A stretch of 64,000 nucleotides of DNA from Candidatus Poribacteria bacterium (GTDB lineage Bacteria; Poribacteria; WGA-4E; PCPOR2b). The notes below the pieces were generated by a model. It saw only the letters and a program-made list of their open reading frames with translations, did no database searches and had not been told where the DNA came from. The stretch covers positions 2,144,001 through 2,208,000 of the forward strand of contig OZ242351.1 in assembly GCA_965208675.1 (NCBI GenBank), given 5' to 3'. This document shows, in pieces, positions 1 through 64,000 of this stretch (positions within the stretch are counted from its first letter, which is position 1; every line of letters begins with the position of its first letter). Position numbers and translations under genes: made by a program.

Positions 1-73
1 CGCAATTGGTTTCGCGGCGTGCACGCGGTTGAATACACAAGCCTGCGGCAAAACGGGGGAGTCCACAAAGCTG

Positions 74-1360
74 ATGAAAAACGAAACTACAGATGTCTGG
101 AGAGTCTTTCTTGACAGGCACGACAACAACAAAACATCGGAAACTGATTGGGAAAGCGTGCCGGAAATTCAGGACGAGTTAACTGCTTACCTCAAAGCGA
201 AAATTGACGCAGGCGTTGTGGACGGAAAAACGTCGTTTCCGTTCGACCTTTCATATTTCCTGTACCATTTTTCGCAAGCGATGCTGCAAGAACTCAAAGC
301 GCACGCTGAAAGCGTTCTGAAAACTGACCCCAATAACGGGGCCGCAGTCCATTTTTTAGGCATAGAAGCGTTTCAAATATCAGGGAATAAACCGTTCGAA
401 AAGTACCCGCTTTTGGAGCAAGCGATGGTGTTGGCACCCAAAGATGTTGAGATTTGTTTCTATGCTTTTACCATGTGCACATGGAACGCTGACATGGTGC
501 AGGATGCACTCGTCTCGCTTGAAAAGCTACTTGAGCGGTTAAATGGTTTTTCCGACGAGGAGGCGTATCATTGGGTAGATATGGTTTATACGCATTACGA
601 TGTTTTCAACACACCAAGCGATTATTACAACGAACTCCAAAGCAACCATCCATCGATTGAACGGTGGAGAGCCGTGCTGGACAATATTTTCACCGTTTTT
701 GAGAGAAATTTGAGGCGGGATCCAAGTGCGTCGGGTGCGTTAAAGAGTATGGCAAATATCTATGAGACGTTGGGTAATATTAAGTCAGCTCAAGCGGAAT
801 ATGAAAAACGATTGCGAGTGGATCCACGCGATGGGTCTGCTTTGCATGGATTAGCAAATATTCATGAAACGTTAGGCGATTCTAAACTCGCCCGCGAATA
901 TCGAACGCAAGCGCCTCCCATCTTTGCGTTCGAGGGACGGGTATTACCAGACTTTTCGGCGGCAATTGATTTGGATGGCAAACCGCTTTCGCTCGCCGAC
1001 TACCGCGGCAAGGTCGTTTTGGTTGACTTTTGGGCGGTGTGGTGCGGACCGTGTCTTGGAGAAATACCAGAAATCCAAGAGGTATACAGGAAATACCACC
1101 ACAGAGGCTTTGACGTAATCGGAATAAGCCTTGATACAGATGAGGCGGTGTTACGTAAGTTTATTGAGGAAAACCGGTTGCCGTGGCGGCAAATTTGTGA
1201 CGGCGACGGCTTCGACGGCCCCCTTGTGGAGCAGTACGACATCCGTTCTATTCCTGCGTCAATTCTGCTGGATCGAGACGGCAACGTTATCTCAGTTAGG
1301 GCGAGAGGTAGCCTCTTAGCGGAACTTGTGGCAGCGGAAATAGAGCGCAAGGTGTATTGA
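74..1360 (+). CDS. TPR-containing TlpA/redoxin family thiol-disulfide oxidoreductase
   Basis: C-terminal thioredoxin-like domain (GKVVLVDFWAVWCGPC ... IPASILLDRDG) preceded by TPR-like helices. ATG at 74 preferred over TTG at 29. Confidence 0.8.
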   Translation: MKNETTDVWRVFLDRHDNNKTSETDWESVPEIQDELTAYLKAKIDAGVVDGKTSFPFDLSYFLYHFSQAMLQELKAHAESVLKTDPNNGAAVHFLGIEAFQISGNKPFEKYPLLEQAMVLAPKDVEICFYAFTMCTWNADMVQDALVSLEKLLERLNGFSDEEAYHWVDMVYTHYDVFNTPSDYYNELQSNHPSIERWRAVLDNIFTVFERNLRRDPSASGALKSMANIYETLGNIKSAQAEYEKRLRVDPRDGSALHGLANIHETLGDSKLAREYRTQAPPIFAFEGRVLPDFSAAIDLDGKPLSLADYRGKVVLVDFWAVWCGPCLGEIPEIQEVYRKYHHRGFDVIGISLDTDEAVLRKFIEENRLPWRQICDGDGFDGPLVEQYDIRSIPASILLDRDGNVISVRARGSLLAELVAAEIERKVY

Positions 1361-1425
1361 TACCTGACGTTTTGTATAAATAGTCCGAATTGAATGAGGT
1401 GTTCATCGGTTTTCGCGGTGGTGAT

Positions 1426-2187
1426 CTACGTTTTGAAATCCCCATGCGATTGGTTGATTAACGCCGCGCTATAACCTGCACCAAACCCGTTGTCAATATT
1501 GACGACGGTCACGCCAGCGGCGCAGGTATTCAGCATTCCCAGCAACGCAGCCATGCCTCCAAAACTAGCGCCATACCCGACACTTGTTGGGACAGCAATC
1601 ACGGGTTTATCAACCAATCCACCGACAACACTCGGGAGCGCCCCCTCCATCCCCGCTACAACTATGATCACGCGTGCTTTGACCAGCGTTTCGTGATTGC
1701 CGAGCAGGCGGTGTAGTCCCGCGACACCGACATCATACAGGCGTACGACGCGGTTTCCCAAAATCTGGGCGGTTTCTACGGCTTCTTCCGCAACAGGGAT
1801 ATCCGATGTGCCCGCCGATACGACCAAGATGCCGTCATGCAATTCCCCAGATGGCTGACCCACACTAATCGTCCGACCGAGTTCGTTAAAGTGCGCAGAT
1901 GCATCAAGGGTTACCACCGCTTCATAAATTTCCTGGGTGGCGCGCGTAGCAAAAAGGAGATTGCCTGCTGCCAGAATCCGCTTGCTAATTTCTTTAACGT
2001 GATTAACGGTCTTCCCTTCGCAAAAGATAACTTCCGGAAAGCCTTTCCGAAGTTGACGATGGTGATCGACTTTGGAAAACTGTATATCTTCAAACGGCAG
2101 ATAGCGCAGTGATTGAATTGCCGTATCAATGTCAATGTCACCGCGCCGAACATCTTCAAGGAGCGATTTTAGTTTATCAGGATTCAT
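1426..2187 (-). CDS. larB: Nickel pincer cofactor biosynthesis protein LarB (AIR-carboxylase-like)
   Basis: Motifs KVDHHRQLRKGFPEVIFCEGK, SAGTSDIPVAEE, VAGMEGALPSVV, PTSVGYGA, VVNIDNGFGA. Confidence 0.9.
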   Translation of the reverse strand: MNPDKLKSLLEDVRRGDIDIDTAIQSLRYLPFEDIQFSKVDHHRQLRKGFPEVIFCEGKTVNHVKEISKRILAAGNLLFATRATQEIYEAVVTLDASAHFNELGRTISVGQPSGELHDGILVVSAGTSDIPVAEEAVETAQILGNRVVRLYDVGVAGLHRLLGNHETLVKARVIIVVAGMEGALPSVVGGLVDKPVIAVPTSVGYGASFGGMAALLGMLNTCAAGVTVVNIDNGFGAGYSAALINQSHGDFKT

Positions 2188-2213
2188 AAGAAGCGTAATT
2201 CGAAATTCGCGAT

Positions 2214-2253
2214 TAAAAAGAAGCCACAGGTGGAAATACGACCTGTGGCTTCT
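2214..2253 (-). terminator. Intrinsic terminator downstream of the alaS-DUF948-YtxH unit
   Basis: 13-bp stem AGAAGCCACAGGT/ACCTGTGGCTTCT with a short T-tract on the minus strand. Confidence 0.65.
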
Positions 2254-2360
2254 ACTTTCGTGGATACATTTTATGCAATTAATCTACGTCAACAATGCGT
2301 GTGAACCATAGTCAGGGTAATCCGGCGTTCGTACTTTGCCTGTCGACTAACCGAAAAATT

Positions 2361-2723
2361 TTAACTCGCGGACTCGCCATCGGACTTTTTTGAATTGCCA
2401 TCTTTTTGAACAGCCGTATCTGACAGTTCATCCTTCTTTTTGACGAAGGCTTTTTTGCCCGCTTTAACCGCTGCTTTCATACCGCCTTTTGTTTCGTCAA
2501 TTCGGTCTTTACCTTGATTGACGAGTTCAGTGGCTCTTCCTTTGGCGGTGTGGACAGCATCAACAGTCCTGTCTTTGGCATCCATAGAGACTTCACGAAT
2601 CCTTCTTCGCGTTTCGCTGCCTGCGAATGGAGCCAACAGCAAACTGAGGACAGCACCAACCAATCCACCCATGAAAAAAGCAACTAAGTATCCAAGTCCG
2701 CTTCCACGTTCTTCATTCTTCAC
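2361..2723 (-). CDS. YtxH-domain protein
   Basis: FFMGGLVGAVLSLLLAPFAGSETRRRI signature. GTG start at 2723 follows GGAGG. Confidence 0.85.
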   Translation of the reverse strand: MKNEERGSGLGYLVAFFMGGLVGAVLSLLLAPFAGSETRRRIREVSMDAKDRTVDAVHTAKGRATELVNQGKDRIDETKGGMKAAVKAGKKAFVKKKDELSDTAVQKDGNSKKSDGESAS

Positions 2724-2766
2724 TTTAATTACCTCCAATCTCGTAAATTAGATATTTTGCATTGCA

Positions 2767-3285
2767 CTATTCGGAACCATCTTTTTCCTCTGGTTTCCAT
2801 GATTGACTAAATACCTCCCAACCAGTCTTAATTCCGCTCCACAAACTAATCATGTCTGCGATGGGAACAGTGAGTTGATCGCGATAGTATTCAGCACGAT
2901 TGACCGTTTTTTGGGAAAAATCGCCGATCAAGTTCATCAATTCATCTAGCTTGGCAACACTCTGATTCACAACCTGCGTCATTTCATGAATGTTGTGTGT
3001 AATCGGCTGGACTTCAGATTCGCTAATGTGCTGGATAGAAGCTGTGATTGCATTGACATTTTTGAGCAGTTCTGGCAATTCGGTATTCAACGCTTTGACG
3101 GACTGATCGACCTCCTTGAGTAAATCGTTTAGCTCATTGTCCACTATTGCTTCTACCGATTTGAAGGTGCCGCCAATGTCTCTAAGCACCCTGCCTAAGC
3201 GTACAACCAGATATATAGCTGCCCCACTGAGTACGAGCAGGAATACAGATAAACTTAGCTTCCAAACTATCGGAGCCCATTCCAT
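2767..3285 (-). CDS. DUF948/YoxC-like membrane-anchored coiled-coil protein
   Basis: N-terminal TM helix followed by heptad repeats; the usual neighbour of ytxH. Confidence 0.7.
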   Translation of the reverse strand: MEWAPIVWKLSLSVFLLVLSGAAIYLVVRLGRVLRDIGGTFKSVEAIVDNELNDLLKEVDQSVKALNTELPELLKNVNAITASIQHISESEVQPITHNIHEMTQVVNQSVAKLDELMNLIGDFSQKTVNRAEYYRDQLTVPIADMISLWSGIKTGWEVFSQSWKPEEKDGSE

Positions 3286-3342
3286 ATCAAATTCCTTTCT
3301 ACATCAACTAATGTACAACATCTCAAGCTGGCGCAACATTCT

Positions 3343-5997
3343 TCAATTTAGCTGATTGGCGACAATGTTTACGACAGCATCAATCGCACATTGCATCTTG
3401 CCGGGATCCTTGCTGCCGCCTTGAGCAAGCTCGGGGCGCCCGCCGCCGCGTCCGTCAGCTAAACGAGTGACTGCCTGAACAATTTTACCGGCTTGCAAGC
3501 CGCGGCCTTCTACGAGATCGGGAGTAACACCTGTTATGAATGCGACTTCGTTTCCAGTTGCTGAAGCGAGGACAACAACGCCGGATTCGAGGCGGTTTTT
3601 CAGCTCGTCGGCGAGCCGGCGCAGCCCGTCCCGATTCATACGTTCCACCACGGAAGCCACGACGCGGAAACCATCCACGACAACGGCTCGATTCACAAGA
3701 TCGACGACACTGGATTTTGCGAGTTTTGCCTGCAGTTCGTTAATCTGTTGTTCAAGTTCTCGATTGGCTTGCACCAATATTTCCACCTGTTCCGGCGTAC
3801 GATGCTTAGGGGTTTTGAGTATATTTCCGATGGAAGAAAGCAAGTCATCTTCGGAACAGACATGTTGATAGGCTGAACTTCCGGTAACGGCTTCAATTCG
3901 ACGGGTACCGGCGGCGATGCTGCTTTCGCTCATAATCTTGACGAGACCTAATTCGCCGGTCGCACGCGTGTGTGTACCGCCGCAGAGCTCCATGCTGTAG
4001 CCGCCAATCTCGACCACACGCACAACGTCGCCGTATTTATCGCCGAAGAACGCGAGTGCTCCCTTATCCTTGGCTGTTTGCAGGGACATGGAGTCGGTTT
4101 CAACTTCGTCATTCATACGAACACAGTGGTTAATGAAGCCTTCAATCTCGCGGAGTTGATTATCAGTCACGGCCTGAAAGTGCGCGAAGTCGAATCGCAA
4201 CCGTCCCGGCTCAACAAGTGATCCCGCTTGACTGACATGCATTCCGAGCACCTTGCGCAGCGCGCTGTGCAGCATGTGAGTTGCCGTATGGCTCGCGGCA
4301 ATGTGTGCTCGCCGGACCGCATCAATCTGCGATTTGACTGGCGTCTGCGGGGTAATTTCTCCTTCGATAACGTTGCACTTATGCACAATCAGATCTGGGT
4401 TTGGCTTGAAAGTATCAACGACGTTTAGCTTCGCATTTTCACTCTCAATTGTTCCGATGTCACCGACTTGACCTCCCGATTCCCCATAAAACGGCGTGCG
4501 GTTGAGGATGGCAGCAACTTCTTCACCTTCGTGGATTCCCGATACCTGTTCATTACCTCGAATTAATGCGATGACCTTTGCCTCCGCCTCCCCCGTATCA
4601 TACCCCAAAAATTCGGTTTTCTCATATTCCTTGAGAATTTCTAAATAAACCTCTTCGCCCTTCCCGCTGCCGCCGGCGGCTTTCCAAGCGGCGCGGCTGC
4701 GCTCTTGCTGTGTGGCCATACCAGCGGCGAAGCCTTTTTCATCGACTGACAGTCCACGCTCACGAGCCAAAATCTCGGTGAGGTCTAGGGGAAATCCAAA
4801 GGTATCGTAGAGTTCAAAAGCGCGTTCACCGGGGACGACAGATTGTTGCTGCGCGTGGAGTTCATCAAGTGATTTTCCGAGGATTTCCAATCCCCGATCA
4901 AGTGTTTGATGGAATCGCCCTTCTTCTCCCCGAATAATTTGCTTCACAAACTCCCGACGCGGGACGACATCAGCGTAAACCGAGCCAAGCAGTTCGATGA
5001 CTTTATCCACGAGCCGATAAATGAAAGGGGCATCCATCCCTAACCGTTTTCCATAAAGGACGGCTCGGCGCAATATTCTCCGTATTACATAGCCGCGCCC
5101 TTCGTTAGAGGGCATTACGCCGTCACCGATAGCAAACGTCAGGCAGCGCACGTGGTCGGCAATGACGCGGTGGGCAACACCGGAAATGTCTTCCGAATAC
5201 GCGCTATCCGTAATATCGGCGATAACATCAATCAAGGGTGTGAACACATCGGTTTTGTAGTTTGAATCAACGCCCTGCAAGATTGCAACTGCGCGTTCAA
5301 AGCCCATACCCGTATCAACGTGTTTTTCTGGCAACGGATACAATTTTCCCGCTGCGTCGCGGTTATACTGTATGAATACGAGATTCCACAGTTCGCGGTA
5401 CCGATCGCATTTATTGACACCACATTCGTGCGCAGGGTCTTGGGTTGAACACGCATCTGGGCCGAGATCTATGTGTAATTCTGAACAGGGGCCGCATGGA
5501 CCGGTATCCCCCATTTCCCAGAAATTGTCTTTGTCGAATCTGATAACTTGGCTGGCTGGAACATCAGTTACTGTCGTCCACAGCTTTTCGGCTTCATCGT
5601 CATCCAAATGAACCGTTGCCCACAATCGATTTTTCGGAATCTTCCAGACTTCCGTAACCAACTCCCAAGCAAATTCGATAGCTTCCTGTTTGTAGTAATC
5701 TCCAAAGGACCAGTTGCCCAGCATTTCAAAAAAGGTATGATGTCCACCGGAATAGCCGACCTCTTCTAAATCGTTATGTTTACCGCTGACGCGAATACAC
5801 TTCTGAGAATCAGCCGCACGTTTGTATTCGCGCTGCCCCACGCCCAAGAACACATCTTTAAACTGATTCATACCAGCGTTTGTAAACAGCAGGGTCGGAT
5901 CTTCCGCAGGCACTACCGGTGCGCTGGAAACGATAGTATGACCGCGCTCCCGGAAAAAATCCAAAAAACTCGATCGAATTTCATTGGATGTCATCAA
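3343..5997 (-). CDS. alaS: Alanine--tRNA ligase
   Basis: DPTLLFTNAGMNQFK, HHTFFEMLGNWSFGDY, editing motifs HTATH and ELCGGTH, C-terminal GGGRPELAQGG. Confidence 0.98.
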   Translation of the reverse strand: MMTSNEIRSSFLDFFRERGHTIVSSAPVVPAEDPTLLFTNAGMNQFKDVFLGVGQREYKRAADSQKCIRVSGKHNDLEEVGYSGGHHTFFEMLGNWSFGDYYKQEAIEFAWELVTEVWKIPKNRLWATVHLDDDEAEKLWTTVTDVPASQVIRFDKDNFWEMGDTGPCGPCSELHIDLGPDACSTQDPAHECGVNKCDRYRELWNLVFIQYNRDAAGKLYPLPEKHVDTGMGFERAVAILQGVDSNYKTDVFTPLIDVIADITDSAYSEDISGVAHRVIADHVRCLTFAIGDGVMPSNEGRGYVIRRILRRAVLYGKRLGMDAPFIYRLVDKVIELLGSVYADVVPRREFVKQIIRGEEGRFHQTLDRGLEILGKSLDELHAQQQSVVPGERAFELYDTFGFPLDLTEILARERGLSVDEKGFAAGMATQQERSRAAWKAAGGSGKGEEVYLEILKEYEKTEFLGYDTGEAEAKVIALIRGNEQVSGIHEGEEVAAILNRTPFYGESGGQVGDIGTIESENAKLNVVDTFKPNPDLIVHKCNVIEGEITPQTPVKSQIDAVRRAHIAASHTATHMLHSALRKVLGMHVSQAGSLVEPGRLRFDFAHFQAVTDNQLREIEGFINHCVRMNDEVETDSMSLQTAKDKGALAFFGDKYGDVVRVVEIGGYSMELCGGTHTRATGELGLVKIMSESSIAAGTRRIEAVTGSSAYQHVCSEDDLLSSIGNILKTPKHRTPEQVEILVQANRELEQQINELQAKLAKSSVVDLVNRAVVVDGFRVVASVVERMNRDGLRRLADELKNRLESGVVVLASATGNEVAFITGVTPDLVEGRGLQAGKIVQAVTRLADGRGGGRPELAQGGSKDPGKMQCAIDAVVNIVANQLN

Positions 5998-6245
5998 TGA
6001 CTTTTCTCTCTGATTAGAAGCCCGTAATCATCTTCCCAATTTCAATCGCTTTCGTTGACAACGCTCTTACAATTGAATAATCACCGCTACTATTCCGAAA
6101 AGGCAATCGTCATCGAACCAAGCCTTTATAACAAGTATACCAAATTGTGAATCTCAATTTCAAGGTTGATAACCCCTACTTCTCGGCTGATGTGGGCTAA
6201 CGTTAGTCCGTCTGTCATGTTCACAAGCGTGTAAGCACCGCAAAT

Positions 6246-6815
6246 TTATTTGTTTGGTTCACCAAAATCTTTCCCTTCCAGAAAGTCGTCTAATTCAACT
6301 CCGAACGCGTCCGCTATCCGATTGACATAGTTGAAAAAGCCAACGACCTCCACAATGGCGAAGAGCGCCTCGTCGGAAAGTCCAAAACCGCGGAGGTGCT
6401 CTAAGTCTGCTGGTGTAACCGTAGGTGCTGCTTTGGTTACCTTAATGGCAAATTCAAGGATTGCTTTTGTGGTTTCGTCAATATCAGCGGTATGAAAATC
6501 CGCCACGATCTGAGCAATCTGCTTGTCAGTGAGTTGTTCCCGCAACTCGTCCGCATGCGATATTACTCAATAGCGGCATTCGTTCACTTTCGATACAACG
6601 GTGGCAATCATTTCGCGTTGCATTCGACTAAGCGGGGACTCTTCGTCGTGCATCACGATTTTGTAGAGTTCAATAAAAGCGCGCATACTTTTCGGCCGCG
6701 CACTGAAAAGTTTGACGATATTGTAAACTCGCCCTGCTCGCGCAATTGCCGCGTCGTATTCCTCTTTCACGATACCAGCCGCATTAACGTCATCTACAGT
6801 GCGAATCCATGCCAT
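6246..6815 (-). CDS. AhpD/carboxymuconolactone decarboxylase-like peroxidase, probable selenoprotein (189 aa, Sec at codon 83)
   Basis: ORFs 6567..6815 and 6246..6545 share a frame and are separated only by TGA: SKVNECRY-TGA-VISHADELREQ, giving CxxU where the family has CxxC. A SECIS-like hairpin follows. Confidence 0.85.
6531..6548 (-). promoter_or_regulatory. Putative bacterial SECIS element
   Basis: Hairpin GAGUUG-CGGGAA-CAACUC; its G-rich apical loop starts 24 nt after the in-frame UGA. Confidence 0.65.
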
Positions 6816-6908
6816 CTTTCATTCTCCAATCACAACACTGTATTCACTTACAACTGCGCCTTTGTTTCCGGATCTCATCGTTGAGCGGACACGTCAGAAT
6901 GTCAACGT

Positions 6909-7604
6909 TCATGCCTGTAGGGGTGTCAACATTGCGGCGACGTCTTCCGGCGGTTTGATGCCACTTTTCTGTATGAGGTCTGCCAAACAATCGAGCTTGA
7001 GTTCTATTACCTTGCCAAAATCTTTGCGGGCAAGGTCATACTCTTCTTTGGAATAGTAAGCCATGCCGCGATTGCTATAGAATCGAACCTCGCTGGTTTT
7101 GTATTCTATAGCTTTAGTGAAATCCTCAAGGGCGCAGTCAAGATTCCCTTTCTTGGCGTAAGCCGCACCACGGTTGTTATACGCCTCGGCATCATCGGGT
7201 GTCAGTTTTATCATTTGACTGAAATCTTGGACGGCACGGTCGACATCAGGCTCTTGTCCGTAAGCCAGACCTCGATTGTAATAGGTGTCCGCATTATCCG
7301 GTTTGAGCCGAATTACCGTGTTAAAATTTTGGATAGCACGATTAAAATCGCCTTTAATGTTGTAGGCAACGCCGCGATTGTTATAGGCTTTGGCGTCATT
7401 GGGATTGAGCGTTATCGCTCCGGTACAGTGTTCGATTTCACGGTCGATCTCACCCAATCGGCCAGAATCAATTTGGCACATGCGATGTTCCTCAGCGTCG
7501 TCTAACATTGAGGTTACTTTTTTGATGCCGCCCTTAATATTCCTATCTGGTCTTCCCACGTAATGGTAGTCAAAACCGGCAGGCGTTAAGTTCAGTTCAG
7601 GCAT
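6909..7604 (-). CDS. Tetratricopeptide repeat protein (start uncertain)
   Basis: Four to five TPRs with AYNNRG/YYNRG consensus. Confidence 0.85.
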   Translation of the reverse strand: MPELNLTPAGFDYHYVGRPDRNIKGGIKKVTSMLDDAEEHRMCQIDSGRLGEIDREIEHCTGAITLNPNDAKAYNNRGVAYNIKGDFNRAIQNFNTVIRLKPDNADTYYNRGLAYGQEPDVDRAVQDFSQMIKLTPDDAEAYNNRGAAYAKKGNLDCALEDFTKAIEYKTSEVRFYSNRGMAYYSKEEYDLARKDFGKVIELKLDCLADLIQKSGIKPPEDVAAMLTPLQA

Positions 7605-7935
7605 AGCTCTTTTTCCTCAAAAATTTCAAACTCTGTACAGGCAAATAAAACTAATGCGCCGCTATTCGTTTGTGCGGTGGAGGTATGGCGATAATCATTA
7701 TGGGATTTAAAACGACGCAAGTCAATCCTATTGTTGACAATCCTACTGGTTAAGTCAGTCTAAGCTATGATGATTGAGAAAGACCGATTCCCCAAAGTTC
7801 ACACTGAGAACTTTTCGATTGAATCGACTGTGGAAATCTGATAAGATTTAGACAGTACTATTGAGCAAATTATACGCCCCGTCCCTGAAATCGTCAAGGG
7901 AAAGTAGGTCGCGCGGGCGTCACATCTTAATCAGC

Positions 7936-8730
7936 ATGCGGACAGACGAACAGATGACAGCGCAGATAACGGCGACACACGAAATAGAATCGGCGATTCA
8001 CCACTTGGACACGTATGGCTATTGCATTCTCGCGAGTCGAATGCCGGTGGATGTTGCCGGTGAGACTGCCGAACGCTGCTTGGAGATGCAGGACGACCCG
8101 CAGTACCAAGCCTACAACTCCGGAAATCCCCATGAAAGCACGACAATGTCGGGTATGTACAACTTGGACGATCGGGTCTGGCAATTCTTGACCCACCCGG
8201 ACGTGCTAGCGATTGCCTACCACTTTCTCGGCTCGGATTGCCGGGTGACCGAGGTGTGCGCCAAGCCGATTTGGCCCGGGTCGCTTGGATACGGTCTCCA
8301 CGTCGATGAAGCCAATTTTTTTCACAAGGTACCGAACGTTCCGTGGCTAATTAACACCATGTGGATGCTCACGGATTTCACGGAGAAAAATGGCGCCACT
8401 GCAGTTGTACCGATGAGCCACAAATGCCGTTTCAAGCAACAGCCGACGGAAATTCCGTTTGAGAGTCCGCTTGTGAAAATCGCTACCGGTCAGCCGGGTT
8501 CAGTTCTTCTGTGGCACGGCGGCACACTCCATACTGCTACACCCAACACGGGAGATGGGGTTCGTGTGGGGCTCAATATTGCGTATCACGCGCGATGGTT
8601 CAATCATTACGGCAATACCCACATTGAACCAATTTGGCCAGAGACATACGTACGTATGCCGCTGGAGATGCAAAAACTCTTTACGTTGCGGCGCGGAAGG
8701 ACCAAATCCGAGGTTTATGAGATGGACTAG
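7936..8730 (+). CDS. Phytanoyl-CoA dioxygenase (PhyH) family Fe(II)/2OG enzyme
   Basis: HVD...H facial triad, LTDFTEKNGATAVVPMSH, GSVLLWHGGTLH. Start is ATG 7936 or 7954. Confidence 0.85.
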   Translation: MRTDEQMTAQITATHEIESAIHHLDTYGYCILASRMPVDVAGETAERCLEMQDDPQYQAYNSGNPHESTTMSGMYNLDDRVWQFLTHPDVLAIAYHFLGSDCRVTEVCAKPIWPGSLGYGLHVDEANFFHKVPNVPWLINTMWMLTDFTEKNGATAVVPMSHKCRFKQQPTEIPFESPLVKIATGQPGSVLLWHGGTLHTATPNTGDGVRVGLNIAYHARWFNHYGNTHIEPIWPETYVRMPLEMQKLFTLRRGRTKSEVYEMD

Positions 8731-8834
8731 ATTTTAAATGCTTCCTGGTTCACAGGGATTGGCAATTTCAAAAGGTTAGCGCGATATAATTTCCGGCTGT
8801 CTCCACCGTTGCCGCGAATGTATGTTTTCTATGC

Positions 8835-8864
8835 TTGACACATTTTCGAGAAATATGGTATATT
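8835..8864 (+). promoter_or_regulatory. sigma70 promoter of the rpsB operon
   Basis: TTGACA-N18-TATATT with a TGn extended -10. Confidence 0.7.
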
Positions 8865-8894
8865 TTGTGTTTTGCGTGGTCCTGTACAAAAAAC

Positions 8895-8960
8895 GCACTT
8901 CCTAATTTCACAATGGGTGCTCAGTTTTTTGAGAGTTGGATGTGAACGAGAGGGAAGTGT
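8895..8960 (+). promoter_or_regulatory. Structured rpsB 5' leader (candidate S2 autoregulatory element)
   Basis: Nested stems GCACTTCC/GGAAGTGT, TTCACA/TGTGAA and CTCA/TGAG, with an unpaired GGGT. Confidence 0.55.
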
Positions 8961-8990
8961 AAGAAAAACCCAAAGATTAAGGAGGATTTT

Positions 8991-9782
8991 TTGACAGTTA
9001 CAATGAAAGAACTCCTAGAAGCAGGCGTTCATTTTGGCCATCAGACACGACGCTGGAATCCCAAAATGGCAAAGTACATTTTTGCCGAACGTAATGGGAT
9101 TTACATCATCGATCTCCAGAAAACCTTGGCATTGCTAAAAAAGGCGTGTGAATTCCTGCAGGAAGTTGCTGCCGGCGGCGGTGCGGTGTTATTTGTCGGC
9201 ACCAAAAAGCAATCTCAGGAAACCGTGGTGGACGAAGCCACGAGATGTCAAATGTTCTATGTTAACCATCGCTGGTTAGGCGGCATGCTGACAAATTTTG
9301 AAACAATCAGGCGTAGCAGTGACCGGTTGAAAAAACTTGAAACTGATGAGGAAAGCGGTCAATTTGAGAAACTCCCAAAAAAAGAAGCCATGCAGTTAAG
9401 GCGTGAGAAGATTAAGCTGAACAATAACCTTGCGGGAATCAAGACAATGGGGCGCCTTCCCGAAGCTGTGATTGTCACCGATGTCCGCAAGGAACAGACA
9501 GCCGTCCGGGAAGCGAATAAGCTTGGCGTGCCTGTGATTGCAATAGTTGATACGAACTGGGATCCAGACCCGGTTGATTTTCCAATTCCTGGGAATGACG
9601 ACGCCATTCGCGCAATTAAGCTAATCTGTTCCGTCCTAGCTAGCGCGATTATCGAAGGACGAGGGGATGCCTTGCAGGGTGCGGATGACATAGATATGCC
9701 GCAGCCGGAAAACGCGGCACCTACGCCAACGACCGATGAGGAAGCTGAAGAGGAGACACCGGCACCAGACGGAGAAAAGTGA
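8991..9782 (+). CDS. rpsB: 30S ribosomal protein S2
   Basis: [32 protein letters not shown] start after AGGAGG. Confidence 0.99.
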
Positions 9783-9913
9783 ATTACACTTTATGGCTGT
9801 ATTCACCTCGTTGGATAAGATAATGCCGCCAAAGACACCGCAGGTAGACAAGCAAGCCGAGTCAAAGTTTGGCAATGTCTGCTGTCAATACTGAACGGAG
9901 GATTAAAAATTTA

Positions 9914-10513
9914 ATGAATATTACCGCAAAAATGGTCAGTGAGTTGCGCACGCGGACGAGCGCGGGGATTATGGATTGTAAGAAAGCCTTAATAGAATCT
10001 AACGGCAACCTAGAAGCTGCGATTCAGTATTTACGGGAAAAAGGGCTGAAAGCGACGGAACTAAAGAGCGCGCGCACTGCTTCTGAGGGACTCATCGTCT
10101 CCTACATACATCCTGGCAATAGAATCGGCTCACTCGTTGAACTGAACTGTGAAACTGATTTCGTCGCACGGACAGAACAATTCCAGAAACTGGCGAAGGA
10201 CATTGCGATGCAGGTGGCAGCATCCAAACCGAAGTACGTTAGCAAAGCGGATGTCCCAGAAAACGCATTGGAATCCGAAAAAACAATTCTGAGAAAACAG
10301 GCTTTGGATGAGGGCAAGCCGGAACACATCGCTGACAAAATAGTTGATGGACGGATTTCAAAGTTCTATTCTGAAGTTTGCTTACTGGAACAGCCTTACA
10401 TTCGGGACACCGATAAGAGTGTCAGTCAACTTATCCAGGAGGGTGTTTCGCAGCTTGGAGAGAACATTGTAGTTGGGCGATTTACGCTTTATGTGTTGGC
10501 GCAGAGTGAATAA
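9914..10513 (+). CDS. tsf: Elongation factor Ts (short form)
   Basis: ELRTRTSAGIMDCKKAL, ELNCETDFVAR. ATG 9914 after GGAGG. Confidence 0.98.
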   Translation: MNITAKMVSELRTRTSAGIMDCKKALIESNGNLEAAIQYLREKGLKATELKSARTASEGLIVSYIHPGNRIGSLVELNCETDFVARTEQFQKLAKDIAMQVAASKPKYVSKADVPENALESEKTILRKQALDEGKPEHIADKIVDGRISKFYSEVCLLEQPYIRDTDKSVSQLIQEGVSQLGENIVVGRFTLYVLAQSE

Positions 10514-10708
10514 ACACATCGGACAAGTATGGCGCCTGGACACTGGCGTTCGAGCTCAGTCCGAAGCGTATGCATCGCCGCACCGCCTAAAGCGTGTTGG
10601 TTTACCGGTGCCGAGATTATTATGTAGATTTTATGATTTGTGCATAGGGTGTACCAGCCTTGTAAATTAGTGTGCTGAAATAGCATCCTTATGATGAGGA
10701 GTTTCCAT

Positions 10709-11293
10709 ATGTCTGAAACGGTTATTCGTAATGCAGAGATGCGGATGAAAAAAGCTGTAGAGTCCACGGCAAATAATTTTGCACGGGTACAGACAGGGCG
10801 AGCTTCCCCCTCGTTGTTGGACGGTGTGTTAGTCGAATATTACGGAACGAAGAATCCCATAAATCAGGTTGCAACCATCACAGCGCCCGAACCCCGTGTC
10901 ATTATGATCCAACCTTGGGATAAGACAGTTAGCAAGGAGATTGAAAAGGCGATTTCCCGATCGGATTTGGGGTTAAACCCGAATAGTGACGGCAATGTTA
11001 TCCGTATACAGGTTCCTGAACTGACAACGGAGCGGCGGAAGGAGTTGGCAAAATATGTCAGTAAGTTAGCTGAAGACGGCCGCATCGCAATTAGGAATAT
11101 TCGGCGTGATGCGAATGACGCCATTAAAAAGCTCGACAAATCGGACGCTTCATCAAAAGGCAGGAAGGGAAAAGAAAGAGGCGGGGAAAAGAGACAAGGC
11201 GACGATGATCCAGTGCAAAAGATAACGGACAAGTATATCGATCAGATAAGCCAGCTACTGAAATCGAAAGAAGTAGAACTCATGGAGTTGTAG
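10709..11293 (+). CDS. frr: Ribosome recycling factor
   Basis: TGRASPSLLD, LTTERRKEL, RNIRRDAN. Confidence 0.97.
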   Translation: MSETVIRNAEMRMKKAVESTANNFARVQTGRASPSLLDGVLVEYYGTKNPINQVATITAPEPRVIMIQPWDKTVSKEIEKAISRSDLGLNPNSDGNVIRIQVPELTTERRKELAKYVSKLAEDGRIAIRNIRRDANDAIKKLDKSDASSKGRKGKERGGEKRQGDDDPVQKITDKYIDQISQLLKSKEVELMEL

Positions 11294-11525
11294 ACATCTC
11301 GCCTTGAAGCTACCTTGATGTGTGCCGCCTACACCGATGAAAATCTGAATTTGATTTTTCTGTATAGGGATAATATCTCTCGTGTAAAACTGGAATCACT
11401 CAAACCTAAGATGTAACGTGCAAAGATAGGTCAGCCGGAATTTGTGCATGGGTGCATTTTCCGGTCGATTCGTTCTTTTTTGACCTCATGACTCAATTAT
11501 CCCATGGCTGTAACGTCCCTAACCG

Positions 11526-12347
11526 ATGTTCTGGAAGCGAGCAGTCAGTTGCGCTGTCCTTATCCCAATCGTCATCTTCGCTATTCAGTGGAGCGATCCC
11601 CGTCCATTTTTCGCTCTGGTAATCGGCGTAACAATCCTCATGCTGGTCGAATTCAGCCGATTATGCAAGTCAATCGGATTGACAGAGATTCGGATTGCCG
11701 TTGTTGCATCAGGACTCCTATTTTGTGCGTCAGCACTCATGGAGCGTCTTTCCGTTGAATTTGTTCTCGCCTTTACGCTTTTTTTAGCCTTTGCAGTCCA
11801 AATTCTTCATCGCCAAATTAACAGCGCATTCATGTCAGTAACGACCACCATAACGGGTGCGGTTTATATCGGCTGGATGTTTGGGTATCATCTGATATTG
11901 CTGCGAAAAATAAGCGATTCTACGGGCGAGTCGATTGGCAGCGAGTTGATTTTGTTTCTAGTTGTAGTTACTTGGAGCAGTGACACAGCCGCCTATGTCC
12001 TGGGAAGATGGTTTGGCAAACACAAATTGATACCACAAATCAGTCCTGGAAAAACGGTTGAAGGCACCATCGCCGGCTTGTGTATTGCGGCAATTGGCGG
12101 TCTTGTTATTTGGTTATTATTGCTTAAAGACACGTTCGGTCCTGTGCACGCATTAGGTCTTGGAATATTGCTTGGAATTGTGAGCCAAATTAGCGATTTA
12201 AGTGAGTCAATAATCAAACGCACCGCTGATGTCAAAGATTCAGGTACCCTGATTCCAGGGCATGGCGGACTCCTTGATCGATGTGACAGTTTGATTTTTT
12301 GTGCCCCAACCCTTTATTACTACTTTCAATTTGCCATTCACGCTTGA
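11526..12347 (+). CDS. cdsA: Phosphatidate cytidylyltransferase
   Basis: SDTAAY, ISPGKTVEG, KDSGTLIPGHGGLLDRCDS. Confidence 0.95.
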   Translation: MFWKRAVSCAVLIPIVIFAIQWSDPRPFFALVIGVTILMLVEFSRLCKSIGLTEIRIAVVASGLLFCASALMERLSVEFVLAFTLFLAFAVQILHRQINSAFMSVTTTITGAVYIGWMFGYHLILLRKISDSTGESIGSELILFLVVVTWSSDTAAYVLGRWFGKHKLIPQISPGKTVEGTIAGLCIAAIGGLVIWLLLLKDTFGPVHALGLGILLGIVSQISDLSESIIKRTADVKDSGTLIPGHGGLLDRCDSLIFCAPTLYYYFQFAIHA

Positions 12348-12361
12348 TTTGTAGGTTCGAT

Positions 12362-13540
12362 ATGAAACGCTTGGCGATTCTCGGTTCAACCGGGTCAATT
12401 GGGAAAAGTGCTCTCTCCGTCGCACAGGCCCATCCTGATGAGTTCGCAATTGCTGGACTTGCTGCGAATACTTCGGTTGACCTACTAGAACAGCAGATAC
12501 GCCAATTTCGTCCCAGACTTGCGGCATTAAACGATAGAGACACCGCTAATCAGCTTCGGGAACGCTTGAAGGACTTGAAATCGCTTGAAGTGCTTTCAGG
12601 TAGAGAAGGAGTTTTAGCGATAGCGAAGATGGAGGAAGTCGACTTGGTTATCGAGGCCATCGGAGGCAGCGCAGGATTGCTGCCGACGTTGGAAGCGATT
12701 CAATCTGGAAAGGACTTAGCGTTCGTCAACAAAGAAGTATTAGTCATGTGCGGTTCGTTGGTAATGAGCGCGGTCGAAGAGTATGGCGTCAATCTGTTGC
12801 CCGTCGATAGCGAAATTAGCGCGATCCTTCAGTGCCTTTCTGGTAGACTGAGCGACAATCTACAAGAACGTAACCAGATTAATCGCCTCATTTTAACAGC
12901 TTCCGGCGGCCCGTTCCGCGAAACACCTCTCAATCAACTCCATACCGTGACTCCTGAAGAAGCACTGAAACATCCCACCTGGAGCATGGGGAACAAAATT
13001 ACGATTGACTCCGCAACGATGATGAACAAAGGACTGGAAGTCATCGAAGCGAGATGGTTGTTTCAAATAGAACCGTCACAGATTGATGTGATAATTCAGC
13101 CGGAAAGTATCATCCATTCGATGGTCGAATTTGTGGATGGCTCCTGCCTAGCTCAACTGGGTGTCGCCGATATGCGGGTTCCGATTCAATACGCTTTAAC
13201 TTATCCCCGCCATCTGCCGAGCCCTGCTTCGCATCTTAACCTTACTCAAATTCGCACGCTACACTTCGAACCTGTTGATTTTGAGAAGTTTCCCTGCCTG
13301 TCGCATGCGTATACCGCGACCGAGGTTGGCGGGACATTGCCCACCGTTCTTAGCAGCGCCGATGAGGTTGCGGTCAGTGCTTTTCTAAATAAGCACATCG
13401 GGTTTATGGACATACCGATGATTATTGAAAAGGTCATGAATCAACATGACGTCAAACTTCAACCGACCCTCAATGATATTCTAGCCGCCGATCGGTGGGC
13501 AAAATCCACCTCCCATCAGTTAATCCAGAGCCTGTATTAA
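12362..13540 (+). CDS. dxr: 1-deoxy-D-xylulose-5-phosphate reductoisomerase
   Basis: ILGSTGSIG, LPVDSE, LTASGGPF, HPTWSMGNKITIDSATMMNKGLE. Confidence 0.97.
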   Translation: MKRLAILGSTGSIGKSALSVAQAHPDEFAIAGLAANTSVDLLEQQIRQFRPRLAALNDRDTANQLRERLKDLKSLEVLSGREGVLAIAKMEEVDLVIEAIGGSAGLLPTLEAIQSGKDLAFVNKEVLVMCGSLVMSAVEEYGVNLLPVDSEISAILQCLSGRLSDNLQERNQINRLILTASGGPFRETPLNQLHTVTPEEALKHPTWSMGNKITIDSATMMNKGLEVIEARWLFQIEPSQIDVIIQPESIIHSMVEFVDGSCLAQLGVADMRVPIQYALTYPRHLPSPASHLNLTQIRTLHFEPVDFEKFPCLSHAYTATEVGGTLPTVLSSADEVAVSAFLNKHIGFMDIPMIIEKVMNQHDVKLQPTLNDILAADRWAKSTSHQLIQSLY

Positions 13541-13583
13541 GTTCTGTTTTCGATAGCGTGCAGGCTTTGAGACAGCGATTAAA

Positions 13584-16500
13584 TCATTCGCCGCTGCTAC
13601 CGGTGCCAGTACGGCGAGGAATGCCCTGTGATTTCATGTAGGATGTGATAGATGCGATTTGCTGCTGAGCTCGCCTTAACACCTTGTTGACCTGCGGACT
13701 AACCGGAGGTTCTGTTTCGTATTTTTTCCAGAGCTTGTCAAACCAATCGAGTGCATCGTTGTAATAGTTATCGTCTTGGTCAGCCAACACCATGTAAGCT
13801 TCTCCGATTTGGGCAAGTGAGAGATCTCCGTATTTGGTGTTGGGATAAGCATTGATGATATCGTTGAATTCAGCAATTACTTTTTCAAGCGCCGGTTTTT
13901 GGGCTTCACCACGTGTCCGCTTTGCTTTATCAAAATTATCACTCGTTTGAATATAGAATGAACTTGCGAGCGCGGTTTGCGTTTCCACCAGATATCCAGA
14001 AGCAGTATTTTTGGAATCCTGATCGATACCCGGCACATCCAATGCCCGCCGGTATTGCTCGACAGCCAAGTCATAGAGGCGGATGCGCTCGGCATTTTCA
14101 ATTTCTGGGACCGAACCTTGGTTAAAATAATCGTTTCCGAGGTTGATGAACGCTTGAGCAGCGTAGGGGGTATCCGGGTAGTTCTTTGCGAGAATCTCGT
14201 TTATATCGAAGATTTTCGCGTTCCATTTTTCCTTCATTTCCGCGTCGTCCCCCGCGTCGTCAGCCAAACGTGAATAACTTGCGGATATCGCGTTAAGCGA
14301 TTCCGCTGCTTTTTCATGCTGCGAATTCAAGCCGCGGACTATTCCATACTCATCAATTGCCTTCAGGAACTTCTGAGCGGCGAAGTAAGATTCTCCCGCC
14401 TGATACTGCCACAATGGTGCATCCTCTGCATTTGGGAAGCGGCGAACCAGTTCTTTGAATGAAGGCACGGCTCGTTCAAAATAGGCTATGGTTTGATCGG
14501 AATATTCAGCATCAAGTCCGAGTTGAATTCGACCGAGTTCAAAATAGGCGGATCCAATGTATGTCAATGCAGTCATGATATTGTCCGTCAATTCATTCGA
14601 GGCTGGAAAGATCCCTTTATCGACATAGTCCATGAAAAGCGTCAACGCATCGGTTGCCGTTTCAAGATCTACTTTTGGCTCCTCCGTCAGCTTAATCTGA
14701 GAACCAATCGAATATGAAATCTGACCTGCTTGGAATAACGCATTTTGAACAAACGGAATCACGGACTTCTCAGCATTTTCAATCGGAGCAACGATTTCAT
14801 GCACTTTCAAGTAAGTCGCAGCAGCCTCTCGGCTTCCAAGGATGTACGGCCTCATATCGGCGCCCACTTGATCTGAAAAGAGCTGATACGCCCTGTCGAA
14901 ATATAGGAAACCAAGATTATACTGGGCGGAAACTTTCTGCGGTACCGTTTGGGCAGCCTGCCGCGCCATCTCAGCCTGAGCGATTGCCTCGTCTAATCGA
15001 CCTAATTTCACATATAGGTCGGATTTACGTATTCCCGAGTCTGCCACCATTGCTTGAATGTTTTTGTCGGATTCACTGGCAAAATCGGTCGTAACGACCT
15101 CATATGCCTGCAATGCGTTTTCAAGCTCTTGTAGCTTTGTTTCATAAATCAACCCTGAACGATAATACGATTGTGCTTTAACGAGTGCATCGCCTACCAA
15201 TTGAACGGCGTTTTGGTAGTTGAGCAAAGCTTCACTATACTGTTGCAGATGCGCGTCTTGCGCATAAGCCATTGCGAAATAAGAGCGCCCCTTGCGGTCA
15301 GCATCATCTGTATTTTGGATAACATGCTGATATTCTTCGACAGCGGCAGCATGATTTCCGACAGACGTATTCAATTCCGCAAGCCGAGTATGAGCTTGAT
15401 GGATTAAACTCTGGCGCGCCTCATCTTCAGTTTGTCCTTCATACGCGGTTGTTTTCTGGAAGGCTTCGATTGCCCCCATCGAATCATCTAAACCAAATCT
15501 AGCAAGCCCCAAAGTGTAGTAAGCACTAATCATAGCATCAACGCCGGGATTAGTCTCGATTGCTTGCATAGCATAGTTGGCAGAATTTTGGAATGACAAT
15601 TTTTTGGTGCCATCGTCCGAAGCGTCTTGCCCTAACTGATAATAACATACTGCGATTTGGTACAACGCATTTTTCATAAGTTCATTGCCGGGAAACATCT
15701 CTACGAACATTTGGTATTCGGCAATGGCTTTTTCAAACTCCTTAGCGCCGTAAAGCGAATGTCCAACTTTTAACTGTGCCCGTGAGCGAGCGTCTTCGGG
15801 GGCTGCCGTATTATTTGCAATGCGCTTGAGACTTGCGAGGTGTGCAGCCATATCCTCTTCGGTATCAATACCCTGCTGTTCGATTGCAGTGGCTTTTACG
15901 AGGTCAATATGACCTAGCGTCTTTCTGACCTTTTCATCGTCGCTATTCCCGTATTTTGCTGCGGCGAGATCGGCGACTTCAAGAACATTTGGCCACTGAG
16001 AGGCATCACCCTGTTTAGCCAAATCACGATAGGCGAGGACAAGGCCATAGTAACCCTCAATAGCATTTGGGCTGTCACCGTATTGCTCAATGACTTTTTG
16101 GAATGCAGCAACGGATTTTTCTAGTAAGGCTGAATCGTCGTCCGCCGCTTTGTAGTAACAAAGCCCAATTAGGTATTGCGCGTCATCTGCATATTCACCC
16201 TTTGGGTTTCTTGCAACAATACTTTCGTATTGAACAGCGGCTTCAGCGAATCGTCCCTCGGAACGCAGTAGGTCTGCCAGCTTAATCTCTGCTAGTGAGC
16301 GGTTATCCGGGCTCAACGAGTCAAGGATTGATTGGTATGCTGCCACAGCTTGCGACGGGTTACCTTCCCTAACGTGGCTTTGTGCGATTAACAACTGTGC
16401 CCGCTCGAAATTTTCACTACCGGAAGGAATGGATGCGTAAAGTGCACGCGCATCGTCCCACTGATCGAGTTTTTCATGCGCAAGTGCTTGGTTCATTTTG

Positions 16501-18263
16501 CAAGCCTCGACCTGCTGGGGCCGTTCTGTAAAGTCGTCATAGCGGCCGTCTTCTACACCACCGACAAACGCATCGTCTTTGAACTTATCTATTGCTTCTT
16601 GATAGGCGACGATTGATTGCTGTAGCAGTGATTCATTGAACACAGCTTCAGAATCTCCTTCACGGTAATCTGCCGGTTTGCTGGCTTCGTAGTAGGCCCG
16701 CCCTTCCTGAAATTTTCCGATTAGCTTAATCGTGTGAAATTTCGGCAGTTCCGGATATGCCCAAAGTTTTGCGTATTCTGCAGCCGCTTCCGCGTACTGT
16801 TTGAAGTCGTTAAATTTCATTTCAGCGAATTTAAGCTGAACTTCCGCTGCGAGAATATCGAACTCCGGATCGGCACGGTGTTTATCTATAAATTCGCGCG
16901 CTACCCTTTCGAGTTCATCCTTTCGTCCGAGATCGTTCAACGCCCAAATTGCGCCGTAAAGGGCATGAGGGGCAACCGGATCTGTCGGAAATTCATCAAT
17001 CGCCGTTTGATACCACTGCAGAGCCGTTTCAAAGTATCCTACCGCTTGATCGTTCTGACCGGAGAGTTTCAGATTAGTTGCCAATTTATAGTGGGATTCG
17101 CCCATTTGATAAGTAACATAGGGCTTAAAGTCGGTATGATCCGGGTGTTCATCAAGGACGCGCTGGTATGCCGCGACAGCTTCATTCCAGTCTTGCAACT
17201 TGAAGTAGCTATCCGCGATTCCCAATTTTCCTTCAGCGACGAAGTTGCTTTCAGGATACTCTTCCAGCAGCTTATTATAAGATACAATAGCGTTTGGATA
17301 ATCTTCTTGATCGTAATACGTGCGGCCGATCGTTGCCTGAATTTCAGCCTGAAGATCGCGGTCTTCCGTGTTTTGCAGGGCGAGTTCATAGTTGACTCGG
17401 GCGTTGTCATAGTCTCTCTGTTTCGCGTAAATTGTACCCATATCGAAGTATGCCGCAGTGACGTATTGGCTATCGGGGAATTTCGTAATGAATGTTGAGT
17501 AGCGCCCAATTGCTTCTTCATCACGGGCAAGTTGGTTCAAACAGAAAGCCGCTTTATACATCGCTTCTGCTTGCAACTCCGGGTAATTTTTAAATTCTTC
17601 AGTGGCCAGCTTGTCGAATTCCTGATAAGATTGCTCGTAGTTTTTTTCATTGAGAAAAGATTGAGCAATCAGATGCTGCGCGTCATCTTTGAAATCCGAG
17701 TTTGGAAACCCGTCGAGTACCTCCTTAAAGGCATGGCGGGATTCTTCATACTTTTGCAGCTTATAGTTGAGTTGGCCGATTGCGTACCAGGCGTTTTCAA
17801 CGAACAGGCTATTTGGGAAGGTTTCGATTAACGCTTGAAATTTGGGTTCTGACAGCTCGAATTTTTCTTGCTTGTAGAGAATATGCCCCCAGAGGTAAGT
17901 TATCCCCTCTTGGTGTTTGGGCACGCTCGCGTCTACGGCAACTTTTTCAATATACTGAACCGCAGTGTCATAGTAGTTAACATCTCCCGATTGTTCCGCC
18001 CATTTTGAATAGCTGACCGCAATCTTGTAATGTGCGAGTGTGTGGAAATCCTTATCAATGACTTCCGTCTTAACGCCCCATTTTGTTGATTCTTCAAGGG
18101 CTAGGTTATATCCTTCGATGGCTCGTTCATAATCAGCTTGGCTAAAGTGTTCCTCTGCATCGTTATATAACCGTTCGACCTTCTTGGAACTGCCGGAAGG
18201 CCAAAACAGAACAGCGAGTAACGCAACTCCGCCAAGAATTCCTAGTGTTTTCGGGTTCATCAC
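13584..18263 (-). CDS. Giant membrane-anchored TPR protein (BamD/YbgF-like repeats)
   Basis: N-terminal hydrophobic anchor, then dozens of TPRs ending in FPNS/YPES/FPDS; acidic. Confidence 0.85.
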   Translation of the reverse strand: MMNPKTLGILGGVALLAVLFWPSGSSKKVERLYNDAEEHFSQADYERAIEGYNLALEESTKWGVKTEVIDKDFHTLAHYKIAVSYSKWAEQSGDVNYYDTAVQYIEKVAVDASVPKHQEGITYLWGHILYKQEKFELSEPKFQALIETFPNSLFVENAWYAIGQLNYKLQKYEESRHAFKEVLDGFPNSDFKDDAQHLIAQSFLNEKNYEQSYQEFDKLATEEFKNYPELQAEAMYKAAFCLNQLARDEEAIGRYSTFITKFPDSQYVTAAYFDMGTIYAKQRDYDNARVNYELALQNTEDRDLQAEIQATIGRTYYDQEDYPNAIVSYNKLLEEYPESNFVAEGKLGIADSYFKLQDWNEAVAAYQRVLDEHPDHTDFKPYVTYQMGESHYKLATNLKLSGQNDQAVGYFETALQWYQTAIDEFPTDPVAPHALYGAIWALNDLGRKDELERVAREFIDKHRADPEFDILAAEVQLKFAEMKFNDFKQYAEAAAEYAKLWAYPELPKFHTIKLIGKFQEGRAYYEASKPADYREGDSEAVFNESLLQQSIVAYQEAIDKFKDDAFVGGVEDGRYDDFTERPQQVEACKMNQALAHEKLDQWDDARALYASIPSGSENFERAQLLIAQSHVREGNPSQAVAAYQSILDSLSPDNRSLAEIKLADLLRSEGRFAEAAVQYESIVARNPKGEYADDAQYLIGLCYYKAADDDSALLEKSVAAFQKVIEQYGDSPNAIEGYYGLVLAYRDLAKQGDASQWPNVLEVADLAAAKYGNSDDEKVRKTLGHIDLVKATAIEQQGIDTEEDMAAHLASLKRIANNTAAPEDARSRAQLKVGHSLYGAKEFEKAIAEYQMFVEMFPGNELMKNALYQIAVCYYQLGQDASDDGTKKLSFQNSANYAMQAIETNPGVDAMISAYYTLGLARFGLDDSMGAIEAFQKTTAYEGQTEDEARQSLIHQAHTRLAELNTSVGNHAAAVEEYQHVIQNTDDADRKGRSYFAMAYAQDAHLQQYSEALLNYQNAVQLVGDALVKAQSYYRSGLIYETKLQELENALQAYEVVTTDFASESDKNIQAMVADSGIRKSDLYVKLGRLDEAIAQAEMARQAAQTVPQKVSAQYNLGFLYFDRAYQLFSDQVGADMRPYILGSREAAATYLKVHEIVAPIENAEKSVIPFVQNALFQAGQISYSIGSQIKLTEEPKVDLETATDALTLFMDYVDKGIFPASNELTDNIMTALTYIGSAYFELGRIQLGLDAEYSDQTIAYFERAVPSFKELVRRFPNAEDAPLWQYQAGESYFAAQKFLKAIDEYGIVRGLNSQHEKAAESLNAISASYSRLADDAGDDAEMKEKWNAKIFDINEILAKNYPDTPYAAQAFINLGNDYFNQGSVPEIENAERIRLYDLAVEQYRRALDVPGIDQDSKNTASGYLVETQTALASSFYIQTSDNFDKAKRTRGEAQKPALEKVIAEFNDIINAYPNTKYGDLSLAQIGEAYMVLADQDDNYYNDALDWFDKLWKKYETEPPVSPQVNKVLRRAQQQIASITSYMKSQGIPRRTGTGSSGE

Positions 18264-18352
18264 AATCTCCTTGTAAGTTTTGAGTTAAGCATAAGGTATT
18301 TAGAGGCGTTATCATCTAACACCTCGTAGCTTCAGCTAAAGTTTTTGCAGAA

Positions 18353-19291
18353 TTACAAAATTTTCGCGAGCGACAGGTCTGCCAATGTAACTTCCGCCAA
18401 TACTCCACTCGTAAAGCTGCTCGACCGGTTATCTTTCCTTTCAAATCGATACGAAATGTTTATCACCGCCCGTAAGGGTTGCGAATAATCTTCCCTAGAG
18501 AGGTAAGGTTCCGGGGTTGATAACTGAGCGAAAACCAATGAATGTGAAGATGAATCATGAGTTATTATCTCACTTAGCCCCTCGCCATCACTTCCTGAAG
18601 TAGGAGGGTTCCCATTCCAATCCAAGTATCCTGTAGTCAGATCAGTAAGATTGGATTGCATGAGTGTTTTATGAACAAACTGATTGGGTGAAGATGGGGG
18701 TATTTTCGCAATTTTTTTAAGATTGTCCCTAACAAGATTATGGTCCATTTCAACATGGGTGTGATAACTCAGTGACGCATTTAAAAACTGCGGCGCACCA
18801 GTAGGATAAAGCTGTTCTTTGCGACTTGTTTGAAATCCTTGGTACACCAATAGCGTCGTGAGCATAACGAGAAAGATGACCGCATAAGCGGGCGACAATC
18901 TCGCCCATCGCCAACTCCGCTGAATGGGGTGTCGAAATAGCGAATTCAGAAAGAAACTACATCGGTCAAAAATTCTTCGACTGCCAGATACAAATGACAA
19001 CGACCTAACTAAACTTCTCCACCATGTTGGCCGCGGATTTTCCTCTATCGTACTCTGGAGTTGTTGCCAAAACAAGCTGTCATAGCCCTCGGGGGGAGTC
19101 GGTCGAACGTAATAATAGAGTAAGGCCTTCGTATTTCTTAAGGACTTCACTTCGTTCCGACAGCCGCGGCAAATTCCAAGGTGTTGCGCAATGGTGACAG
19201 TTTGACCCCTAGAGAGTGTACAGTCTATGTAGTCAGATAAGTAACGCTGAATGGATCGGCATTGAGGTTTCATGATTACCTCATTGTTCAA
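18353..19291 (-). CDS. Zinc-binding anti-sigma factor (zf-HC2) with TM helix
   Basis: HLGICRGC (HxxxCxxC), one TM segment, directly downstream of the ECF sigma gene. Confidence 0.8.
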   Translation of the reverse strand: MNNEVIMKPQCRSIQRYLSDYIDCTLSRGQTVTIAQHLGICRGCRNEVKSLRNTKALLYYYVRPTPPEGYDSLFWQQLQSTIEENPRPTWWRSLVRSLSFVSGSRRIFDRCSFFLNSLFRHPIQRSWRWARLSPAYAVIFLVMLTTLLVYQGFQTSRKEQLYPTGAPQFLNASLSYHTHVEMDHNLVRDNLKKIAKIPPSSPNQFVHKTLMQSNLTDLTTGYLDWNGNPPTSGSDGEGLSEIITHDSSSHSLVFAQLSTPEPYLSREDYSQPLRAVINISYRFERKDNRSSSFTSGVLAEVTLADLSLAKIL

Positions 19292-19315
19292 TGAAACAAG
19301 GTACAGCCTTAAATC

Positions 19316-19906
19316 TTACGGAGAGAGATTAGTCAATTCCACATAAGGTTTCAACCGCTCCCTGAGTCTTTTTCTGGCGTAGTGCAAACGAGATCGTACA
19401 GTCCCCTCAGAACAGTTGAGAATTGACGCAATTTTGGGATGCGTTAATCCTTCAAACTCGTGCAAAATTACAACCATTCGATGCTTCATTGGCAAGCTAT
19501 TTACTGCCTGAGTAACCTGTCTTTGTAGTTCTTTCCTTTCAACACTCAAATGAGGGTTATTCCTTAAATTGGATGCGCGCTTCAGTTCTGAACGAATGTG
19601 AGTTTCGGTTGTTCCAGAGAGTGGGGCTTCACGACGGCGTTCCCGGCGTTTGACAAGGTTTATTGCCTGATTGACAACAATGCGATAAAGCCAAGTCTCA
19701 AAGGCAGACTCTTTCCGAAAGCTATGAATTGATTCATAAACTTTCAAAAACGTATCTTGCATGACATCGTTAGCATCTTCATGATTCTTAGTAATTTGGA
19801 AAGCTAGACGGTAGACAAGCCTTGTGTATTTCTCGACAATAATCGCTAATGCCGTCATATCTCCTGCACGGAGATTTTCGATAAGCAAAACTTCGGTACG
19901 TTCCAC
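19316..19906 (-). CDS. ECF RNA polymerase sigma factor
   Basis: DANDVMQDTF, FETWLYRI, region 4 IASILNCSEGTVRSRLHYAR. Confidence 0.95.
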   Translation of the reverse strand: MERTEVLLIENLRAGDMTALAIIVEKYTRLVYRLAFQITKNHEDANDVMQDTFLKVYESIHSFRKESAFETWLYRIVVNQAINLVKRRERRREAPLSGTTETHIRSELKRASNLRNNPHLSVERKELQRQVTQAVNSLPMKHRMVVILHEFEGLTHPKIASILNCSEGTVRSRLHYARKRLRERLKPYVELTNLSP

Positions 19907-19944
19907 TGGGCATTATCTCCCTGATTTCCCGCTTTCAATTTACA

Positions 19945-19973
19945 TTAGACAAAGAAGGCTCAAAAACCGTTCA
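19945..19973 (-). promoter_or_regulatory. Candidate autoregulatory ECF promoter
   Basis: TGAAC...GTCTAA with RpoE/AlgU-like spacing, about 40 nt upstream of the sigma start codon. Confidence 0.4.
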
Positions 19974-20005
19974 AAAATTTTTCGATGTTTTCTGATGCCC
20001 ATTAA

Positions 20006-20892
20006 GAGCCTGTTTGAAAAAGAAAAAAGATGTCTGAACGGTTGATGTTTACGTTTACTCACTGGAGCAGTTGATTCCGAACCAATGAAGGGAGTAAACA
20101 TGAACCGAAAACGTTATCCTAGTGATTTGACCGATGTACAATGGCAGAAACTGTCAGCGTTTCTGCCAACCCCTCAACCATTAGGTAGACCTCTAAAATG
20201 GGAGATGTACTTAATTGTCAATGCCATCTTTTATGTCGTCAAGTCCGGTTGCCAGTGGCGAATGCTACCATACGATATGCCGCCGTGGCAAACCGTCTAT
20301 TACCATTTTAGGAAGTGGGAAGCCGACAATACATGGCTCTTGATTCATCAGGCACTTCACGAACAATCACGCTGTGATGGTGGCAAAGAACCATCACCGA
20401 CAGCAGCTATCATTGACAGCCAATCCATTAAGACAACTGAACTGGCGACGACTCGCGGTTTTGATGGTCACAAGAAGGTCAAAGGACGCAAACGACATCT
20501 AGTAACGGATACGACGGGTATTCCATTGATGGTCAAAGTCACTGACGCGAATGTCAGTGATAATCAGATTGCTATCGAGTTACTAACAGAAGTGTTTAGC
20601 TGGTACATAACCATTCAGTTGGTGTGTGCCGATGCCGCCTATCGTGGAGAATTGGAAGACTGGTTATATTTTGCTCATCAATGTCAACTGGAGATTGCAT
20701 CTACGCTAGGACAGCAGAAGTTTGAAGTTATCCCGTTACGATGGATTGTTGAGCGCACATTTTCTTGGCTTGGTTGGTTTCGTCGATTGACTTTGGATTA
20801 TGAACGCTATCCTAGGACTGCTGAGACTATGGTGTACATCGCTTCCATTTACTTAATGCAAAATCGAATCAAATGACTTTTCAAACAGGCTC
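20006..20892 (+). mobile_element. IS5-family insertion sequence (IS1031-like group), 887 bp, intact
   Basis: Perfect 15-bp terminal inverted repeats GAGCCTGTTTGAAAA; TAA target duplication at 20003-20005 and 20893-20895. Confidence 0.92.
20100..20876 (+). CDS. IS5-family DDE transposase
   Basis: RYPSDLTD, SGCQWRMLP, IIDSQSIK, GRKRH, ADAAY, RWIVERTFSW. Confidence 0.93.
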   Translation: MNRKRYPSDLTDVQWQKLSAFLPTPQPLGRPLKWEMYLIVNAIFYVVKSGCQWRMLPYDMPPWQTVYYHFRKWEADNTWLLIHQALHEQSRCDGGKEPSPTAAIIDSQSIKTTELATTRGFDGHKKVKGRKRHLVTDTTGIPLMVKVTDANVSDNQIAIELLTEVFSWYITIQLVCADAAYRGELEDWLYFAHQCQLEIASTLGQQKFEVIPLRWIVERTFSWLGWFRRLTLDYERYPRTAETMVYIASIYLMQNRIK

Positions 20893-20947
20893 TAAGCAGC
20901 CCAATTCCATTGTCGGGATAAAAGAAAATTAGCGAAACGCCGCCGTG

Positions 20948-22447
20948 CTAATCACATGTGTAACTCAACAACAATTCCCGTTTAGGCGGCGAGACTTGGC
21001 GGTTGGCCAAATTCCGTTGATTCATATAATACACATGGAGGGAATGAAGCTGCTTCATTCCGGTGTTCGACTCGTTCCAACGGTGACACAAATACTCTCC
21101 ATAATGCATTCTATACGGGTCTCCTAACTTCACATATTTCCGCATATACCGCCGCCACCGCGCACTTTCGTAGAGCGAAATCACCAGTTCGGGTTTATCC
21201 CAAAGAACTTCCTCTCCAGGCTTCAAAAGGTTTACCCTCGTACCGTCTTTCAGTTGCCCGGTGATAACGAACCATCCGTTCTTTTTCGACGGACCTGCGA
21301 ACACCCCCCATGCCTGATCCAATCCAAGGGCATATCCAATCGGATTGATAACACTAGGGAAAAACCTATAAAGCGGTTTGTTGGCGGTTCGAAGATTCCA
21401 AAACAACACGTAAATCAGTAGAAACACAACGGCACCATTCAACAGACGCGCCCAAATAGTCTTGTTTCCTTGGCGATCAAAAGTGGGTGACTTTATTTTC
21501 AGGCGATCCCAAACCCAACTTGGGATGAATAAAAGCCACGCAGCGCTACAGATATATCCGAACAGCCACAACTCGAGACAAATACCCATACCTAGGTGAA
21601 ACAACCAAAACGCCGCGATGATACCGCACCGAACCGGACCTCTGGCAACAATGGGGAACAGCGCGAGCAACGGCCCAAATAGCTCAAGCCCCAATGTGCC
21701 ATAGTTGAGCAACTTCAATAGGATCGGGTTAGCATCAAGTAGCCACTTTCCGATGGGCGTCACATACCGATCGAGCATCAACGCATAATAGACGCCATCA
21801 CCTTGGATATACCACGTATTGCGTGATTTCAATAACCCAGCGAACCAGTATATTATGCAGACCTGCAGCAGAATTGCAGCCGCACCTATGGAACGGACAG
21901 TGCTTGAGGCGGGACGGATACCCCGGTTCCGATAGGCATCAACGCCGTAACGGCTGCCAAGCGGCAAAAACATACTCCAAAATAACAACACACGCAATAC
22001 ATGGTCGCCACCTTGAAGTACCTGCGGGTTTCGCCGATGCAACGACAGCATCAATAGCCAAACAATCGGAGTTACTAGCCGCGTATGGTAACCAACAAGC
22101 ATCGCAAGGGCGAATGCACCCGTAATGAGGAATAAAACAGCTTGAAACTCAACGGAACCATTGAACAAGTGCAGCGAAAATCCCCATAATGGAAGCCGCC
22201 TTCGCCCCGCTTCTATCGGCCACGCACCATCGTCCGCATAATGCGCCGTCAAATCACCCGCACGCGTCAACAAGTCAACCAGAATCAAAGTTGCGATTGC
22301 AATGCGAAACACCGCTAGTGAACGCAAATCTATCGAAAATATTTCGCAGATTCTAGGATACCACAGCGACGATTTGCTTGCCAAGAATGTGTACAACTTT
22401 GTGAGTTTCAACCCACCTGTCCCAAAAATGAAATCCCGATTTCTCAC
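20948..22447 (-). CDS. HTTM-domain membrane protein (vitamin K-dependent gamma-carboxylase-like)
   Basis: DLRSLAVFRI, RNPQVLQGGD, IYWFAGLLK, FHLG, DQAWGVFA. Confidence 0.8.
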   Translation of the reverse strand: MRNRDFIFGTGGLKLTKLYTFLASKSSLWYPRICEIFSIDLRSLAVFRIAIATLILVDLLTRAGDLTAHYADDGAWPIEAGRRRLPLWGFSLHLFNGSVEFQAVLFLITGAFALAMLVGYHTRLVTPIVWLLMLSLHRRNPQVLQGGDHVLRVLLFWSMFLPLGSRYGVDAYRNRGIRPASSTVRSIGAAAILLQVCIIYWFAGLLKSRNTWYIQGDGVYYALMLDRYVTPIGKWLLDANPILLKLLNYGTLGLELFGPLLALFPIVARGPVRCGIIAAFWLFHLGMGICLELWLFGYICSAAWLLFIPSWVWDRLKIKSPTFDRQGNKTIWARLLNGAVVFLLIYVLFWNLRTANKPLYRFFPSVINPIGYALGLDQAWGVFAGPSKKNGWFVITGQLKDGTRVNLLKPGEEVLWDKPELVISLYESARWRRYMRKYVKLGDPYRMHYGEYLCHRWNESNTGMKQLHSLHVYYMNQRNLANRQVSPPKRELLLSYTCD

Positions 22448-22626
22448 GAGTACGGACTTTCCGCGGCTGCTTGCCCAATTTTATGTCCTACAACAACGGT
22501 TAAGCTAGCACGCGCGGTACGCCCGAAAACCGATGCCTACGCAAGTCACGGTCGGCAGTCGAATAGATTTCTGACGCTATGGGCTTTCACCATTTATTCC
22601 ACGTTCCGCGCAACTTTATCGGCTAT

Positions 22627-23982
22627 TCAATCATTGTCACCTTCCTCGAGTTCTGCGCGGCCTTTGTTTTCTTGCCTCCTTTTGGAATCACGCAGTGTAT
22701 TGGAGATATGCGAATCGAATTGATCGGAAATTCCAAGCAAACTTTCCAGTAATTTAGCTCCGTCGATATAATTCCCGACAAGAATTTCGCTCTCACCCGC
22801 GGCGATTAACCGCTCGATAGCGTTCATGTCTACTGACGCTAGTTTCCTAAACATCCCCCTAGTTTTATCCCATGCGGAAACCTCTTTATAGCAAATTCCA
22901 AGGTTAAGATAAAGGTTAGGCAGGTCTATATCGCGGACCCCCAGATCAAGGACCTTTTCCAAACAAGCGCCCGCACGCTTGTAATCTTCCGACATATAAT
23001 GCATCAAACCTAGATTATAAACTACATCATTCAGCAAAGCGCCATCTCCCGCCATACTTGCCTTTACGTCTGGCCCCTCAAGTAAACCGCTTGCCATCAA
23101 CAGACGACGTGGATTGTATCCAAATGTTGGTGATGCCACCCAACTTTTGAATTCCGCCCGTTGATTTAGAGACGGTCTTGGCGCCGCGTTGCGTATCTGG
23201 GTAGGCGTCTCATCTTCTTCAATCGGCAACGGCTCGCGCGCTAATTTTGCCGATGTTTCGGCACTAGAGATTTCAAAACCGCTAAGTGCGTCCAATCGTT
23301 GCCGCGCAAGTGCGCATTCCTCCGCAGCATTTGGAAATTGAGCAATTACTCGCCGGTAGGTCTCCGCAGCGTTTTCGGAGGAATTAAGGGATTCATGAAT
23401 AGTTCCGACCTTCAACAACACTTCAGGAATACGCGAATCAGTAGCGTAACGCGTTTCGTAATTTGCTAACGTTTTGAGCGCAGCCGTGTTTGCCCCCAGT
23501 TGGACGTAGCAATCGGCAAGATGCAATCGAGCTGCTGGCGTTCGTGGATCCTGGGAAAAATCTAGGATGAATTGAAGGTATCTGCGTCGAGCAACTTCGT
23601 AGTTCCCGTTTTCTTGGCTCCGGTTTGCAAGTATCCACAACGCATCACCCGCTTGTGAACTTGTCGGATAAGATTGGACGATTTTCTCAAAAATCTTTAT
23701 TGCTTTTTCATCTTCACCGGGCAGTCCGTCGTAAATCCTTCCAATTTTGAATTGGGCATTTCGAGCCTGTTCTGAACCGGGATTGGCTCGCATAATCTCC
23801 AAGTAACGGGCTATCGCCCTTTGAGGGTTTCCATTGGGAAGCTGATTTTCAATACGCGACATGGGCGACCGGGGGGAACAACTCACCGCCCACAAGAGGA
23901 ACCAAATTGTTCCGAGACGAATCATAACATGTGGCAGGGTACACGTTGCCATAGGGATAAGAGTATCTTCTACGAAGCGCAA
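22627..23982 (-). CDS. TPR lipoprotein (true start probably near 23925)
   Basis: Lipobox-like WAVSC followed by BamD-like TPRs. Confidence 0.75.
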   Translation of the reverse strand: MRFVEDTLIPMATCTLPHVMIRLGTIWFLLWAVSCSPRSPMSRIENQLPNGNPQRAIARYLEIMRANPGSEQARNAQFKIGRIYDGLPGEDEKAIKIFEKIVQSYPTSSQAGDALWILANRSQENGNYEVARRRYLQFILDFSQDPRTPAARLHLADCYVQLGANTAALKTLANYETRYATDSRIPEVLLKVGTIHESLNSSENAAETYRRVIAQFPNAAEECALARQRLDALSGFEISSAETSAKLAREPLPIEEDETPTQIRNAAPRPSLNQRAEFKSWVASPTFGYNPRRLLMASGLLEGPDVKASMAGDGALLNDVVYNLGLMHYMSEDYKRAGACLEKVLDLGVRDIDLPNLYLNLGICYKEVSAWDKTRGMFRKLASVDMNAIERLIAAGESEILVGNYIDGAKLLESLLGISDQFDSHISNTLRDSKRRQENKGRAELEEGDND

Positions 23983-24060
23983 GTTTAAATGATAGTTGGC
24001 TATCTAGCGCGCACGACCCACTCAATGTTCATTGAAACGTCTACAAACCGAGTTAAAAAC

Positions 24061-24099
24061 AAAAAAGGACAATATGTATACGATATATTGTCCTTTTTT
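24061..24099. terminator. Bidirectional intrinsic terminator
   Basis: Inverted repeat AAAAAAGGACAATAT...ATATTGTCCTTTTTT. Confidence 0.8.
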
Positions 24100-24137
24100 G
24101 CATACTGGAACCTTTAAGGGAGAATTATAAGCTGCAA

Positions 24138-24836
24138 TTATTCTTTGCCCTTGGTTGTGAATGAAATTGTCGAATCCAATTTATTCCCGGCTCCGTCCTC
24201 GGTCGAAACTTTAATTTCATACGTTGTTTCGTTGCCAAGTTCTGCGCCTTTTGCAGGAACAATTGTTACTGAATTCGCACTCCATTCTGCCAACCAATTC
24301 AGCGCATCTCCACCCTCAATTGAGATTGAGATATCGCCTTCTTTGACATCTTCGCTGAACGTAATTGAGATGCCATCCGTATTGAGTCCGGCCGGGTCGA
24401 CATCTTTGTCATTGTTGCTCACCGAACTGCTGTCAATGGAAGGTGCTGTTGTGTCTGCCTCAGCTTGAATGGTTAAGGCGACACTCCCTGAACCGGCAGT
24501 ACCATCTTTGTTTGTCCAGCCGATGTTCAGCGTTGCGCTCCCTGCCGGCAAATTAAGACCCGCAAGATTTAAGGTCCACGTTTTCCCGGAACCCGCAGCG
24601 GCGGTGCCATTCACCGTGACGCCGTCAACTGCTTCATCAAGCGTAATTGTAAGGCTGGCATTTGGGGCAACTTCACTGCCCGCTGCGGGCGAGGTAGTCG
24701 CGGTCGTCGCTGAAGGCTGTTCCACAGCTTCGTCCTCACCGTCGTCCTCACCAGTCTCGTCGCCACCACAGCCGACCATAAAAACAACTAGCATTGCAGC
24801 CATTATAACAGCTAAGGTTCTCAACAATTTTTGCAT
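24138..24836 (-). CDS. Acidic lipoprotein with two Ig-like (Big_5-type) domains
   Basis: Lipobox MVGC, acidic linker, beta-sandwich motifs DTTAP...ISITFSE...DGAGN. Confidence 0.75.
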   Translation of the reverse strand: MQKLLRTLAVIMAAMLVVFMVGCGGDETGEDDGEDEAVEQPSATTATTSPAAGSEVAPNASLTITLDEAVDGVTVNGTAAAGSGKTWTLNLAGLNLPAGSATLNIGWTNKDGTAGSGSVALTIQAEADTTAPSIDSSSVSNNDKDVDPAGLNTDGISITFSEDVKEGDISISIEGGDALNWLAEWSANSVTIVPAKGAELGNETTYEIKVSTEDGAGNKLDSTISFTTKGKE

Positions 24837-25676
24837 TAGTCTACTCCTTCATGAAAGAAATTTAAAAACGATAAAATGACTGTGTCAAATTTTTGCAACC
24901 TGATACAGTTTTCAACGTCAAATCCTTTGTATTCCCTCTCGGGAAGATGGTTAACAAGAATATTCAGACCGCTGTTGGAAACGCCTTCGACCCAACAACA
25001 ATTCCAAATTGAAATTGAAACGTTGGTTTGAAATCAGATGCGAGCATTTTCGATTGACAAACGCTCTTTTGTCTTGCTTCTCCTGCAACGTGGATAATAG
25101 TCTACCAAATTTTAAAATTTTTGTAAAGAAAAATCTTCACATAAATCAAAAAATTCGGTCTTTAGTAAATCCTGCTTCAACGAGCATTGTTGAAAACTTA
25201 AGCGTTGGTTATTGAAATACGTGTTTCAGTTGAGGTCTTCCTACCAACGATAGCATCAGCCCGTTGGTTCACTTGCGCAGGTTTACGCTTTTTGCAAAGG
25301 ATTGCCGGTGGGGCCGGTATTTACTCATTCAAACGCGAGCCAAAGTACTCTACCGGACATATATACAGTTTTAGTTTTTTTCCGCCTCCTCGCTCAAGCT
25401 CAAACTAAGGCATTTAGGCGGAAAAACCAGACACATACATAAACTCTCGCCCATTCTCTTTCTGAGAATGGCGCAAGTATAGCACATTACAAAAAACTTT
25501 GCAACAAAAATTTGCGGTATTTCTTAACCGCAACCAAACGTTCAAAATACTCGAATTCATCCCTGTTTGCACGACCAAACGTACTCTGAAACCTATGTAA
25601 ATCATTCCAAATACCAATTCGCTATGCACTAAAGCCGACTGGACGCGAATTACGGGGCTGTTCCGGCAATTTCCGG

Positions 25677-26573
25677 TTAATCCCCCCATGCGGCTCCTCG
25701 GGGAACCCACAACCATTGTCCTTTATAAATTCTATCGCGGTCAAAGTCGTAATCATCTTGATTAGCCTCGACCAGCCTTGGCCAAAGCGCGCCGTTGTCA
25801 TAAACCTCCGGGCGAGCGGCAATCGTTCGGAGAGTATCACCCTTACGAACATTGTATCGGCTCACCTTTTCGGGAGAAGCAATTGTAAAGCTAAAGGAAT
25901 AAGGTTCAGACAAAGCGTTGCCGGCCGTATCCATGACACCGGACACAGTAACACTGTATTGCCGCCCTGCCCGCATTGGTGCGTCCGAAACAAAAGTCAC
26001 CATATTGTCGGATCCGCCGATTGTTCCCGAAACTGGGCCAGATTCCTGGCTCATTGAGTCCGGGGTCGATTCAACTTGAACTGCAATAACGCCTGATTGA
26101 CTATCGACGTTTTCGTCAAAAGTGATCGACACAGCAACATTCACCTTCAGTGAATCATCATACTCAGATATTGTTGCTCCATCTGAGGGATCTGACGCAG
26201 TAATGTTCGGCGGGGTCGCATCAGTGTACACGAATTTTTGACCTAATGTCACCGGTTCATCAGGTTTACTGTTGTTTGTTACAACAACTTCAGCGGATTG
26301 CCCCGCTGCGCCCGCCGGCGTTACTGCTGTAATTTCAGTTTCGCTTGGAACATTTACATTGGTGCCCGCTTTCCCGTCGAAAGTCACAACCACACCCTTC
26401 TTCATGTCAAACTTGTCGCCTGAAATTCTGACCGTTGTCCCACCTGTCTCCGGCCCGTCAGTTGGGCTCATACTCTGCGGTTCAGGTGGAGAAGCGCAAC
26501 CCGCGCAGCCGGATATCCATGCGGCCACAAATGTCAAAGCAACAATTGTTGTGAAATTTCTGAATTTCCTCAT
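25677..26573 (-). CDS. Lipoprotein with IPT/TIG, Big_5 and C-terminal LysM domains
   Basis: Lipobox ISGC; SPTDGPETGGTTVRISG (IPT); VMDTAGNAL (Ig); YNVRKGDTLRTIA (LysM). Confidence 0.8.
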   Translation of the reverse strand: MRKFRNFTTIVALTFVAAWISGCAGCASPPEPQSMSPTDGPETGGTTVRISGDKFDMKKGVVVTFDGKAGTNVNVPSETEITAVTPAGAAGQSAEVVVTNNSKPDEPVTLGQKFVYTDATPPNITASDPSDGATISEYDDSLKVNVAVSITFDENVDSQSGVIAVQVESTPDSMSQESGPVSGTIGGSDNMVTFVSDAPMRAGRQYSVTVSGVMDTAGNALSEPYSFSFTIASPEKVSRYNVRKGDTLRTIAARPEVYDNGALWPRLVEANQDDYDFDRDRIYKGQWLWVPRGAAWGD

Positions 26574-26666
26574 GCGTTTTTCTCCTGAACAATTAAGGTT
26601 TGAAAATCACCCAATGCGAAGCCGCGTAGCAATTAAAGCGGTTATATTCAATCGGCAATTTCTTCT

Positions 26667-26695
26667 AGTATACAGGCTAACACGAACTTTGTCAA
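26667..26695 (-). promoter_or_regulatory. sigma70 promoter for the LysM lipoprotein gene
   Basis: TTGACA-N17-TATACT. Confidence 0.7.
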
Positions 26696-26757
26696 CAGCA
26701 AAAAGGATTGAATGTGAACAAATGCCGTTTGCCGGCTGCGACGCGTAGGCCTAAGTT

Positions 26758-28017
26758 CTATACTCGGACAATATCTGCACCAACATCCGCCAATTTCCTT
26801 TCAATAGATTCATATCCCCGATCGATGTGGTAGACACGAGCGACAACTGTTTCACCTTTTGCCACCATACCGGCGAGTACCAAAACCGCCCCGGCCCGAA
26901 GGTCGGATGCCATGACTGGTGCTCCACTAAGCTTGTCGACGCCGCGTATTATGGCGCGGTTGCCTTCAATGTCGATATTGGCGCCCATACGGTTTAGTTC
27001 GCTGACATGCATGAATCGATCTGTATGAATAGTTTCCGTAACTGTACTGATTCCAGGGGTAACGCTGAGAAGTCCAATAATCTGTGCCTGCATGTCTGTC
27101 GGAAAACCTGGAAATGCCTCTGTATTCACGTCGATAGCGGCTAATTGGTGAGGCGTTGTTACACGAACGCCATTTTCTTCCCAATCCAATTGAACACCTG
27201 CTTCAAGTAGCTTGTCTGAAACTGCACCAAGGTGATTGCGGAGCGCATTTTGCACGAAGACATCGCCGTTAGTAATTGCACTAGCTACCATGAATGTGCC
27301 TGTCTCAATGTCATCTGGAATCACGGTATACTCAGTGCCGCGTAATTGCTTGACACCGTGAATTTTCAGAACTGGTGTTCCAATGCCGTGAATTTCTGCT
27401 CCCATCGCATTGAGGAAGTTGGCAAGATCGACGATGTGCGGTTCACGAGCAGCATTGCGAATGGTTGTTGTGCCTTCTGCCAATGCTGCCGCCATCATGA
27501 CATTCGCTGTTGCACCAACGCTTGGCCCATACCTGCCTTTCAAATTCATTTTAGCGCCAATCAATCGATTGGCTTCCGCAGTAATGTAACCGCCTTCGAT
27601 CGTAACTCTAGCTCCCAGGCACTCTAACCCTTTCAAGTGCAGGTCTATTGGACGCGGTCCAATCGAGCAGCCGCCGGGAAACGCGACTTTCGCCTTACCT
27701 AGGCGCGCGGCAAGCGGCCCCAAAACGTACACTGATGCGCGCATCTTCCGAACCAAATCATAGGGTGCCTCGTAAGCAGTGCGGTTTATCGGCTTGACAT
27801 GGAGCGTGGCATTTTTGTATTTCGTCGCTGCTCCCAGCGTTTCAAGGACACCGCATAGCGTCTCAACGTCCCTGAGATTGGGAACATTGTGGATGACACT
27901 GGCGCCATCCGCTAAGATTGCTGCAGCAATGGCAATGGGAAGCGCGGCGTTTTTTGAACCGCTGACGGATACGGTGCCTTCAAGCCGTTTGCCGCCATTG
28001 ATGACTAATTTATCCAT
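26758..28017 (-). CDS. murA: UDP-N-acetylglucosamine 1-carboxyvinyltransferase
   Basis: GSKNAALP, KMRAS, PGGCSIGPRPIDLH, FPGFPTDMQAQ, HIDRGYE. Confidence 0.98.
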   Translation of the reverse strand: MDKLVINGGKRLEGTVSVSGSKNAALPIAIAAAILADGASVIHNVPNLRDVETLCGVLETLGAATKYKNATLHVKPINRTAYEAPYDLVRKMRASVYVLGPLAARLGKAKVAFPGGCSIGPRPIDLHLKGLECLGARVTIEGGYITAEANRLIGAKMNLKGRYGPSVGATANVMMAAALAEGTTTIRNAAREPHIVDLANFLNAMGAEIHGIGTPVLKIHGVKQLRGTEYTVIPDDIETGTFMVASAITNGDVFVQNALRNHLGAVSDKLLEAGVQLDWEENGVRVTTPHQLAAIDVNTEAFPGFPTDMQAQIIGLLSVTPGISTVTETIHTDRFMHVSELNRMGANIDIEGNRAIIRGVDKLSGAPVMASDLRAGAVLVLAGMVAKGETVVARVYHIDRGYESIERKLADVGADIVRV

Positions 28018-28336
28018 CGTACAGCCTCCTTGTTATCTAATCGCCGGTGTCATGTCGTAACAAGCACGTGTGAGGACAAATCGACATGTCTCCATTTTAC
28101 CCATGTTCCAATTGGTTAATTACATGACACTAGCAAAATGACTTCCTTGTGTTTAGAACCAACGATATCAACACGCCGTTCGTTTCGCTGAAGGCTAAAA
28201 CGGTTTTGAATTCAGATGAACCGTGCCAAGAAAACGCGGCGTTTGTATTACGCCGCATTCCGTGGATTTGCTGCGGTGATATTGACTGATGAACGTTGGA
28301 TGGCAAGGAATTGTGGTACCGTTTGCGTATCGGTTT

Positions 28337-28900
28337 CTAGAAGGGTCTACCCCTCCGGTTGAGGGCTGCAGGGACCTCATTCCTAACGGGTTTAATTGTT
28401 TTCAGATATGCCCACATCGCCTTAAGATCGGCATCGCTCATATTTGCATAAGCGCCTTTGGGCATCGGAGGAAGAATGCGCCGATTACCTTTGTCACCTT
28501 GATGAAATCCGGTCCGCATTGCATCAATAAACATTTTTTCTGTCCATTCACCGAGTCCTGTTTCGTTATGAGGCGTCAGATTCGCGGCAAAGGTTGTTCC
28601 GAAGGGGCCAGAAAATGCGGCAAGTGTAGGCGCAGTTAACATGAAAATATTCTGTTGTATCAAGCTAAAATCGTATTTGGGATGTGGTGCATTTGCCGGA
28701 TGTCCGGCGAGATACATCCTCATGTCAGGTTCAGCTCGTGCACGCGGTGTGTGGCACTGACCGCAAGCCCCAACCGCATCCACAAGATATTTTCCGCGTT
28801 TGACCATGTCACCCTGGCTTTGTGCGTGATTAAAAGTAAGTATCATGAGCGTTAATATTGAAATTATTATGGTCCCAAGTATCCACCTTTTTTTGATCAT
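28337..28900 (-). CDS. Exported monoheme c-type cytochrome
   Basis: Signal peptide, RGKYLV, CGQCH, NLTP, PPMP. Confidence 0.85.
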   Translation of the reverse strand: MIKKRWILGTIIISILTLMILTFNHAQSQGDMVKRGKYLVDAVGACGQCHTPRARAEPDMRMYLAGHPANAPHPKYDFSLIQQNIFMLTAPTLAAFSGPFGTTFAANLTPHNETGLGEWTEKMFIDAMRTGFHQGDKGNRRILPPMPKGAYANMSDADLKAMWAYLKTIKPVRNEVPAALNRRGRPF

Positions 28901-29158
28901 CTCTTTTGTCCCCTTTTTATGATGTTTAGTAAGCCAACTCAAAAAACCTCAAACCATAGTGAATTATATCACTGCTTATAACCGTTTTCAATATTGGCTT
29001 CCGCCCGTTCACCGATTTAGCCAAATTATTTTGATTGCCGTAAGCGTTCAAATTCGGCTTGATCCAATGAGCGAAGTTTGATAGACTTTTCACGAGAAAC
29101 AAGAGGGAATTTATGCTTCGCATTCCACACAGTACACCAACACGGAATGAGGCCAATT

Positions 29159-29569
29159 ATGGACTGTATTTTTTGCGCAATAGCTGGGGATGCGATACCA
29201 GCTACGAAAGTCTACGAAGAAGACCAAATTCTCGCTTTTATGGATATCAACCCGGCGAATCCGGGACATCTCCTTGTCATTCCGAAACGACATTACCGAA
29301 ATATTTTTGACATCGACGCCGAGACGGCTGGAAAGATTATGCAAGTTGGAAAGCAGCTTGCGAGCGCCATAAAAACTGCCTTGAATCCGGATGGGCTTAA
29401 TTTGTTACAGTCGAGCGAGGCCGCGGCATTCCAAACAATATTCCACTTTCACTTACATCTCATCCCGCGTTGGGAAGACGATACGCTAGTTCTGCCATGG
29501 AAACCTCAACAGGGCGATATGAATCAGATTGCGGAAGTTGCGGACAAAATTAGACAGCACATTCAATAA
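29159..29569 (+). CDS. HIT family hydrolase
   Basis: DCIFC, PGHLLVIP, histidine triad HFHLHLIPR. Confidence 0.92.
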   Translation: MDCIFCAIAGDAIPATKVYEEDQILAFMDINPANPGHLLVIPKRHYRNIFDIDAETAGKIMQVGKQLASAIKTALNPDGLNLLQSSEAAAFQTIFHFHLHLIPRWEDDTLVLPWKPQQGDMNQIAEVADKIRQHIQ

Positions 29570-29818
29570 CCGGTACAGGTGATTGCCGTTGCAGCGCGGA
29601 GATGTCAATCAACCAAAGCGCAAGATGTGAAAATCGTTTAGAACCTATCGGCATTACTGTGATTATCATTGGTCTGCTTAAACTCAGGCAATGATTGATT
29701 ATTCCTGGCAGGAATCCTTTTTCGCGCAATCTGATGAATTCGCTTAACGGTGGCGTAAACTTTTCCAAGTGCTAATTTATGATAAATCAGATGCGGCTTC
29801 ATTCCAAAATTCTTGGTC

Positions 29819-29865
29819 AAAAAAAAGGCAGGAGGCAAAATTTCTACCTCCTGCCAATTTTTTTT
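29819..29865. terminator. Bidirectional intrinsic terminator after the iscA-like gene
   Basis: Stem GGCAGGAGG/CCTCCTGCC flanked by A- and T-tracts. Confidence 0.75.
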
Positions 29866-29875
29866 GAAAACGGAC

Positions 29876-30217
29876 TTATACGCTGAAAGATTCTCCACAA
29901 CCACATGTGGACTTCGCATTGGGGTTGGTGATTTTGAAACCCGAATCCATTAATCCGTCTGCGTAGTCTAGCGTTGAACCGGCGAGGTAGAGCGTACTGC
30001 GTGGATCCAAAAATATTTTTACGCCGTAATGCTCAAAGACTTTGTCACCACTTCGCGGTTCGTCAAATCCAAGTTCGTACTGAAAGCCGGAACACCCTCC
30101 ACCAACCACCTTCATACGCAAGCCATACTCTTTCTCTGCGTCGTGTTCATCTTCATTTTTTGCCGTTTCAAGCAATGTGCGCGTTTTCTTGGCGGCCGAT
30201 TCCGTCACAGTAATCAT
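29876..30217 (-). CDS. A-type Fe-S carrier (HesB/IscA/ErpA family)
   Basis: GGGCSGFQY, NPNAKSTCGCGESF. ATG 30217 after GAGGAGG. Confidence 0.93.
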   Translation of the reverse strand: MITVTESAAKKTRTLLETAKNEDEHDAEKEYGLRMKVVGGGCSGFQYELGFDEPRSGDKVFEHYGVKIFLDPRSTLYLAGSTLDYADGLMDSGFKITNPNAKSTCGCGESFSV

Positions 30218-30611
30218 ACGAACCCTCCTCCTTTCTAAATTCTCGAATTTCACGCGAAAAATAGTCGTGAATTGCTGCTTTCAACACCTCTACAGCTAGC
30301 GCAAGATATCGAGTTTTATCTGGCGGCAGTACGCCGAGTGCCGCCTCAACTTGAGAATCAGTAATACTTAATGCTTCTTCGATTGAAATTCCTTTGATGA
30401 GTTCTGTTAATGCTGAATTTGCCGCAATCGCAGCGACACAACCAATTGTTCTGAATTTAGCGTCAACAATCCGGTTTTGCGTAACTTTGATTGTGAGTTT
30501 CATCAAGTCACTATCTGCGGGGGTTCCGACGATACCCACCCCATCTGCATCCTTAATCGTACCGAGATTGCGCGGATTTTTGTAATGATCGATAACCTGT
30601 TGCGTATACAT
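30168..30611 (-). CDS. IscU/NifU-N-like scaffold protein with degenerate Cys ligands
   Basis: MYTQQVIDHYKNPRNLG and DAKFRTIGCVAAIA match IscU; the other two Cys positions read D and Y. Confidence 0.8.
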   Translation of the reverse strand: MYTQQVIDHYKNPRNLGTIKDADGVGIVGTPADSDLMKLTIKVTQNRIVDAKFRTIGCVAAIAANSALTELIKGISIEEALSITDSQVEAALGVLPPDKTRYLALAVEVLKAAIHDYFSREIREFRKEEGSYDYCDGIGRQENAHIA

Positions 30612-30661
30612 AATGCTTTAAAGTTTTCAAGCTACACTGAAGGCGCCGGCAAGCTTGCATA

Positions 30662-30690
30662 ATTATATTCCACTACGCCGTAAATGTCAA
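30662..30690 (-). promoter_or_regulatory. Perfect-consensus sigma70 promoter for the iscU/iscA-like pair
   Basis: TTGACA-N17-TATAAT. Confidence 0.85.
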
Positions 30691-30805
30691 ATATCATTTT
30701 CAAAACCCGTATTGAAATTACAATTGTCATCACTGCTTAATTCTGAGCGACAGTAACGTTTGATTTTAGGTATCAAACGCCCGTCAATTGCCTTCGACAA
30801 ATCCA

Positions 30806-30834
30806 TTTACTTTGTTGAGGAATTGATGTATAAT
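30806..30834 (+). promoter_or_regulatory. sigma70 promoter for the GT2 operon
   Basis: TTTACT-N17-TATAAT. Confidence 0.55.
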
Positions 30835-30972
30835 CAACAGAAATTGATGTTACAGATTTTATGTTTTTATAATCTTCAGGCGGACGACTTGAAAGAAACC
30901 AAAGGGCTAATGCTCAAGACATAGCGTAAAACCGGTAGAAGCGGGCTGAACGCACAGGTAATTGATTTCAAT

Positions 30973-32001
30973 ATGTCTAATTCCCAGAGGAACGACAGCG
31001 AAAAGGTTGATCTCTCGATTGTAATTCCCGTATTCAATGAGGAGGAGAATCTCCACGACCTTTACAGCCGACTAACAGATGCGCTTTCAAAACTCAAGAA
31101 AACGTATGAAATCATCTTCATTGACGATGGAAGCACCGATCTCAGCTTTAAGATATTGCGAGAGATTGCTCAGACGCATACCAATATTCGCGCTATACGA
31201 TTTCGCCGAAACTTCGGGCAGACGGCTGCGATGAGTGCGGGCTTCGATTATGCATGCGGCGAAGTGATTGTTCCGATGGATGCCGATCTCCAGAACGACC
31301 CTTTAGACGTAGAACGGCTGCTAGAGAAATTAGATGACGGCTACGACATTGTCAGCGGGTGGAGAGCGAATCGGCAAGACGGATTTTTTCTGCGCCGCAT
31401 CCCATCAATTCTCGCAAATCGCCTAATCTCCTGGATGACGGGCGTTTACCTCCACGACTTTGGATGTACCTTGAAAGCCTACCGACGTGAGATACTCGAA
31501 AATATTAACCTGTACGGTGAATTGCACCGTTTTATCCCGGCATTTGCAAAACTGATTGGCGCTCGAATGGCGGAAATCAAGGTAAGGCATCACCCACGTG
31601 CACGCGGGAAATCGAAGTACGGCATTTCTCGCACAATTCGGGTCATTTTGGATCTCATCACAGTTAAGTTTCTTATGAGTTATTCAACGCGTCCAATCCA
31701 GATATTTGGCCTAGTTGGCTTAATCTTCTTCCTCGCAGGAATCAGCATTTGCGGTTATCTTACCATTGGCAAATTGTTTTTCCCGGCGGGAGTTGAATCA
31801 GGCTTTTTGTCCTATCTTTTTGCCGCCACGGGAGAGCGTGGATTTAGTCTAGTTGAACGTATGCCAATGCTGATTTTGGGCGTGCTACTTCTGTTTACAG
31901 GCATCCAGTTCATCACAATGGGACTTATAGGAGAACTGGTAATTAGGACTTACCACGAATCTCAGAAGAAGCCGATTTACGTCATCCGCGACATCATCTG
32001 A
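30973..32001 (+). CDS. GT2 polyprenol-phosphate glycosyltransferase (ArnC/GtrB-like)
   Basis: SIVIPVFNE, IDDGSTD, RNFGQTAA, MDADLQND, two C-terminal TM helices. Confidence 0.9.
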   Translation: MSNSQRNDSEKVDLSIVIPVFNEEENLHDLYSRLTDALSKLKKTYEIIFIDDGSTDLSFKILREIAQTHTNIRAIRFRRNFGQTAAMSAGFDYACGEVIVPMDADLQNDPLDVERLLEKLDDGYDIVSGWRANRQDGFFLRRIPSILANRLISWMTGVYLHDFGCTLKAYRREILENINLYGELHRFIPAFAKLIGARMAEIKVRHHPRARGKSKYGISRTIRVILDLITVKFLMSYSTRPIQIFGLVGLIFFLAGISICGYLTIGKLFFPAGVESGFLSYLFAATGERGFSLVERMPMLILGVLLLFTGIQFITMGLIGELVIRTYHESQKKPIYVIRDII

Positions 32002-32145
32002 AGCTAAAGATATTCGCGCCAATGGTCAAATTTTAGACTCAATCGTTACCTCAACTGTAAGTAGAGCGGCTTATCTATCGGAATTAGTCTCGAAAATGGT
32101 TGTTTGAATACACTATCGAAGCAGTTAAAGGCATGTTTTTCGCTA

Positions 32146-32529
32146 ATGAACAATGGCTTAAGTTTTAAAATATTCCTACTACTAGTTTTTAATGTATTGT
32201 TAACAGTTGGCGGACAACTGCTACTCAAACGAGGAATGATGGCTGTGGGGCCAATTCAGTCGTTGAGAGATGCAATTCCCAAGCTTTTGCAAGCTTTTTT
32301 GAATCCATTCGTCATTGGCGGAGTTTCGGTGTACGGATTTACAATGATGGTTTGGCTCATCATATTATCTCGCGTTAGATTGAGTGTTGCCTACCCAATG
32401 ATTAGCCTCGGTTATGTACTATCAATTCTTCTGTCGTGGGTATTTCTTAAGGAATCTGTGCCCAAAATTCGAATCATCGGGGCGGTTGTAATCTGTATCG
32501 GTGTTTATCTGGTTGCCCGCAGTGACTGA
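32146..32529 (+). CDS. ArnE/ArnF-like small DMT flippase
   Basis: GQLLLK, LSVAYP, four TM helices; adjacent to the ArnC-like glycosyltransferase. Confidence 0.75.
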   Translation: MNNGLSFKIFLLLVFNVLLTVGGQLLLKRGMMAVGPIQSLRDAIPKLLQAFLNPFVIGGVSVYGFTMMVWLIILSRVRLSVAYPMISLGYVLSILLSWVFLKESVPKIRIIGAVVICIGVYLVARSD

Positions 32530-32545
32530 TACAGCGGAGGTCTAA

Positions 32546-33289
32546 GTGGCAGAGATGAGCACCGTGAAGCGATCGTACCTAGCTATGCTTTTATCAATAA
32601 TTCCAGGAATGGGCCAACTCTATTTGCGCAAACCGCTGAAGGGTTTGATTCTGTTTTTGGGAGTTCTCTCCGCGGGCGCGGTGATTTACATCAGTTCGCT
32701 CCCGGTAAATGATTGGCGTGATTTGGTGCGCTTTGATGGACTTGAAACTTGGTGGGCATCCCGGCAGGCTGACATAGAGACGCGGGAAGATGCTGGAAAG
32801 TCCGAACCTACTGCCGCGAAAGCAGAAGTATATCAAGAGCGCGATTATCATTTGTACACATTTGACGATAATTTTCTTTTTCGCATAGCACCGAAGTTCC
32901 AAAAGGATTTAGACACTAGCATCATCTCGGAAAGATTACGGCGGACATTTAAGGACAATAACATCCTACTCTCAAAGGACGCTATTGCTTCAGTAAACAA
33001 GACCAACAACCGATGGATAATTTCGCAGGGCGATCGAACTTACGCCGTCAGGAAGGTAGATGGACAGTTAAACGTTTACGCCGCCAAGAAGTTAATGTAT
33101 CGTCCCTCCTGGAAATTTAAAATCAGCGGCTTTATTCAAGGCATTGTCTTTTGGATCTACGCCATCTATGATGGATGGAAGGGCCGGAGAGGATTTAATC
33201 GGCGGGCGCTTAAGAAAAAAATGAAGAAAACTGAACAAGATACAGTAGACGAGAGCGAACAAATAAATGATGGCGCGATAAAAAGTTGA
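32546..33289 (+). CDS. Hypothetical membrane protein (IPGxGQLY type) carrying one copy of the ~70-aa insertion module
   Basis: LSIIPGMGQLY...WIYAIYD TM scaffold; GTG start after GGAGG. Confidence 0.7.
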   Translation: MAEMSTVKRSYLAMLLSIIPGMGQLYLRKPLKGLILFLGVLSAGAVIYISSLPVNDWRDLVRFDGLETWWASRQADIETREDAGKSEPTAAKAEVYQERDYHLYTFDDNFLFRIAPKFQKDLDTSIISERLRRTFKDNNILLSKDAIASVNKTNNRWIISQGDRTYAVRKVDGQLNVYAAKKLMYRPSWKFKISGFIQGIVFWIYAIYDGWKGRRGFNRRALKKKMKKTEQDTVDESEQINDGAIKS

Positions 33290-33388
33290 ATTAGCAAACG
33301 ATGGTTTTAATCGAACCGTGAGACATTAGAATATAGATGTGATGAACGAAATTTGAATACATGCGGATTAGGTCAAGAAAGGAAAATC

Positions 33389-33760
33389 ATGCCGTTTTTT
33401 GCTTCTGAGAAACTACCCAAAATGCAATTATTCCCCGGCGCGCTCAGCGGCATTGTCGCCGGCGAAAATTTGCTTCTCTCGTTCCTTGAAATGGAAGAGG
33501 GGAGTGAGGTTCCGGCGCACAGCCATCCACACGAACAAGCCGGTATTTTATTATCGGGGAAGATGCGATTCAGGATTGGTTCAGAGGAATGCCTCATGGA
33601 AGCAGGGGATGCATTCATTGTGCCCCCGGACGTGGTGCATTCGGGGAATGTAGTAGAGGGACCGGCGCGTGTTTTGGATATCTTCGCCCCACCTCGAGAA
33701 GATTACATCGACAGATACAACAAGTATTCGAGCACTTCAGGTCAGACTCTTTGGAAATAG
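33389..33760 (+). CDS. Cupin domain protein
   Basis: HSHPHEQ, GDAFIVPPDVVH, DIFAPPREDY. Confidence 0.88.
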   Translation: MPFFASEKLPKMQLFPGALSGIVAGENLLLSFLEMEEGSEVPAHSHPHEQAGILLSGKMRFRIGSEECLMEAGDAFIVPPDVVHSGNVVEGPARVLDIFAPPREDYIDRYNKYSSTSGQTLWK

Positions 33761-33857
33761 AGGGTATCTGGCATTACTAAAGATGGCCATGAGTCCCATC
33801 GTGCGAGTATGGCGTAATTTTTCCCAATCTTTGAGTCCGAGCTAGCAGAAGGCATTT

Positions 33858-36800
33858 ATGCAATCCCAACAGTCTAACGAGCACAATCCATACCGTAAAA
33901 ACATAACCGATTCGCAATGCCCCTCTGTTAATCTCTACCCGGGCCAACAACTTCGCGGCTTTGAGGTTAAAGCCGTCACGCCAATCGACGAACTGCGAGC
34001 TACGGCTATTGAACTCGCTCATGAAAAGAGCGGCGCGCGGCTGCTGCATCTCTATTCGGAGGACACCAGAAACTGGTTTTCAATCAGTCCGATGACTCCG
34101 GCACCCGACGATACGGGTGTACAACACATTGTTGAACACTCCGTAATGTCGGGATCTCGAAACTATCCGGTCAGGGATGTGTTTTCTGAAATGATGAAGA
34201 TGAGCCTGGCAAGCTTTGACAGCGCGAACGCTATGAACGCGGTCGACCACGCCTATTACTATGCTTCAAGCAGCGTCAAAAAAGACCTATTCAATCTTGC
34301 CGAGGTCTTCTTTGATTCCGTTTTTCATGCGCTGCTGACTGAGGAAACATTCAAACGTGAAGGGCACCATCTTGAACCTGTGGATCCAAATCGACCTATG
34401 GGCGACTTAAGAATTAACGGGATTGTCTATAACGAAGTGAAAATCGGGATGTCCGACCCAAGAGAATGCTTTCATACGGCCGTGACCCGTGGACTATTGC
34501 CTAGCACATGCTATGCCAACAATGGCGCCGGAGATTCTGCGGTCATGCCGGATCTTAGCTACGAACAATTTAAAGGCTTTTACCAAACCTACTTTCATCC
34601 TCGCAACTGTTACTTCTTCTTCTACGGGAATATTCCAACAGACAATTATCTCGAGATTCTCGCTGATAAACTTGAAGCCATCCCGAAAACTGAAAAAGAT
34701 GGGCGTCTCCACCCGCTTCGACCGGAAATCACGCTCCAGCCGAAATGGCAATCTGCAAGGACGGTAAGAGACCGCTATCCGATTGGAGCAGATGAGCCGC
34801 TGACCGAAAAGACGCATCTGATGCTCAGTTGGTTAATAGGTGATGCAACGGATCCTGAGGACACCGTTTTGTGCCGAATCTTGAGTCTTCTCCTCTTCGG
34901 TAATGAGGGGGCGCCGCTCCGAAAAGCGATTGTTGATTCTAGACTAGGTACCGACGTATTCGACTACAGTTTTCTTGACGGACTCACCGGTCCCAACAGG
35001 ACCTTTCACGCCGGTCTGTTAGGAAGCGAAGTGGATCGAATTGACACGTTCACGGAATTGGTTCTCAATACATTAGTAGAAATTGCAGAATCAGATATTG
35101 ACACGGAAACGGTTGAGGCTGCGTTCCAACAACTCACATATGAATATCAAGAAGTTACGCCGAAGTTTCCGTTTCAGATGATGAAGCGAGTCATAAACGC
35201 TTGGATATATGAAAAGGAACCAACCCTCTTTCTTAAGATGGGCGCGTGCCTTTCTACTATCCGCAAACGTTGGGAGCAAAATCCCCGCATCTTCAACAAT
35301 CTGATTCGTGAGCGACTGCTGGACAACCCGCATCGATTGACGACTGTCCTTTCTCCTGATCCGCGTATGCAAGCTCGGCTTAACGCTGATGAGAATAGGC
35401 GTCTGAAAAAAATTCGCACGCAATTAAGTGATGAGCAGATGAGACAGATTGCCGCGGAAGCAGGCGAGCTAGAACGCCTAAGCGATCAACCGAACTCGCC
35501 GGAAGATCTGGCGAAGCTGCCGCAACTGCATGTCGCCGAGCTTCCGGAAAAGCCGTTGCAAATTCCCACAACTGTTGAAACAGTAAGCGGACGACCCTTG
35601 CTCCGCAGCGAAGTGTTTTCAAACGCAGTGAACTACGTGGAACTAAGTTTTGATTTACAGGGATTACCGCAGCATTTATGGAGTTACCTGCCCAGGTACA
35701 CGAATGCCATCGGTAAATTTGGCGCCGCCAAAATGGGTTACCAACAGATAGCGCAACGCATTTCGGCAGCAACCGGGGGTGTTGAATGCACTCCGACTTT
35801 TAGCACACACTCGCTTGATCCAAACCGACCTGTGTGGAACGTGCAGTTTCGATTGAAAGCGCTTGACGACAAAATTGAAGGGGCTTTGGGCGTTCTGCAA
35901 GATTTAGTTTTCGCAGCGAACCCTCACGATAAAGAGCGTTTATACGTCGTGCTCAATCAGGCAATGACAGGATTTCGGACCTACATGCAGGGTTATCGCG
36001 GCCCAAATATAGCCAACCATCATGCTGCACGCGGGTTTTCGCCGCAGGCATACCTATCGGAAATAGTCTTTGGACTTCCTCAGCTGCGTAGGATTGAAAA
36101 CCTGCTCAATCGATTTGACGAATGCCATGAAGAATTCAGTGATTACCTTGCACAGATTCGAGATTTCCTGTTGGTACGAGGTCGCGTCACGGCGAGTTTT
36201 ACGGGCACTGATAAAGCGTATGGAGTGTTTCAAAGAAAATTCAAAGAGTGGATTGGCAGTATGCGTGACGAGTCGTTAACGCCGGCATCAACAGGATTCA
36301 AACCTTTTGAGAAATGTCCGCGCGAAGGAATGGCGGCTCCCGTCGATGTAGCGTACTGCACGCAAGTTATGCCGGCGCTGCACTACTTGCACAAAGACTC
36401 AAGCCTTTTGACTGTTGGGGCGAATATCGTGGCATATGACTATGCGTTCAAGGAAATCCGTCTCAAAGGGAACGCCTATTATGGATGGTTCGCTTACAAC
36501 CCATTTGAAGGCTGCGTATACCATGACTCCTTCGCTGATCCGCACATTGCTCGTACGCTAGACGTTTTCTCACGGACTGCTGACTATGTCAGAAATTCGG
36601 AGTGGACGCAGACCGATATCAATCATTCGATTATTTCGAGAGCGGGGGATTTCCAAAAGACACTCCGACCCAGCCACGCCGCAGCCGATGCGCTCGCGAA
36701 TCATCTCACAGGTCAGACGCAGGAAGTTATTGAAGAAAAATATGACCAACTGCGAAGTGCAACTCCTGGGGAGGCCAAGCGGGCAATGCTCCAAGTTCTT

Positions 36801-36911
36801 GAGGAAAATCGGGATAAAGCCTCGGTTTGCGTCGTGGCGAGCCGCGAGAAACTAGAAGCCGAAAACAAGAAAATGGCAAATCCTTTGCGCATTGAGGACA
36901 TTTTCGAATAG
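33858..36911 (+). CDS. M16C metallopeptidase (presequence protease/PreP-like)
   Basis: Inverted zinc motif HIVEHSV, ETFKREG, GIVYNE, YFHPRN. Confidence 0.88.
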   Translation: MQSQQSNEHNPYRKNITDSQCPSVNLYPGQQLRGFEVKAVTPIDELRATAIELAHEKSGARLLHLYSEDTRNWFSISPMTPAPDDTGVQHIVEHSVMSGSRNYPVRDVFSEMMKMSLASFDSANAMNAVDHAYYYASSSVKKDLFNLAEVFFDSVFHALLTEETFKREGHHLEPVDPNRPMGDLRINGIVYNEVKIGMSDPRECFHTAVTRGLLPSTCYANNGAGDSAVMPDLSYEQFKGFYQTYFHPRNCYFFFYGNIPTDNYLEILADKLEAIPKTEKDGRLHPLRPEITLQPKWQSARTVRDRYPIGADEPLTEKTHLMLSWLIGDATDPEDTVLCRILSLLLFGNEGAPLRKAIVDSRLGTDVFDYSFLDGLTGPNRTFHAGLLGSEVDRIDTFTELVLNTLVEIAESDIDTETVEAAFQQLTYEYQEVTPKFPFQMMKRVINAWIYEKEPTLFLKMGACLSTIRKRWEQNPRIFNNLIRERLLDNPHRLTTVLSPDPRMQARLNADENRRLKKIRTQLSDEQMRQIAAEAGELERLSDQPNSPEDLAKLPQLHVAELPEKPLQIPTTVETVSGRPLLRSEVFSNAVNYVELSFDLQGLPQHLWSYLPRYTNAIGKFGAAKMGYQQIAQRISAATGGVECTPTFSTHSLDPNRPVWNVQFRLKALDDKIEGALGVLQDLVFAANPHDKERLYVVLNQAMTGFRTYMQGYRGPNIANHHAARGFSPQAYLSEIVFGLPQLRRIENLLNRFDECHEEFSDYLAQIRDFLLVRGRVTASFTGTDKAYGVFQRKFKEWIGSMRDESLTPASTGFKPFEKCPREGMAAPVDVAYCTQVMPALHYLHKDSSLLTVGANIVAYDYAFKEIRLKGNAYYGWFAYNPFEGCVYHDSFADPHIARTLDVFSRTADYVRNSEWTQTDINHSIISRAGDFQKTLRPSHAAADALANHLTGQTQEVIEEKYDQLRSATPGEAKRAMLQVLEENRDKASVCVVASREKLEAENKKMANPLRIEDIFE

Positions 36912-37036
36912 GGTAGGGTTTCCAGCCATGAGGCAGATCTCTATCGCACTCCTTATTCAGTCGCTTGATCCCCGCCTAGGGGGGATGGGCGCGAATATTG
37001 GGTTGGAGCGCGATGGGGGTCATTAGAAGAAGATTA

Positions 37037-37061
37037 CGGCACACGGAGTGTGCCTACTACT
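37037..37061. repeat. REP-like palindrome
   Basis: Hairpin GGCACAC-GGA-GTGTGCC ending in CTAC (GTAG on the minus strand). Confidence 0.55.
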
Positions 37062-37182
37062 TTGCTCATACTCCCGTACGCAGTTTTCCAGATGCGAGAG
37101 GACGCTGTTTGACGGATCGGTTCGTAAGTCTGATGACGCTTGCAAAAACATGAGGCGATCAGTAAAGACTCAGGAAAATGGC

Positions 37183-37734
37183 ATGAAAGCGTTATGGATT
37201 CGCTCCAGTCTCGTTTTGCTAACGGTTACGTTTGCTTGTTCAGATAGAAACTCTCCGGACGACGTTGCCGAAGATTTCATCTATAACTACTATCTGCGTG
37301 CGAACCAGGAAGCTGCGCTGCAATTGAGCGAAGCGTTGGCTGAAGAGAAATTAAAATCGGAAATCGAATTATTGCGTAACGTCCGCCAGCCGGGTGAAGC
37401 GCCGGACAGTCCGCCGAAAATAAAGTATAAGATGATAGGGAAAAAAATCTTCGATGAAAGCGTTGTCCGATTAAAGAATGGTAAAGAAATCATCGGGATA
37501 GTTGAAGGAAATGATAAAAACGCACCTACAACCTTTACCATTAGAACCCGTGACGGCGAGAGCATGACAATGTCTACCGGTGAGGTACACCGTGTCGTCG
37601 AACAACAGCGTGTTTTTTTCAGCTATCGACTGACAGTCAAGGACGCTGAAAACTTGATTCCGTCCCGCAACGCTGTGCTTTACACGGAATTAATAGAAGG
37701 CGAGTGGAAGGTCGTAAATTTTGACGAATACTAA
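37183..37734 (+). CDS. Hypothetical lipoprotein (NTF2-like scaffold with an Sm/SH3-like insert)
   Basis: Lipobox-like TFAC, SPDDVAEDF, terminal GEWKVVNF. Confidence 0.6.
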   Translation: MKALWIRSSLVLLTVTFACSDRNSPDDVAEDFIYNYYLRANQEAALQLSEALAEEKLKSEIELLRNVRQPGEAPDSPPKIKYKMIGKKIFDESVVRLKNGKEIIGIVEGNDKNAPTTFTIRTRDGESMTMSTGEVHRVVEQQRVFFSYRLTVKDAENLIPSRNAVLYTELIEGEWKVVNFDEY

Positions 37735-37740
37735 GGGTTT

Positions 37741-39195
37741 TTAGCCCTTTATTACACCGACTGGACGCATGCGTGCAACCCGCCGCGAGAGACCTGCCGC
37801 ATCAACAACCTTGACGACTTCATCGACATCTTTGTAGGCTTCGGGGACTTCCTCGTGGAGTGTTCGCCGACCTTCAGCCCGCACAAAGATTCCCTGTTTT
37901 TCAAGATACTGAGCAATGGCACGCCCCTTTGTTAACTCCACCGCCTTACGACGGGAAAGCATACGTCCTGCGCCGTGGCAGGTGGTTCCCCAAGTCTGTT
38001 CCATCGCTGATGGGCTTCCGACGAGGACGTAAGATGCGGTTCCCATGTCGCCGGGGATTAGCACGGGCTGCCCAATATTCTGGTACTTCTCCGGAATTTC
38101 AGGGTGTCCGGCTGGAAAGGCTCGCGTCGCCCCTTTGCGATGGACGAACAATTCACGTTCCTCACCGTCGACAAGATGTTTCTCAAATTTCCCGATGTTG
38201 TGAGCAACGTCGTAAACTAACTCGAGCCCCAGTTCATCTTCGCTGGTATCAAAAAAATCCATGAATACCTGGCGCACCCAGTGCATAATGCACTGGCGAT
38301 TATTCCAGGCATAGTTTGCGCCGCAAGCCATTGCGGCGATATAGTCTTCTCCCTCTTTCGAGTTTATTGGCGCGGACGCGAGTTGGCGGTCGGGGAGATT
38401 GATTCCATACTTTTTGGCAACGTCTATCCATGTCTTGACGTGCTCGTCGCACACTTGATAGCCGAAACCGCGTGAGCCCGTGTGAATCATCACGCAAATT
38501 TGACCTTCGGATAACCCCATGACCTCTGCTGCCTCACGATATAGCACTCGATCGACTACTTGAACTTCTAGGAAGTGATTTCCGGAACCGAGCGTGCCGA
38601 GCTGGTTTTTCCCGCGCTCCAGTGCACGTTTACTAGGGGCGCTAGCGTCGGCGAAATCCAGAAACCCGTTAGCCTCTGTAAATTGGAGATCTTCTAAATT
38701 GCCGTATTCGCGCTCAATTGCCCAGCGCGATCCTTTCGAAAGCATCTCCTTTTCTTCCTGAACGGAGAGCCGTATCTTTCCACTGGAACCAACGCCGCAT
38801 GGGATAGTGTCAAACAGCTTGCCCACGAGACTTTTGATTTTGCCATCTACGTGTTTAATGTTGAGGTTTGTCCGTATCAGCCGCACGCCGCAGTTTAGGT
38901 CGTATCCGATTCCGCCCGGAGAGACAACACCGTCCGCTTGTGGATCTGTCGCCGCAACGCCGCCTATTACGAATCCATAACCCCAGTGCAAGTCTGGCAT
39001 AGCGAGCGAATGTTTTACGATTCCCGGCAAATGCGCCACATTTGCGACTTGTTGCAAGGCTTCGCTGCTCTTCGCTTGCCGGAGCAGTTTCTCGTTCGCA
39101 TAGACAATTCCATCAACACGCATCCCTTTCATATAGCTTTTTGGAATACGCCATCGATATTGGTCAATTTTTGATAGAGGTACGTTCTTGGACAT
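37741..39195 (-). CDS. rtcB: RNA-splicing/repair ligase RtcB
   Basis: MPDLHWGYGF, GYDLNCG, GSGNHF, HTGSRG, HRKGATRAF, CHGAGR; catalytic motifs intact. Confidence 0.96.
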   Translation of the reverse strand: MSKNVPLSKIDQYRWRIPKSYMKGMRVDGIVYANEKLLRQAKSSEALQQVANVAHLPGIVKHSLAMPDLHWGYGFVIGGVAATDPQADGVVSPGGIGYDLNCGVRLIRTNLNIKHVDGKIKSLVGKLFDTIPCGVGSSGKIRLSVQEEKEMLSKGSRWAIEREYGNLEDLQFTEANGFLDFADASAPSKRALERGKNQLGTLGSGNHFLEVQVVDRVLYREAAEVMGLSEGQICVMIHTGSRGFGYQVCDEHVKTWIDVAKKYGINLPDRQLASAPINSKEGEDYIAAMACGANYAWNNRQCIMHWVRQVFMDFFDTSEDELGLELVYDVAHNIGKFEKHLVDGEERELFVHRKGATRAFPAGHPEIPEKYQNIGQPVLIPGDMGTASYVLVGSPSAMEQTWGTTCHGAGRMLSRRKAVELTKGRAIAQYLEKQGIFVRAEGRRTLHEEVPEAYKDVDEVVKVVDAAGLSRRVARMRPVGVIKG

Positions 39196-39277
39196 ATCTG
39201 ATTATCGCCTTGAATTCGGTTTTGCCTGACCGCGTTAGAAATCCATTGAAATGAAACCCAAGCACGTCATGCCGGTA

Positions 39278-40441
39278 TCATTCGGGTATAAGCTCAGGTA
39301 AATTCACCCAAGCGCGGGTTTTCCAAGATTCCATCCCTTTTTCAGCCAATTGAACGCCCTTTGCGCCTTCCAAAAAATCCCACGGGAATGGCTGATTTTT
39401 AACAACATGTTTGAGGAAGAGTTCCCACTGCACCTTAAATGCATTGTCGTAACTCTGCGGCTCCATAACTTTAGACCATCCGTCCGAAAAATTAATGGGT
39501 TGTTCGATATCGGGATTCCAAACGCAATTCGGTGTTTCGCCAAGTGATTGAATCCAGCAATCGCGCAATCCGGCAATAGCAGAGGCTTTTTTTCCGTCAA
39601 CTTGAAGGGTCAGTAGATCGTCACGCCGTACCCGTACCGCCCACGATGAATTGAATTGCGCCACAATACCGCCTTCCAAATCGAAAGTGGCGTATGCGGC
39701 GTCTTCAGCGGTACATTGATACGGTACTCCCGACTCATCGCGGCGCGATTTAACATGTGTCGCGCCGAAACAGGAGACTGCTTTTACATTTCCAAAAAGG
39801 TTGTCGAGCAGATAGCGCCAGTGACATAGCATATCTAGGATGATTCCGCCGCCGTCCTCCTGGCGATAGTTCCAGGAAGGCCGCTGTGCGGGGATAGTAT
39901 CCCCGTCAAAAACCCAATACCCGAATTCTCCGCGCACCGACAGAATTCTGCCTAAACTCCCTTTTTTTATTAGCCCTTCTAATTTTTTTATGCCGGGCAA
40001 CCAGAGCTTATCCTGAACGACGCCATTTTTGAGTTTAGCCTTCGCCGCAGCTTGATATAAACGATAAGCCTCCTTTGTTGTAGCAGCCGATGGTTTTTCG
40101 CAATAAATATGTTTGCCAGCGGCAATCGCCATTTTCACTGAATTGCCCCGCATTGAAGTCGTCTGAGAGTCAAAATAAACAGGATATGCCGAATCGGACA
40201 GTGAATTCTCCAATTTAGTCGTCCACTTGTTTACGCCGGATAATCGAGACAGTTCTTCCAATTTTGCAGGATTGCGGCCAACCAGTATCGGATCAGGCAT
40301 TATGACTTCCGAATTGCCAATTTCCAATCCGCCTTGCTTAACAATTGCAAGGATTGAGCGAAGCAGGTGCTGATTGGTTCCCATCCGGCCGGTTACTCCG
40401 TTCATAATTATACCGACGCGGTGGATTTTGGATTTATGCAT
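39278..40441 (-). CDS. Gfo/Idh/MocA family oxidoreductase
   Basis: NGVTGRMG, KHIYCEKP, GGGIILDMLCH. Confidence 0.9.
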   Translation of the reverse strand: MHKSKIHRVGIIMNGVTGRMGTNQHLLRSILAIVKQGGLEIGNSEVIMPDPILVGRNPAKLEELSRLSGVNKWTTKLENSLSDSAYPVYFDSQTTSMRGNSVKMAIAAGKHIYCEKPSAATTKEAYRLYQAAAKAKLKNGVVQDKLWLPGIKKLEGLIKKGSLGRILSVRGEFGYWVFDGDTIPAQRPSWNYRQEDGGGIILDMLCHWRYLLDNLFGNVKAVSCFGATHVKSRRDESGVPYQCTAEDAAYATFDLEGGIVAQFNSSWAVRVRRDDLLTLQVDGKKASAIAGLRDCWIQSLGETPNCVWNPDIEQPINFSDGWSKVMEPQSYDNAFKVQWELFLKHVVKNQPFPWDFLEGAKGVQLAEKGMESWKTRAWVNLPELIPE

Positions 40442-40538
40442 CGTACGGATTCGTTATGTGTTTATTTGGGTTAATCAATACATCCCGACTTGGGTGCTTT
40501 GGTTGAAAGCAGATTATATCACCTTGCGTCTCAGTTGG

Positions 40539-41666
40539 TCACAATTCTGATAGTGCCTTTAGAAAATGGGTAACGTCGGAACTTCCATTGTAGACATGCG
40601 TCGAAATCCGCACGCGCCCAAATTCGCCCCAGCACAATATTCTCTGTTCAGCCAGTTGATTCTGAATTCCTTCAGCATCTTCAATCCGAAAACAGGTATT
40701 GCCCGACCGCGCAGCCCGGTGCTGAGGCGTGATAACCGCAATTCCCAGATTCTCCAGTCCGGCACTGACCTGTTCGGATAGAGACATGGCGTGATGCTCA
40801 ACGCGATCTATACCGATCGAAAGCAAACCTTCAAGTGACCTGTCAAGGTGCATTATCACCAACATCGCGGGATTCCCCGGTTCTAGAAGACTTGGCATGG
40901 GTTTTACTGCAGCATCCGGCAGCCGCTCGGCTTGTTGTGCCGGCCATACCGCTAAGTTACGCCATCCAAAACAGGACGCTTCAATTTGTTCCTCTGCCCG
41001 TGTGCTCAAATAACAAGGTGCGGCCCCATGCGTAGCGAGCATCCACTTATAACTGCTGCTAACGGTGAGATCTGTTAACCCCGCAGGTACGTTCAAGACT
41101 CCTGATGAGTGCGTGGCATCTACCGCAAAAAGCAGGCCCTTTGACCGTGCACCTTTCGATAGCCGCTGCAGGTTCAAACACTGTCCTGTATAAAAGCTCA
41201 CATGGCTTACAGCCAATACCCGCGTTCGTGAATCTATCGCATCCAGCAAATCTTCCTCGTGCACAATCCAGTTGCGGTGAGGCACAAAACGAACCTCTAC
41301 GCCAAGGGACTTAAGGCCTCTCCAAGCGTAGGCTACCGGCGGAAACTCTAAGTTGGTTGTCACCACGTTATCGCCCGATTTCCAGTTGAGTCCACGCGCC
41401 AGCCAGTTCATTCCCTCCGATGCTGACGGCATGAACGCAATCCGATCGGGCGGAACATTCCAGAGTGTGCCCATCCGTTCCCTGCAACGCTCGCCTCGTG
41501 CATAAATTTCTGCCCTACCATCAGAACCAGCGCTTTTCAATCGAGCAAAGTCTGCATGCACTAACTGCTGAGCCTTGAGCCATGGCGCTTCGCCACCCAC
41601 ACAAAGGTGTGTGACACCTTCCAATCCTACAAATTCATCAGGGGAAATTAGCGGTTTGATTTGCAT
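40539..41666 (-). CDS. Class V PLP-dependent aminotransferase/lyase
   Basis: GDNVVTTNLEFP, VDATH, SSYKW (PLP lysine), RISTHVYN. Confidence 0.85.
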   Translation of the reverse strand: MQIKPLISPDEFVGLEGVTHLCVGGEAPWLKAQQLVHADFARLKSAGSDGRAEIYARGERCRERMGTLWNVPPDRIAFMPSASEGMNWLARGLNWKSGDNVVTTNLEFPPVAYAWRGLKSLGVEVRFVPHRNWIVHEEDLLDAIDSRTRVLAVSHVSFYTGQCLNLQRLSKGARSKGLLFAVDATHSSGVLNVPAGLTDLTVSSSYKWMLATHGAAPCYLSTRAEEQIEASCFGWRNLAVWPAQQAERLPDAAVKPMPSLLEPGNPAMLVIMHLDRSLEGLLSIGIDRVEHHAMSLSEQVSAGLENLGIAVITPQHRAARSGNTCFRIEDAEGIQNQLAEQRILCWGEFGRVRISTHVYNGSSDVTHFLKALSEL

Positions 41667-41729
41667 AACGAGAATGAATGTGTCCTTTTCACCCGTTAAT
41701 GTATAAGAATAACAACTATTGAACCTGAA

Positions 41730-42386
41730 TTACTCCTGTTTTGCACGCTCAATCTCGGCAAGCAGTTCGCGCGACGCTAAAACCGGATCCGGTTGCGCAC
41801 ACACGGCTGAAATGACAGCAACTCCATGCGCTCCTGCTCGAATGGTTTCATAAGCAGTATCGGCAGTGACACCGCCAATTGCTATGACCGGACGATTGGC
41901 AATTTTCGACACCCGTCGAAGAGCGTCCAAACCCTTTGGAAATTCGGCATCTAGTTTGGAAGATGTCCAGTAAATGGGCCCGAACCCAATGTAGTCCGCG
42001 CCATCGTCGACAGCTTGCATTAGATGTTCTTCAGTCCGTGCAGAAGCGCCAATTATCGCCTTCCGCGGGAAGATTCGGCGCCCGATTGCAATCGGCAAAT
42101 CGTCTTGTCCCAAGTGCACGCCCGCTGCGCCAACGGCCAGCGCGATATCGGCTCGATCATTGACGATTAAGGGTACTCCGTACCGCCTGCAAATGGATTG
42201 AAGCCCTTCCGAAGTTTCAATCAACTGACGGGTCGTGCCAGTTTTCTGCCGAAACTGAATTGTATCGGCGCCTCCTTTGATTGCCATCTCTGCTAACTGG
42301 TAATGGTTGAATCGAGTTTGGGTAGTTGTGTCGGTAATGACATGGAATACACCAATGCTTTTCATGAGGTTTTCCCTAGTCAACAA
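41730..42386 (-). CDS. thiE: Thiamine phosphate synthase
   Basis: QFRQK, IVNDR, GVHLGQDD, PVIAIGG. Confidence 0.95.
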   Translation of the reverse strand: MLTRENLMKSIGVFHVITDTTTQTRFNHYQLAEMAIKGGADTIQFRQKTGTTRQLIETSEGLQSICRRYGVPLIVNDRADIALAVGAAGVHLGQDDLPIAIGRRIFPRKAIIGASARTEEHLMQAVDDGADYIGFGPIYWTSSKLDAEFPKGLDALRRVSKIANRPVIAIGGVTADTAYETIRAGAHGVAVISAVCAQPDPVLASRELLAEIERAKQE

Positions 42387-42446
42387 TGCAATTCGAGCAA
42401 GACATCCTGAAGGCTTTCATGGCAGTCGATAGTGGAAGAGAATTTT

Positions 42447-42475
42447 TTGACGGGAGATGAATAATACGGTATAAT
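42447..42475 (+). promoter_or_regulatory. sigma70 promoter
   Basis: TTGACG-N17-TATAAT upstream of a small ORF. Confidence 0.75.
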
Positions 42476-42529
42476 TTTAACTCTTCGCAGGTTTAGAGAC
42501 TCGTTATGGACGATTTGAGGAGGTACACC

Positions 42530-42766
42530 ATGACAGCGGAACAAACACTATCGCTGAAGAAATCCTTGGAATTGATGTTTGACGGGATTCAAAAAAAGCA
42601 GAATATCACCCAAGCACTTAACCAAATCGAGAAAATACATCAAGAAATAGAATCAACCGCACCGCGAATGCTGATTCATTATCTGCAGCGCCGGAGCTAT
42701 ACTAAGGCTCTCGAATTTCTAAAGGAAGGCACCGTTGTAGAAGATGCAAATCGTCCTGATTGCTAA
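42530..42766 (+). CDS. Small hypothetical protein
   Basis: GAGGAGG RBS, its own promoter, helical LIHYLQRRSYTKALEFL segment. Confidence 0.75.
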   Translation: MTAEQTLSLKKSLELMFDGIQKKQNITQALNQIEKIHQEIESTAPRMLIHYLQRRSYTKALEFLKEGTVVEDANRPDC

Positions 42767-43010
42767 GGCGAATAGGCGAGGTTAGCGTTAACGCTGCCAC
42801 ACCGGAGCGACCGTACACGGAACATGTGATGATGTGCACTGTCGAGTTGTGAACTCTCGCCGGAGATTCGATATGAACTGGAGACGGCGATTATCTGGAC
42901 TTGGGGAAGTTACATCAATTTCGCCATCCGTAATTTCTTTAGTTTCCGCACAATTTCTGTAATTGTCCTCGCAGTTATTCAACCCGCTTCAAACGCCCCG
43001 CGAATAGAAT

Positions 43011-46000
43011 CTATCCCGCACGGTGATAGCCATGCCCTTCACCGGTAATTTGGTATAGGGCATCCGCTGTCCAGAAATGCACCTCAGGATCGTCATCGTC
43101 CAAAGCCGTTTCGAGCACAGATATAGCACCTTGATGCTTTGACGCGGCAAGTCCCTTGATGATGTCTAACCTCAAATTCTTGGTCGTCTGATTCACCGGA
43201 AGCGATTTCAGTTTTTCAATCAATGCCGAAACGGCGGCGTCAGTCCCTATTTTTCCAAGTGCAATTGCGGCATCGCGGCGAATCTCTTCATGATTGGTTT
43301 CAGTGTTGAAGACATCTATAAGATCGGGCACGGTGGAGGCGTCTGCGAATTCACCTACACCTTGCGTGGCTCCGCGCCGCACATCTTTATCCGATTCTGT
43401 TTCACCTTTCATAATTTTCACAATTTCATCTTGAAATTCTCGAAGCTTGCCTTCACCAATTCCAAGCGCTGTGGACTGGCGGACTTCTTTTTTCTTGTCA
43501 TTCAGCAGTTCTCTAAGCTTCGATATGGCTTCCGGGGTTTTGGACCTTCCAAGCGCATTGGCGGCTGCGGCCTTAATGGGCCAACTTTCAGGTTTACTAC
43601 TCTCGACTCGCTCAATCATCTTGTTCGCCACGAAGGGTGACAATTGAAACGGTTTGGAGGCACTGACGAACGCCTCAAACACAGGGTTGTGGGTAAATGT
43701 ATCCGGTGTTATCGTCACGCTATATTCAGTGTCGTCAACGAGCCGCCTGCTTATTGATTCAGCCGCACGGCTATCCCCAATTGCCGCGAGCGCGTCGGCG
43801 GCAATCGTACGGGTGTCCGACTCCAGGCTTCGATCTTCGAGAATAGCTATCAATTCCGTCACGGCTTCACGACTTTTGAGTTTGCCAAGCGCCGTAATAA
43901 CGCTCTTGTGGACAGTTCCGGTTTCTGCTCTAAAAATGCGAAGGATTGCCGCTTCCGAGCTGCGGTCGCCAATCAAACCGAGTGCAGTTACACAAGCCGT
44001 CCGCACCGATGTATCCTCTAGAGGGTTATGGAGGATTTCAATTAGTTTATTGACAGCGTTTGCCCCTTTGATAACGCCCAATGCTGTTGCAGCCTGCAAC
44101 CGAACTTCAGCGTTCTCATCGTCTAACGCAGCAAGGAGCGGAACGGAAGCACGTTCGTCACGCAACTTCGCCAATGACGCGGCTGCCGCCGCTCGAATTG
44201 ACTTTGACTCATTCGTATTTTCAAGCACCGCAGTTAAGTCGGCAACAGCACTTCGATCTTTGAGTTTTCCAAGTGCAGCCACTGCCTCTTTGCGAACAAG
44301 GTAGCTCTGATTTGCCATCTCCTCACGTATCGCAGCCATTAAGTTTTGATGCAGCGCCGGCGTCATTGTTACCTTGTCGGACGTCCCCCGGATTTCTCCG
44401 ATTGTATGTACAACTGCCCAGCGTATCCATTCTTCATCATCGTGGACGGATTTCAGCGCATCAAGCAGCCAATTGATTGTAGACGCATTACCATCTTTGA
44501 CGAGTGAAGCAATCACTTCATTCATTACGGATTGGACTTCGTGCTTTTCTTCAAAGGGCCCTAAGCCTTTTTTCAACACATCGACCAACCCGCTGTCAGC
44601 TAATTCTTGCTTTAGTTCACGCAAAGTGATTGCGGCTTGTTTACGAGTTTTTTCAAACTTGTCCCTTTTGAGAGATGTTAGCAAAGGACCGACCACCTTT
44701 TCCCCTTTGATTTTGTTTAACGCAGCCGCAGCCTCTTGCCGCACAATGCCGTGCTCATCATTCTTGAGCGCATCAATCAAGTGGGAAATAACGGATTCTC
44801 CGTTGATATCTCCTAAAGCTAGCGCAGCACTCCGGCGAACGGCTGCACGCTCGTCGTCCTTCAGGGCGTGAAACAGCGCATCCAGTACTTGGTCACCTTG
44901 GGTGTAGACGTTTAGGCTTTCACCGACTTTCCGGAAATGGTACCGCTGCTGGTTTTCTTTATCGGTTACAAACCAAATTTCGCCTGCCCGCTCGACTACA
45001 ATAGTTGGGTTTTGAGAGAGTGCGATTTCTTTATCTTTAAGTGCATGCCGTAAATTTTCCGGAATCTTGCCACTGTTTAGATCTGTGACATACTCGGCTA
45101 ATTGAGCGCTGGAAAACAGTAATTTTCCTCTAATCTTGCCCAGTGAGATGGCTGCCTCGCTTCGGACAAGACCGGGAATCGGCTTTAATTCTCCCCACTT
45201 TTGATAATCAGGTTGCGGATATTCAGGCGTCCATTGAATACCTAAGGCATCAACAGCAACGCCCAATGCCTCAAGGGTCTTATGTTGCCTTTTCATGTGC
45301 CGTTGGAAATCCTTGACATCTTCGTAGCGTGTTGACAAAACCCATAAAAGCGCAGACACTGTTTCTTGTGCTTTAATTTCTCCCAAAACTGCCGCTGCGT
45401 CTTTTCGAATAATTTCACTGGTCTCATCGCTGAACATCAACTGCATCATTGGCTGAACCGCTTGGTTTGTCTCGAGTTGACTTAATGCGGAAAGCGCCGC
45501 CCTCCTTATCGTCTCGCGTCCACGTTTGTTCATCGCCATTGCGATGAGTTTGCTAATTGCCCGCTCACTCTCATTGTTGATGTTGCCGAGTGCGACGGCA
45601 GCGTTAGTTGCAGTGGTATCATCTAAATCAAGGGCGTCAGTCAGTGCATCAACAGCGATGTTGTTCCTACCAGGGGTTTTCATCGTGCCGAGGGCTTTAG
45701 CCGCAGCCGCTTTGACTTCCTTTCTGGGATCGCTCTTTAGAGATTCGCTGAGGGAGGGTAACGTTCGCAAATCTCCAATCAAGTCCATGACCTCGGCGGT
45801 CCGAATCCTGATAAAATCCCTGGAAACTTTTAGGTTACCCGCGTCTTTTCTGACATTATAGGTTCTTTTTTTATGATGTTTACTTTTATCAGTTATCAAC
45901 CATTTGCTGTCTTCTTCCTCAAGAAAAATGGATACATTTTCAGAAACGGCGAATCCGTTATTTTCCAACACCCGTTTTAAATTCGCCGAGACGTATCCGT

Positions 46001-47306
46001 TGTTTAGATCGTTCTGGAACTCCGTGCTGATAAGAAATGACGGATAACGCAGCGCTTGAATCAGATGGGGAACAGCAACTTCCTTCATTACGGCCAACGC
46101 ACTAGCTACCTCTCCATGTAAATCATCGTTTTCAAAAAGATTGATTAGCCGTGCAACGGCACTCTTGGCTCTCAGGGCACCAAGGGTCTGAATCGCTGCG
46201 GCTTGGGTGCTGATTCGGCGGTTTTTCAGCCGGTCTGTATCAATATAGACATTTGCAATGTACTGATACTCATTCCTGAAATTAGGTTCGTCATCTTCCT
46301 CTGGAATTACGTTCCTAGCCCCTGAGTCCAATACTTCAATCAATGGATCAATTGATAACGGTCCAATCTGGATCAGTGCGGTCATTGCGCTGTTTTTGAC
46401 GTGTTCATTGGCATCTGCGAGCAACCGGACTAGATCTACTATGGAATCTTCTGACTTCAGTATACCGAGCAGCTTTGCGGATAACATACGCACCTGTGCG
46501 ACGTTAGTCCTTGTGGCAAGCTTCAGTGCGGGAATAATGCTTTGCTGGTCTTTTAACCCCTCTAGCGCTACAATTGCCTCGTACAACACATCTGCCGATT
46601 CATCCTTTTTATTCAGAACGGATTCTAGCTCGCGGATGAGCCGCGGATCTTTTAAGTCTCCTAAGTGCTTTATAGCCTGTTTTCTGATGGCGGCGTCAGA
46701 ATTTTGAATTTCATTGACCATCAGATTGTAAACCAAATCTTGATTATTAAGTTGCTGAATTAGTGCGGATGATGCCTGTCGATGCTGTGGATGAAAGCAA
46801 TTTTCCGCCTCCAGCAACGCCGTGATGACAACGGAATTTGGTTGACTCGCTAAGGTTGAAATGAGTTGTGTGTTTTGCTCGGCGGCTTCCGCGAGCGCGT
46901 TTGCGAAGGCACCAACAATCGAGTTTCGAGATCGAACAAGCCATTCGAGTTGGTCCAACTCATCCGAATCTGGATCCTCAAGCGTCTCCGATGCTTCAAT
47001 CTCATCCTTCAGGGGCTGTAAATTACCGAGAATTTTCTGAATGGCATTGTGCCAGTCAATCGCTTTCGTTTTCCAACCCTTACCTGAGGTTGCACGCAAC
47101 TGCAGTAACTCTTGCAGCGATTGGGCTTCGAGGTGATTCGGTTTGCTCGAAATCACGGCTTGTATCGCTGTTTGAGCAACGGTATAATTTGCATCATCCA
47201 TCGCCTTCCGCGCTTCTAGCAAGTCTTCATCCTCTTTTTCTCCACACCCAGCGAGTAAACCGATAATTAAACCAAAACTGATAGACAGGAGAAACCTGCG
47301 TTTCAT
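43011..47306 (-). CDS. Giant HEAT (PBS-lyase type) repeat lipoprotein with two inserted ~70-aa modules
   Basis: Lipoprotein signal MKRRFLLS...LLAGC after AAGGAG; more than 20 HEAT repeats of the VRxxAAxALG type. Confidence 0.88.
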   Translation of the reverse strand: MKRRFLLSISFGLIIGLLAGCGEKEDEDLLEARKAMDDANYTVAQTAIQAVISSKPNHLEAQSLQELLQLRATSGKGWKTKAIDWHNAIQKILGNLQPLKDEIEASETLEDPDSDELDQLEWLVRSRNSIVGAFANALAEAAEQNTQLISTLASQPNSVVITALLEAENCFHPQHRQASSALIQQLNNQDLVYNLMVNEIQNSDAAIRKQAIKHLGDLKDPRLIRELESVLNKKDESADVLYEAIVALEGLKDQQSIIPALKLATRTNVAQVRMLSAKLLGILKSEDSIVDLVRLLADANEHVKNSAMTALIQIGPLSIDPLIEVLDSGARNVIPEEDDEPNFRNEYQYIANVYIDTDRLKNRRISTQAAAIQTLGALRAKSAVARLINLFENDDLHGEVASALAVMKEVAVPHLIQALRYPSFLISTEFQNDLNNGYVSANLKRVLENNGFAVSENVSIFLEEEDSKWLITDKSKHHKKRTYNVRKDAGNLKVSRDFIRIRTAEVMDLIGDLRTLPSLSESLKSDPRKEVKAAAAKALGTMKTPGRNNIAVDALTDALDLDDTTATNAAVALGNINNESERAISKLIAMAMNKRGRETIRRAALSALSQLETNQAVQPMMQLMFSDETSEIIRKDAAAVLGEIKAQETVSALLWVLSTRYEDVKDFQRHMKRQHKTLEALGVAVDALGIQWTPEYPQPDYQKWGELKPIPGLVRSEAAISLGKIRGKLLFSSAQLAEYVTDLNSGKIPENLRHALKDKEIALSQNPTIVVERAGEIWFVTDKENQQRYHFRKVGESLNVYTQGDQVLDALFHALKDDERAAVRRSAALALGDINGESVISHLIDALKNDEHGIVRQEAAAALNKIKGEKVVGPLLTSLKRDKFEKTRKQAAITLRELKQELADSGLVDVLKKGLGPFEEKHEVQSVMNEVIASLVKDGNASTINWLLDALKSVHDDEEWIRWAVVHTIGEIRGTSDKVTMTPALHQNLMAAIREEMANQSYLVRKEAVAALGKLKDRSAVADLTAVLENTNESKSIRAAAAASLAKLRDERASVPLLAALDDENAEVRLQAATALGVIKGANAVNKLIEILHNPLEDTSVRTACVTALGLIGDRSSEAAILRIFRAETGTVHKSVITALGKLKSREAVTELIAILEDRSLESDTRTIAADALAAIGDSRAAESISRRLVDDTEYSVTITPDTFTHNPVFEAFVSASKPFQLSPFVANKMIERVESSKPESWPIKAAAANALGRSKTPEAISKLRELLNDKKKEVRQSTALGIGEGKLREFQDEIVKIMKGETESDKDVRRGATQGVGEFADASTVPDLIDVFNTETNHEEIRRDAAIALGKIGTDAAVSALIEKLKSLPVNQTTKNLRLDIIKGLAASKHQGAISVLETALDDDDPEVHFWTADALYQITGEGHGYHRAG

Positions 47307-47442
47307 TTGCGAACTCCTTTCGATTCGATAATGATGCAAAAATGAAGGCATGATGCGTGAAATGCGACGTGCAAAACGTGGGAAAATATTACCATTCTGC
47401 CTCTTAACGAGTGTCAATCGATAACCTAATGTATATGTATTT

Positions 47443-48195
47443 TTAAATGTTGAGGTTGTCAATGAATTTTAAGCTCTTCAAATCGCGCTCAATATGATAT
47501 GAGATAAAGGTCGCAAGCACAAACTTCAGTTCACGATGATTTAGAATTGATGCGCGAAATCTCCCCAAACGCGATAGACTAGATTTTTGGAGTTGCTGCA
47601 TTAACTGACAACTTCCTCTTGAAACCGCAATTGCATTCGCATCACGATCGCTACACCTCACACAGAGCATTCCGCCAAAACGAGAACTAAAATGCAACGT
47701 GGCATCCTTGAAGGCGTGGGTACAAGCCACACAGTGGGAAAGCTGCGGCGACAATCCCGCTAAGCCAAGCAATTGTAACTCGAAAGCACGCGCAAATAAC
47801 GCAATATCATCGACTTGCGCCATGGTTTCAAATCCGTGCTGCAGCAGGTGAAAAATCTGTTGGTCGACCGAATGATCGGACTCAATTGCGCCAATAAGTT
47901 CCGCGAGATAACAGCCGTAAATTGTTCGATCGAAATCTGCTTTGATTCCTTCAAAGGAACTAATCAAGTCAAAGTCATTGACAATCTGCAAATCTTTGTT
48001 CGGACGCTCAAAAAACACTAAGGTACCGTAATTCAGGAGTTCAAGACCTCCTGCCAAACGACTTTTCGGTCGTCTGACGCCTCGGGCAACAGCTTTAATC
48101 TTACCAAACTCGGCGGTATAAAAAGTGATGATTTTATCAGATTCACGGAGAGGATAAAATCGAATGACAATCGCAGGTGTTTTTTGGACTGGCAT
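47443..48195 (-). CDS. recO: DNA repair protein RecO
   Basis: ESDKIITFYT...GKIKAVARGVRRPKSR, zinc finger CVAC/CVRC, LKSLKF. Confidence 0.93.
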   Translation of the reverse strand: MPVQKTPAIVIRFYPLRESDKIITFYTAEFGKIKAVARGVRRPKSRLAGGLELLNYGTLVFFERPNKDLQIVNDFDLISSFEGIKADFDRTIYGCYLAELIGAIESDHSVDQQIFHLLQHGFETMAQVDDIALFARAFELQLLGLAGLSPQLSHCVACTHAFKDATLHFSSRFGGMLCVRCSDRDANAIAVSRGSCQLMQQLQKSSLSRLGRFRASILNHRELKFVLATFISYHIERDLKSLKFIDNLNI

Positions 48196-48262
48196 TTTAC
48201 GATAACAAAATGGGACAATAGGCCGATTGATAAATCGTACCATTGTCCCATGACTTAATGGA

Positions 48263-48337
<75 letters not shown>

Positions 48338-48368
48338 ATGGGTTGAAAAACGCTGTATTTTGCCACTG

Positions 48369-48397
48369 ATTGTATCATATCAGGAGGAACCTGTCAA
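48369..48397 (-). promoter_or_regulatory. sigma70 promoter of tRNA-Pro (probably also recO)
   Basis: TTGACA-N17-TACAAT. Confidence 0.8.
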
Positions 48398-48447
48398 GCT
48401 TCCTTTGCTGTACTTAATTGTGCGCATTTTTTATCTGTAAAAAATTC

Positions 48448-49767
48448 TCACTGTCCGGCAGGGCCGGATTGATTAGATTTGCCATCCGCCATGTTGAGGG
48501 TCTGAATTTGGATACGGTGCACCCGCCGTTCATCCGCTTGCAGAACAGTAAACTCCATGCCTTGATAAGCGAATCGATCTCCTTGTGCGGGAACTTTCCC
48601 GAAGTAATCCACTACAAAACCGCCGATAGTGTCTACGTTTTCCGATTCTATCTGTGTGCCGAGCTGCTCATTCAGATTGTCGATGCTCATACGCGCGTCA
48701 ACCGAATACACGTTTTCGCCTAATGAATGGCATTCTTCCAGTTCATCGGAATCATATTCATCTTGAATTTCACCAACAATCTCCTCAATAATGTCTTCCA
48801 AGGTAACAACTCCGGCTGTGCCGCCATATTCATCGACAACAATTGCCATGTGCTGTTTGTTTGCACGCAAATCGCGAAAAAGTTCAGATATTTTCTTGCT
48901 TTCAGGTGTGAAAAACGGGGGCCTATCCTTTACGAGCATCCTTAAATCTATTGGCTTGCCTTCAGCCCAATAGTCCAACATATCCTTCACATTAAGGATG
49001 CCGACGATATGGTCAATTGTCTCTTCGTAAACAGGGATTCGTGAATGCCTCGACCCAATCGCGGTTTGGAGCACTTCTTTCTCAGATGTAGAAACTTCTA
49101 GGCATACCATATCGGTTCTTGGAATGATAATTTCGCGAGCAACGATATCGGGAAGATCCAAAATACGCGAAATCATTTCTCGTTCATCAGGCTCCAAAAT
49201 CTCCTGGCTGTCGCCAACATTTACTACCGTTTCCAGCTCTTCCGGTGTAACTATATTGTCTTGTATAGTGCGATCTTTTCCACCCAGAATTCGCACACCG
49301 AAGTATCCAAGCAAGGTTAACGGTTTGATTACAAAATATAGCACCCAATAAGCGACCCGCAAAAAGCGTAGCGCATGAATCGTTGAATTCTCGGAACTTC
49401 CCCGCACGTAATTTTTCGGAATTAACTCAGTGATGACCACAATGGTAACGGCGGCAAGAATTGCTCCAATAATATCCCTAATCCCCGGAGGTCCAACTTT
49501 GACTAGGGACAAAAATATTACTACAATCGATACAATTAATCCGCTCTTGGCGATGATAATCGTCGACGAATATCTCCGTGAATCTCGGAGCAGCGAAGCC
49601 AAAATCTCATACCGCTTGCCGCCTGCTTCGGCGATATTCAGCATATCATTCCTGGTCAGTCGGGCAAGCAACGTCTCTGCGGCGGAAAACAACACTGCCA
49701 AGATTAACAGAGCAAACAAACCAACCAGTTTAAGGATACTATTTATGTCGTCCAAGTGTGAAATCAC
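48448..49767 (-). CDS. HlyC/CorC (CNNM-CBS-CorC) transporter
   Basis: FSAAET, ELIPK, HSRIPVYE, VVDEYGGTAGVVTLEDIIEEIVGEIQDE. Confidence 0.92.
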   Translation of the reverse strand: MISHLDDINSILKLVGLFALLILAVLFSAAETLLARLTRNDMLNIAEAGGKRYEILASLLRDSRRYSSTIIIAKSGLIVSIVVIFLSLVKVGPPGIRDIIGAILAAVTIVVITELIPKNYVRGSSENSTIHALRFLRVAYWVLYFVIKPLTLLGYFGVRILGGKDRTIQDNIVTPEELETVVNVGDSQEILEPDEREMISRILDLPDIVAREIIIPRTDMVCLEVSTSEKEVLQTAIGSRHSRIPVYEETIDHIVGILNVKDMLDYWAEGKPIDLRMLVKDRPPFFTPESKKISELFRDLRANKQHMAIVVDEYGGTAGVVTLEDIIEEIVGEIQDEYDSDELEECHSLGENVYSVDARMSIDNLNEQLGTQIESENVDTIGGFVVDYFGKVPAQGDRFAYQGMEFTVLQADERRVHRIQIQTLNMADGKSNQSGPAGQ

Positions 49768-49846
49768 ACTCCTAAAGTTAAACCTTCAAAATCATACAAG
49801 GCAGAAAACTAAGCTCCCGCAGCACAAAGCCGCGTACAGATTGTGA

Positions 49847-50272
49847 CTAAATCAGGCGGAGGATTTCTTCCTGTTTCTCGAACATAATCGCAGCGTCCTG
49901 CGGCGTTTGATGGTCGTAACCGAGGAGATGAAGCACGCCATGTACAGTCAGCCAGGCGAGTTCAGTTTCGAGGGAATGGTGTTTTTCGGCGGCTTGGCGT
50001 TGAGCTGTCTGAACAGAAATTACCACATCGCCAAGTAGATGTGAATGTAGATTGCCGTCAATTCCATCATTCATGGCAAAAGCCAACACATCAGTTGGTG
50101 CGGTAATTTGACGGTATTTCCGATTTAGGGTTTCAATTTCAAGGTCGTCCGTAATCAGTATGCTCACTTCGCAATCTTCCAAACCGTGTGTTCGTAACGA
50201 TGCCAACGCCGCGTTATGGATAATTGTTTCATCCAAATCGGGTTTCTGACTGTTATTGCTGGTGAGAATCAT
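49847..50272 (-). CDS. ybeY: rRNA maturation RNase YbeY
   Basis: LNRKYR, PTDVLAF, HGVLHLLGYDH. Confidence 0.96.
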   Translation of the reverse strand: MILTSNNSQKPDLDETIIHNAALASLRTHGLEDCEVSILITDDLEIETLNRKYRQITAPTDVLAFAMNDGIDGNLHSHLLGDVVISVQTAQRQAAEKHHSLETELAWLTVHGVLHLLGYDHQTPQDAAIMFEKQEEILRLI

Positions 50273-50284
50273 CGGTGCGGCTGT

Positions 50285-51295
50285 TCAGGTTAGACGCCTG
50301 TTTTCTTCAGTGTGGTTGGAATTTTGGGATGGAACAACTGTACGATTTTCGTAAGCTTCAATAATCCGTTGGACTAACTCGTGCCGAACGACATCTTCGC
50401 TTGAAAAGTAGATAAACGAAATTCCCGCAATGGTGGAGAGCACTGCTTGGGCGTCGGCAAGCCCCGAGACTTTGCCGAGAGGTAAATCCGTTTGAGTGAT
50501 GTCTCCAGTGACAACCGCTTTGGAATCATAACCGAGTCGAGTGAGAAACATCTTCATCTGTTCTACGGTAGCGTTTTGCGCTTCGTCAAGCACAACAAAG
50601 GAGTTATTTAGCGTACGGCCCCGCATGAAAGCGAGCGGCGCAACTTCAATTATGTTACGCTCAATATAACGTTCAAGGGATTCCGGAGGAATCATATCGT
50701 ACAGTGCATCGTACAAAGGGCGCAAATAAGGGTCAATCTTTGCAGAAATGTCACCCGGTAGAAACCCGAGCCTTTCTCCTGCTTCAACTGCAGGGCGGGT
50801 TAAAATAATTCGGCTAGTCTGCCCGCCTTTTAGGGCTGAAACAGCCATTGCCATTGCAAGGTAGGTTTTTCCCGTTCCTGCTGGACCTATCCCGAAAACA
50901 AGATCGTGGTTTTTTATGGCTTCCACATAACGCCCTTGTCCAGGGGTTTTCGGACGCACAACCCCACGTTTGGAAAATACGGGAATGGCTGGCCCTACCG
51001 ATTTTTCCAGCTGAATGAGTTTCTCGCTTCTTGATACTCGAACTGCGTGTTTGACGTCGCTTGCGTCAATTTGTTGACCGCTTCGAACGAGATTGAGCAA
51101 CGACTCGAACGTCTTGCCGACTCGGTGAACATCTTTGGAATCATCACCGACAATTCTCAATCCGTCACTTTTCACAGTAACTTTGGCGTTGAAGCTATCT
51201 TCGACAATTTTCAGAAAAACATCCGCTTGACCGAAAATTACTTGCGCTTCAGCATGGTCCTGTATCGGGACGCTTAAAGACTCTTGATTCTGCAA
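50285..51295 (-). CDS. phoH: PhoH-like ATPase
   Basis: GPAGTGKT, RPAVEAGERLGFLPGD, LDEAQN, DVVRH. Confidence 0.95.
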   Translation of the reverse strand: MQNQESLSVPIQDHAEAQVIFGQADVFLKIVEDSFNAKVTVKSDGLRIVGDDSKDVHRVGKTFESLLNLVRSGQQIDASDVKHAVRVSRSEKLIQLEKSVGPAIPVFSKRGVVRPKTPGQGRYVEAIKNHDLVFGIGPAGTGKTYLAMAMAVSALKGGQTSRIILTRPAVEAGERLGFLPGDISAKIDPYLRPLYDALYDMIPPESLERYIERNIIEVAPLAFMRGRTLNNSFVVLDEAQNATVEQMKMFLTRLGYDSKAVVTGDITQTDLPLGKVSGLADAQAVLSTIAGISFIYFSSEDVVRHELVQRIIEAYENRTVVPSQNSNHTEENRRLT

Positions 51296-51419
51296 TACGA
51301 TATCACTCTCCCTGCTTAATTGTATATGAAATTTGGAATTTATGCAAGCCGAAAGGTTTTGGCTCGGGAAATGTACGAATCAACACGGCTGCCGAATCTT
51401 ACCATAAGTATTTCTACAT

Positions 51420-52691
51420 TCAATATCTGGGATGTCCAAAACCATCGTTAGTGATATGGCTGCGTGCTGGAATCTCTGCCTTATCCGGGATTATGAGATC
51501 GATTGCGGAGATATTTTCGATAATTGTGCCGTCACCGACACGGACGCTTTGTCCTATGCGGATCATTCCCGGTTTGACAGATGCGTTCCTGACGGTACCA
51601 ATAACCACTGAGGAGCCGATATCGCAACCGGCTTCAATTTCTACAAAACCGTGAAGTTCCGCGTTAGGGCCTACTGTCGAGTGGTTTCCAATCTTTACAG
51701 GGCCTAATAAACTTGCGTCCGTTCCAATCCGCACAAAATCTCCGATGATGGGATGACGTTGCTTCACTCTGACGCTCATGCCCCCGAGCGTGCAAGGGTA
51801 AATAACGCAGCCCGACCCGATGATTCCGGTTTGTCCGGTAGTGATACCGCGGTGAGGGTGATCAAGAAAGTTAGCGTCGCCGATTTGCGTTTCGGGGTGA
51901 AGGTCTGCCTGATAGTAACGCCCGCCAAGTTCCGCCATTGCACGGGGCAAGAACGGTACGGGGAACCTATGTAAATCGGGGTTACCTTCGACTGATCCTG
52001 ATTTTGTCAACGCGTGGGCGACATCGTGGTAGAAGAGCAACCGCCAACCGGGATAAGTACTCATAACCAGTTGCATCTGATAGTCAAAAGCGAATGCCAA
52101 ATCAAGACGATTCAAGGCGTCTTGATAGGGTTGAAAATCCTTGGTAGAGATGGCTTTGTCGATTTGTGCGCCGATATTAAGTTCGGTGAGTTTTTCTCGT
52201 GAAACACCGCCGTGAAGGAGGTAAGCGTCCCACACGGCTGGGTCTTTGAAAGAAGCGAAGCGATTCCATTGCGCACGAATTTTGAAGTCGGGGAGTTCCC
52301 AGAGTAATGCGAACGTGATGTCTAGCGCGCGGTCCTCTAAAGTTTCTTCGTCGCCAGCAGCCAAAAAGGATTGAGTAATCATCGCGTAGAGCTGATCGGC
52401 AACCTCCTCTATTGCATTTGGCAACTCGCGCTCTTGGTGCAACGGGTGCGGGGCATTGTGCGAACCCGGCGCCACACATTCTAACAGGTTTCCCAATACG
52501 ATTTCGAGAATCTCCCGATTGACGAACCCGCGCCCGGAACGCAGAGACAATACCTCTTCGCTTATTTTGTCGATGCGTAAGACTTTGAGTTCATCCGATG
52601 AGTACATTGGACGGAGATGATTCAGCGCTTGGTTCAACCGCGGACGTTTACGGGTTTCATAAGATGAATCAAAGAGCGTTGTTTCAGTCAT
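51420..52691 (-). CDS. Divergent serine O-acetyltransferase-like (CysE/EpsC) hexapeptide-repeat protein
   Basis: TYPG, DLHPETQIG, FLDH, TLGG, RHPIIG, extended left-handed beta-helix. Confidence 0.65.
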   Translation of the reverse strand: MTETTLFDSSYETRKRPRLNQALNHLRPMYSSDELKVLRIDKISEEVLSLRSGRGFVNREILEIVLGNLLECVAPGSHNAPHPLHQERELPNAIEEVADQLYAMITQSFLAAGDEETLEDRALDITFALLWELPDFKIRAQWNRFASFKDPAVWDAYLLHGGVSREKLTELNIGAQIDKAISTKDFQPYQDALNRLDLAFAFDYQMQLVMSTYPGWRLLFYHDVAHALTKSGSVEGNPDLHRFPVPFLPRAMAELGGRYYQADLHPETQIGDANFLDHPHRGITTGQTGIIGSGCVIYPCTLGGMSVRVKQRHPIIGDFVRIGTDASLLGPVKIGNHSTVGPNAELHGFVEIEAGCDIGSSVVIGTVRNASVKPGMIRIGQSVRVGDGTIIENISAIDLIIPDKAEIPARSHITNDGFGHPRY

Positions 52692-52738
52692 GGTGCACTA
52701 TGCCTCAAAATCCATATTACTATAAATTTAACCTTGCC

Positions 52739-53548
52739 CTACACAAATTCGGCTGCCATTCCCGGCACGGCTAAATCGTACTTGACGGCAAGATCGTAAA
52801 ACTTCAGCATTCCTGCAATCTCCGCGCTGTCAAGGTCATAAAAAATGTGATTGGTTAAATAATCCTGACAAGTATCTTCCGGTAACCCGAGTTTTTTAGC
52901 TTCGATATGCGCAATTTCCGGAATTTTTTTGATGCCTAGTTGCTTAGCACACTGCAGTATTTGAGGCACGCTCCGTAGATTGACACCTTCTCTCGCCGCC
53001 CAGCACGCATAGACAAATGGCAAACCCGCGAACTCCTGCCACTCGGCACCGAGATCTAAAGCAGAATCTGCCCGACAACTCAATCCCATCGCAGCATCAC
53101 CGATTAATAGAACAGCGTCCGCATCAACCGACCATGGGTCGACAGAAGGAGGACATGGCGTAAACTCTGGATGGAGATTGTACTTCTCAGCGAGCCAAAT
53201 TTGCACCAAGGCGCAAGAACTTCGTGAACTTGTGTCAAGCGCGACGCGGCGGATGGACTCAATGGGGGCATTCGTGAAAAATTGGATGCTACGAACCGGT
53301 CCACGTGAGGAAATTGAGATGTGGGGAACAATCCGGTAGCCGGGGTTCCGGAAGTATTCAATGATTGGAATCAACGCTACATCAAGGTTGCCAATTTTCA
53401 AGTCGTCTGCCAAACGACTGGGATAATCGAGGAAAAGGTCGATCTCTTCGTCGGACTGCATTAGGCAATTATTCAAGAGTGGATAGATTAGAGGTTTTGT
53501 GTTTAAGTATGATACCGCACCGACCCTTACGCGGCCCTTCTGTGCCAT
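52739..53548 (-). CDS. mqnA: Chorismate dehydratase (futalosine pathway)
   Basis: VSYLNTKPL, SSRSS, LLIGDAA, DLGAEW, LPFVYA. Confidence 0.92.
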   Translation of the reverse strand: MAQKGRVRVGAVSYLNTKPLIYPLLNNCLMQSDEEIDLFLDYPSRLADDLKIGNLDVALIPIIEYFRNPGYRIVPHISISSRGPVRSIQFFTNAPIESIRRVALDTSSRSSCALVQIWLAEKYNLHPEFTPCPPSVDPWSVDADAVLLIGDAAMGLSCRADSALDLGAEWQEFAGLPFVYACWAAREGVNLRSVPQILQCAKQLGIKKIPEIAHIEAKKLGLPEDTCQDYLTNHIFYDLDSAEIAGMLKFYDLAVKYDLAVPGMAAEFV

Positions 53549-54663
53549 CTATGCCCCTCTCGGATGATTTCGTTGTAAAGCGTATCGCGTTCTATGGGAA
53601 TTCTACCTGCTTCTCTGATTACGCGGGAAATCTCCGCCACGGTGACCGATTCGGGGGTCACCGCGCCAGCCATGTGAGTAATCTTCTCCTCCGTCACCGT
53701 CCCGTCAATGTCGTCTGCACCGTAGCTCAATGAGACCTGCGCGACATTCATCCCAATCATAATCCAGTAGGCTTTTATGTGAGGGAAATTGTCCAGCATC
53801 AAGCGGGACACTGCAATATTCTGTAAATCCGTTAACCCCGATGTGCTCGGCAGGTATGCCATGCGTGTGTTCTCCGGGTGAAACGCGAGCGGAATGAATG
53901 TGATAAAACCGCCCGACCTGTCCTGTTGCGTGCGCAGACGAATTAGGTGGTCAACCCGGTCTTCGACGGTTTCAAGGTGCCCGTAGAGCATGGTTGCGTT
54001 GGTTGGGATATCGAGCCGGTGTGCAATGTCATGCACCTCAAGCCAGCCTTCTGCACTCAGTTTGCCGGGACAAATTTTTTCCCGCGTCTCTTCCGCAAAG
54101 ATTTCCGCTCCGCCGCCGGGCAGCGAATCCAGCCCTGCTTCACGCAACGCAATCAAGACTTCCTCAATCGACATCTTGAATATCCGAGAAAAATGGTGTA
54201 TTTCCACCGCCGTGAAAAACTTCAGATGCACTTGAGGCATCCGTTTTTTGAGTCCACGCAGCATGTCGAGATAATATTCAAACGGCAACTTTGGGTGCAG
54301 GCCACCGACGCTGTGGATTTCCGTGCAGCCGTGGTCGATTGAATACGCCGCATTGTCGAGAAATTCGTCTACGCTCATCTCCCACGCCCCGTCAGTCTTT
54401 ATGTTCTTACGCGCGAACGCACAGAAGTGACAGCGTGCGTGCAGAATACACACATTCGAATAGTCGATATGTTGGTTAATATTGTAGTAGGCGAAATTCC
54501 CGTTTTGGCGTTCTCGTACGATGTTGGCGAGATACCCGACGCCCGTTATGTCAGGGCTTTCATAGAGCGCGACACCGTCGTCAAATGAGAGACGCTCCTC
54601 CGCTTGCACCTTATCGTGGATGGGATAAAGGTTTGCGTCCGTTACCGGTAGATTTTTTCCCAT
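53527..54663 (-). CDS. mqnE: Aminofutalosine synthase (radical SAM)
   Basis: VGGLHP, FTAVEI, SLPGGGAEIF, NATMLYGH, HIKAYW, GTVTEEKITHMAGA; adjacent to mqnA. Confidence 0.9.
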   Translation of the reverse strand: MGKNLPVTDANLYPIHDKVQAEERLSFDDGVALYESPDITGVGYLANIVRERQNGNFAYYNINQHIDYSNVCILHARCHFCAFARKNIKTDGAWEMSVDEFLDNAAYSIDHGCTEIHSVGGLHPKLPFEYYLDMLRGLKKRMPQVHLKFFTAVEIHHFSRIFKMSIEEVLIALREAGLDSLPGGGAEIFAEETREKICPGKLSAEGWLEVHDIAHRLDIPTNATMLYGHLETVEDRVDHLIRLRTQQDRSGGFITFIPLAFHPENTRMAYLPSTSGLTDLQNIAVSRLMLDNFPHIKAYWIMIGMNVAQVSLSYGADDIDGTVTEEKITHMAGAVTPESVTVAEISRVIREAGRIPIERDTLYNEIIREGHRWHRRAA

Positions 54664-54687
54664 TTTTGCTCCTGTTTGGATATTGAA

Positions 54688-56298
54688 TCAGTTTTTGAAT
54701 TTTTCAAAAAGACCGTTCGATTTCAGATGGAAGATACTTTCGGAGTATGCGCTTTTGTCTTTTTCCGTCCGGTTGAGAACTAGCCGTTTATATTGATTGA
54801 CAATTCGCATTTCTGAACGTTCGGCGATTGATGGATACATGTTGAACTTATCATTTGCCACCAGAAAAACATCATAATTCTGGGCCAAGAATCTTTTACA
54901 ATTCCGCAATACATCTGAAACACCTTTGATATACTGTTTTCTAGCCTCTTTTCCCTTTCCCTTGAAGAGCGGTCCAATTTCTAGCTCATCTTTTCGATCA
55001 AATGCAAACAAATCATAGGCGTAGGCAAGTTGTTCGTGATAGTTGATTAGCCCAACATAGGGCGGACTCGAGAAAACCCCATTAATCTTCCGTGTATTCA
55101 CGAAACGAGCAAAATCAGGGTTTTCTGCCTTTAATGCCTCAACTATGTCAATTGTCCGAGAATCTCCGGTCAGACAGGTTTGAAATGTGCCTGTCCTTAA
55201 TCTATCGAAGTGAACGAGGCGCTGAATTGTATCTTGACAGTACCGTTCCCACCAACTCAATATTGAAAACAGCGGCCTGCACATTTTTCCATGCTTGGCG
55301 CAGTAATAGACAGTCGTTACAGGTTCTTTTAAAGTTGCCAAATCTGCATGCGTCGTTGCTCGGCAGGTACGAATGGTTCGGCTCAAAATAATCTGAATCA
55401 CCCGCTGGATTTCACGGTTTTTTATGTGGCTCACGCGTTCAAAGACAAAATCAATCTCTGACCTTACCGGCGACAAATACCACATATCAAGGAAATTCTC
55501 TGACTTTCTTTGCCACAGCTTTATCCCATATTGGTTTATTAGCTGAAAATACCTGAGTGAGAATTCGTCCTCTTTTTCTTTCCCGTATTTCTCTTGATTA
55601 ATCAGTCCTTGCCTGACTTTGTATTTGAAATCCGGAGACGGAAAATGTTCGTTATTGAACTTGGCGAGTTCCTCGGTGAGTTGTATTTCAAATTGAACAA
55701 CATTGGATTGGCTGATGAACCGTTTCAGAGCGTTTGTGATGCTGTGAATTTCATCCTACACATCAATGAGACTATGTTTTTCTATTTTTATGTTGCTAAT
55801 GAGTGTATTAAATGCAGATATATCAATTCCGATAGCGTGCATTCCAAGCTCGTTGGCTTGCACCAGTGTTGTGCCGCTGCCGCAAAAGGGATTCAGGATA
55901 ACATCACCTTGTTCGAAACAGTCATCTTTTTTGAAATCATCCGTATGACCATCTAAGAAGTATTCAACCAGTTGCGGAATGAACTTTCCTTTATATGGGT
56001 GCAGCCTATGGACGTGTTTCGTCGTATCAGCTTCTTTCAGAAAATCAAATGACAATCCCCAATTTACGTCTTCGCCTAACTGCGCCTTCCAGTTGATTTC
56101 TCGTTTCCCCAAATATGACTGATAGTATTTAATCAAATCCTGTTTTGAAATGCTCGCGGAACCATTATTGTCATATTTCCGAATCCTTCCATATTGAATT
56201 AGATAAGAGATATTGGAAGCGGTCACATTTTTCTTAAGATATTCGGTTGCCCATTCGCTGGCTTGAGGAATTGTCATTAAATCCGTGTCTTCAACCAT
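54688..56298 (-). pseudogene. N4/N6 DNA methyltransferase with N-terminal HTH-like region, interrupted by one in-frame TAG
   Basis: Both ORFs and the 270-nt gap lie in one frame; the only internal stop is TAG 55756-55758. Motifs HPYKGKF, NPFCGSGTT, SPPY. Confidence 0.8.
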
Positions 56299-56368
56299 AT
56301 TTGAATTTCTCCAAGAATGGTTAGCTTGTTCTAAAACCTCCGTCCAATTCCCAAAATTGGATATCAGT

Positions 56369-56397
56369 ATTATAGCCCAGAGTATGTTGACGTGCAA
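56369..56397 (-). promoter_or_regulatory. sigma70 promoter for the MTase-mqnE-mqnA unit
   Basis: TTGCAC-N17-TATAAT. Confidence 0.6.
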
Positions 56398-56411
56398 GCG
56401 AATATTACGCC

Positions 56412-56440
56412 TTGCTCACGGGTTTTCATTTTGGTACACT
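56412..56440 (+). promoter_or_regulatory. Divergent sigma70 promoter for the DUF62 gene
   Basis: TTGCTC-N17-TACACT with a TGn extension. Confidence 0.55.
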
Positions 56441-56476
56441 TTCGAAAATAAAGTCAACTGCGGGAGGTGATTTCCA

Positions 56477-57292
56477 ATCAACAATTCTCATTCCGGCGTT
56501 ATCACGCTGACGACCGATTTTGGAACGAACGACCCCTACCTCGGCGTCATGAAAGGCGTGATTCTCAATATCAATCCACATATTCAAATCGTTGACATCA
56601 CGCATTCGATTCCGCCCCAAAACATCCATGATGCTTCCTTCATCATTGATTCAGCGTACCGTTATTTCCCAAGCGGAAGTATCCATGTGGTCGTTGTAGA
56701 TCCAGGTGTTGGAAGTACACGCCGGGCTATCGCCTGCCAAACTGAAACGGGCTGCTTCGTCTGCCCAGACAACGGCGTTTTGAGCTACGTGCTTGATGAA
56801 GATGTCCCGTATCGCGCTGTCTCCGTGGACAACGCCGAATATTGCCTACCTGAGATTAGCAACACATTTCACGGCAGGGACATATTCGCGCCCATTGCGG
56901 CGTATCTATCAAGGGGGGTTCTCCTCAACGACATCGGGCGGGCGGTTAATAACCTCGTGCAACTGAAAGGTTCTAAAGTCCAAATCACGCGGACCGAAAT
57001 TATCGGGTGCATTATCTGGATCGATAGATTCGGCAACCTAATCACGAACATTTCAAGTGAAACCCTCGAATCGACAATCGCCCGCGAAAATTTCGCCATC
57101 CGGGCGGGAAATGTCGAGATTAATCGGCTCAACCGCTCTTACGCCGAGTCTCAAGCCGGGGAGTGTTTGGCAATTATCGGCAGTTTCGGGCGGTTAGAGA
57201 TCTCGGTCAACCAAGGAAATGCCGCGCGGCTGCTTGAATTGAAGCGCGGCGATCCAATAGTCGTTCGTAAGACGGATAGTGTACCACAATAA
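56477..57292 (+). CDS. SAM hydroxide adenosyltransferase / chlorinase-fluorinase family (DUF62)
   Basis: ITLTTDFG (upstream of the track's ATG), VVDPGVGS, PDNG, TFHGRDIFAP, DRFGNL. Probable ATC start. Confidence 0.88.
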   Translation: MNNSHSGVITLTTDFGTNDPYLGVMKGVILNINPHIQIVDITHSIPPQNIHDASFIIDSAYRYFPSGSIHVVVVDPGVGSTRRAIACQTETGCFVCPDNGVLSYVLDEDVPYRAVSVDNAEYCLPEISNTFHGRDIFAPIAAYLSRGVLLNDIGRAVNNLVQLKGSKVQITRTEIIGCIIWIDRFGNLITNISSETLESTIARENFAIRAGNVEINRLNRSYAESQAGECLAIIGSFGRLEISVNQGNAARLLELKRGDPIVVRKTDSVPQ

Positions 57293-57561
57293 TCCTTGTC
57301 AAAGCGAGGTCGTAGACGATTGGTTGCTCAAGCCAAAATCCATACGGTCTCGCTGACTTTTCACTCTTTAATCGTTGAGGCAGATTTTCCATTGAATTCA
57401 AGCAATAGGTCGCCCATTATTTTACGGACTGCCTGATAAATTGTGACGTATTAAGGGTAGTGATTTCTGTTGACGGTATGGGAGATTTTTGCTACGCTAT
57501 TCTGACAGCGGAGTTGGCACCAACGGTCCGTGAATCCCTGTCTTTTGGAGGAACATAATAG

Positions 57562-58320
57562 ATGAGTTCAGTTAGTAAGGTCGCCATCGTCACGGGCGCC
57601 GGAACCGGCATCGGTAAACGGACAGCGCTGGCTCTTTTGCAGGAAGGATATTCGGTTTCACTAGCCGGGCGCCGCGCGGAGACGCTTGAGATGACTGCGG
57701 CGGAAGCGGGAGCGTCGGGTTGCCGAGTTTTGATTGTACCTACTGACGTGGCTCAACCAGCCTCCGTACGATCCCTCTTCGCCAAGACGAAGGAGGTTTT
57801 TGGGAGGCTTGATCTGTTATTTAACAATGCGGGTACCGGCGCGCCGCCCGTACTATTGGAAGATCTAACTTACGAACAGTGGAAAACCGTGGTAGATGTC
57901 AACCTGACCGGTGCGTTTCTGTGCACGCAAGAGGCATTCAAGATGATGAAAAGCCAGGAACCTAGGGGCGGGCGCATCATCAATAACGGCTCCATATCCG
58001 CACACGTACCTCGCCCGAACTCTGCGCCTTATACAGCCACTAAACACGCGATGACTGGACTTACCCGCTCCTCGGCTCTTGACGGACGCAAGTACGATAT
58101 CGCGTGCGGTCAAATCGACATCGGGAATGCTGCAACCGAAATGACGGAGAGGATGAACGACGGAGTTCCGCAAGCAAATGGTTCCGTCATGGTTGAACCA
58201 AGAATGGACGCAGACAACGTTGCACGAGCGGTAGTTTACATGGCTAGCCTCCCACTGGATACCGTGGTGCAATTCATGACTGTCATGGCGTCAAAGATGC
58301 CTTACATTGGGCGCGGGTAA
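57562..58320 (+). CDS. SDR family oxidoreductase
   Basis: [17 protein letters not shown]. Confidence 0.92.
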
Positions 58321-58337
58321 CCGAATGACACCCTTAA

Positions 58338-58549
58338 GAGCCTGTTTGAATAATAGGCGGCAATGCCATTCTTGGGCGTTTGAGTTGGTATAACTGGTGG
58401 AACTTCTATCGCGCGGGATTTACTATCGCCTTCGCTATACGTTCAATTAATTCTATTCAGCCGATTGATTCCCGCCTACGGAGGGTAGTGGGGTACTATA
58501 CACCTGCCGCCCCGCTGGGGCTGAATAAAATGAATTTTCAAACTGGTTC
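58338..58549. mobile_element. Putative non-autonomous MITE with IS5-type ends
   Basis: Left end TAA|GAGCCTGTTTGAA is identical to the IS end at 20003-20018. Right end TTCAAACTGGTTC|TCA is an 11/13 inverted match. Confidence 0.55.
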
Positions 58550-58554
58550 TCAGG

Positions 58555-59490
58555 ATGGTAGACATGCCGAGTTGGGATATATTCGGTTGCGGCATCGTGG
58601 CTGTTGATGATTTTATCACCGTGGACAGCTACCCGCCGCCTGACGCGAAAACCCCCGTATTGTCCAAAATTCGCCAAGGCGGCGGTCTAACCGGGACCAC
58701 GCTGGTTGCGGCGTCACGACTAGGAGCGAAATGTGCGTTTGGCGGTGTGTTAGGCGACGATTCACTCTCCGCTTGGACGATTGAAGAGTTAGAACGCGAA
58801 GGCGTTGATTGCGGCCCGATTATTCGTCAAACCGGCGCCCAACCACTCCACTCTGTTATTATTGTTGACCGCACAGCGAAGACCCGGAATATTTTCTACT
58901 CAGACGCGGAAGTTGCACCGCGCCCGTTAGAAAGCATTGATGAATCACTCATTGGACAGACTCGTTTGCTATTTATAGACCATCTTGGCGTCGAGAATAT
59001 GCTGTACGCAGCCGGAATTGCCAAAAGGATGGGGATTCCAACGATTGCCGACATTGAACTTTGTGATCATCCTCAAACCGGCGAATTGATGGCGCAAATC
59101 GACTATCTGATACTGTCAGCGAGTTTCGCTGCCGTGTTCACGGGCAAGAATGACCCTGCCCAAGCGGTTGAACATCTAGCGTCTCGGAGCTCCCGCGCCT
59201 GTACGATTGTTACTGCAGGCGATCAGGGCTGCTGGTACGCCTGCGAAGAAAATCCCGGTGACATCCTGCATTTTTCGGCGTTTGCGGTTCAGGTGGTGGA
59301 TACAACCGGTTGCGGGGATGTCTTTCACGGCGCTTACGCTGCAGGAATAACGTCGGGATTGCCGGTTTCGGCGTGCATTCGCTTTGCGTCCGCTGCCGCG
59401 GCAATCAAAGCCACAAAGACTGGAGGACGCGCCGGTATCCCGGACCGCGCCGCAGTTGAACAATTCCTGAGAGAACGGGAAACGATTTAA
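58555..59490 (+). CDS. PfkB family carbohydrate kinase
   Basis: GGGLTGTTLVAASRLG, VVDTTGCGDVFHG. Confidence 0.9.
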   Translation: MVDMPSWDIFGCGIVAVDDFITVDSYPPPDAKTPVLSKIRQGGGLTGTTLVAASRLGAKCAFGGVLGDDSLSAWTIEELEREGVDCGPIIRQTGAQPLHSVIIVDRTAKTRNIFYSDAEVAPRPLESIDESLIGQTRLLFIDHLGVENMLYAAGIAKRMGIPTIADIELCDHPQTGELMAQIDYLILSASFAAVFTGKNDPAQAVEHLASRSSRACTIVTAGDQGCWYACEENPGDILHFSAFAVQVVDTTGCGDVFHGAYAAGITSGLPVSACIRFASAAAAIKATKTGGRAGIPDRAAVEQFLRERETI

Positions 59491-59580
59491 TGAAATTGTC
59501 AGCCGAAATTCGAATCTCCGCAATTTCTCCTGCTGCCGATTTTGGATAATGGTCCTACACATAATTCGGGAGGATAAACG

Positions 59581-60912
59581 ATGAACAACGGTTCTTTGAC
59601 TCGCGTGTTAGCAGAAGGGTTGGCTGAAATTCCTGCCCTTGATTGCCATTCGCACATTGATGCTTCTCACCTCTCGGCGCGCGGACTCCACGATGTGCTG
59701 CTCTACCACATGGTAATCTCTGACCTGTATAGCGCCGGCTGCTCCAACGGCGGACGCCTCGACGAACATCCTGACAAAAACGAAATTCACAGTCGGATTT
59801 CGGAAGCCATCCCGTTTTTGAAGTATATCCAGAATACCAGTTGCTATTGGGGATTGAAAATCATCCTGAGGGACCTCTACCACTGGACAGAACCGATTTC
59901 TGAGGACAATTGGGTTACACTGGATGGTTTGATAAAGGAGCGGTCGACGGATCCTGACTGGCCGCGTGAGGTTATGCGCAAAGCGAATAGCCGCCGCATC
60001 GGCACTGAATTCTGGCGCGGCCATGATGGGGAAGCCGATGATATTCTGCAGTATAGCTTGGAATGGGCTTTTTTTACTCGTACGCAATGGGGACAGAACG
60101 ACATTCCGCTTTTTGAATTGGAGAAGGCGTGGAATGAAAACGAACCATCCCCACCGCTGCCGGTGACCCTTGAATCCCGCCCAATACTAGAACGTGTAAT
60201 CCGCACGATTGACGACGTGCACAGCGCAATTCAACACTATTGCGATAGAATTCCATATGAGCGAGTGCTGAGCACGGCACAGCATTTCTCAACGGACATC
60301 AACTACCGTCTGGTGAGTGACAGCGAGATGGAAACCGCCCTAAGCCGCCGAGCCGATGCCACAATCCAGGATCGCGATGTCTACGCAAACTATATCCTTG
60401 AAGTATTCCTGACCGAACTGGATAAACATGCGGACGAGATAGTCTATCAGTTTTCCCTTGGTGCGGAACCCTTGCCTTATGAGACGGGAAGCAAACTCAG
60501 GCAGGAGACCATTTTCCAGTTGGCTCAAATTTTTGAACGCCATCCGCAGTTGAGATTTCAGGTTTTTTTATCGAGCGAGCATGCGAGTCCCGCCTTGTGC
60601 ACATTGGCGAGAGAGTTGCCAAACCTCTCCTTCGCCGGTTATTGGTGGCATAACTTCTTCCCCTCGACCATCCGGAAAGTGATAGCGGATCGGCTGGATA
60701 TGGTGGCGGCAAACAAGCAAATCGGTTTTTTCAGCGATGCATATACAATGGAATGGGCATACGCGAAAGCAATACTTGTCCGCAAACAACTCGCAGAAGT
60801 GTTGGCGCAGAAAGTCAGCCAAGGACAGTATTCCATTGATGACTCGCTTTCGATTGCAAGGCAGATTTTGTTTGTGACACCCCAAAGCCTCTTGGGCATG
60901 CAGCCGGCGTGA
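59581..60912 (+). CDS. Uronate isomerase-like amidohydrolase-fold protein
   Basis: DCHSH, GYWWH, GFFSDA; UxaC-like architecture. Confidence 0.65.
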   Translation: MNNGSLTRVLAEGLAEIPALDCHSHIDASHLSARGLHDVLLYHMVISDLYSAGCSNGGRLDEHPDKNEIHSRISEAIPFLKYIQNTSCYWGLKIILRDLYHWTEPISEDNWVTLDGLIKERSTDPDWPREVMRKANSRRIGTEFWRGHDGEADDILQYSLEWAFFTRTQWGQNDIPLFELEKAWNENEPSPPLPVTLESRPILERVIRTIDDVHSAIQHYCDRIPYERVLSTAQHFSTDINYRLVSDSEMETALSRRADATIQDRDVYANYILEVFLTELDKHADEIVYQFSLGAEPLPYETGSKLRQETIFQLAQIFERHPQLRFQVFLSSEHASPALCTLARELPNLSFAGYWWHNFFPSTIRKVIADRLDMVAANKQIGFFSDAYTMEWAYAKAILVRKQLAEVLAQKVSQGQYSIDDSLSIARQILFVTPQSLLGMQPA

Positions 60913-60973
60913 TTGCCGTCCTGTGACGCTCCGGAATTCCGACTACCCAAAAATAGTATCAATAGACCGGTAA

Positions 60974-61810
60974 ATGACACCAACATTTCTCGCCATTGGA
61001 CATTTTTGTTATGATGTTTCACCGAGCGGTTATGTAATTGGGGGTTCGGCGGCATATTCGACGATTACTGCGCGAAATCTTGGTTGCCGCGCACGCGCCA
61101 TTACGGCTGTGGGTAGTGATTTTGACCCACAGAATCCGACGTTAGATGGCGTCGAAGTGATTTACCAAGAATCGTCAAACACGACCATCTTCGAGAACCG
61201 GTACGGCGCAGATGGCGGGCGGGAACAATTAATCTTGTCTATAAGCAGCCGATTGAGGCCGCAAGTCGTTGCGTCGGTTTCTCGTAACGCAGAAATTGCT
61301 TACCTGTGCCCGATTGCTGATGAAGTTGACCCTGATTGTATTCACAGCCTCAATTCCGCCTTAATCGGTGTCACGCCGCAAGGTTGGATGCGGCAGTTGG
61401 ACGGGGACTCGCAAGTTGTTCGACCCAAGCGGTGGGATTCTGCTCCTGCTATTTTACCGTGTGCCGATGTGCTAATTTTGAGTGAGGAGGATTTGATTGC
61501 CTATCCGGATGAGCTGGAGAAATATATTGAATTGACAAGAATTGTGGTTTTAACCAAGGGTAGGTATGGCGCTACACTGTATGAAAATGGCCGTATACTG
61601 GATTCCCAAGCCTATCCTGCGAATGAAGTTGACCCTACGGGCGCCGGCGACGTTTTTGCAGCCGCGTTTTTAATCAAATATTATGAAACTCGCTTGCCGC
61701 AGGAGGCTCTCAATTTTGCGCACTGCGCGGCCTCGTTTGCTGTCGAAGGAAAATATACAACAAACATACCGACGTTGGATTCAATCCATTGCCGCTTGAA
61801 ACCAATTTAA
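60974..61810 (+). CDS. PfkB family carbohydrate kinase
   Basis: GGSAAYS, TPQGWMR, VDPTGAGDVF. Confidence 0.9.
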   Translation: MTPTFLAIGHFCYDVSPSGYVIGGSAAYSTITARNLGCRARAITAVGSDFDPQNPTLDGVEVIYQESSNTTIFENRYGADGGREQLILSISSRLRPQVVASVSRNAEIAYLCPIADEVDPDCIHSLNSALIGVTPQGWMRQLDGDSQVVRPKRWDSAPAILPCADVLILSEEDLIAYPDELEKYIELTRIVVLTKGRYGATLYENGRILDSQAYPANEVDPTGAGDVFAAAFLIKYYETRLPQEALNFAHCAASFAVEGKYTTNIPTLDSIHCRLKPI

Positions 61811-61911
61811 GGGTGGCGTTCATAATGGGCTAACCGCGACGTTGTGAATTTTCTCTCCAATCGTCAATTCACCGGACAGATTTGTAATTCCGATTCAACC
61901 CCACCGATGCG

Positions 61912-62886
61912 TCAGTTCACCTGCATAGCTTTCCGCCATTCAAAACAGCGCACCATCTGATCCGAGTCGACCGGCTCCAATTGGGGCATTTCACTCCTGC
62001 ATTGCTCGGTTGCAAATTCACATCGCGACGCAAAGCGACAACCGTCAGGCATTTGAGTCGGTTCCGGAACACTACCTTGAATTGCGGTTAGGCGGTCAGC
62101 GTTTCCCGTTAATTTAGGAACAGCATTCAGCAACCCCCTTGTATAGGGGTGGTACGCACGTTCAAACAGTTTGTCGACCATTGCGCTCTCGACAACTTGC
62201 CCGGCGTACATGACCAATACTCGGTGCGCTGCCTCTGAAATTACACCGAGATTGTGCGTGATCAACAAGACCGCCATTCCCATATCGTCTTGAAGTTTGC
62301 CGATTAAATCGAGGATTTGCGCTTGAATGGTAACATCAAGTGCAGTTGTGGGTTCGTCAGCAATAAGGAGGGAAGGGTAGCAGGAGATTGCCATTGCAAT
62401 CATGACACGCTGCCGCATGCCGCCGCTCATTTGATGGGGATAATTGTGCACACTTTCTTTGGGAGTGGGAATGCCGACAGCAGCAAGGGATTCTATGCTC
62501 TTTTGCCACGCTGTTTTTTTATCTAGCCCCTGATGACGCCTAATTGCCTCAGAAATCTGATTGCCGACGGTGAATACGGGATTTAGTGAAACCATGGGTT
62601 CCTGGAAGACAATCGAAATCTCATTTCCGCGAATATCGCGCATTTCGGATTCTCTTCGGGCGAGCAGGTTCTCACCGTTCAACCAAATCTCCCCCGCCAC
62701 GATTTTTCCGGGCGGCGGCACAAGACGCAATATCGAAAGTGCGGTCATACTTTTACCGCACCCTGATTCACCGACTATGCCAAGTGTCTCCCCTTTCGCA
62801 AGTGTGAAACTCACGTCATCAACAGCGGGAACAATACCATCATCAGTATCAAAATAGGTTTTCAGGTTATTCACGCGAAGCAGCAT
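61912..62886 (-). CDS. Oligopeptide/dipeptide ABC transporter ATPase (OppD/DppD-like)
   Basis: GESGCGKS, YPHQMSGGMRQR, DEPTTALD, HPYTRGLL, C-terminal Cys cluster. Confidence 0.93.
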   Translation of the reverse strand: MLLRVNNLKTYFDTDDGIVPAVDDVSFTLAKGETLGIVGESGCGKSMTALSILRLVPPPGKIVAGEIWLNGENLLARRESEMRDIRGNEISIVFQEPMVSLNPVFTVGNQISEAIRRHQGLDKKTAWQKSIESLAAVGIPTPKESVHNYPHQMSGGMRQRVMIAMAISCYPSLLIADEPTTALDVTIQAQILDLIGKLQDDMGMAVLLITHNLGVISEAAHRVLVMYAGQVVESAMVDKLFERAYHPYTRGLLNAVPKLTGNADRLTAIQGSVPEPTQMPDGCRFASRCEFATEQCRSEMPQLEPVDSDQMVRCFEWRKAMQVN

Positions 62887-63277
62887 AACTAAATTAGGTC
62901 TTACGCACAACCCAACCTACTTTTACTACATCATTTAGACCGTTTCCAAAAGTGCTCCCATTCGCGAGATTAGGTGCTCGGGGACACTTACTACCATCGG
63001 CAAATTTTTGATTAATTTTAGTATCTACGCTTGCTTCAGAAACGCGTCTAATACTAGCTTCGCGGCATGCCTGGCAGCTGCCTCAATGAGTCGGCCGCGT
63101 TTTGTTTGAAAGTGTCCTTTTGTGTCCTTTTGTGCCCTAAAATCGGAGATTTCACTTTTTTGACCGGTTTTCATAGTTCGGGTTGCAGGCCTGATTTGAT
63201 GCTGCGGCTATCAGGGGCGCCTCGGAATCTGTGCAAAAATAAAATTGTAAAGGCTATAGGTGCAAATCGTTAAATTT

Positions 63278-63306
63278 ATTATAACGTATTTACAACAGCC
63301 AGTCAA
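63278..63306 (-). promoter_or_regulatory. sigma70 promoter about 390 nt upstream of the oppD-like gene
   Basis: TTGACT-N17-TATAAT. Confidence 0.7.
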
Positions 63307-63759
63307 GAAGAAGTTCTGTAACAGATGCTCGACGGTTGGTTCGCCGCTCAGGTCAACCTATGAAGAATGTCTGAACTGTGATTTGTGTGTTTGAATGACG
63401 GGCTATGTTTGAGGGAGCACGTAGGCACTCGGTGTTGGCAGGGTTTGTACCTTTAGTAGAGCGGTTTTGATGAAATCTGTGGATAATGAGGCATGAAGAT
63501 TGTGTGTTTACTGCGTTAAATTAAATTTTTGTGTGCAGCGAAATACAGCGTTATTCAAATTTCTAGACGCCGGAAAAGCAGTGGGTTTCGCTACGTCTGT
63601 TTTGCCGAGGGTGACGTTAGGGTATTCCGAGTGTGAATTTGCCATTGTTGCGGATGCAGGATTAGCCGCCCTACTCAACCTACAAGAGCTATATATTAAT
63701 GTTGACGATGTGCACGGACGGTGGAATTTGCGCCTCTGCTTATCCTGTCCTTCAGTTTT

Positions 63760-64000
63760 TCATGCCTGATACCGCCAATCACTTCCTGCCATACAACCGC
63801 CGTCAACGAAGATTACTTCTCCGGTAACGAAATTAGAAGCTTCAGACGCTAGGTAAATTGTCAGTCCGGCGAGATCCGCCGGTTCTCCCCAGCGGTTGGC
63901 AGGTGTACGATTCAAAACCCACCGGTTTCGCGAATCTGCCCGCATCGGTTCGGTGAGTGCGGTTCGGATGAAACCGGGAGCGATGCCGTTGACCTGGATA
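63760..64000 (-). CDS. SDR oxidoreductase (KduD/gluconate 5-dehydrogenase-like), 5' part outside the window
   Basis: IQVNGIAPGFIRT, RTPANRWGEP, VTGEVIFVDGG. Confidence 0.85.
   Translation of the reverse strand, partial: IQVNGIAPGFIRTALTEPMRADSRNRWVLNRTPANRWGEPADLAGLTIYLASEASNFVTGEVIFVDGGCMAGSDWRYQA

Follow-up and report, generated by a model that had tools for sequence, protein, structure and literature searches.

A recurrent module of about 70 residues, read as a loop-insertable domain, in unrelated proteins of Candidatus Poribacteria

Domain insertion is a known event in protein evolution, and several described systems come near to the one presented here. An ECOD-based survey describes inserted domains as smaller than their hosts, and reports that some families consist exclusively of inserted modules (PMC13114784). 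The module of this study is like such A1-B-A2 architectures, as its copies in aspartyl-tRNA synthetase (AspRS) and sigma-54 show exactly that pattern. Unlike the surveyed domains, it measures about 70 aa against a reported median of 115 (PMC13114784), belongs to no classified family, and has entered at least 20 hosts that are unrelated to one another in a single phylum, from which it has been precisely lost more than once. The insertion domains of RNA polymerase, such as BEAN and HABAS, are small, polyphyletic and lineage-specific, and lie in the loops of essential, conserved proteins (PMC11515920). They are bound to one host family, whereas the module is spread across many unrelated hosts. 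The Rickettsia palindromic elements (RPEs) represent another likeness: as described in PMC10969869, they are short in-frame units in many unrelated genes, including metabolic ones, which are present in some orthologues and absent from others, and their peptide is conserved and thought to be compatible with the structure of the host protein. RPEs are about 150 bp in length, palindromic, recognisable at the DNA level, and also found in non-coding DNA. Unlike them, the module is about 216 bp, with about 47% nucleotide identity among copies, no non-coding copy found by DNA profile search, and the conservation of a folded domain; it resembles RPEs only by analogy. Like mini-inteins and Hint domains, the module is in frame in conserved proteins with a sporadic phyletic distribution, and unlike them it is only half as large, lacks splicing residues where it meets the host, and gives no match to Hint.

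Poribacteria are sponge-symbiont bacteria. The source genome (G000) is one contig of 4.89 Mb, and the window is the whole stretch that was analysed, 64,000 nucleotides at 2144001-2208000 of that contig, within which the positions below are counted. A gene for a small membrane protein in this window hosts one copy of the module, and is organized as follows.

32546..33289, plus strand: host gene, an open reading frame with a GTG start, encoding a small membrane protein of 247 aa.
32573..32701, plus strand: N-terminal hydrophobic pair, aa 10-27 and aa 34-52, with the basic loop RKPLKG between them (Kyte-Doolittle, AF2).
32846..32872, plus strand: upstream host strand YHLYTFDDN, aa 101-109, the first hairpin arm (YHLWTFEN in insert-free orthologues; AF2 strand 104-114).
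32873..33082, plus strand: inserted module, aa 110-179, about 70 aa (HMM domain E 1.9e-23; AF2; orthologues without it).
33083..33112, plus strand: downstream host strand AKKLMYRPSW, aa 180-189, the second hairpin arm (KKLMYRPSW in insert-free orthologues; AF2 strand 174-182).
33113..33286, plus strand: last transmembrane (TM) helix, about aa 190-210, and basic C-terminal tail WKGRRGFNRRALKKK (AF2 helix 189-212; K/R count).

An earlier note, made from the sequence alone, had proposed that this segment is an insertion that splits a beta-hairpin at its turn, in a loop between TM segments, and the comparison with orthologues supports both the insertion and the split hairpin. The 69 residues which the note quoted are the exact translation of 32873-33079, and the flanks YHLYTFDD and KKLMYRPSW are as it gave them. 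Hydrophobic stretches at aa 34-52 and about 190-210 lie on either side of the module; the Kyte-Doolittle maximum of the host protein, 2.25, falls at aa 34-52, and AF2 places N-terminal helices at 11-16, 22-26 and 30-50. Orthologues of the host gene are found in all 41 related genomes, with the module in 22 and without residues 110-179 in the other 19. The module-bearing form occurs in genera g1, g4, g5 and g6 of family f1, and the insert-free form in g2, g3 and g7 of f1 and in every member of f2, f3 and f4 that was sampled. For four of the f3 genomes, the query pieces 2-108 and 180-241 adjoin with zero nucleotides between them, the two flanks being directly joined. The insert-free proteins read ...GYHLWTFEN-G-KKLMYRPSWKLK..., and the window protein reads ...DYHLYTFDDN[FLFRIA...QLNVYA]AKKLMYRPSWKFK..., such that the module stands in place of the single Gly of an N-G turn, YHLWTFEN-G-KKLMYRPSW, between strand-like runs. 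The full-length AF2 model likewise has continuous strands, 104-114 and 174-182, leading from the host into the module, at low confidence in the flanks (mean pLDDT 64 overall; below 50 at 82-105 and 183-187). A tree of the host gene, weak with its 154 columns, needs two changes of module state. The module may have a single origin in the gene at 32546..33289, and the pattern may represent a mix of an older gain and later losses, as recurrent loss is documented elsewhere in the family.

Two further copies lie in a second protein of the window, which is encoded on the opposite strand.

43011..47462, minus strand: HEAT-repeat protein of 1483 aa with two module copies (open reading frame; HEAT_2 E 5.2e-103, 15 stretches).
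45822..46043, minus strand: HEAT module copy 1 (tblastn E 4e-9; HMM domain E 2.5e-22).
44901..45122, minus strand: HEAT module copy 2 (tblastn E 1e-7; HMM domain E 1.6e-21).

When the 69-aa segment was searched by tblastn against the 64-kb window, it matched 46037-45825 on the minus strand (31% identity over 71 columns, E 4e-9) and 45095-44904 on the same strand (33% identity over 64 columns, E 1e-7), and the next match in the window had an E-value of only 0.53. When the three copies are aligned, 12 columns are invariant, among them those of DL, L, S, W, Y..RK and L.V. The earlier alignment by eye, which took the segment for the same module as both HEAT inserts, is thereby confirmed, with HMM domain E-values for the three copies of 1.9e-23, 2.5e-22 and 1.6e-21. 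Chance similarity was considered and ruled out by the tblastn E-values and by the genome-wide profile matches; as both are far below chance expectation, the window copies are homologous, and on that homology rests the expectation that all three have a common fold. When read from an internal start, the HEAT protein begins with a signal peptide whose lipobox is LLAGC, in the sequence MKRRFLLSISFGLIIGLLAGCGEKE.

The count of three holds for the window only. A profile built from the three window copies gave 22 further matches at E<=0.05 across the genome, the best ones ranging from 7.8e-22 to 1e-4, and the iterated HMM converged on 25 domains in 21 of 41,978 six-frame open reading frames of at least 50 aa, so that what was called a third copy is one of 25 copies in 21 proteins. 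The family has a length of about 72 aa and a consensus of roughly LLFsi..eFQ.DLD.G.IS..LRq.F..NGI.LS.nv.ISv...gs.WlItDk.n.rtY.VrKe...LnIY. Positions F3, L13, S34 and W48 are conserved in at least 90% of copies, and this conservation looks structural. The host proteins, as identified by Pfam, have little in common.

TamB, 2282 aa.
RseP-type M50 protease with PDZ domains.
Wzy_C, O-antigen-ligase-like protein.
COX15/CtaA, haem A synthase.
Peptidase_M23.
UPF0182, two copies (tandem pair).
DUF4861.
DsbH-like thioredoxin protein.
Sigma-54 (rpoN), module in the core-binding region.
AspRS, module in the anticodon-binding OB domain.
Two ECF-sigma fusions, one with three copies (two of them partial).
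TPR protein, module at the extreme N-terminus.
HEAT protein at 43011..47462, minus strand, two copies.

Six of the host proteins have no Pfam family at the thresholds used, which for the off-window hosts was E<=0.001. Two hosts specific to this genome, of 383 aa and 1010 aa, are accessory genes with no usable orthologues in the genus, and are therefore uninformative as to recent gain.

Several of these hosts allow the insertion site to be placed exactly. In AspRS, query residues 16-97 correspond to residues 2-81 and query residues 175-672 to residues 83-578 of the Thermus thermophilus enzyme (6hhv); therefore about 77 residues are intercalated in the N-terminal OB domain, at a point flanked by residues 81 and 83. 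In sigma-54, query 10-170 corresponds to residues 4-159 and 250-575 to residues 161-477 of PDB 8f1i, the split being between 159 and 161. Across the phylum, 36 of 46 genomes (g1, f2 and f3) encode an AspRS with the module, and the other 10 (g5, of the same family as g1, and f5-f8) encode one that is precisely without it. A sensor histidine kinase shows the same alternation over a much shorter distance: it is 579-580 aa long with the module in genomes G001-G003, and its orthologue in the source genome, 93-96% identical, is missing exactly 80 aa, with one codon between the flanks. Families f2 and f3 and genus g7 have this kinase insertion too, recognized by its shared peculiarities RWL[IV]TDT.N.QRY.[VI]W, whereas g2, g4 and g6 do not. 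The insertion is therefore old, and it has been cleanly lost several times, once very recently. At four sites the insertion boundaries enclose the module plus 0-9 aa, a constancy for which selection alone may be an insufficient explanation.

When the module was modelled by itself with the alignment of 22 copies, AF2 returned a pLDDT of 94.9 and a pTM of 0.81, with a strand at 3-5, helices at 9-14 and 20-28, and strands at 38-42, 47-52, 55-62 and 65-69. The predicted topology is beta-alpha-alpha-beta-beta-beta-beta, and the model indicates that the module is an autonomously folding domain. The order of its elements is one that we take to be POTRA-like, although the fold searches gave no confirmation of this. 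Foldseek of the model against the PDB had a best E-value of 0.81, with none at E<=1e-3, and VIA-align against 48,161 chains had a best Z of 4.2, with none at or above 5; such values are no proof of a new fold. No likeness to LysM, SPOR, PASTA or POTRA-type domains emerged in these fold searches, and the module may have a known fold as a distant relative.

Sequence libraries were equally silent. Pfam has no match for the segment, and the 22 copies together give 12 singleton weak matches (E 0.008-0.21), none of which is common to the copies. NCBIfam over the same 22 copies yields two singletons and no shared family, PHROGs and PADLOC have no module match, the Pfam scans of the hosts have no family spanning the module, and the best sequence-profile match in the PDB has an E-value of 0.18. 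Two ESM Atlas candidates, UCP014422 (PF27709) and SWIM, scored 0.79-0.85 at low recognition and were dropped, since Pfam did not support them. In the literature searched on Poribacteria and domain insertion, including PMC3909097, no description of the module was found. The family is undescribed and uncurated, and absent from the family libraries searched.

Taken together, we read the module as a self-contained, loop-insertable domain that is carried in frame by many hosts, can be lost precisely, and has a putative binding role; we give this reading a probability of about 0.72. The DSSP strings of the models and the hairpin sequence of the insert-free orthologues suggest that the two termini of the module are adjacent. 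Its terminal strands would continue both arms of the host hairpin, such that the domain could be spliced in frame without disturbing the host fold, and these strands would pair, extending the host hairpin as a stalk that bears a globular head. Copies would arise by rare in-frame insertion or recombination of a domain-sized DNA cassette, with no active transposon, and selection would discard all insertions except those compatible with a loop. The module would be a putative non-catalytic binding or display unit, or nearly neutral, and in either case dispensable to the core function of its host. No ligand, partner or catalytic motif emerged for it in the analysis.

The distribution of the module is broad within the phylum. 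It is present in all 41 relatives, which belong to one order, at 5-41 matches per genome. Of 121 genomes taken from across the phylum, 117 have it; the remaining four, which are 89-95% complete, come from families f5 and f6. A profile search of a database of 1.84 billion proteins retrieved 2,643 representative proteins at E<=1e-3, of which 1,031 stood at E<=1e-10. Among the best 150 database proteins, 136 have at least two module copies, and tandem arrays reach 7 module matches upon re-scanning, or 9 matched stretches in the database search itself. In 25 of these proteins that were scanned with Pfam, the partners include pentapeptide repeats, CARDB, HAMP-SpoIIE, cNMP-binding, Wzy_C with TPR, and Baseplate_J. 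At E<=1e-30, the top database match, P0001, had no counterpart among the 121 Poribacteria genomes, an absence that hints at a possible origin outside the phylum. A four-module protein, P0005, had no match in a tblastn search against plasmids.

The hosts of the module bear upon the question of compartment. In the window protein, the loop 27-34 has three K/R and no D/E, and residues 211-225 after the last TM helix have eight K/R and no D/E. By the positive-inside rule, the tail would be cytoplasmic and the loop 53-187, with the module, outside. Judging from these charges, the module-bearing loop between the second and third membrane helices is probably periplasmic. The earlier note had inferred that, if the loop is extracytoplasmic, all three copies lie in exported regions; this stands for the three window copies (the positive-inside rule in one protein, the LLAGC lipobox in the other), and as a statement on all copies it fails genome-wide, since two of the hosts, AspRS and sigma-54, are proteins of the cytoplasm. 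In a crude hydropathy screen, about 17 of 21 hosts had a TM segment or a signal, and four had neither, namely AspRS, sigma-54, the TPR protein and one ECF-sigma/Reg_prop fusion. Envelope proteins are enriched among the hosts of the module, but are not its only hosts.

This enrichment would be expected if the module were an ordinary envelope domain with one shared role, for example in binding the wall or outer layer, spread by domain shuffling, with the AspRS and sigma-54 copies as rare neutral accidents. TamB, the PDZ region of RseP, the M23 peptidase, loop 1 of CtaA, the HEAT lipoprotein and the kinase sensor domain are all, as we assume from the biology of their families, extracytoplasmic. 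The database relatives agree, as the module lies N-terminal to HAMP in sensor proteins and occurs in giant proteins rich in CARDB and Ig domains, and the purifying selection described below would also suit a shared role. However, the AspRS and sigma-54 copies have been kept across most of the order (36 of 46 genomes for AspRS), unlike transient accidents, the module has been lost repeatedly while the host gene was retained, and neither a ligand-binding motif nor similarity to the domain types named above surfaced. The occurrence of both cytoplasmic and exported hosts argues against any one compartment-specific role, and we consider the shared envelope role improbable.

The copies are old and diverged. 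Within the source genome, the 22 full copies (231 pairs) have a mean identity of 30% in amino acids and 47% in nucleotides, and the highest values, 53% and 62%, belong to the two tandem copies of UPF0182. The two richest genomes, G005 and G009, have 79 modules between them, of which 40 were sampled (31 of 38 from the former and 9 of 41 from the latter); among these, amino acid identity reaches 59% at most, and the best nucleotide identity is about 74%. A DNA profile run with nhmmer found no copy beyond host open reading frames at E<0.1, and each of the 25 six-frame matches falls within an open frame of at least 203 aa, one match having an in-frame TAG. The lone apparent extra nhmmer match is the tail of that TAG-interrupted copy. 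GC3 is 0.50 in the module and 0.52 in the hosts. In the host gene, dN/dS is below 1 in every region; for the module it is 0.25 in genus g1 (6 pairs) and 0.10 in genus g5 (28 pairs), and elsewhere it is 0.15 and 0.29 in the N-terminal membrane part and 0.33 in the linker. The module is under purifying selection, with a dN/dS comparable to or below that of the N-terminal part and below that of the linker. At the young kinase junction, compared by eye between G002 and G000, no direct repeat was seen; in the remaining insertions, age would have erased any such mark.

These measurements speak to whether the module is at heart a mobile DNA cassette, similar to an RPE or MITE, that inserts in frame and is translated, the conservation of its protein being a by-product of selection for harmlessness. 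Such a cassette would account for a unit with constant boundaries at many unrelated sites, essential genes included, for the presence/absence polymorphism of the kinase among close relatives, and for a copy number of 5 to 41 among genomes of one order; RPEs are themselves reported in frame in unrelated genes and predicted to be compatible with host conformation (PMC10969869). Mobile DNA would, however, be expected to leave near-identical copies and copies outside genes, and the identities and the nhmmer search yielded neither of these; at the one kinase junction compared by eye, no direct repeat was seen. A dN/dS of 0.10-0.25 for the module represents lasting constraint at the protein level, and tandem arrays of up to 7 module matches are typical of ordinary domains. 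A mobile DNA element is, in our estimation, quite improbable.

Clean in-frame insertion in conserved proteins, sporadic among orthologues, is also what an intein would leave, that is, an element spliced out of the protein after translation. Mini-inteins have a size of roughly 130 aa, and the module, at about 70 aa, is well under this. Inteins further carry C, S or T both as their own first residue and as the +1 residue of the extein, and end in H-N. The 25 junctions have neither a conserved Cys/Ser/Thr nor a terminal His-Asn; instead, the module starts with L or F and ends with I/V-Y, the +1 residue being variable, as in DDN|FLF...VYA|AKK, EGD|LLF...VYL|GTI and NVA|SLF...IYG|ITL. No host or module has a Hint or intein match in Pfam, and the module also occurs at the extreme N-terminus of the TPR protein and in tandem arrays. 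A self-removing element is hardly credible here.

A bolder form of the loop-insertable domain deserves mention. The module could be a selfish or semi-selfish domain-sized cassette that has spread phylum-wide by in-frame insertion through a mechanism with defined ends, is harmless in hairpin turns as its termini meet, and is shed precisely; in a variant of this proposal, the domain would serve as a common handle for a Poribacteria-specific recognition system. We regard the selfish proposal as rather unlikely. If it is true, the module would be a domain-level counterpart of RPEs, phylum-wide, and reaching as far as essential genes such as those of AspRS and rpoN.

Returning to the loop-insertable domain, it is unusual that one small unclassified domain should be found in at least 20 unrelated proteins per genome, with near-constant boundaries, phylum-wide retention, repeated clean loss and core enzymes among its hosts. 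In the hosts of this family, nature has in effect tested where a conserved protein can accommodate a folded insert in its loops, and the module is a candidate scaffold for engineered loop display. With 2,643 representative proteins that are without a model, it is also a defined family for curation in Pfam and ECOD. Should a dedicated insertion mechanism exist, it would represent a new route of bacterial protein evolution. For annotation, the module accounts for split domain matches and length outliers in Poribacteria proteomes.

The host protein at 32546..33289 has relations of its own, which concern its membrane part. Its N-terminus has weak similarity to the TM2-like Pfam families DUF5683, at E 3.2e-4 and 21.2 bits, under the cutoff of 26.7, and DUF6677, at E 0.037 and 15 bits, under the cutoff of 24.3. 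The closest ESM Atlas cluster is likewise DUF5683, with a score of 0.81, which we offer as a lead.

The sensor histidine kinase listed below, which is encoded outside the window in the source genome (G000), occurs with and without the module, a domain of about 70 aa.

G000, contig C1, 1739659-1741155, (-): sensor histidine kinase (loci L104, L105, L114-L127)

The protein is 499 aa long in G000 versus 579-580 aa in the other three genomes of the genus, the extra stretch comprising exactly a single module and some 10 further residues. Within the kinase gene, nucleotide identity between G000 and its congener G002 is 78% over the 20 codons 5' of the junction, as against about 95% elsewhere.

Across the order, genomes carry from 5 to 41 module copies, the highest numbers being those of G005 and G009, with a size of 7.3 Mb. 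Four Poribacteria genomes of families f5 and f6 are module-free, and these are among the smaller ones in the phylum table (3.6-4.3 Mb); a fifth f5 genome has one weak match (E 3.9e-7).

In the window, the 247-aa membrane protein that hosts a module copy (32546-33289, +) lies among the following genes.

30973-32001, (+): family-2 glycosyltransferase (Glycos_transf_2, E 4e-34)
32104-32529, (+): EamA-type half-transporter, 141 aa
33353-33760, (+): cupin protein, 3' of the host gene
33858-36911, (+): 1017-aa ORF, directly 3' of the cupin gene

From 30973 to 33760, the order on the (+) strand is glycosyltransferase, half-transporter, host gene and cupin, with 16 nt (32530-32545) separating the half-transporter from the host gene. 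We infer that these genes form an operon; its make-up resembles that of GtrB/ArnC plus small-flippase operons for envelope glycolipids.

Three further module-bearing loci of G000 were observed.

G000, contig C1, 994316-995251, (-): 312-aa protein with a module (locus L029)
G000, contig C1, 2536895-2539102, (+): ECF-sigma/Reg_prop fusion with three modules (locus L014)
G000, contig C1, 3352467-3352668, (-): module copy with an in-frame TAG, outside the window (locus L017)

The 312-aa protein has five hydrophobic segments, and its module sits between two CxxCH-like motifs (CVRCH and CRTCH); together, these features suggest that the protein is a c-type cytochrome anchored in the membrane and that its module lies on the periplasmic side. 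The fusion protein bears its three copies in a row, and the truncation of two of them (HMM positions 1-52 and 2-35) suggests decay or partial duplication within the tandem array. At L017, the TAG falls mid-module in a host open frame of 574 aa, and the orthologous 574-aa frames of G001 and G002 are intact; the TAG could mark a pseudogene or a truncation, or else be a sequencing error.

Among database proteins from outside the window, P0087, P0118 and P0057 each contain two module copies with 85-93% identity to each other. Some organisms have therefore duplicated the module in tandem recently, in contrast to the Poribacteria genomes examined.

Follow-up and report, generated by a model that had tools for sequence, protein, structure and literature searches.

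Bacterial proteins seldom gain whole folded domains inside loops. Inteins and intein-like domains occur in frame in essential proteins, are patchy among orthologues and have clean empty sites; inteins start with Cys or Ser, end in His-Asn and are followed by a Cys, Ser or Thr of the host. In the part of the account available, Rickettsia palindromic elements (RPEs) are in-frame intragenic MITEs that occur in many unrelated genes, housekeeping genes included, and whose peptide fits the host fold (PMC10969869). PARCELs are described, in the available portion of their report, as tandem, palindromic, amphipathic repeat coding elements (PMC2996958). The published literature searched (supplementary files excluded) contained nothing on the module described here, and no example of one small domain that occupies dozens of unrelated genes in a lineage and is cleanly gained or lost from one relative to another. 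We report that this module is a real, lineage-restricted domain that has been inserted and deleted repeatedly. As far as sampled, it is restricted to Candidatus Poribacteria, sponge symbionts that to our knowledge form a phylum without any cultured member, and at least one related uncultured lineage.

The window, that is, the whole stretch of DNA analysed, comprises 64,000 nucleotides of a Candidatus Poribacteria genome. Its relevant features are:

43011 to 47306, minus strand: HEAT-repeat lipoprotein host gene, 1431 aa (HEAT_2 E 5e-103)
45822 to 46043, minus strand: module copy A (74 aa), located in the turn that follows the AVPHLIQALRYP helix
44904 to 45122, minus strand: module copy B (73 aa), located in the loop that follows the AAISLGKIRG helix
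32546 to 33289, plus strand: unrelated host, a 247-aa membrane protein with an N-terminal hydrophobic segment and a weak, sub-threshold DUF5683 match
32873 to 33079, plus strand: module copy C, found by profile search in the 247-aa protein (residues 110-178)

The stop-to-stop ORF of the HEAT gene spans 43011-47462 on the minus strand (1483 aa), and the ATG at 47306 is likely its start, in agreement with an orthologue length of 1430-1431 aa. From this ATG the protein opens with a lipoprotein signal (MKRRF...LLAGC, lipobox LLAGC), and it has one N-terminal hydrophobic segment. HEAT and PBS-lyase HEAT-like profiles both matched it (HEAT_2 E 5.2e-103, 16 stretches; HEAT_PBS E 3.3e-56). A first-pass annotation of the window had described two related non-HEAT peptides that break this array in different loops, with normal repeats roughly restored on their removal. 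The translations of both segments agree with these peptides letter for letter, and the two are related (22/67 identical, E 2e-12, BLASTP); the inserted block of copy B extends to about 44895, including a short linker ending in TQ. Removal of the inserts does restore normal repeats, as is directly visible in orthologues without A, without B or without either: their sequence closes up precisely at the junctions predicted. Since A follows the AVPHLIQALRYP helix with its turn and B the AAISLGKIRG helix, the two indeed lie in different loops of the repeat unit.

The 19 aligned HEAT orthologues come in four states (A+B+, A-B+, A+B- and A-B-). Copy A was found only in the genus of the window (4 of 4 genomes) and in G009 of genus g7, where it shows micro-duplications; copy B was found in the same genus, in G006 (genus g4) and in family f3, and is missing from 11 of the 19. 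With G009 being A+B-, G006 and f3 being A-B+, and A and B not being mutually nearest paralogues, the independent origin proposed earlier is supported, and the copies are not derived from repeat duplication inside the HEAT array. Contigs from four sponge-metagenome runs, compared with 44700-46300, gave neither a joint nor an indel across A or B; in those of a relative, the match ends exactly at the boundary of B and continues in a diverged B. A search with a single module copy as locus query gave matches in two same-genus genomes only.

The third copy, which had been placed 12 kb away in an unrelated protein, was recovered when the A+B profile was run on every six-frame ORF of the window with 40 aa or more (781 ORFs): residues 111-178 of ORF 32546-33286 (+) matched at E 2.3e-12, the next-best match having E 0.54. 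The alignment of the three segments to a common profile is highly significant. The first-pass annotation could not assign the module to a named family, and no described family matched it here: no match was obtained in NCBIfam or PADLOC, no significant one in Pfam (best RcsC ABL, E 0.21, with 11.9 bits where the cutoff is 25) or among PDB sequences (best E 0.18), and no usable one in the ESM Atlas. The compact alpha/beta fold that had been predicted was supported by AlphaFold (pLDDT 96, pTM 0.81), with the element order strand, helix, helix and four strands over roughly 71 residues and probably neighbouring termini. The accompanying search for a structural relative yielded no clear one: Foldseek returned nothing at E ≤1e-3 (best E 1.1), and in a VIA-align scan of 48,161 chains none reached Z ≥5. 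The best structural match was the KA1 (kinase-associated 1)/AMPK-alpha C-terminal domain (5iri_B, Z 4.2, rmsd 2.7 over 57 residues), which, like the module, is a small alpha/beta unit built on a sheet of four to five strands; however, the sequences are 9% identical, scores of this size are also reached by unrelated folds according to the tool's own note, and membership is not claimed.

A six-frame search of the whole genome gave 25 module matches in about 21 genes, all 25 in open frames (203-2282 aa) and none outside long ORFs; an iterated profile placed 23 domains in 20 ORFs. The hosts include the only bacterial-type AspRS and the only sigma-54 of this genome, and among the further unrelated hosts are RseP, CtaA, Wzy, UPF0182, DUF255, TamB, an M23 peptidase, ECF-sigma fusions, and TPR and HEAT proteins. 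The module also occurs at protein termini. Within the phylum it was present in 167 of 176 genomes, and the 65 genomes searched from other bacterial families had no match. A library of 1.84 billion proteins holds it in 2585 protein clusters, with 49 Pfam families co-occurring in 76 representative proteins scanned. A word-based homologue search with a module alignment as query returned only 29 orthologues of this genome's hosts. Apparent 'stand-alone' module proteins of 110-151 aa were seen on contigs of only 670-1225 bp and may therefore be fragments. In two genomes of other classes, G031 and G033, the hosts comprise signal peptidase, S41 peptidase, ABC permease, trigger factor, ComEC, a BamA-like protein, an MFS transporter, RAMP and SecA. 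The claim that the module enters surface loops of unrelated genes is supported: there are many other hosts, and the inserts are not fixed among orthologues. The suggestion of a binding or targeting tag specific to exported proteins was not upheld, because the hosts AspRS, sigma-54, trigger factor and SecA are cytoplasmic.

Comparison of orthologues with and without the insert, proposed as a check in the first-pass annotation, showed that presence varies cleanly at exact sites in several hosts. This is the case for AspRS and trigger factor; sigma-54 orthologues of family f4 lack the module. The histidine kinase of three genomes (G001, G002 and G003) carries it, and the counterpart in the window genome, with 96% identity across the flank, is missing exactly 81 aa; this copy was lost recently. 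In RseP, pieces from relatives left residues 258-362 unaligned, and a diverged module may remain there. SecA of G033 was also considered as a clean empty-site case and was rejected, this genome having an unrelated shorter segment at the region.

We propose that the module is a self-folding domain, encoded by a cassette repeatedly inserted in frame and cleanly deleted, and largely a neutral passenger; taken as a whole, this explanation appears moderately probable to us. A coding cassette of ~213 bp would enter surface loops or linkers of unrelated genes in frame, again and again, and would also leave by clean in-frame deletion. Even single-copy essential genes may tolerate insertion, since the domain would fold independently and leave the host fold intact. 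Thereafter, purifying selection keeps the domain foldable, a step shown by dN/dS well below 1. Our best guess for movement is a DNA-level insertion that would duplicate a short target of about 9 bp; removal might proceed via recombination between the target repeats or by replacement with a relative's allele, and the target-repeat signature would fade in old copies.

The idea of a target duplication is based on one young copy, that of P0127, and a modest statistical enrichment. The first-pass annotation had proposed inspecting the junctions for repeats. The P0127 module DNA is indeed flanked by the direct repeat CTTCCCCAG / CTTCCCCAA (8/9 nt identical) and has an 8-nt subterminal inverted repeat that could be chance; copy B in G023 and G006 has a partial flanking repeat (6/9). 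On the other side, no flanking repeat was found at copy A, and in this genome terminal direct repeats were at chance level (mean longest 5.8 nt vs 5.7 nt in controls), as were inverted repeats between module ends (mean longest k-mer 5.8 nt vs 5.6 nt). Of 102 isolated modules, three had flanking amino-acid repeats in 3 of 3 positions (0 and 0 in two displaced-window controls) and 19 had at least 2 of 3 (8 and 13 in the controls), a modest enrichment. GC3 is equal in modules and flanks. Module DNA showed no palindromic fold (folding z -1.40 and -1.43, not better than shuffled), and an all-against-all blastn of 22 copies gave short, weak matches only, the best being 67% over 175 nt between two tandem UPF0182 copies. 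The linked mobilising enzyme that had been suggested as a target of search was not found: the co-occurring Pfam families include no transposase, integrase or reverse transcriptase.

In a metagenomic pair of unrelated genes, P0127 and P0147, the modules share 86% identity; the flanks lack similarity, and the likeness stops exactly at LLFSV...KLNIY. We read the pair as a recent inter-gene transfer. PurC on the contig of P0127 is 57% identical to that of this genome. A search for more young copies gave only P0147 and P0194 (86% and 82%); P0127 had no match at E 1e-25 in the 176 phylum genomes, and viral contigs held no relative of its module. It is rather unlikely, in our estimate, that the module is an undescribed mobile element in the full sense: a ~213-bp 'domain cassette' that would insert in frame with ~9 bp target duplication, survive in essential genes by encoding a self-folding domain with neighbouring ends, be removable by flanking-repeat recombination and still be active in at least one uncultured lineage (P0127/P0147). 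If this is true, bacteria would possess an analogue of exon shuffling in which a selfish coding element is the driver.

Selection on the module bears on a second explanation, in which it is a working part, namely a binding, docking or small-molecule-sensing domain that ordinary domain shuffling spread because many proteins gain a shared partner or signal from it, and whose distribution reflects selection for function and not mobility as such. All copies tested are under purifying selection, with dN/dS well below 1. Copy B (0.16-0.22) is as constrained as the rest of the HEAT gene (0.16-0.20), which favours function, whereas constraint is weaker than in the host for copy A (0.31-0.57) and for the AspRS copy (0.15-0.39, the rest of AspRS having 0.09-0.31). 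Function is also favoured by the polar positions DLD, LS, LR and RK kept across copies in the consensus, by tandem arrays of up to 9 stretches in one protein, and by the membrane or signal segments of 16 of the 20 hosts in this genome. Identity within a pentapeptide-repeat family is higher in the modules (74-82%) than in the flanks (32-74%), which hints at function rather than neutrality. However, the module occupies cytoplasmic hosts (AspRS, sigma-54, trigger factor, SecA) and extracytoplasmic ones (RseP, CtaA, TamB, the HEAT lipoprotein) alike, so that one compartment-specific partner is unlikely. It has been lost cleanly and recurrently from host genes that were kept, once recently in this genome, and no structural or sequence relative points to an activity. 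A working part is possible rather than probable; the likeliest reading, in our view, is that of a passenger that is for the most part neutral and that some hosts may have co-opted.

The age of the copies raises a third explanation, differential loss only, by which all insertions occurred once, in a one-off process in an early ancestor of the phylum, and the patchwork reflects loss and lateral allele exchange. Paralogous copies in this genome are uniformly distant (21-54% identical, mean 30%), those in G005 are at most 58% identical (32 of 37 matches compared), and these two genomes hold no young copies. The copies in the window are old and vertically inherited, and the genomes read gave no sign of current mobility. 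On the HEAT single-gene tree, the patterns of A and B are each explicable by one gain and 2-4 losses, so that much of the patchiness may be loss and not gain; the one recent event in this genome is itself a loss. In the module tree B copies cluster and A copies cluster, with a signal too low to prove orthology of the AspRS inserts in the window's genus, f3 and f2. The AspRS of this genus is nested within family f3 (support 0.97), and part of the patchiness therefore reflects lateral replacement of whole alleles. Against loss alone, RseP was the only host common to this genome and the 19 host ORFs scanned in G031 and G033; with host sets that barely overlap, the ancestor would have needed very many copies. 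The 86%-identical pair in unrelated genes argues in the same direction, as do duplications in situ, namely the 1.5 module copies in sigma-54 of G005 and G009 and the micro-duplications in copy A of G009. We consider loss alone improbable and retain repeated insertion and deletion of a passenger domain.

Removal of the segment after transcription or translation, as by an intein or an in-frame intron of unknown type, would explain in-frame insertion, patchy distribution and tolerance in conserved essential genes as inteins do, yet it is scarcely credible given variable junctions without intein nucleophiles (P/SFL..KVS/R for A, G/KLL..YTQ/G for B, G/DLL..VYL/G for AspRS and D/LSL..TSP/K for the kinase), a length of 71 aa far under known intein size, occurrence at protein termini and in tandem arrays, and amino-acid-level selection with a confident globular fold, which suit a retained domain.

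With dozens of unrelated hosts, and relatives that differ in the copies they carry, the module appears to be a rare natural case of a protein module moving between genes. A mobilising mechanism, if there is one, would open a new route to novel bacterial protein architectures. Even as a tolerated passenger, the module marks where essential proteins naturally permit insertions, provides protein engineering with an insertion-tolerant scaffold and gives sharp presence/absence markers for Poribacteria.

The comparison with RPEs made in the first-pass annotation stands as a concept only. As far as the available account describes them, RPEs are, like the module, short in-frame cassettes in many unrelated hosts, with different copies in related species, and in small size and in-frame position the module resembles them (207-243 bp, about 21 ORFs). 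RPEs are, however, recognisable at the DNA level and palindromic, whereas module copies share ~30% protein identity with no DNA similarity, terminal repeats are at chance, palindromy is absent, and no intergenic or other-frame copy was found in this genome. Unlike RPEs in that account, the module is an entire domain with a confidently predicted fold, and purifying selection acts on it. PARCELs, in the portion of their report available, resemble it as a coding module scattered over unrelated genes and organisms, suggesting mobility; the module differs in being a single globular domain without palindromy. Inteins share with it in-frame occupancy of essential proteins, patchy presence and clean empty sites. 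The module lacks both splice-junction residues and a nuclease part, is about half the size of the smallest intein and, in contrast to inteins, appears to stay in the protein. From ordinary inserted or promiscuous domains, such as PDZ in RseP (PMC13114784, in the part available), it differs as a phylum-restricted, unnamed family with more than 20 unrelated hosts per genome and with presence and absence varying both between and within genera.

The HEAT-repeat protein is interrupted by two segments, each a copy of an independently folding, lineage-restricted domain (the module, ~71 residues) that has entered and left the loops of many unrelated genes. Both lie within a single ORF, the start of which is probably the ATG at 47306, judging from the encoded lipoprotein signal (MKRRF...LLAGC) and a resulting length of 1431 aa that matches the database orthologues. 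Pfam recognized 16 stretches of HEAT_2 in the array (E 5e-103). The two module peptides in the first-pass annotation were reproduced letter for letter from the sequence, and 22 of 67 residues were identical between them (E 2e-12). A third copy, claimed to lie 12 kb away, was likewise recovered: a profile of A and B, run on the window's 781 six-frame ORFs, gave a single extra match (E 2.3e-12; runner-up E 0.54).

43011–47462, minus strand: ORF of the HEAT-repeat protein
45822–46043, minus strand: copy A
44904–45122, minus strand: copy B
32546–33289, plus strand: 247-aa membrane protein
32873–33079, plus strand: copy C, residues 110–178 of the membrane protein (profile match at 111–178)

Degenerate HEAT repeats, chance similarity, and a known domain were all rejected as the identity of the segments; the module had no match in Pfam, NCBIfam, PADLOC, or the PDB sequence set.

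The genome (4.89 Mb, single contig) was searched as 62,163 six-frame ORFs with an iterated profile, which revealed 23 domains in 20 ORFs. All 25 module matches of a whole-genome search fell inside open frames (203–2282 aa). The hosts are unrelated proteins, as listed below. No second AspRS (aspartyl-tRNA synthetase) or sigma-54 was matched in this genome (thresholds of E 1e-30 and 1e-15, respectively). By a crude hydropathy scan, 16 of the 20 hosts have membrane-like segments; the four without any are AspRS, sigma-54, one sigma fusion, and the TPR protein.

Hosts of the module in this genome (Pfam scan of 18 host proteins)
AspRS: module at 100–170, within the OB anticodon-binding domain
Sigma-54: module at 172–246, within the core-binding domain
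RseP, CtaA/COX15, Wzy_C protein, UPF0182 (two tandem copies), DUF255 thioredoxin-like protein, TamB
M23 peptidase, two ECF-sigma fusion proteins, TPR protein, DUF4861
Several proteins matching no family

When the 22 complete copies out of 23 were aligned, F3, L15, S36, and W50 were near-invariant. AlphaFold, run on this alignment, predicted a strand, two helices, and four strands, in this order (pLDDT 96, pTM 0.81). Foldseek returned no PDB match at E ≤1e-3 (best E 1.1), and the best hit of VIA-align over all 48,161 chains, a KA1 domain (Z 4.2), scored within background. The module ends probably lie close together in space, and hosts may tolerate the insert because the domain folds on its own. 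At one locus outside the window (genome C1:3352228–3353949; L019:1–1722), a module copy is broken by an in-frame TAG just ahead of the conserved Trp (...SIEDKGS*WLIVNHE...), while the 574-aa orthologues in the relatives G001 and G002 are intact; the TAG may reflect a pseudogene, an assembly error, or a read-through site.

The module profile matched all 31 near relatives and, across the phylum, 167 of 176 genomes (E ≤1e-5; 5 to ~40 matches per genome). Family f5 had matches in none of three genomes and f8 in two of eight, both weak. No match at E ≤1e-3 was found in 65 genomes representing 65 other bacterial families. Searching 1.84 billion representative proteins gave 2585 matching clusters at E ≤1e-3 and 994 at 1e-10, with as many as nine module stretches in some proteins. 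A Pfam scan of the 76 proteins of ≤640 aa among the 150 listed identified 49 families alongside the module, pentapeptide repeats being the most frequent (7 proteins); transposase, integrase, and reverse transcriptase were absent from the 25 co-occurring families listed. Host sets were lineage-specific. Two genomes from outside the class, G031 (10 of 12 matches) and G033 (9 of 10 ORFs), contributed 19 host ORFs, and RseP was the only host that these shared with this genome. The G031 hosts were signal peptidase S26, an S41 peptidase, an ABC permease, trigger factor, a TPR/transglutaminase protein, a C25 peptidase, and ComEC; those of G033 were a BamA-like POTRA protein, an MFS transporter, a RAMP protein, SecA, and RseP. 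The trigger-factor insert is a clean block missing from the orthologue in this genome, and the SecA module is located in a variable region. Tandem arrays of three or four modules were seen in a 1303-aa ORF of G005 (C1:3255940–3257406) and a 3983-aa ORF of G033 (contig C137, L144), so the domain forms arrays besides single loop inserts.

Orthologues of the HEAT protein were present in all 31 relatives, and 19 of 30 returned loci were aligned (surplus genomes of genera g5, g8, and g11 excluded). Among these 19, copy A was confined to the own genus (four genomes) and G009 (g7), and copy B to the own genus, G006 (g4), and family f3 (G020, G023, G026); the other 10 lacked both. Both junctions were exact: ALRYP/SFLIS...LKVS/RDFIR versus ALKDP/RDDIR for copy A and GKIRG/KLLF...NVYTQ/GDQV versus GKIK/GDEV for copy B. 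All four forms (A+B+, A−B+, A+B−, A−B−) were found, and A and B, with 33% identity to each other versus 39% to other copies, are not nearest paralogues, which supports the independent insertion proposed at first pass. On a FastTree phylogeny of the HEAT gene with inserts removed (a single gene, rooted at the midpoint, with support down to 0.44 at some nodes), copy B is explained by one gain and four losses or by three gains, and copy A by two gains or by a single gain followed by two to three losses.

The own genus and families f3 and f2 have full-length AspRS (675 aa); elsewhere in f1, and in f4, the protein had 588–631 aa and was alignable only from residue 172. The module cleanly interrupts a loop of the OB fold (VRERIEG/DLLFNL...VSVYL/GTINLN versus VRERGE/GLTNPN). 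A tree of 17 AspRS sequences with the insert removed (loci L030–L043) placed the own genus within f3 and not with its own family (support 0.97). The insert-bearing allele of the own genus was thus probably acquired laterally, which suggests that this essential gene was replaced between Poribacteria lineages. The sigma-54 module was present in f1, f2, and f3, with 1.5 tandem copies in G005 and G009, and was absent from f4 in four of four genomes searched (frames of 503–529 aa, matching 5–170 and 249–578).

One recent module loss was found in this genome, in a sensor histidine kinase. In G001, G002, and G003 the protein has 579 aa, with the module at 168–234; its orthologue here (genome C1:1739659–1741155, outside the window) lacks exactly 81 residues with the frame kept (versus loci L066 and L067) and is 96% identical to that of G002 across the 335-residue flank after the gap. 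Given the branching of the own genus on the HEAT-gene tree, the absence is most simply read as recent loss. The eight residues preceding the junction are unusually diverged compared to the rest (VELFAEPE versus VQLYIQPD), a pattern that looks more like replacement of this stretch than plain deletion. Loss could proceed via recombination of flanking repeats or via allele replacement.

At the DNA level, terminal repeats of the 22 copies in this genome did not exceed chance (mean longest 5.8 nt versus 5.7 direct and 5.6 inverted; 1100 control pairs). These copies showed no difference in GC3 between module and flank and no meaningful nucleotide similarity to one another, and module DNA folded no better than shuffled sequence (z −1.40, −1.43). 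Flanks were read against empty orthologues at three sites: copy B kept a partial repeat (ATTAAAGGA / AAAAAGGGA in G023, 6/9), the AspRS insert a glycine codon alone, and copy A no repeat.

One recent transfer between genes was detected outside this genome. While 301 modules from 149 representative proteins had a mean identity of 31%, those of P0127 (a 344-aa protein matching no Pfam family) and P0147 (DUF6338, 201 aa) were 86% identical, with the likeness stopping exactly at LLFSV...KLNIY and flanks devoid of any similarity. P0127, absent from the phylum's 176 genomes at E 1e-25, comes from a metagenome contig (L164, 39% GC; module at 6472–6702). Its module is flanked by CTTCCCCAG and CTTCCCCAA, encoding LPQ...LPQ (8/9 nt alike), and has an 8-nt inverted repeat (TGTTTAGT / ACTAAACA) a few bases inward of each end. 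Apart from these two repeats, the DNA gave no hint of a transposon-like structure. A word-based search gave a single further close copy, P0194 (82%), probably an orthologue of P0147. Short flanking amino-acid repeats were counted in representative proteins and the hosts of this genome.

Flanking amino-acid matches (controls: windows shifted by ten residues)
All 213 modules: at least 2/3 matches, 38 versus 20 and 17 in controls; 3/3 matches, 5 versus 0 and 0
102 isolated modules: at least 2/3 matches, 19 versus 8 and 13 in controls; 3/3 matches, 3 versus 0 and 0

This modest enrichment, with few cases behind it, is suggestive of target duplication; insertion may be accompanied by a short one.

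Paralogues in this genome were 21–54% identical (mean 30%; the top pair being the UPF0182 tandem copies), and those in G005 had a mean of 31% and a maximum of 58% (32 of 37 matches, five partial ones excluded). The modules are translated and under purifying selection, certain copies less so than their hosts.

dN/dS (Nei-Gojobori, comparisons within genus)
Copy B: 0.16–0.22
Copy A: 0.31–0.57
Rest of HEAT gene: 0.16–0.20
AspRS module: 0.15–0.39
Rest of AspRS: 0.09–0.31

Contigs of a related organism from two sponge-metagenome runs match the HEAT gene exactly up to the edge of copy B (window 45121) and past it carry a diverged B like that of f3; here the module changes faster than its flanks. Within copy A of G009 (L078), short stretches are duplicated in tandem (RWLITRWLIT, DKTKITDKTK), which indicates local slippage inside the module.

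The module may have a functional role. In one pentapeptide-repeat family (P0003, P0004, P0008, P0022, P0026, P0027; 2–5 modules per protein), modules are better conserved than flanks, being 74–82% identical between members versus 32–74% for the remainder of the proteins, which points either to concerted evolution or to modules being under stronger selection. The occurrence in cytoplasmic and extracytoplasmic hosts alike argues against one compartment-specific partner.

No description of the module was found in the literature searched. An intein was rejected, the module lacking intein features. The nearest known concept is that of Rickettsia palindromic elements, which are short (~150 bp) and inserted in frame in many unrelated genes (PMC10969869), and to which the module had been likened at first pass. 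Hallmarks that define these elements in their DNA (copies alike in nucleotide sequence, terminal inverted repeats or palindromic structure) were looked for in the module and not found, and it is therefore not classed among them; the likeness holds as a concept.
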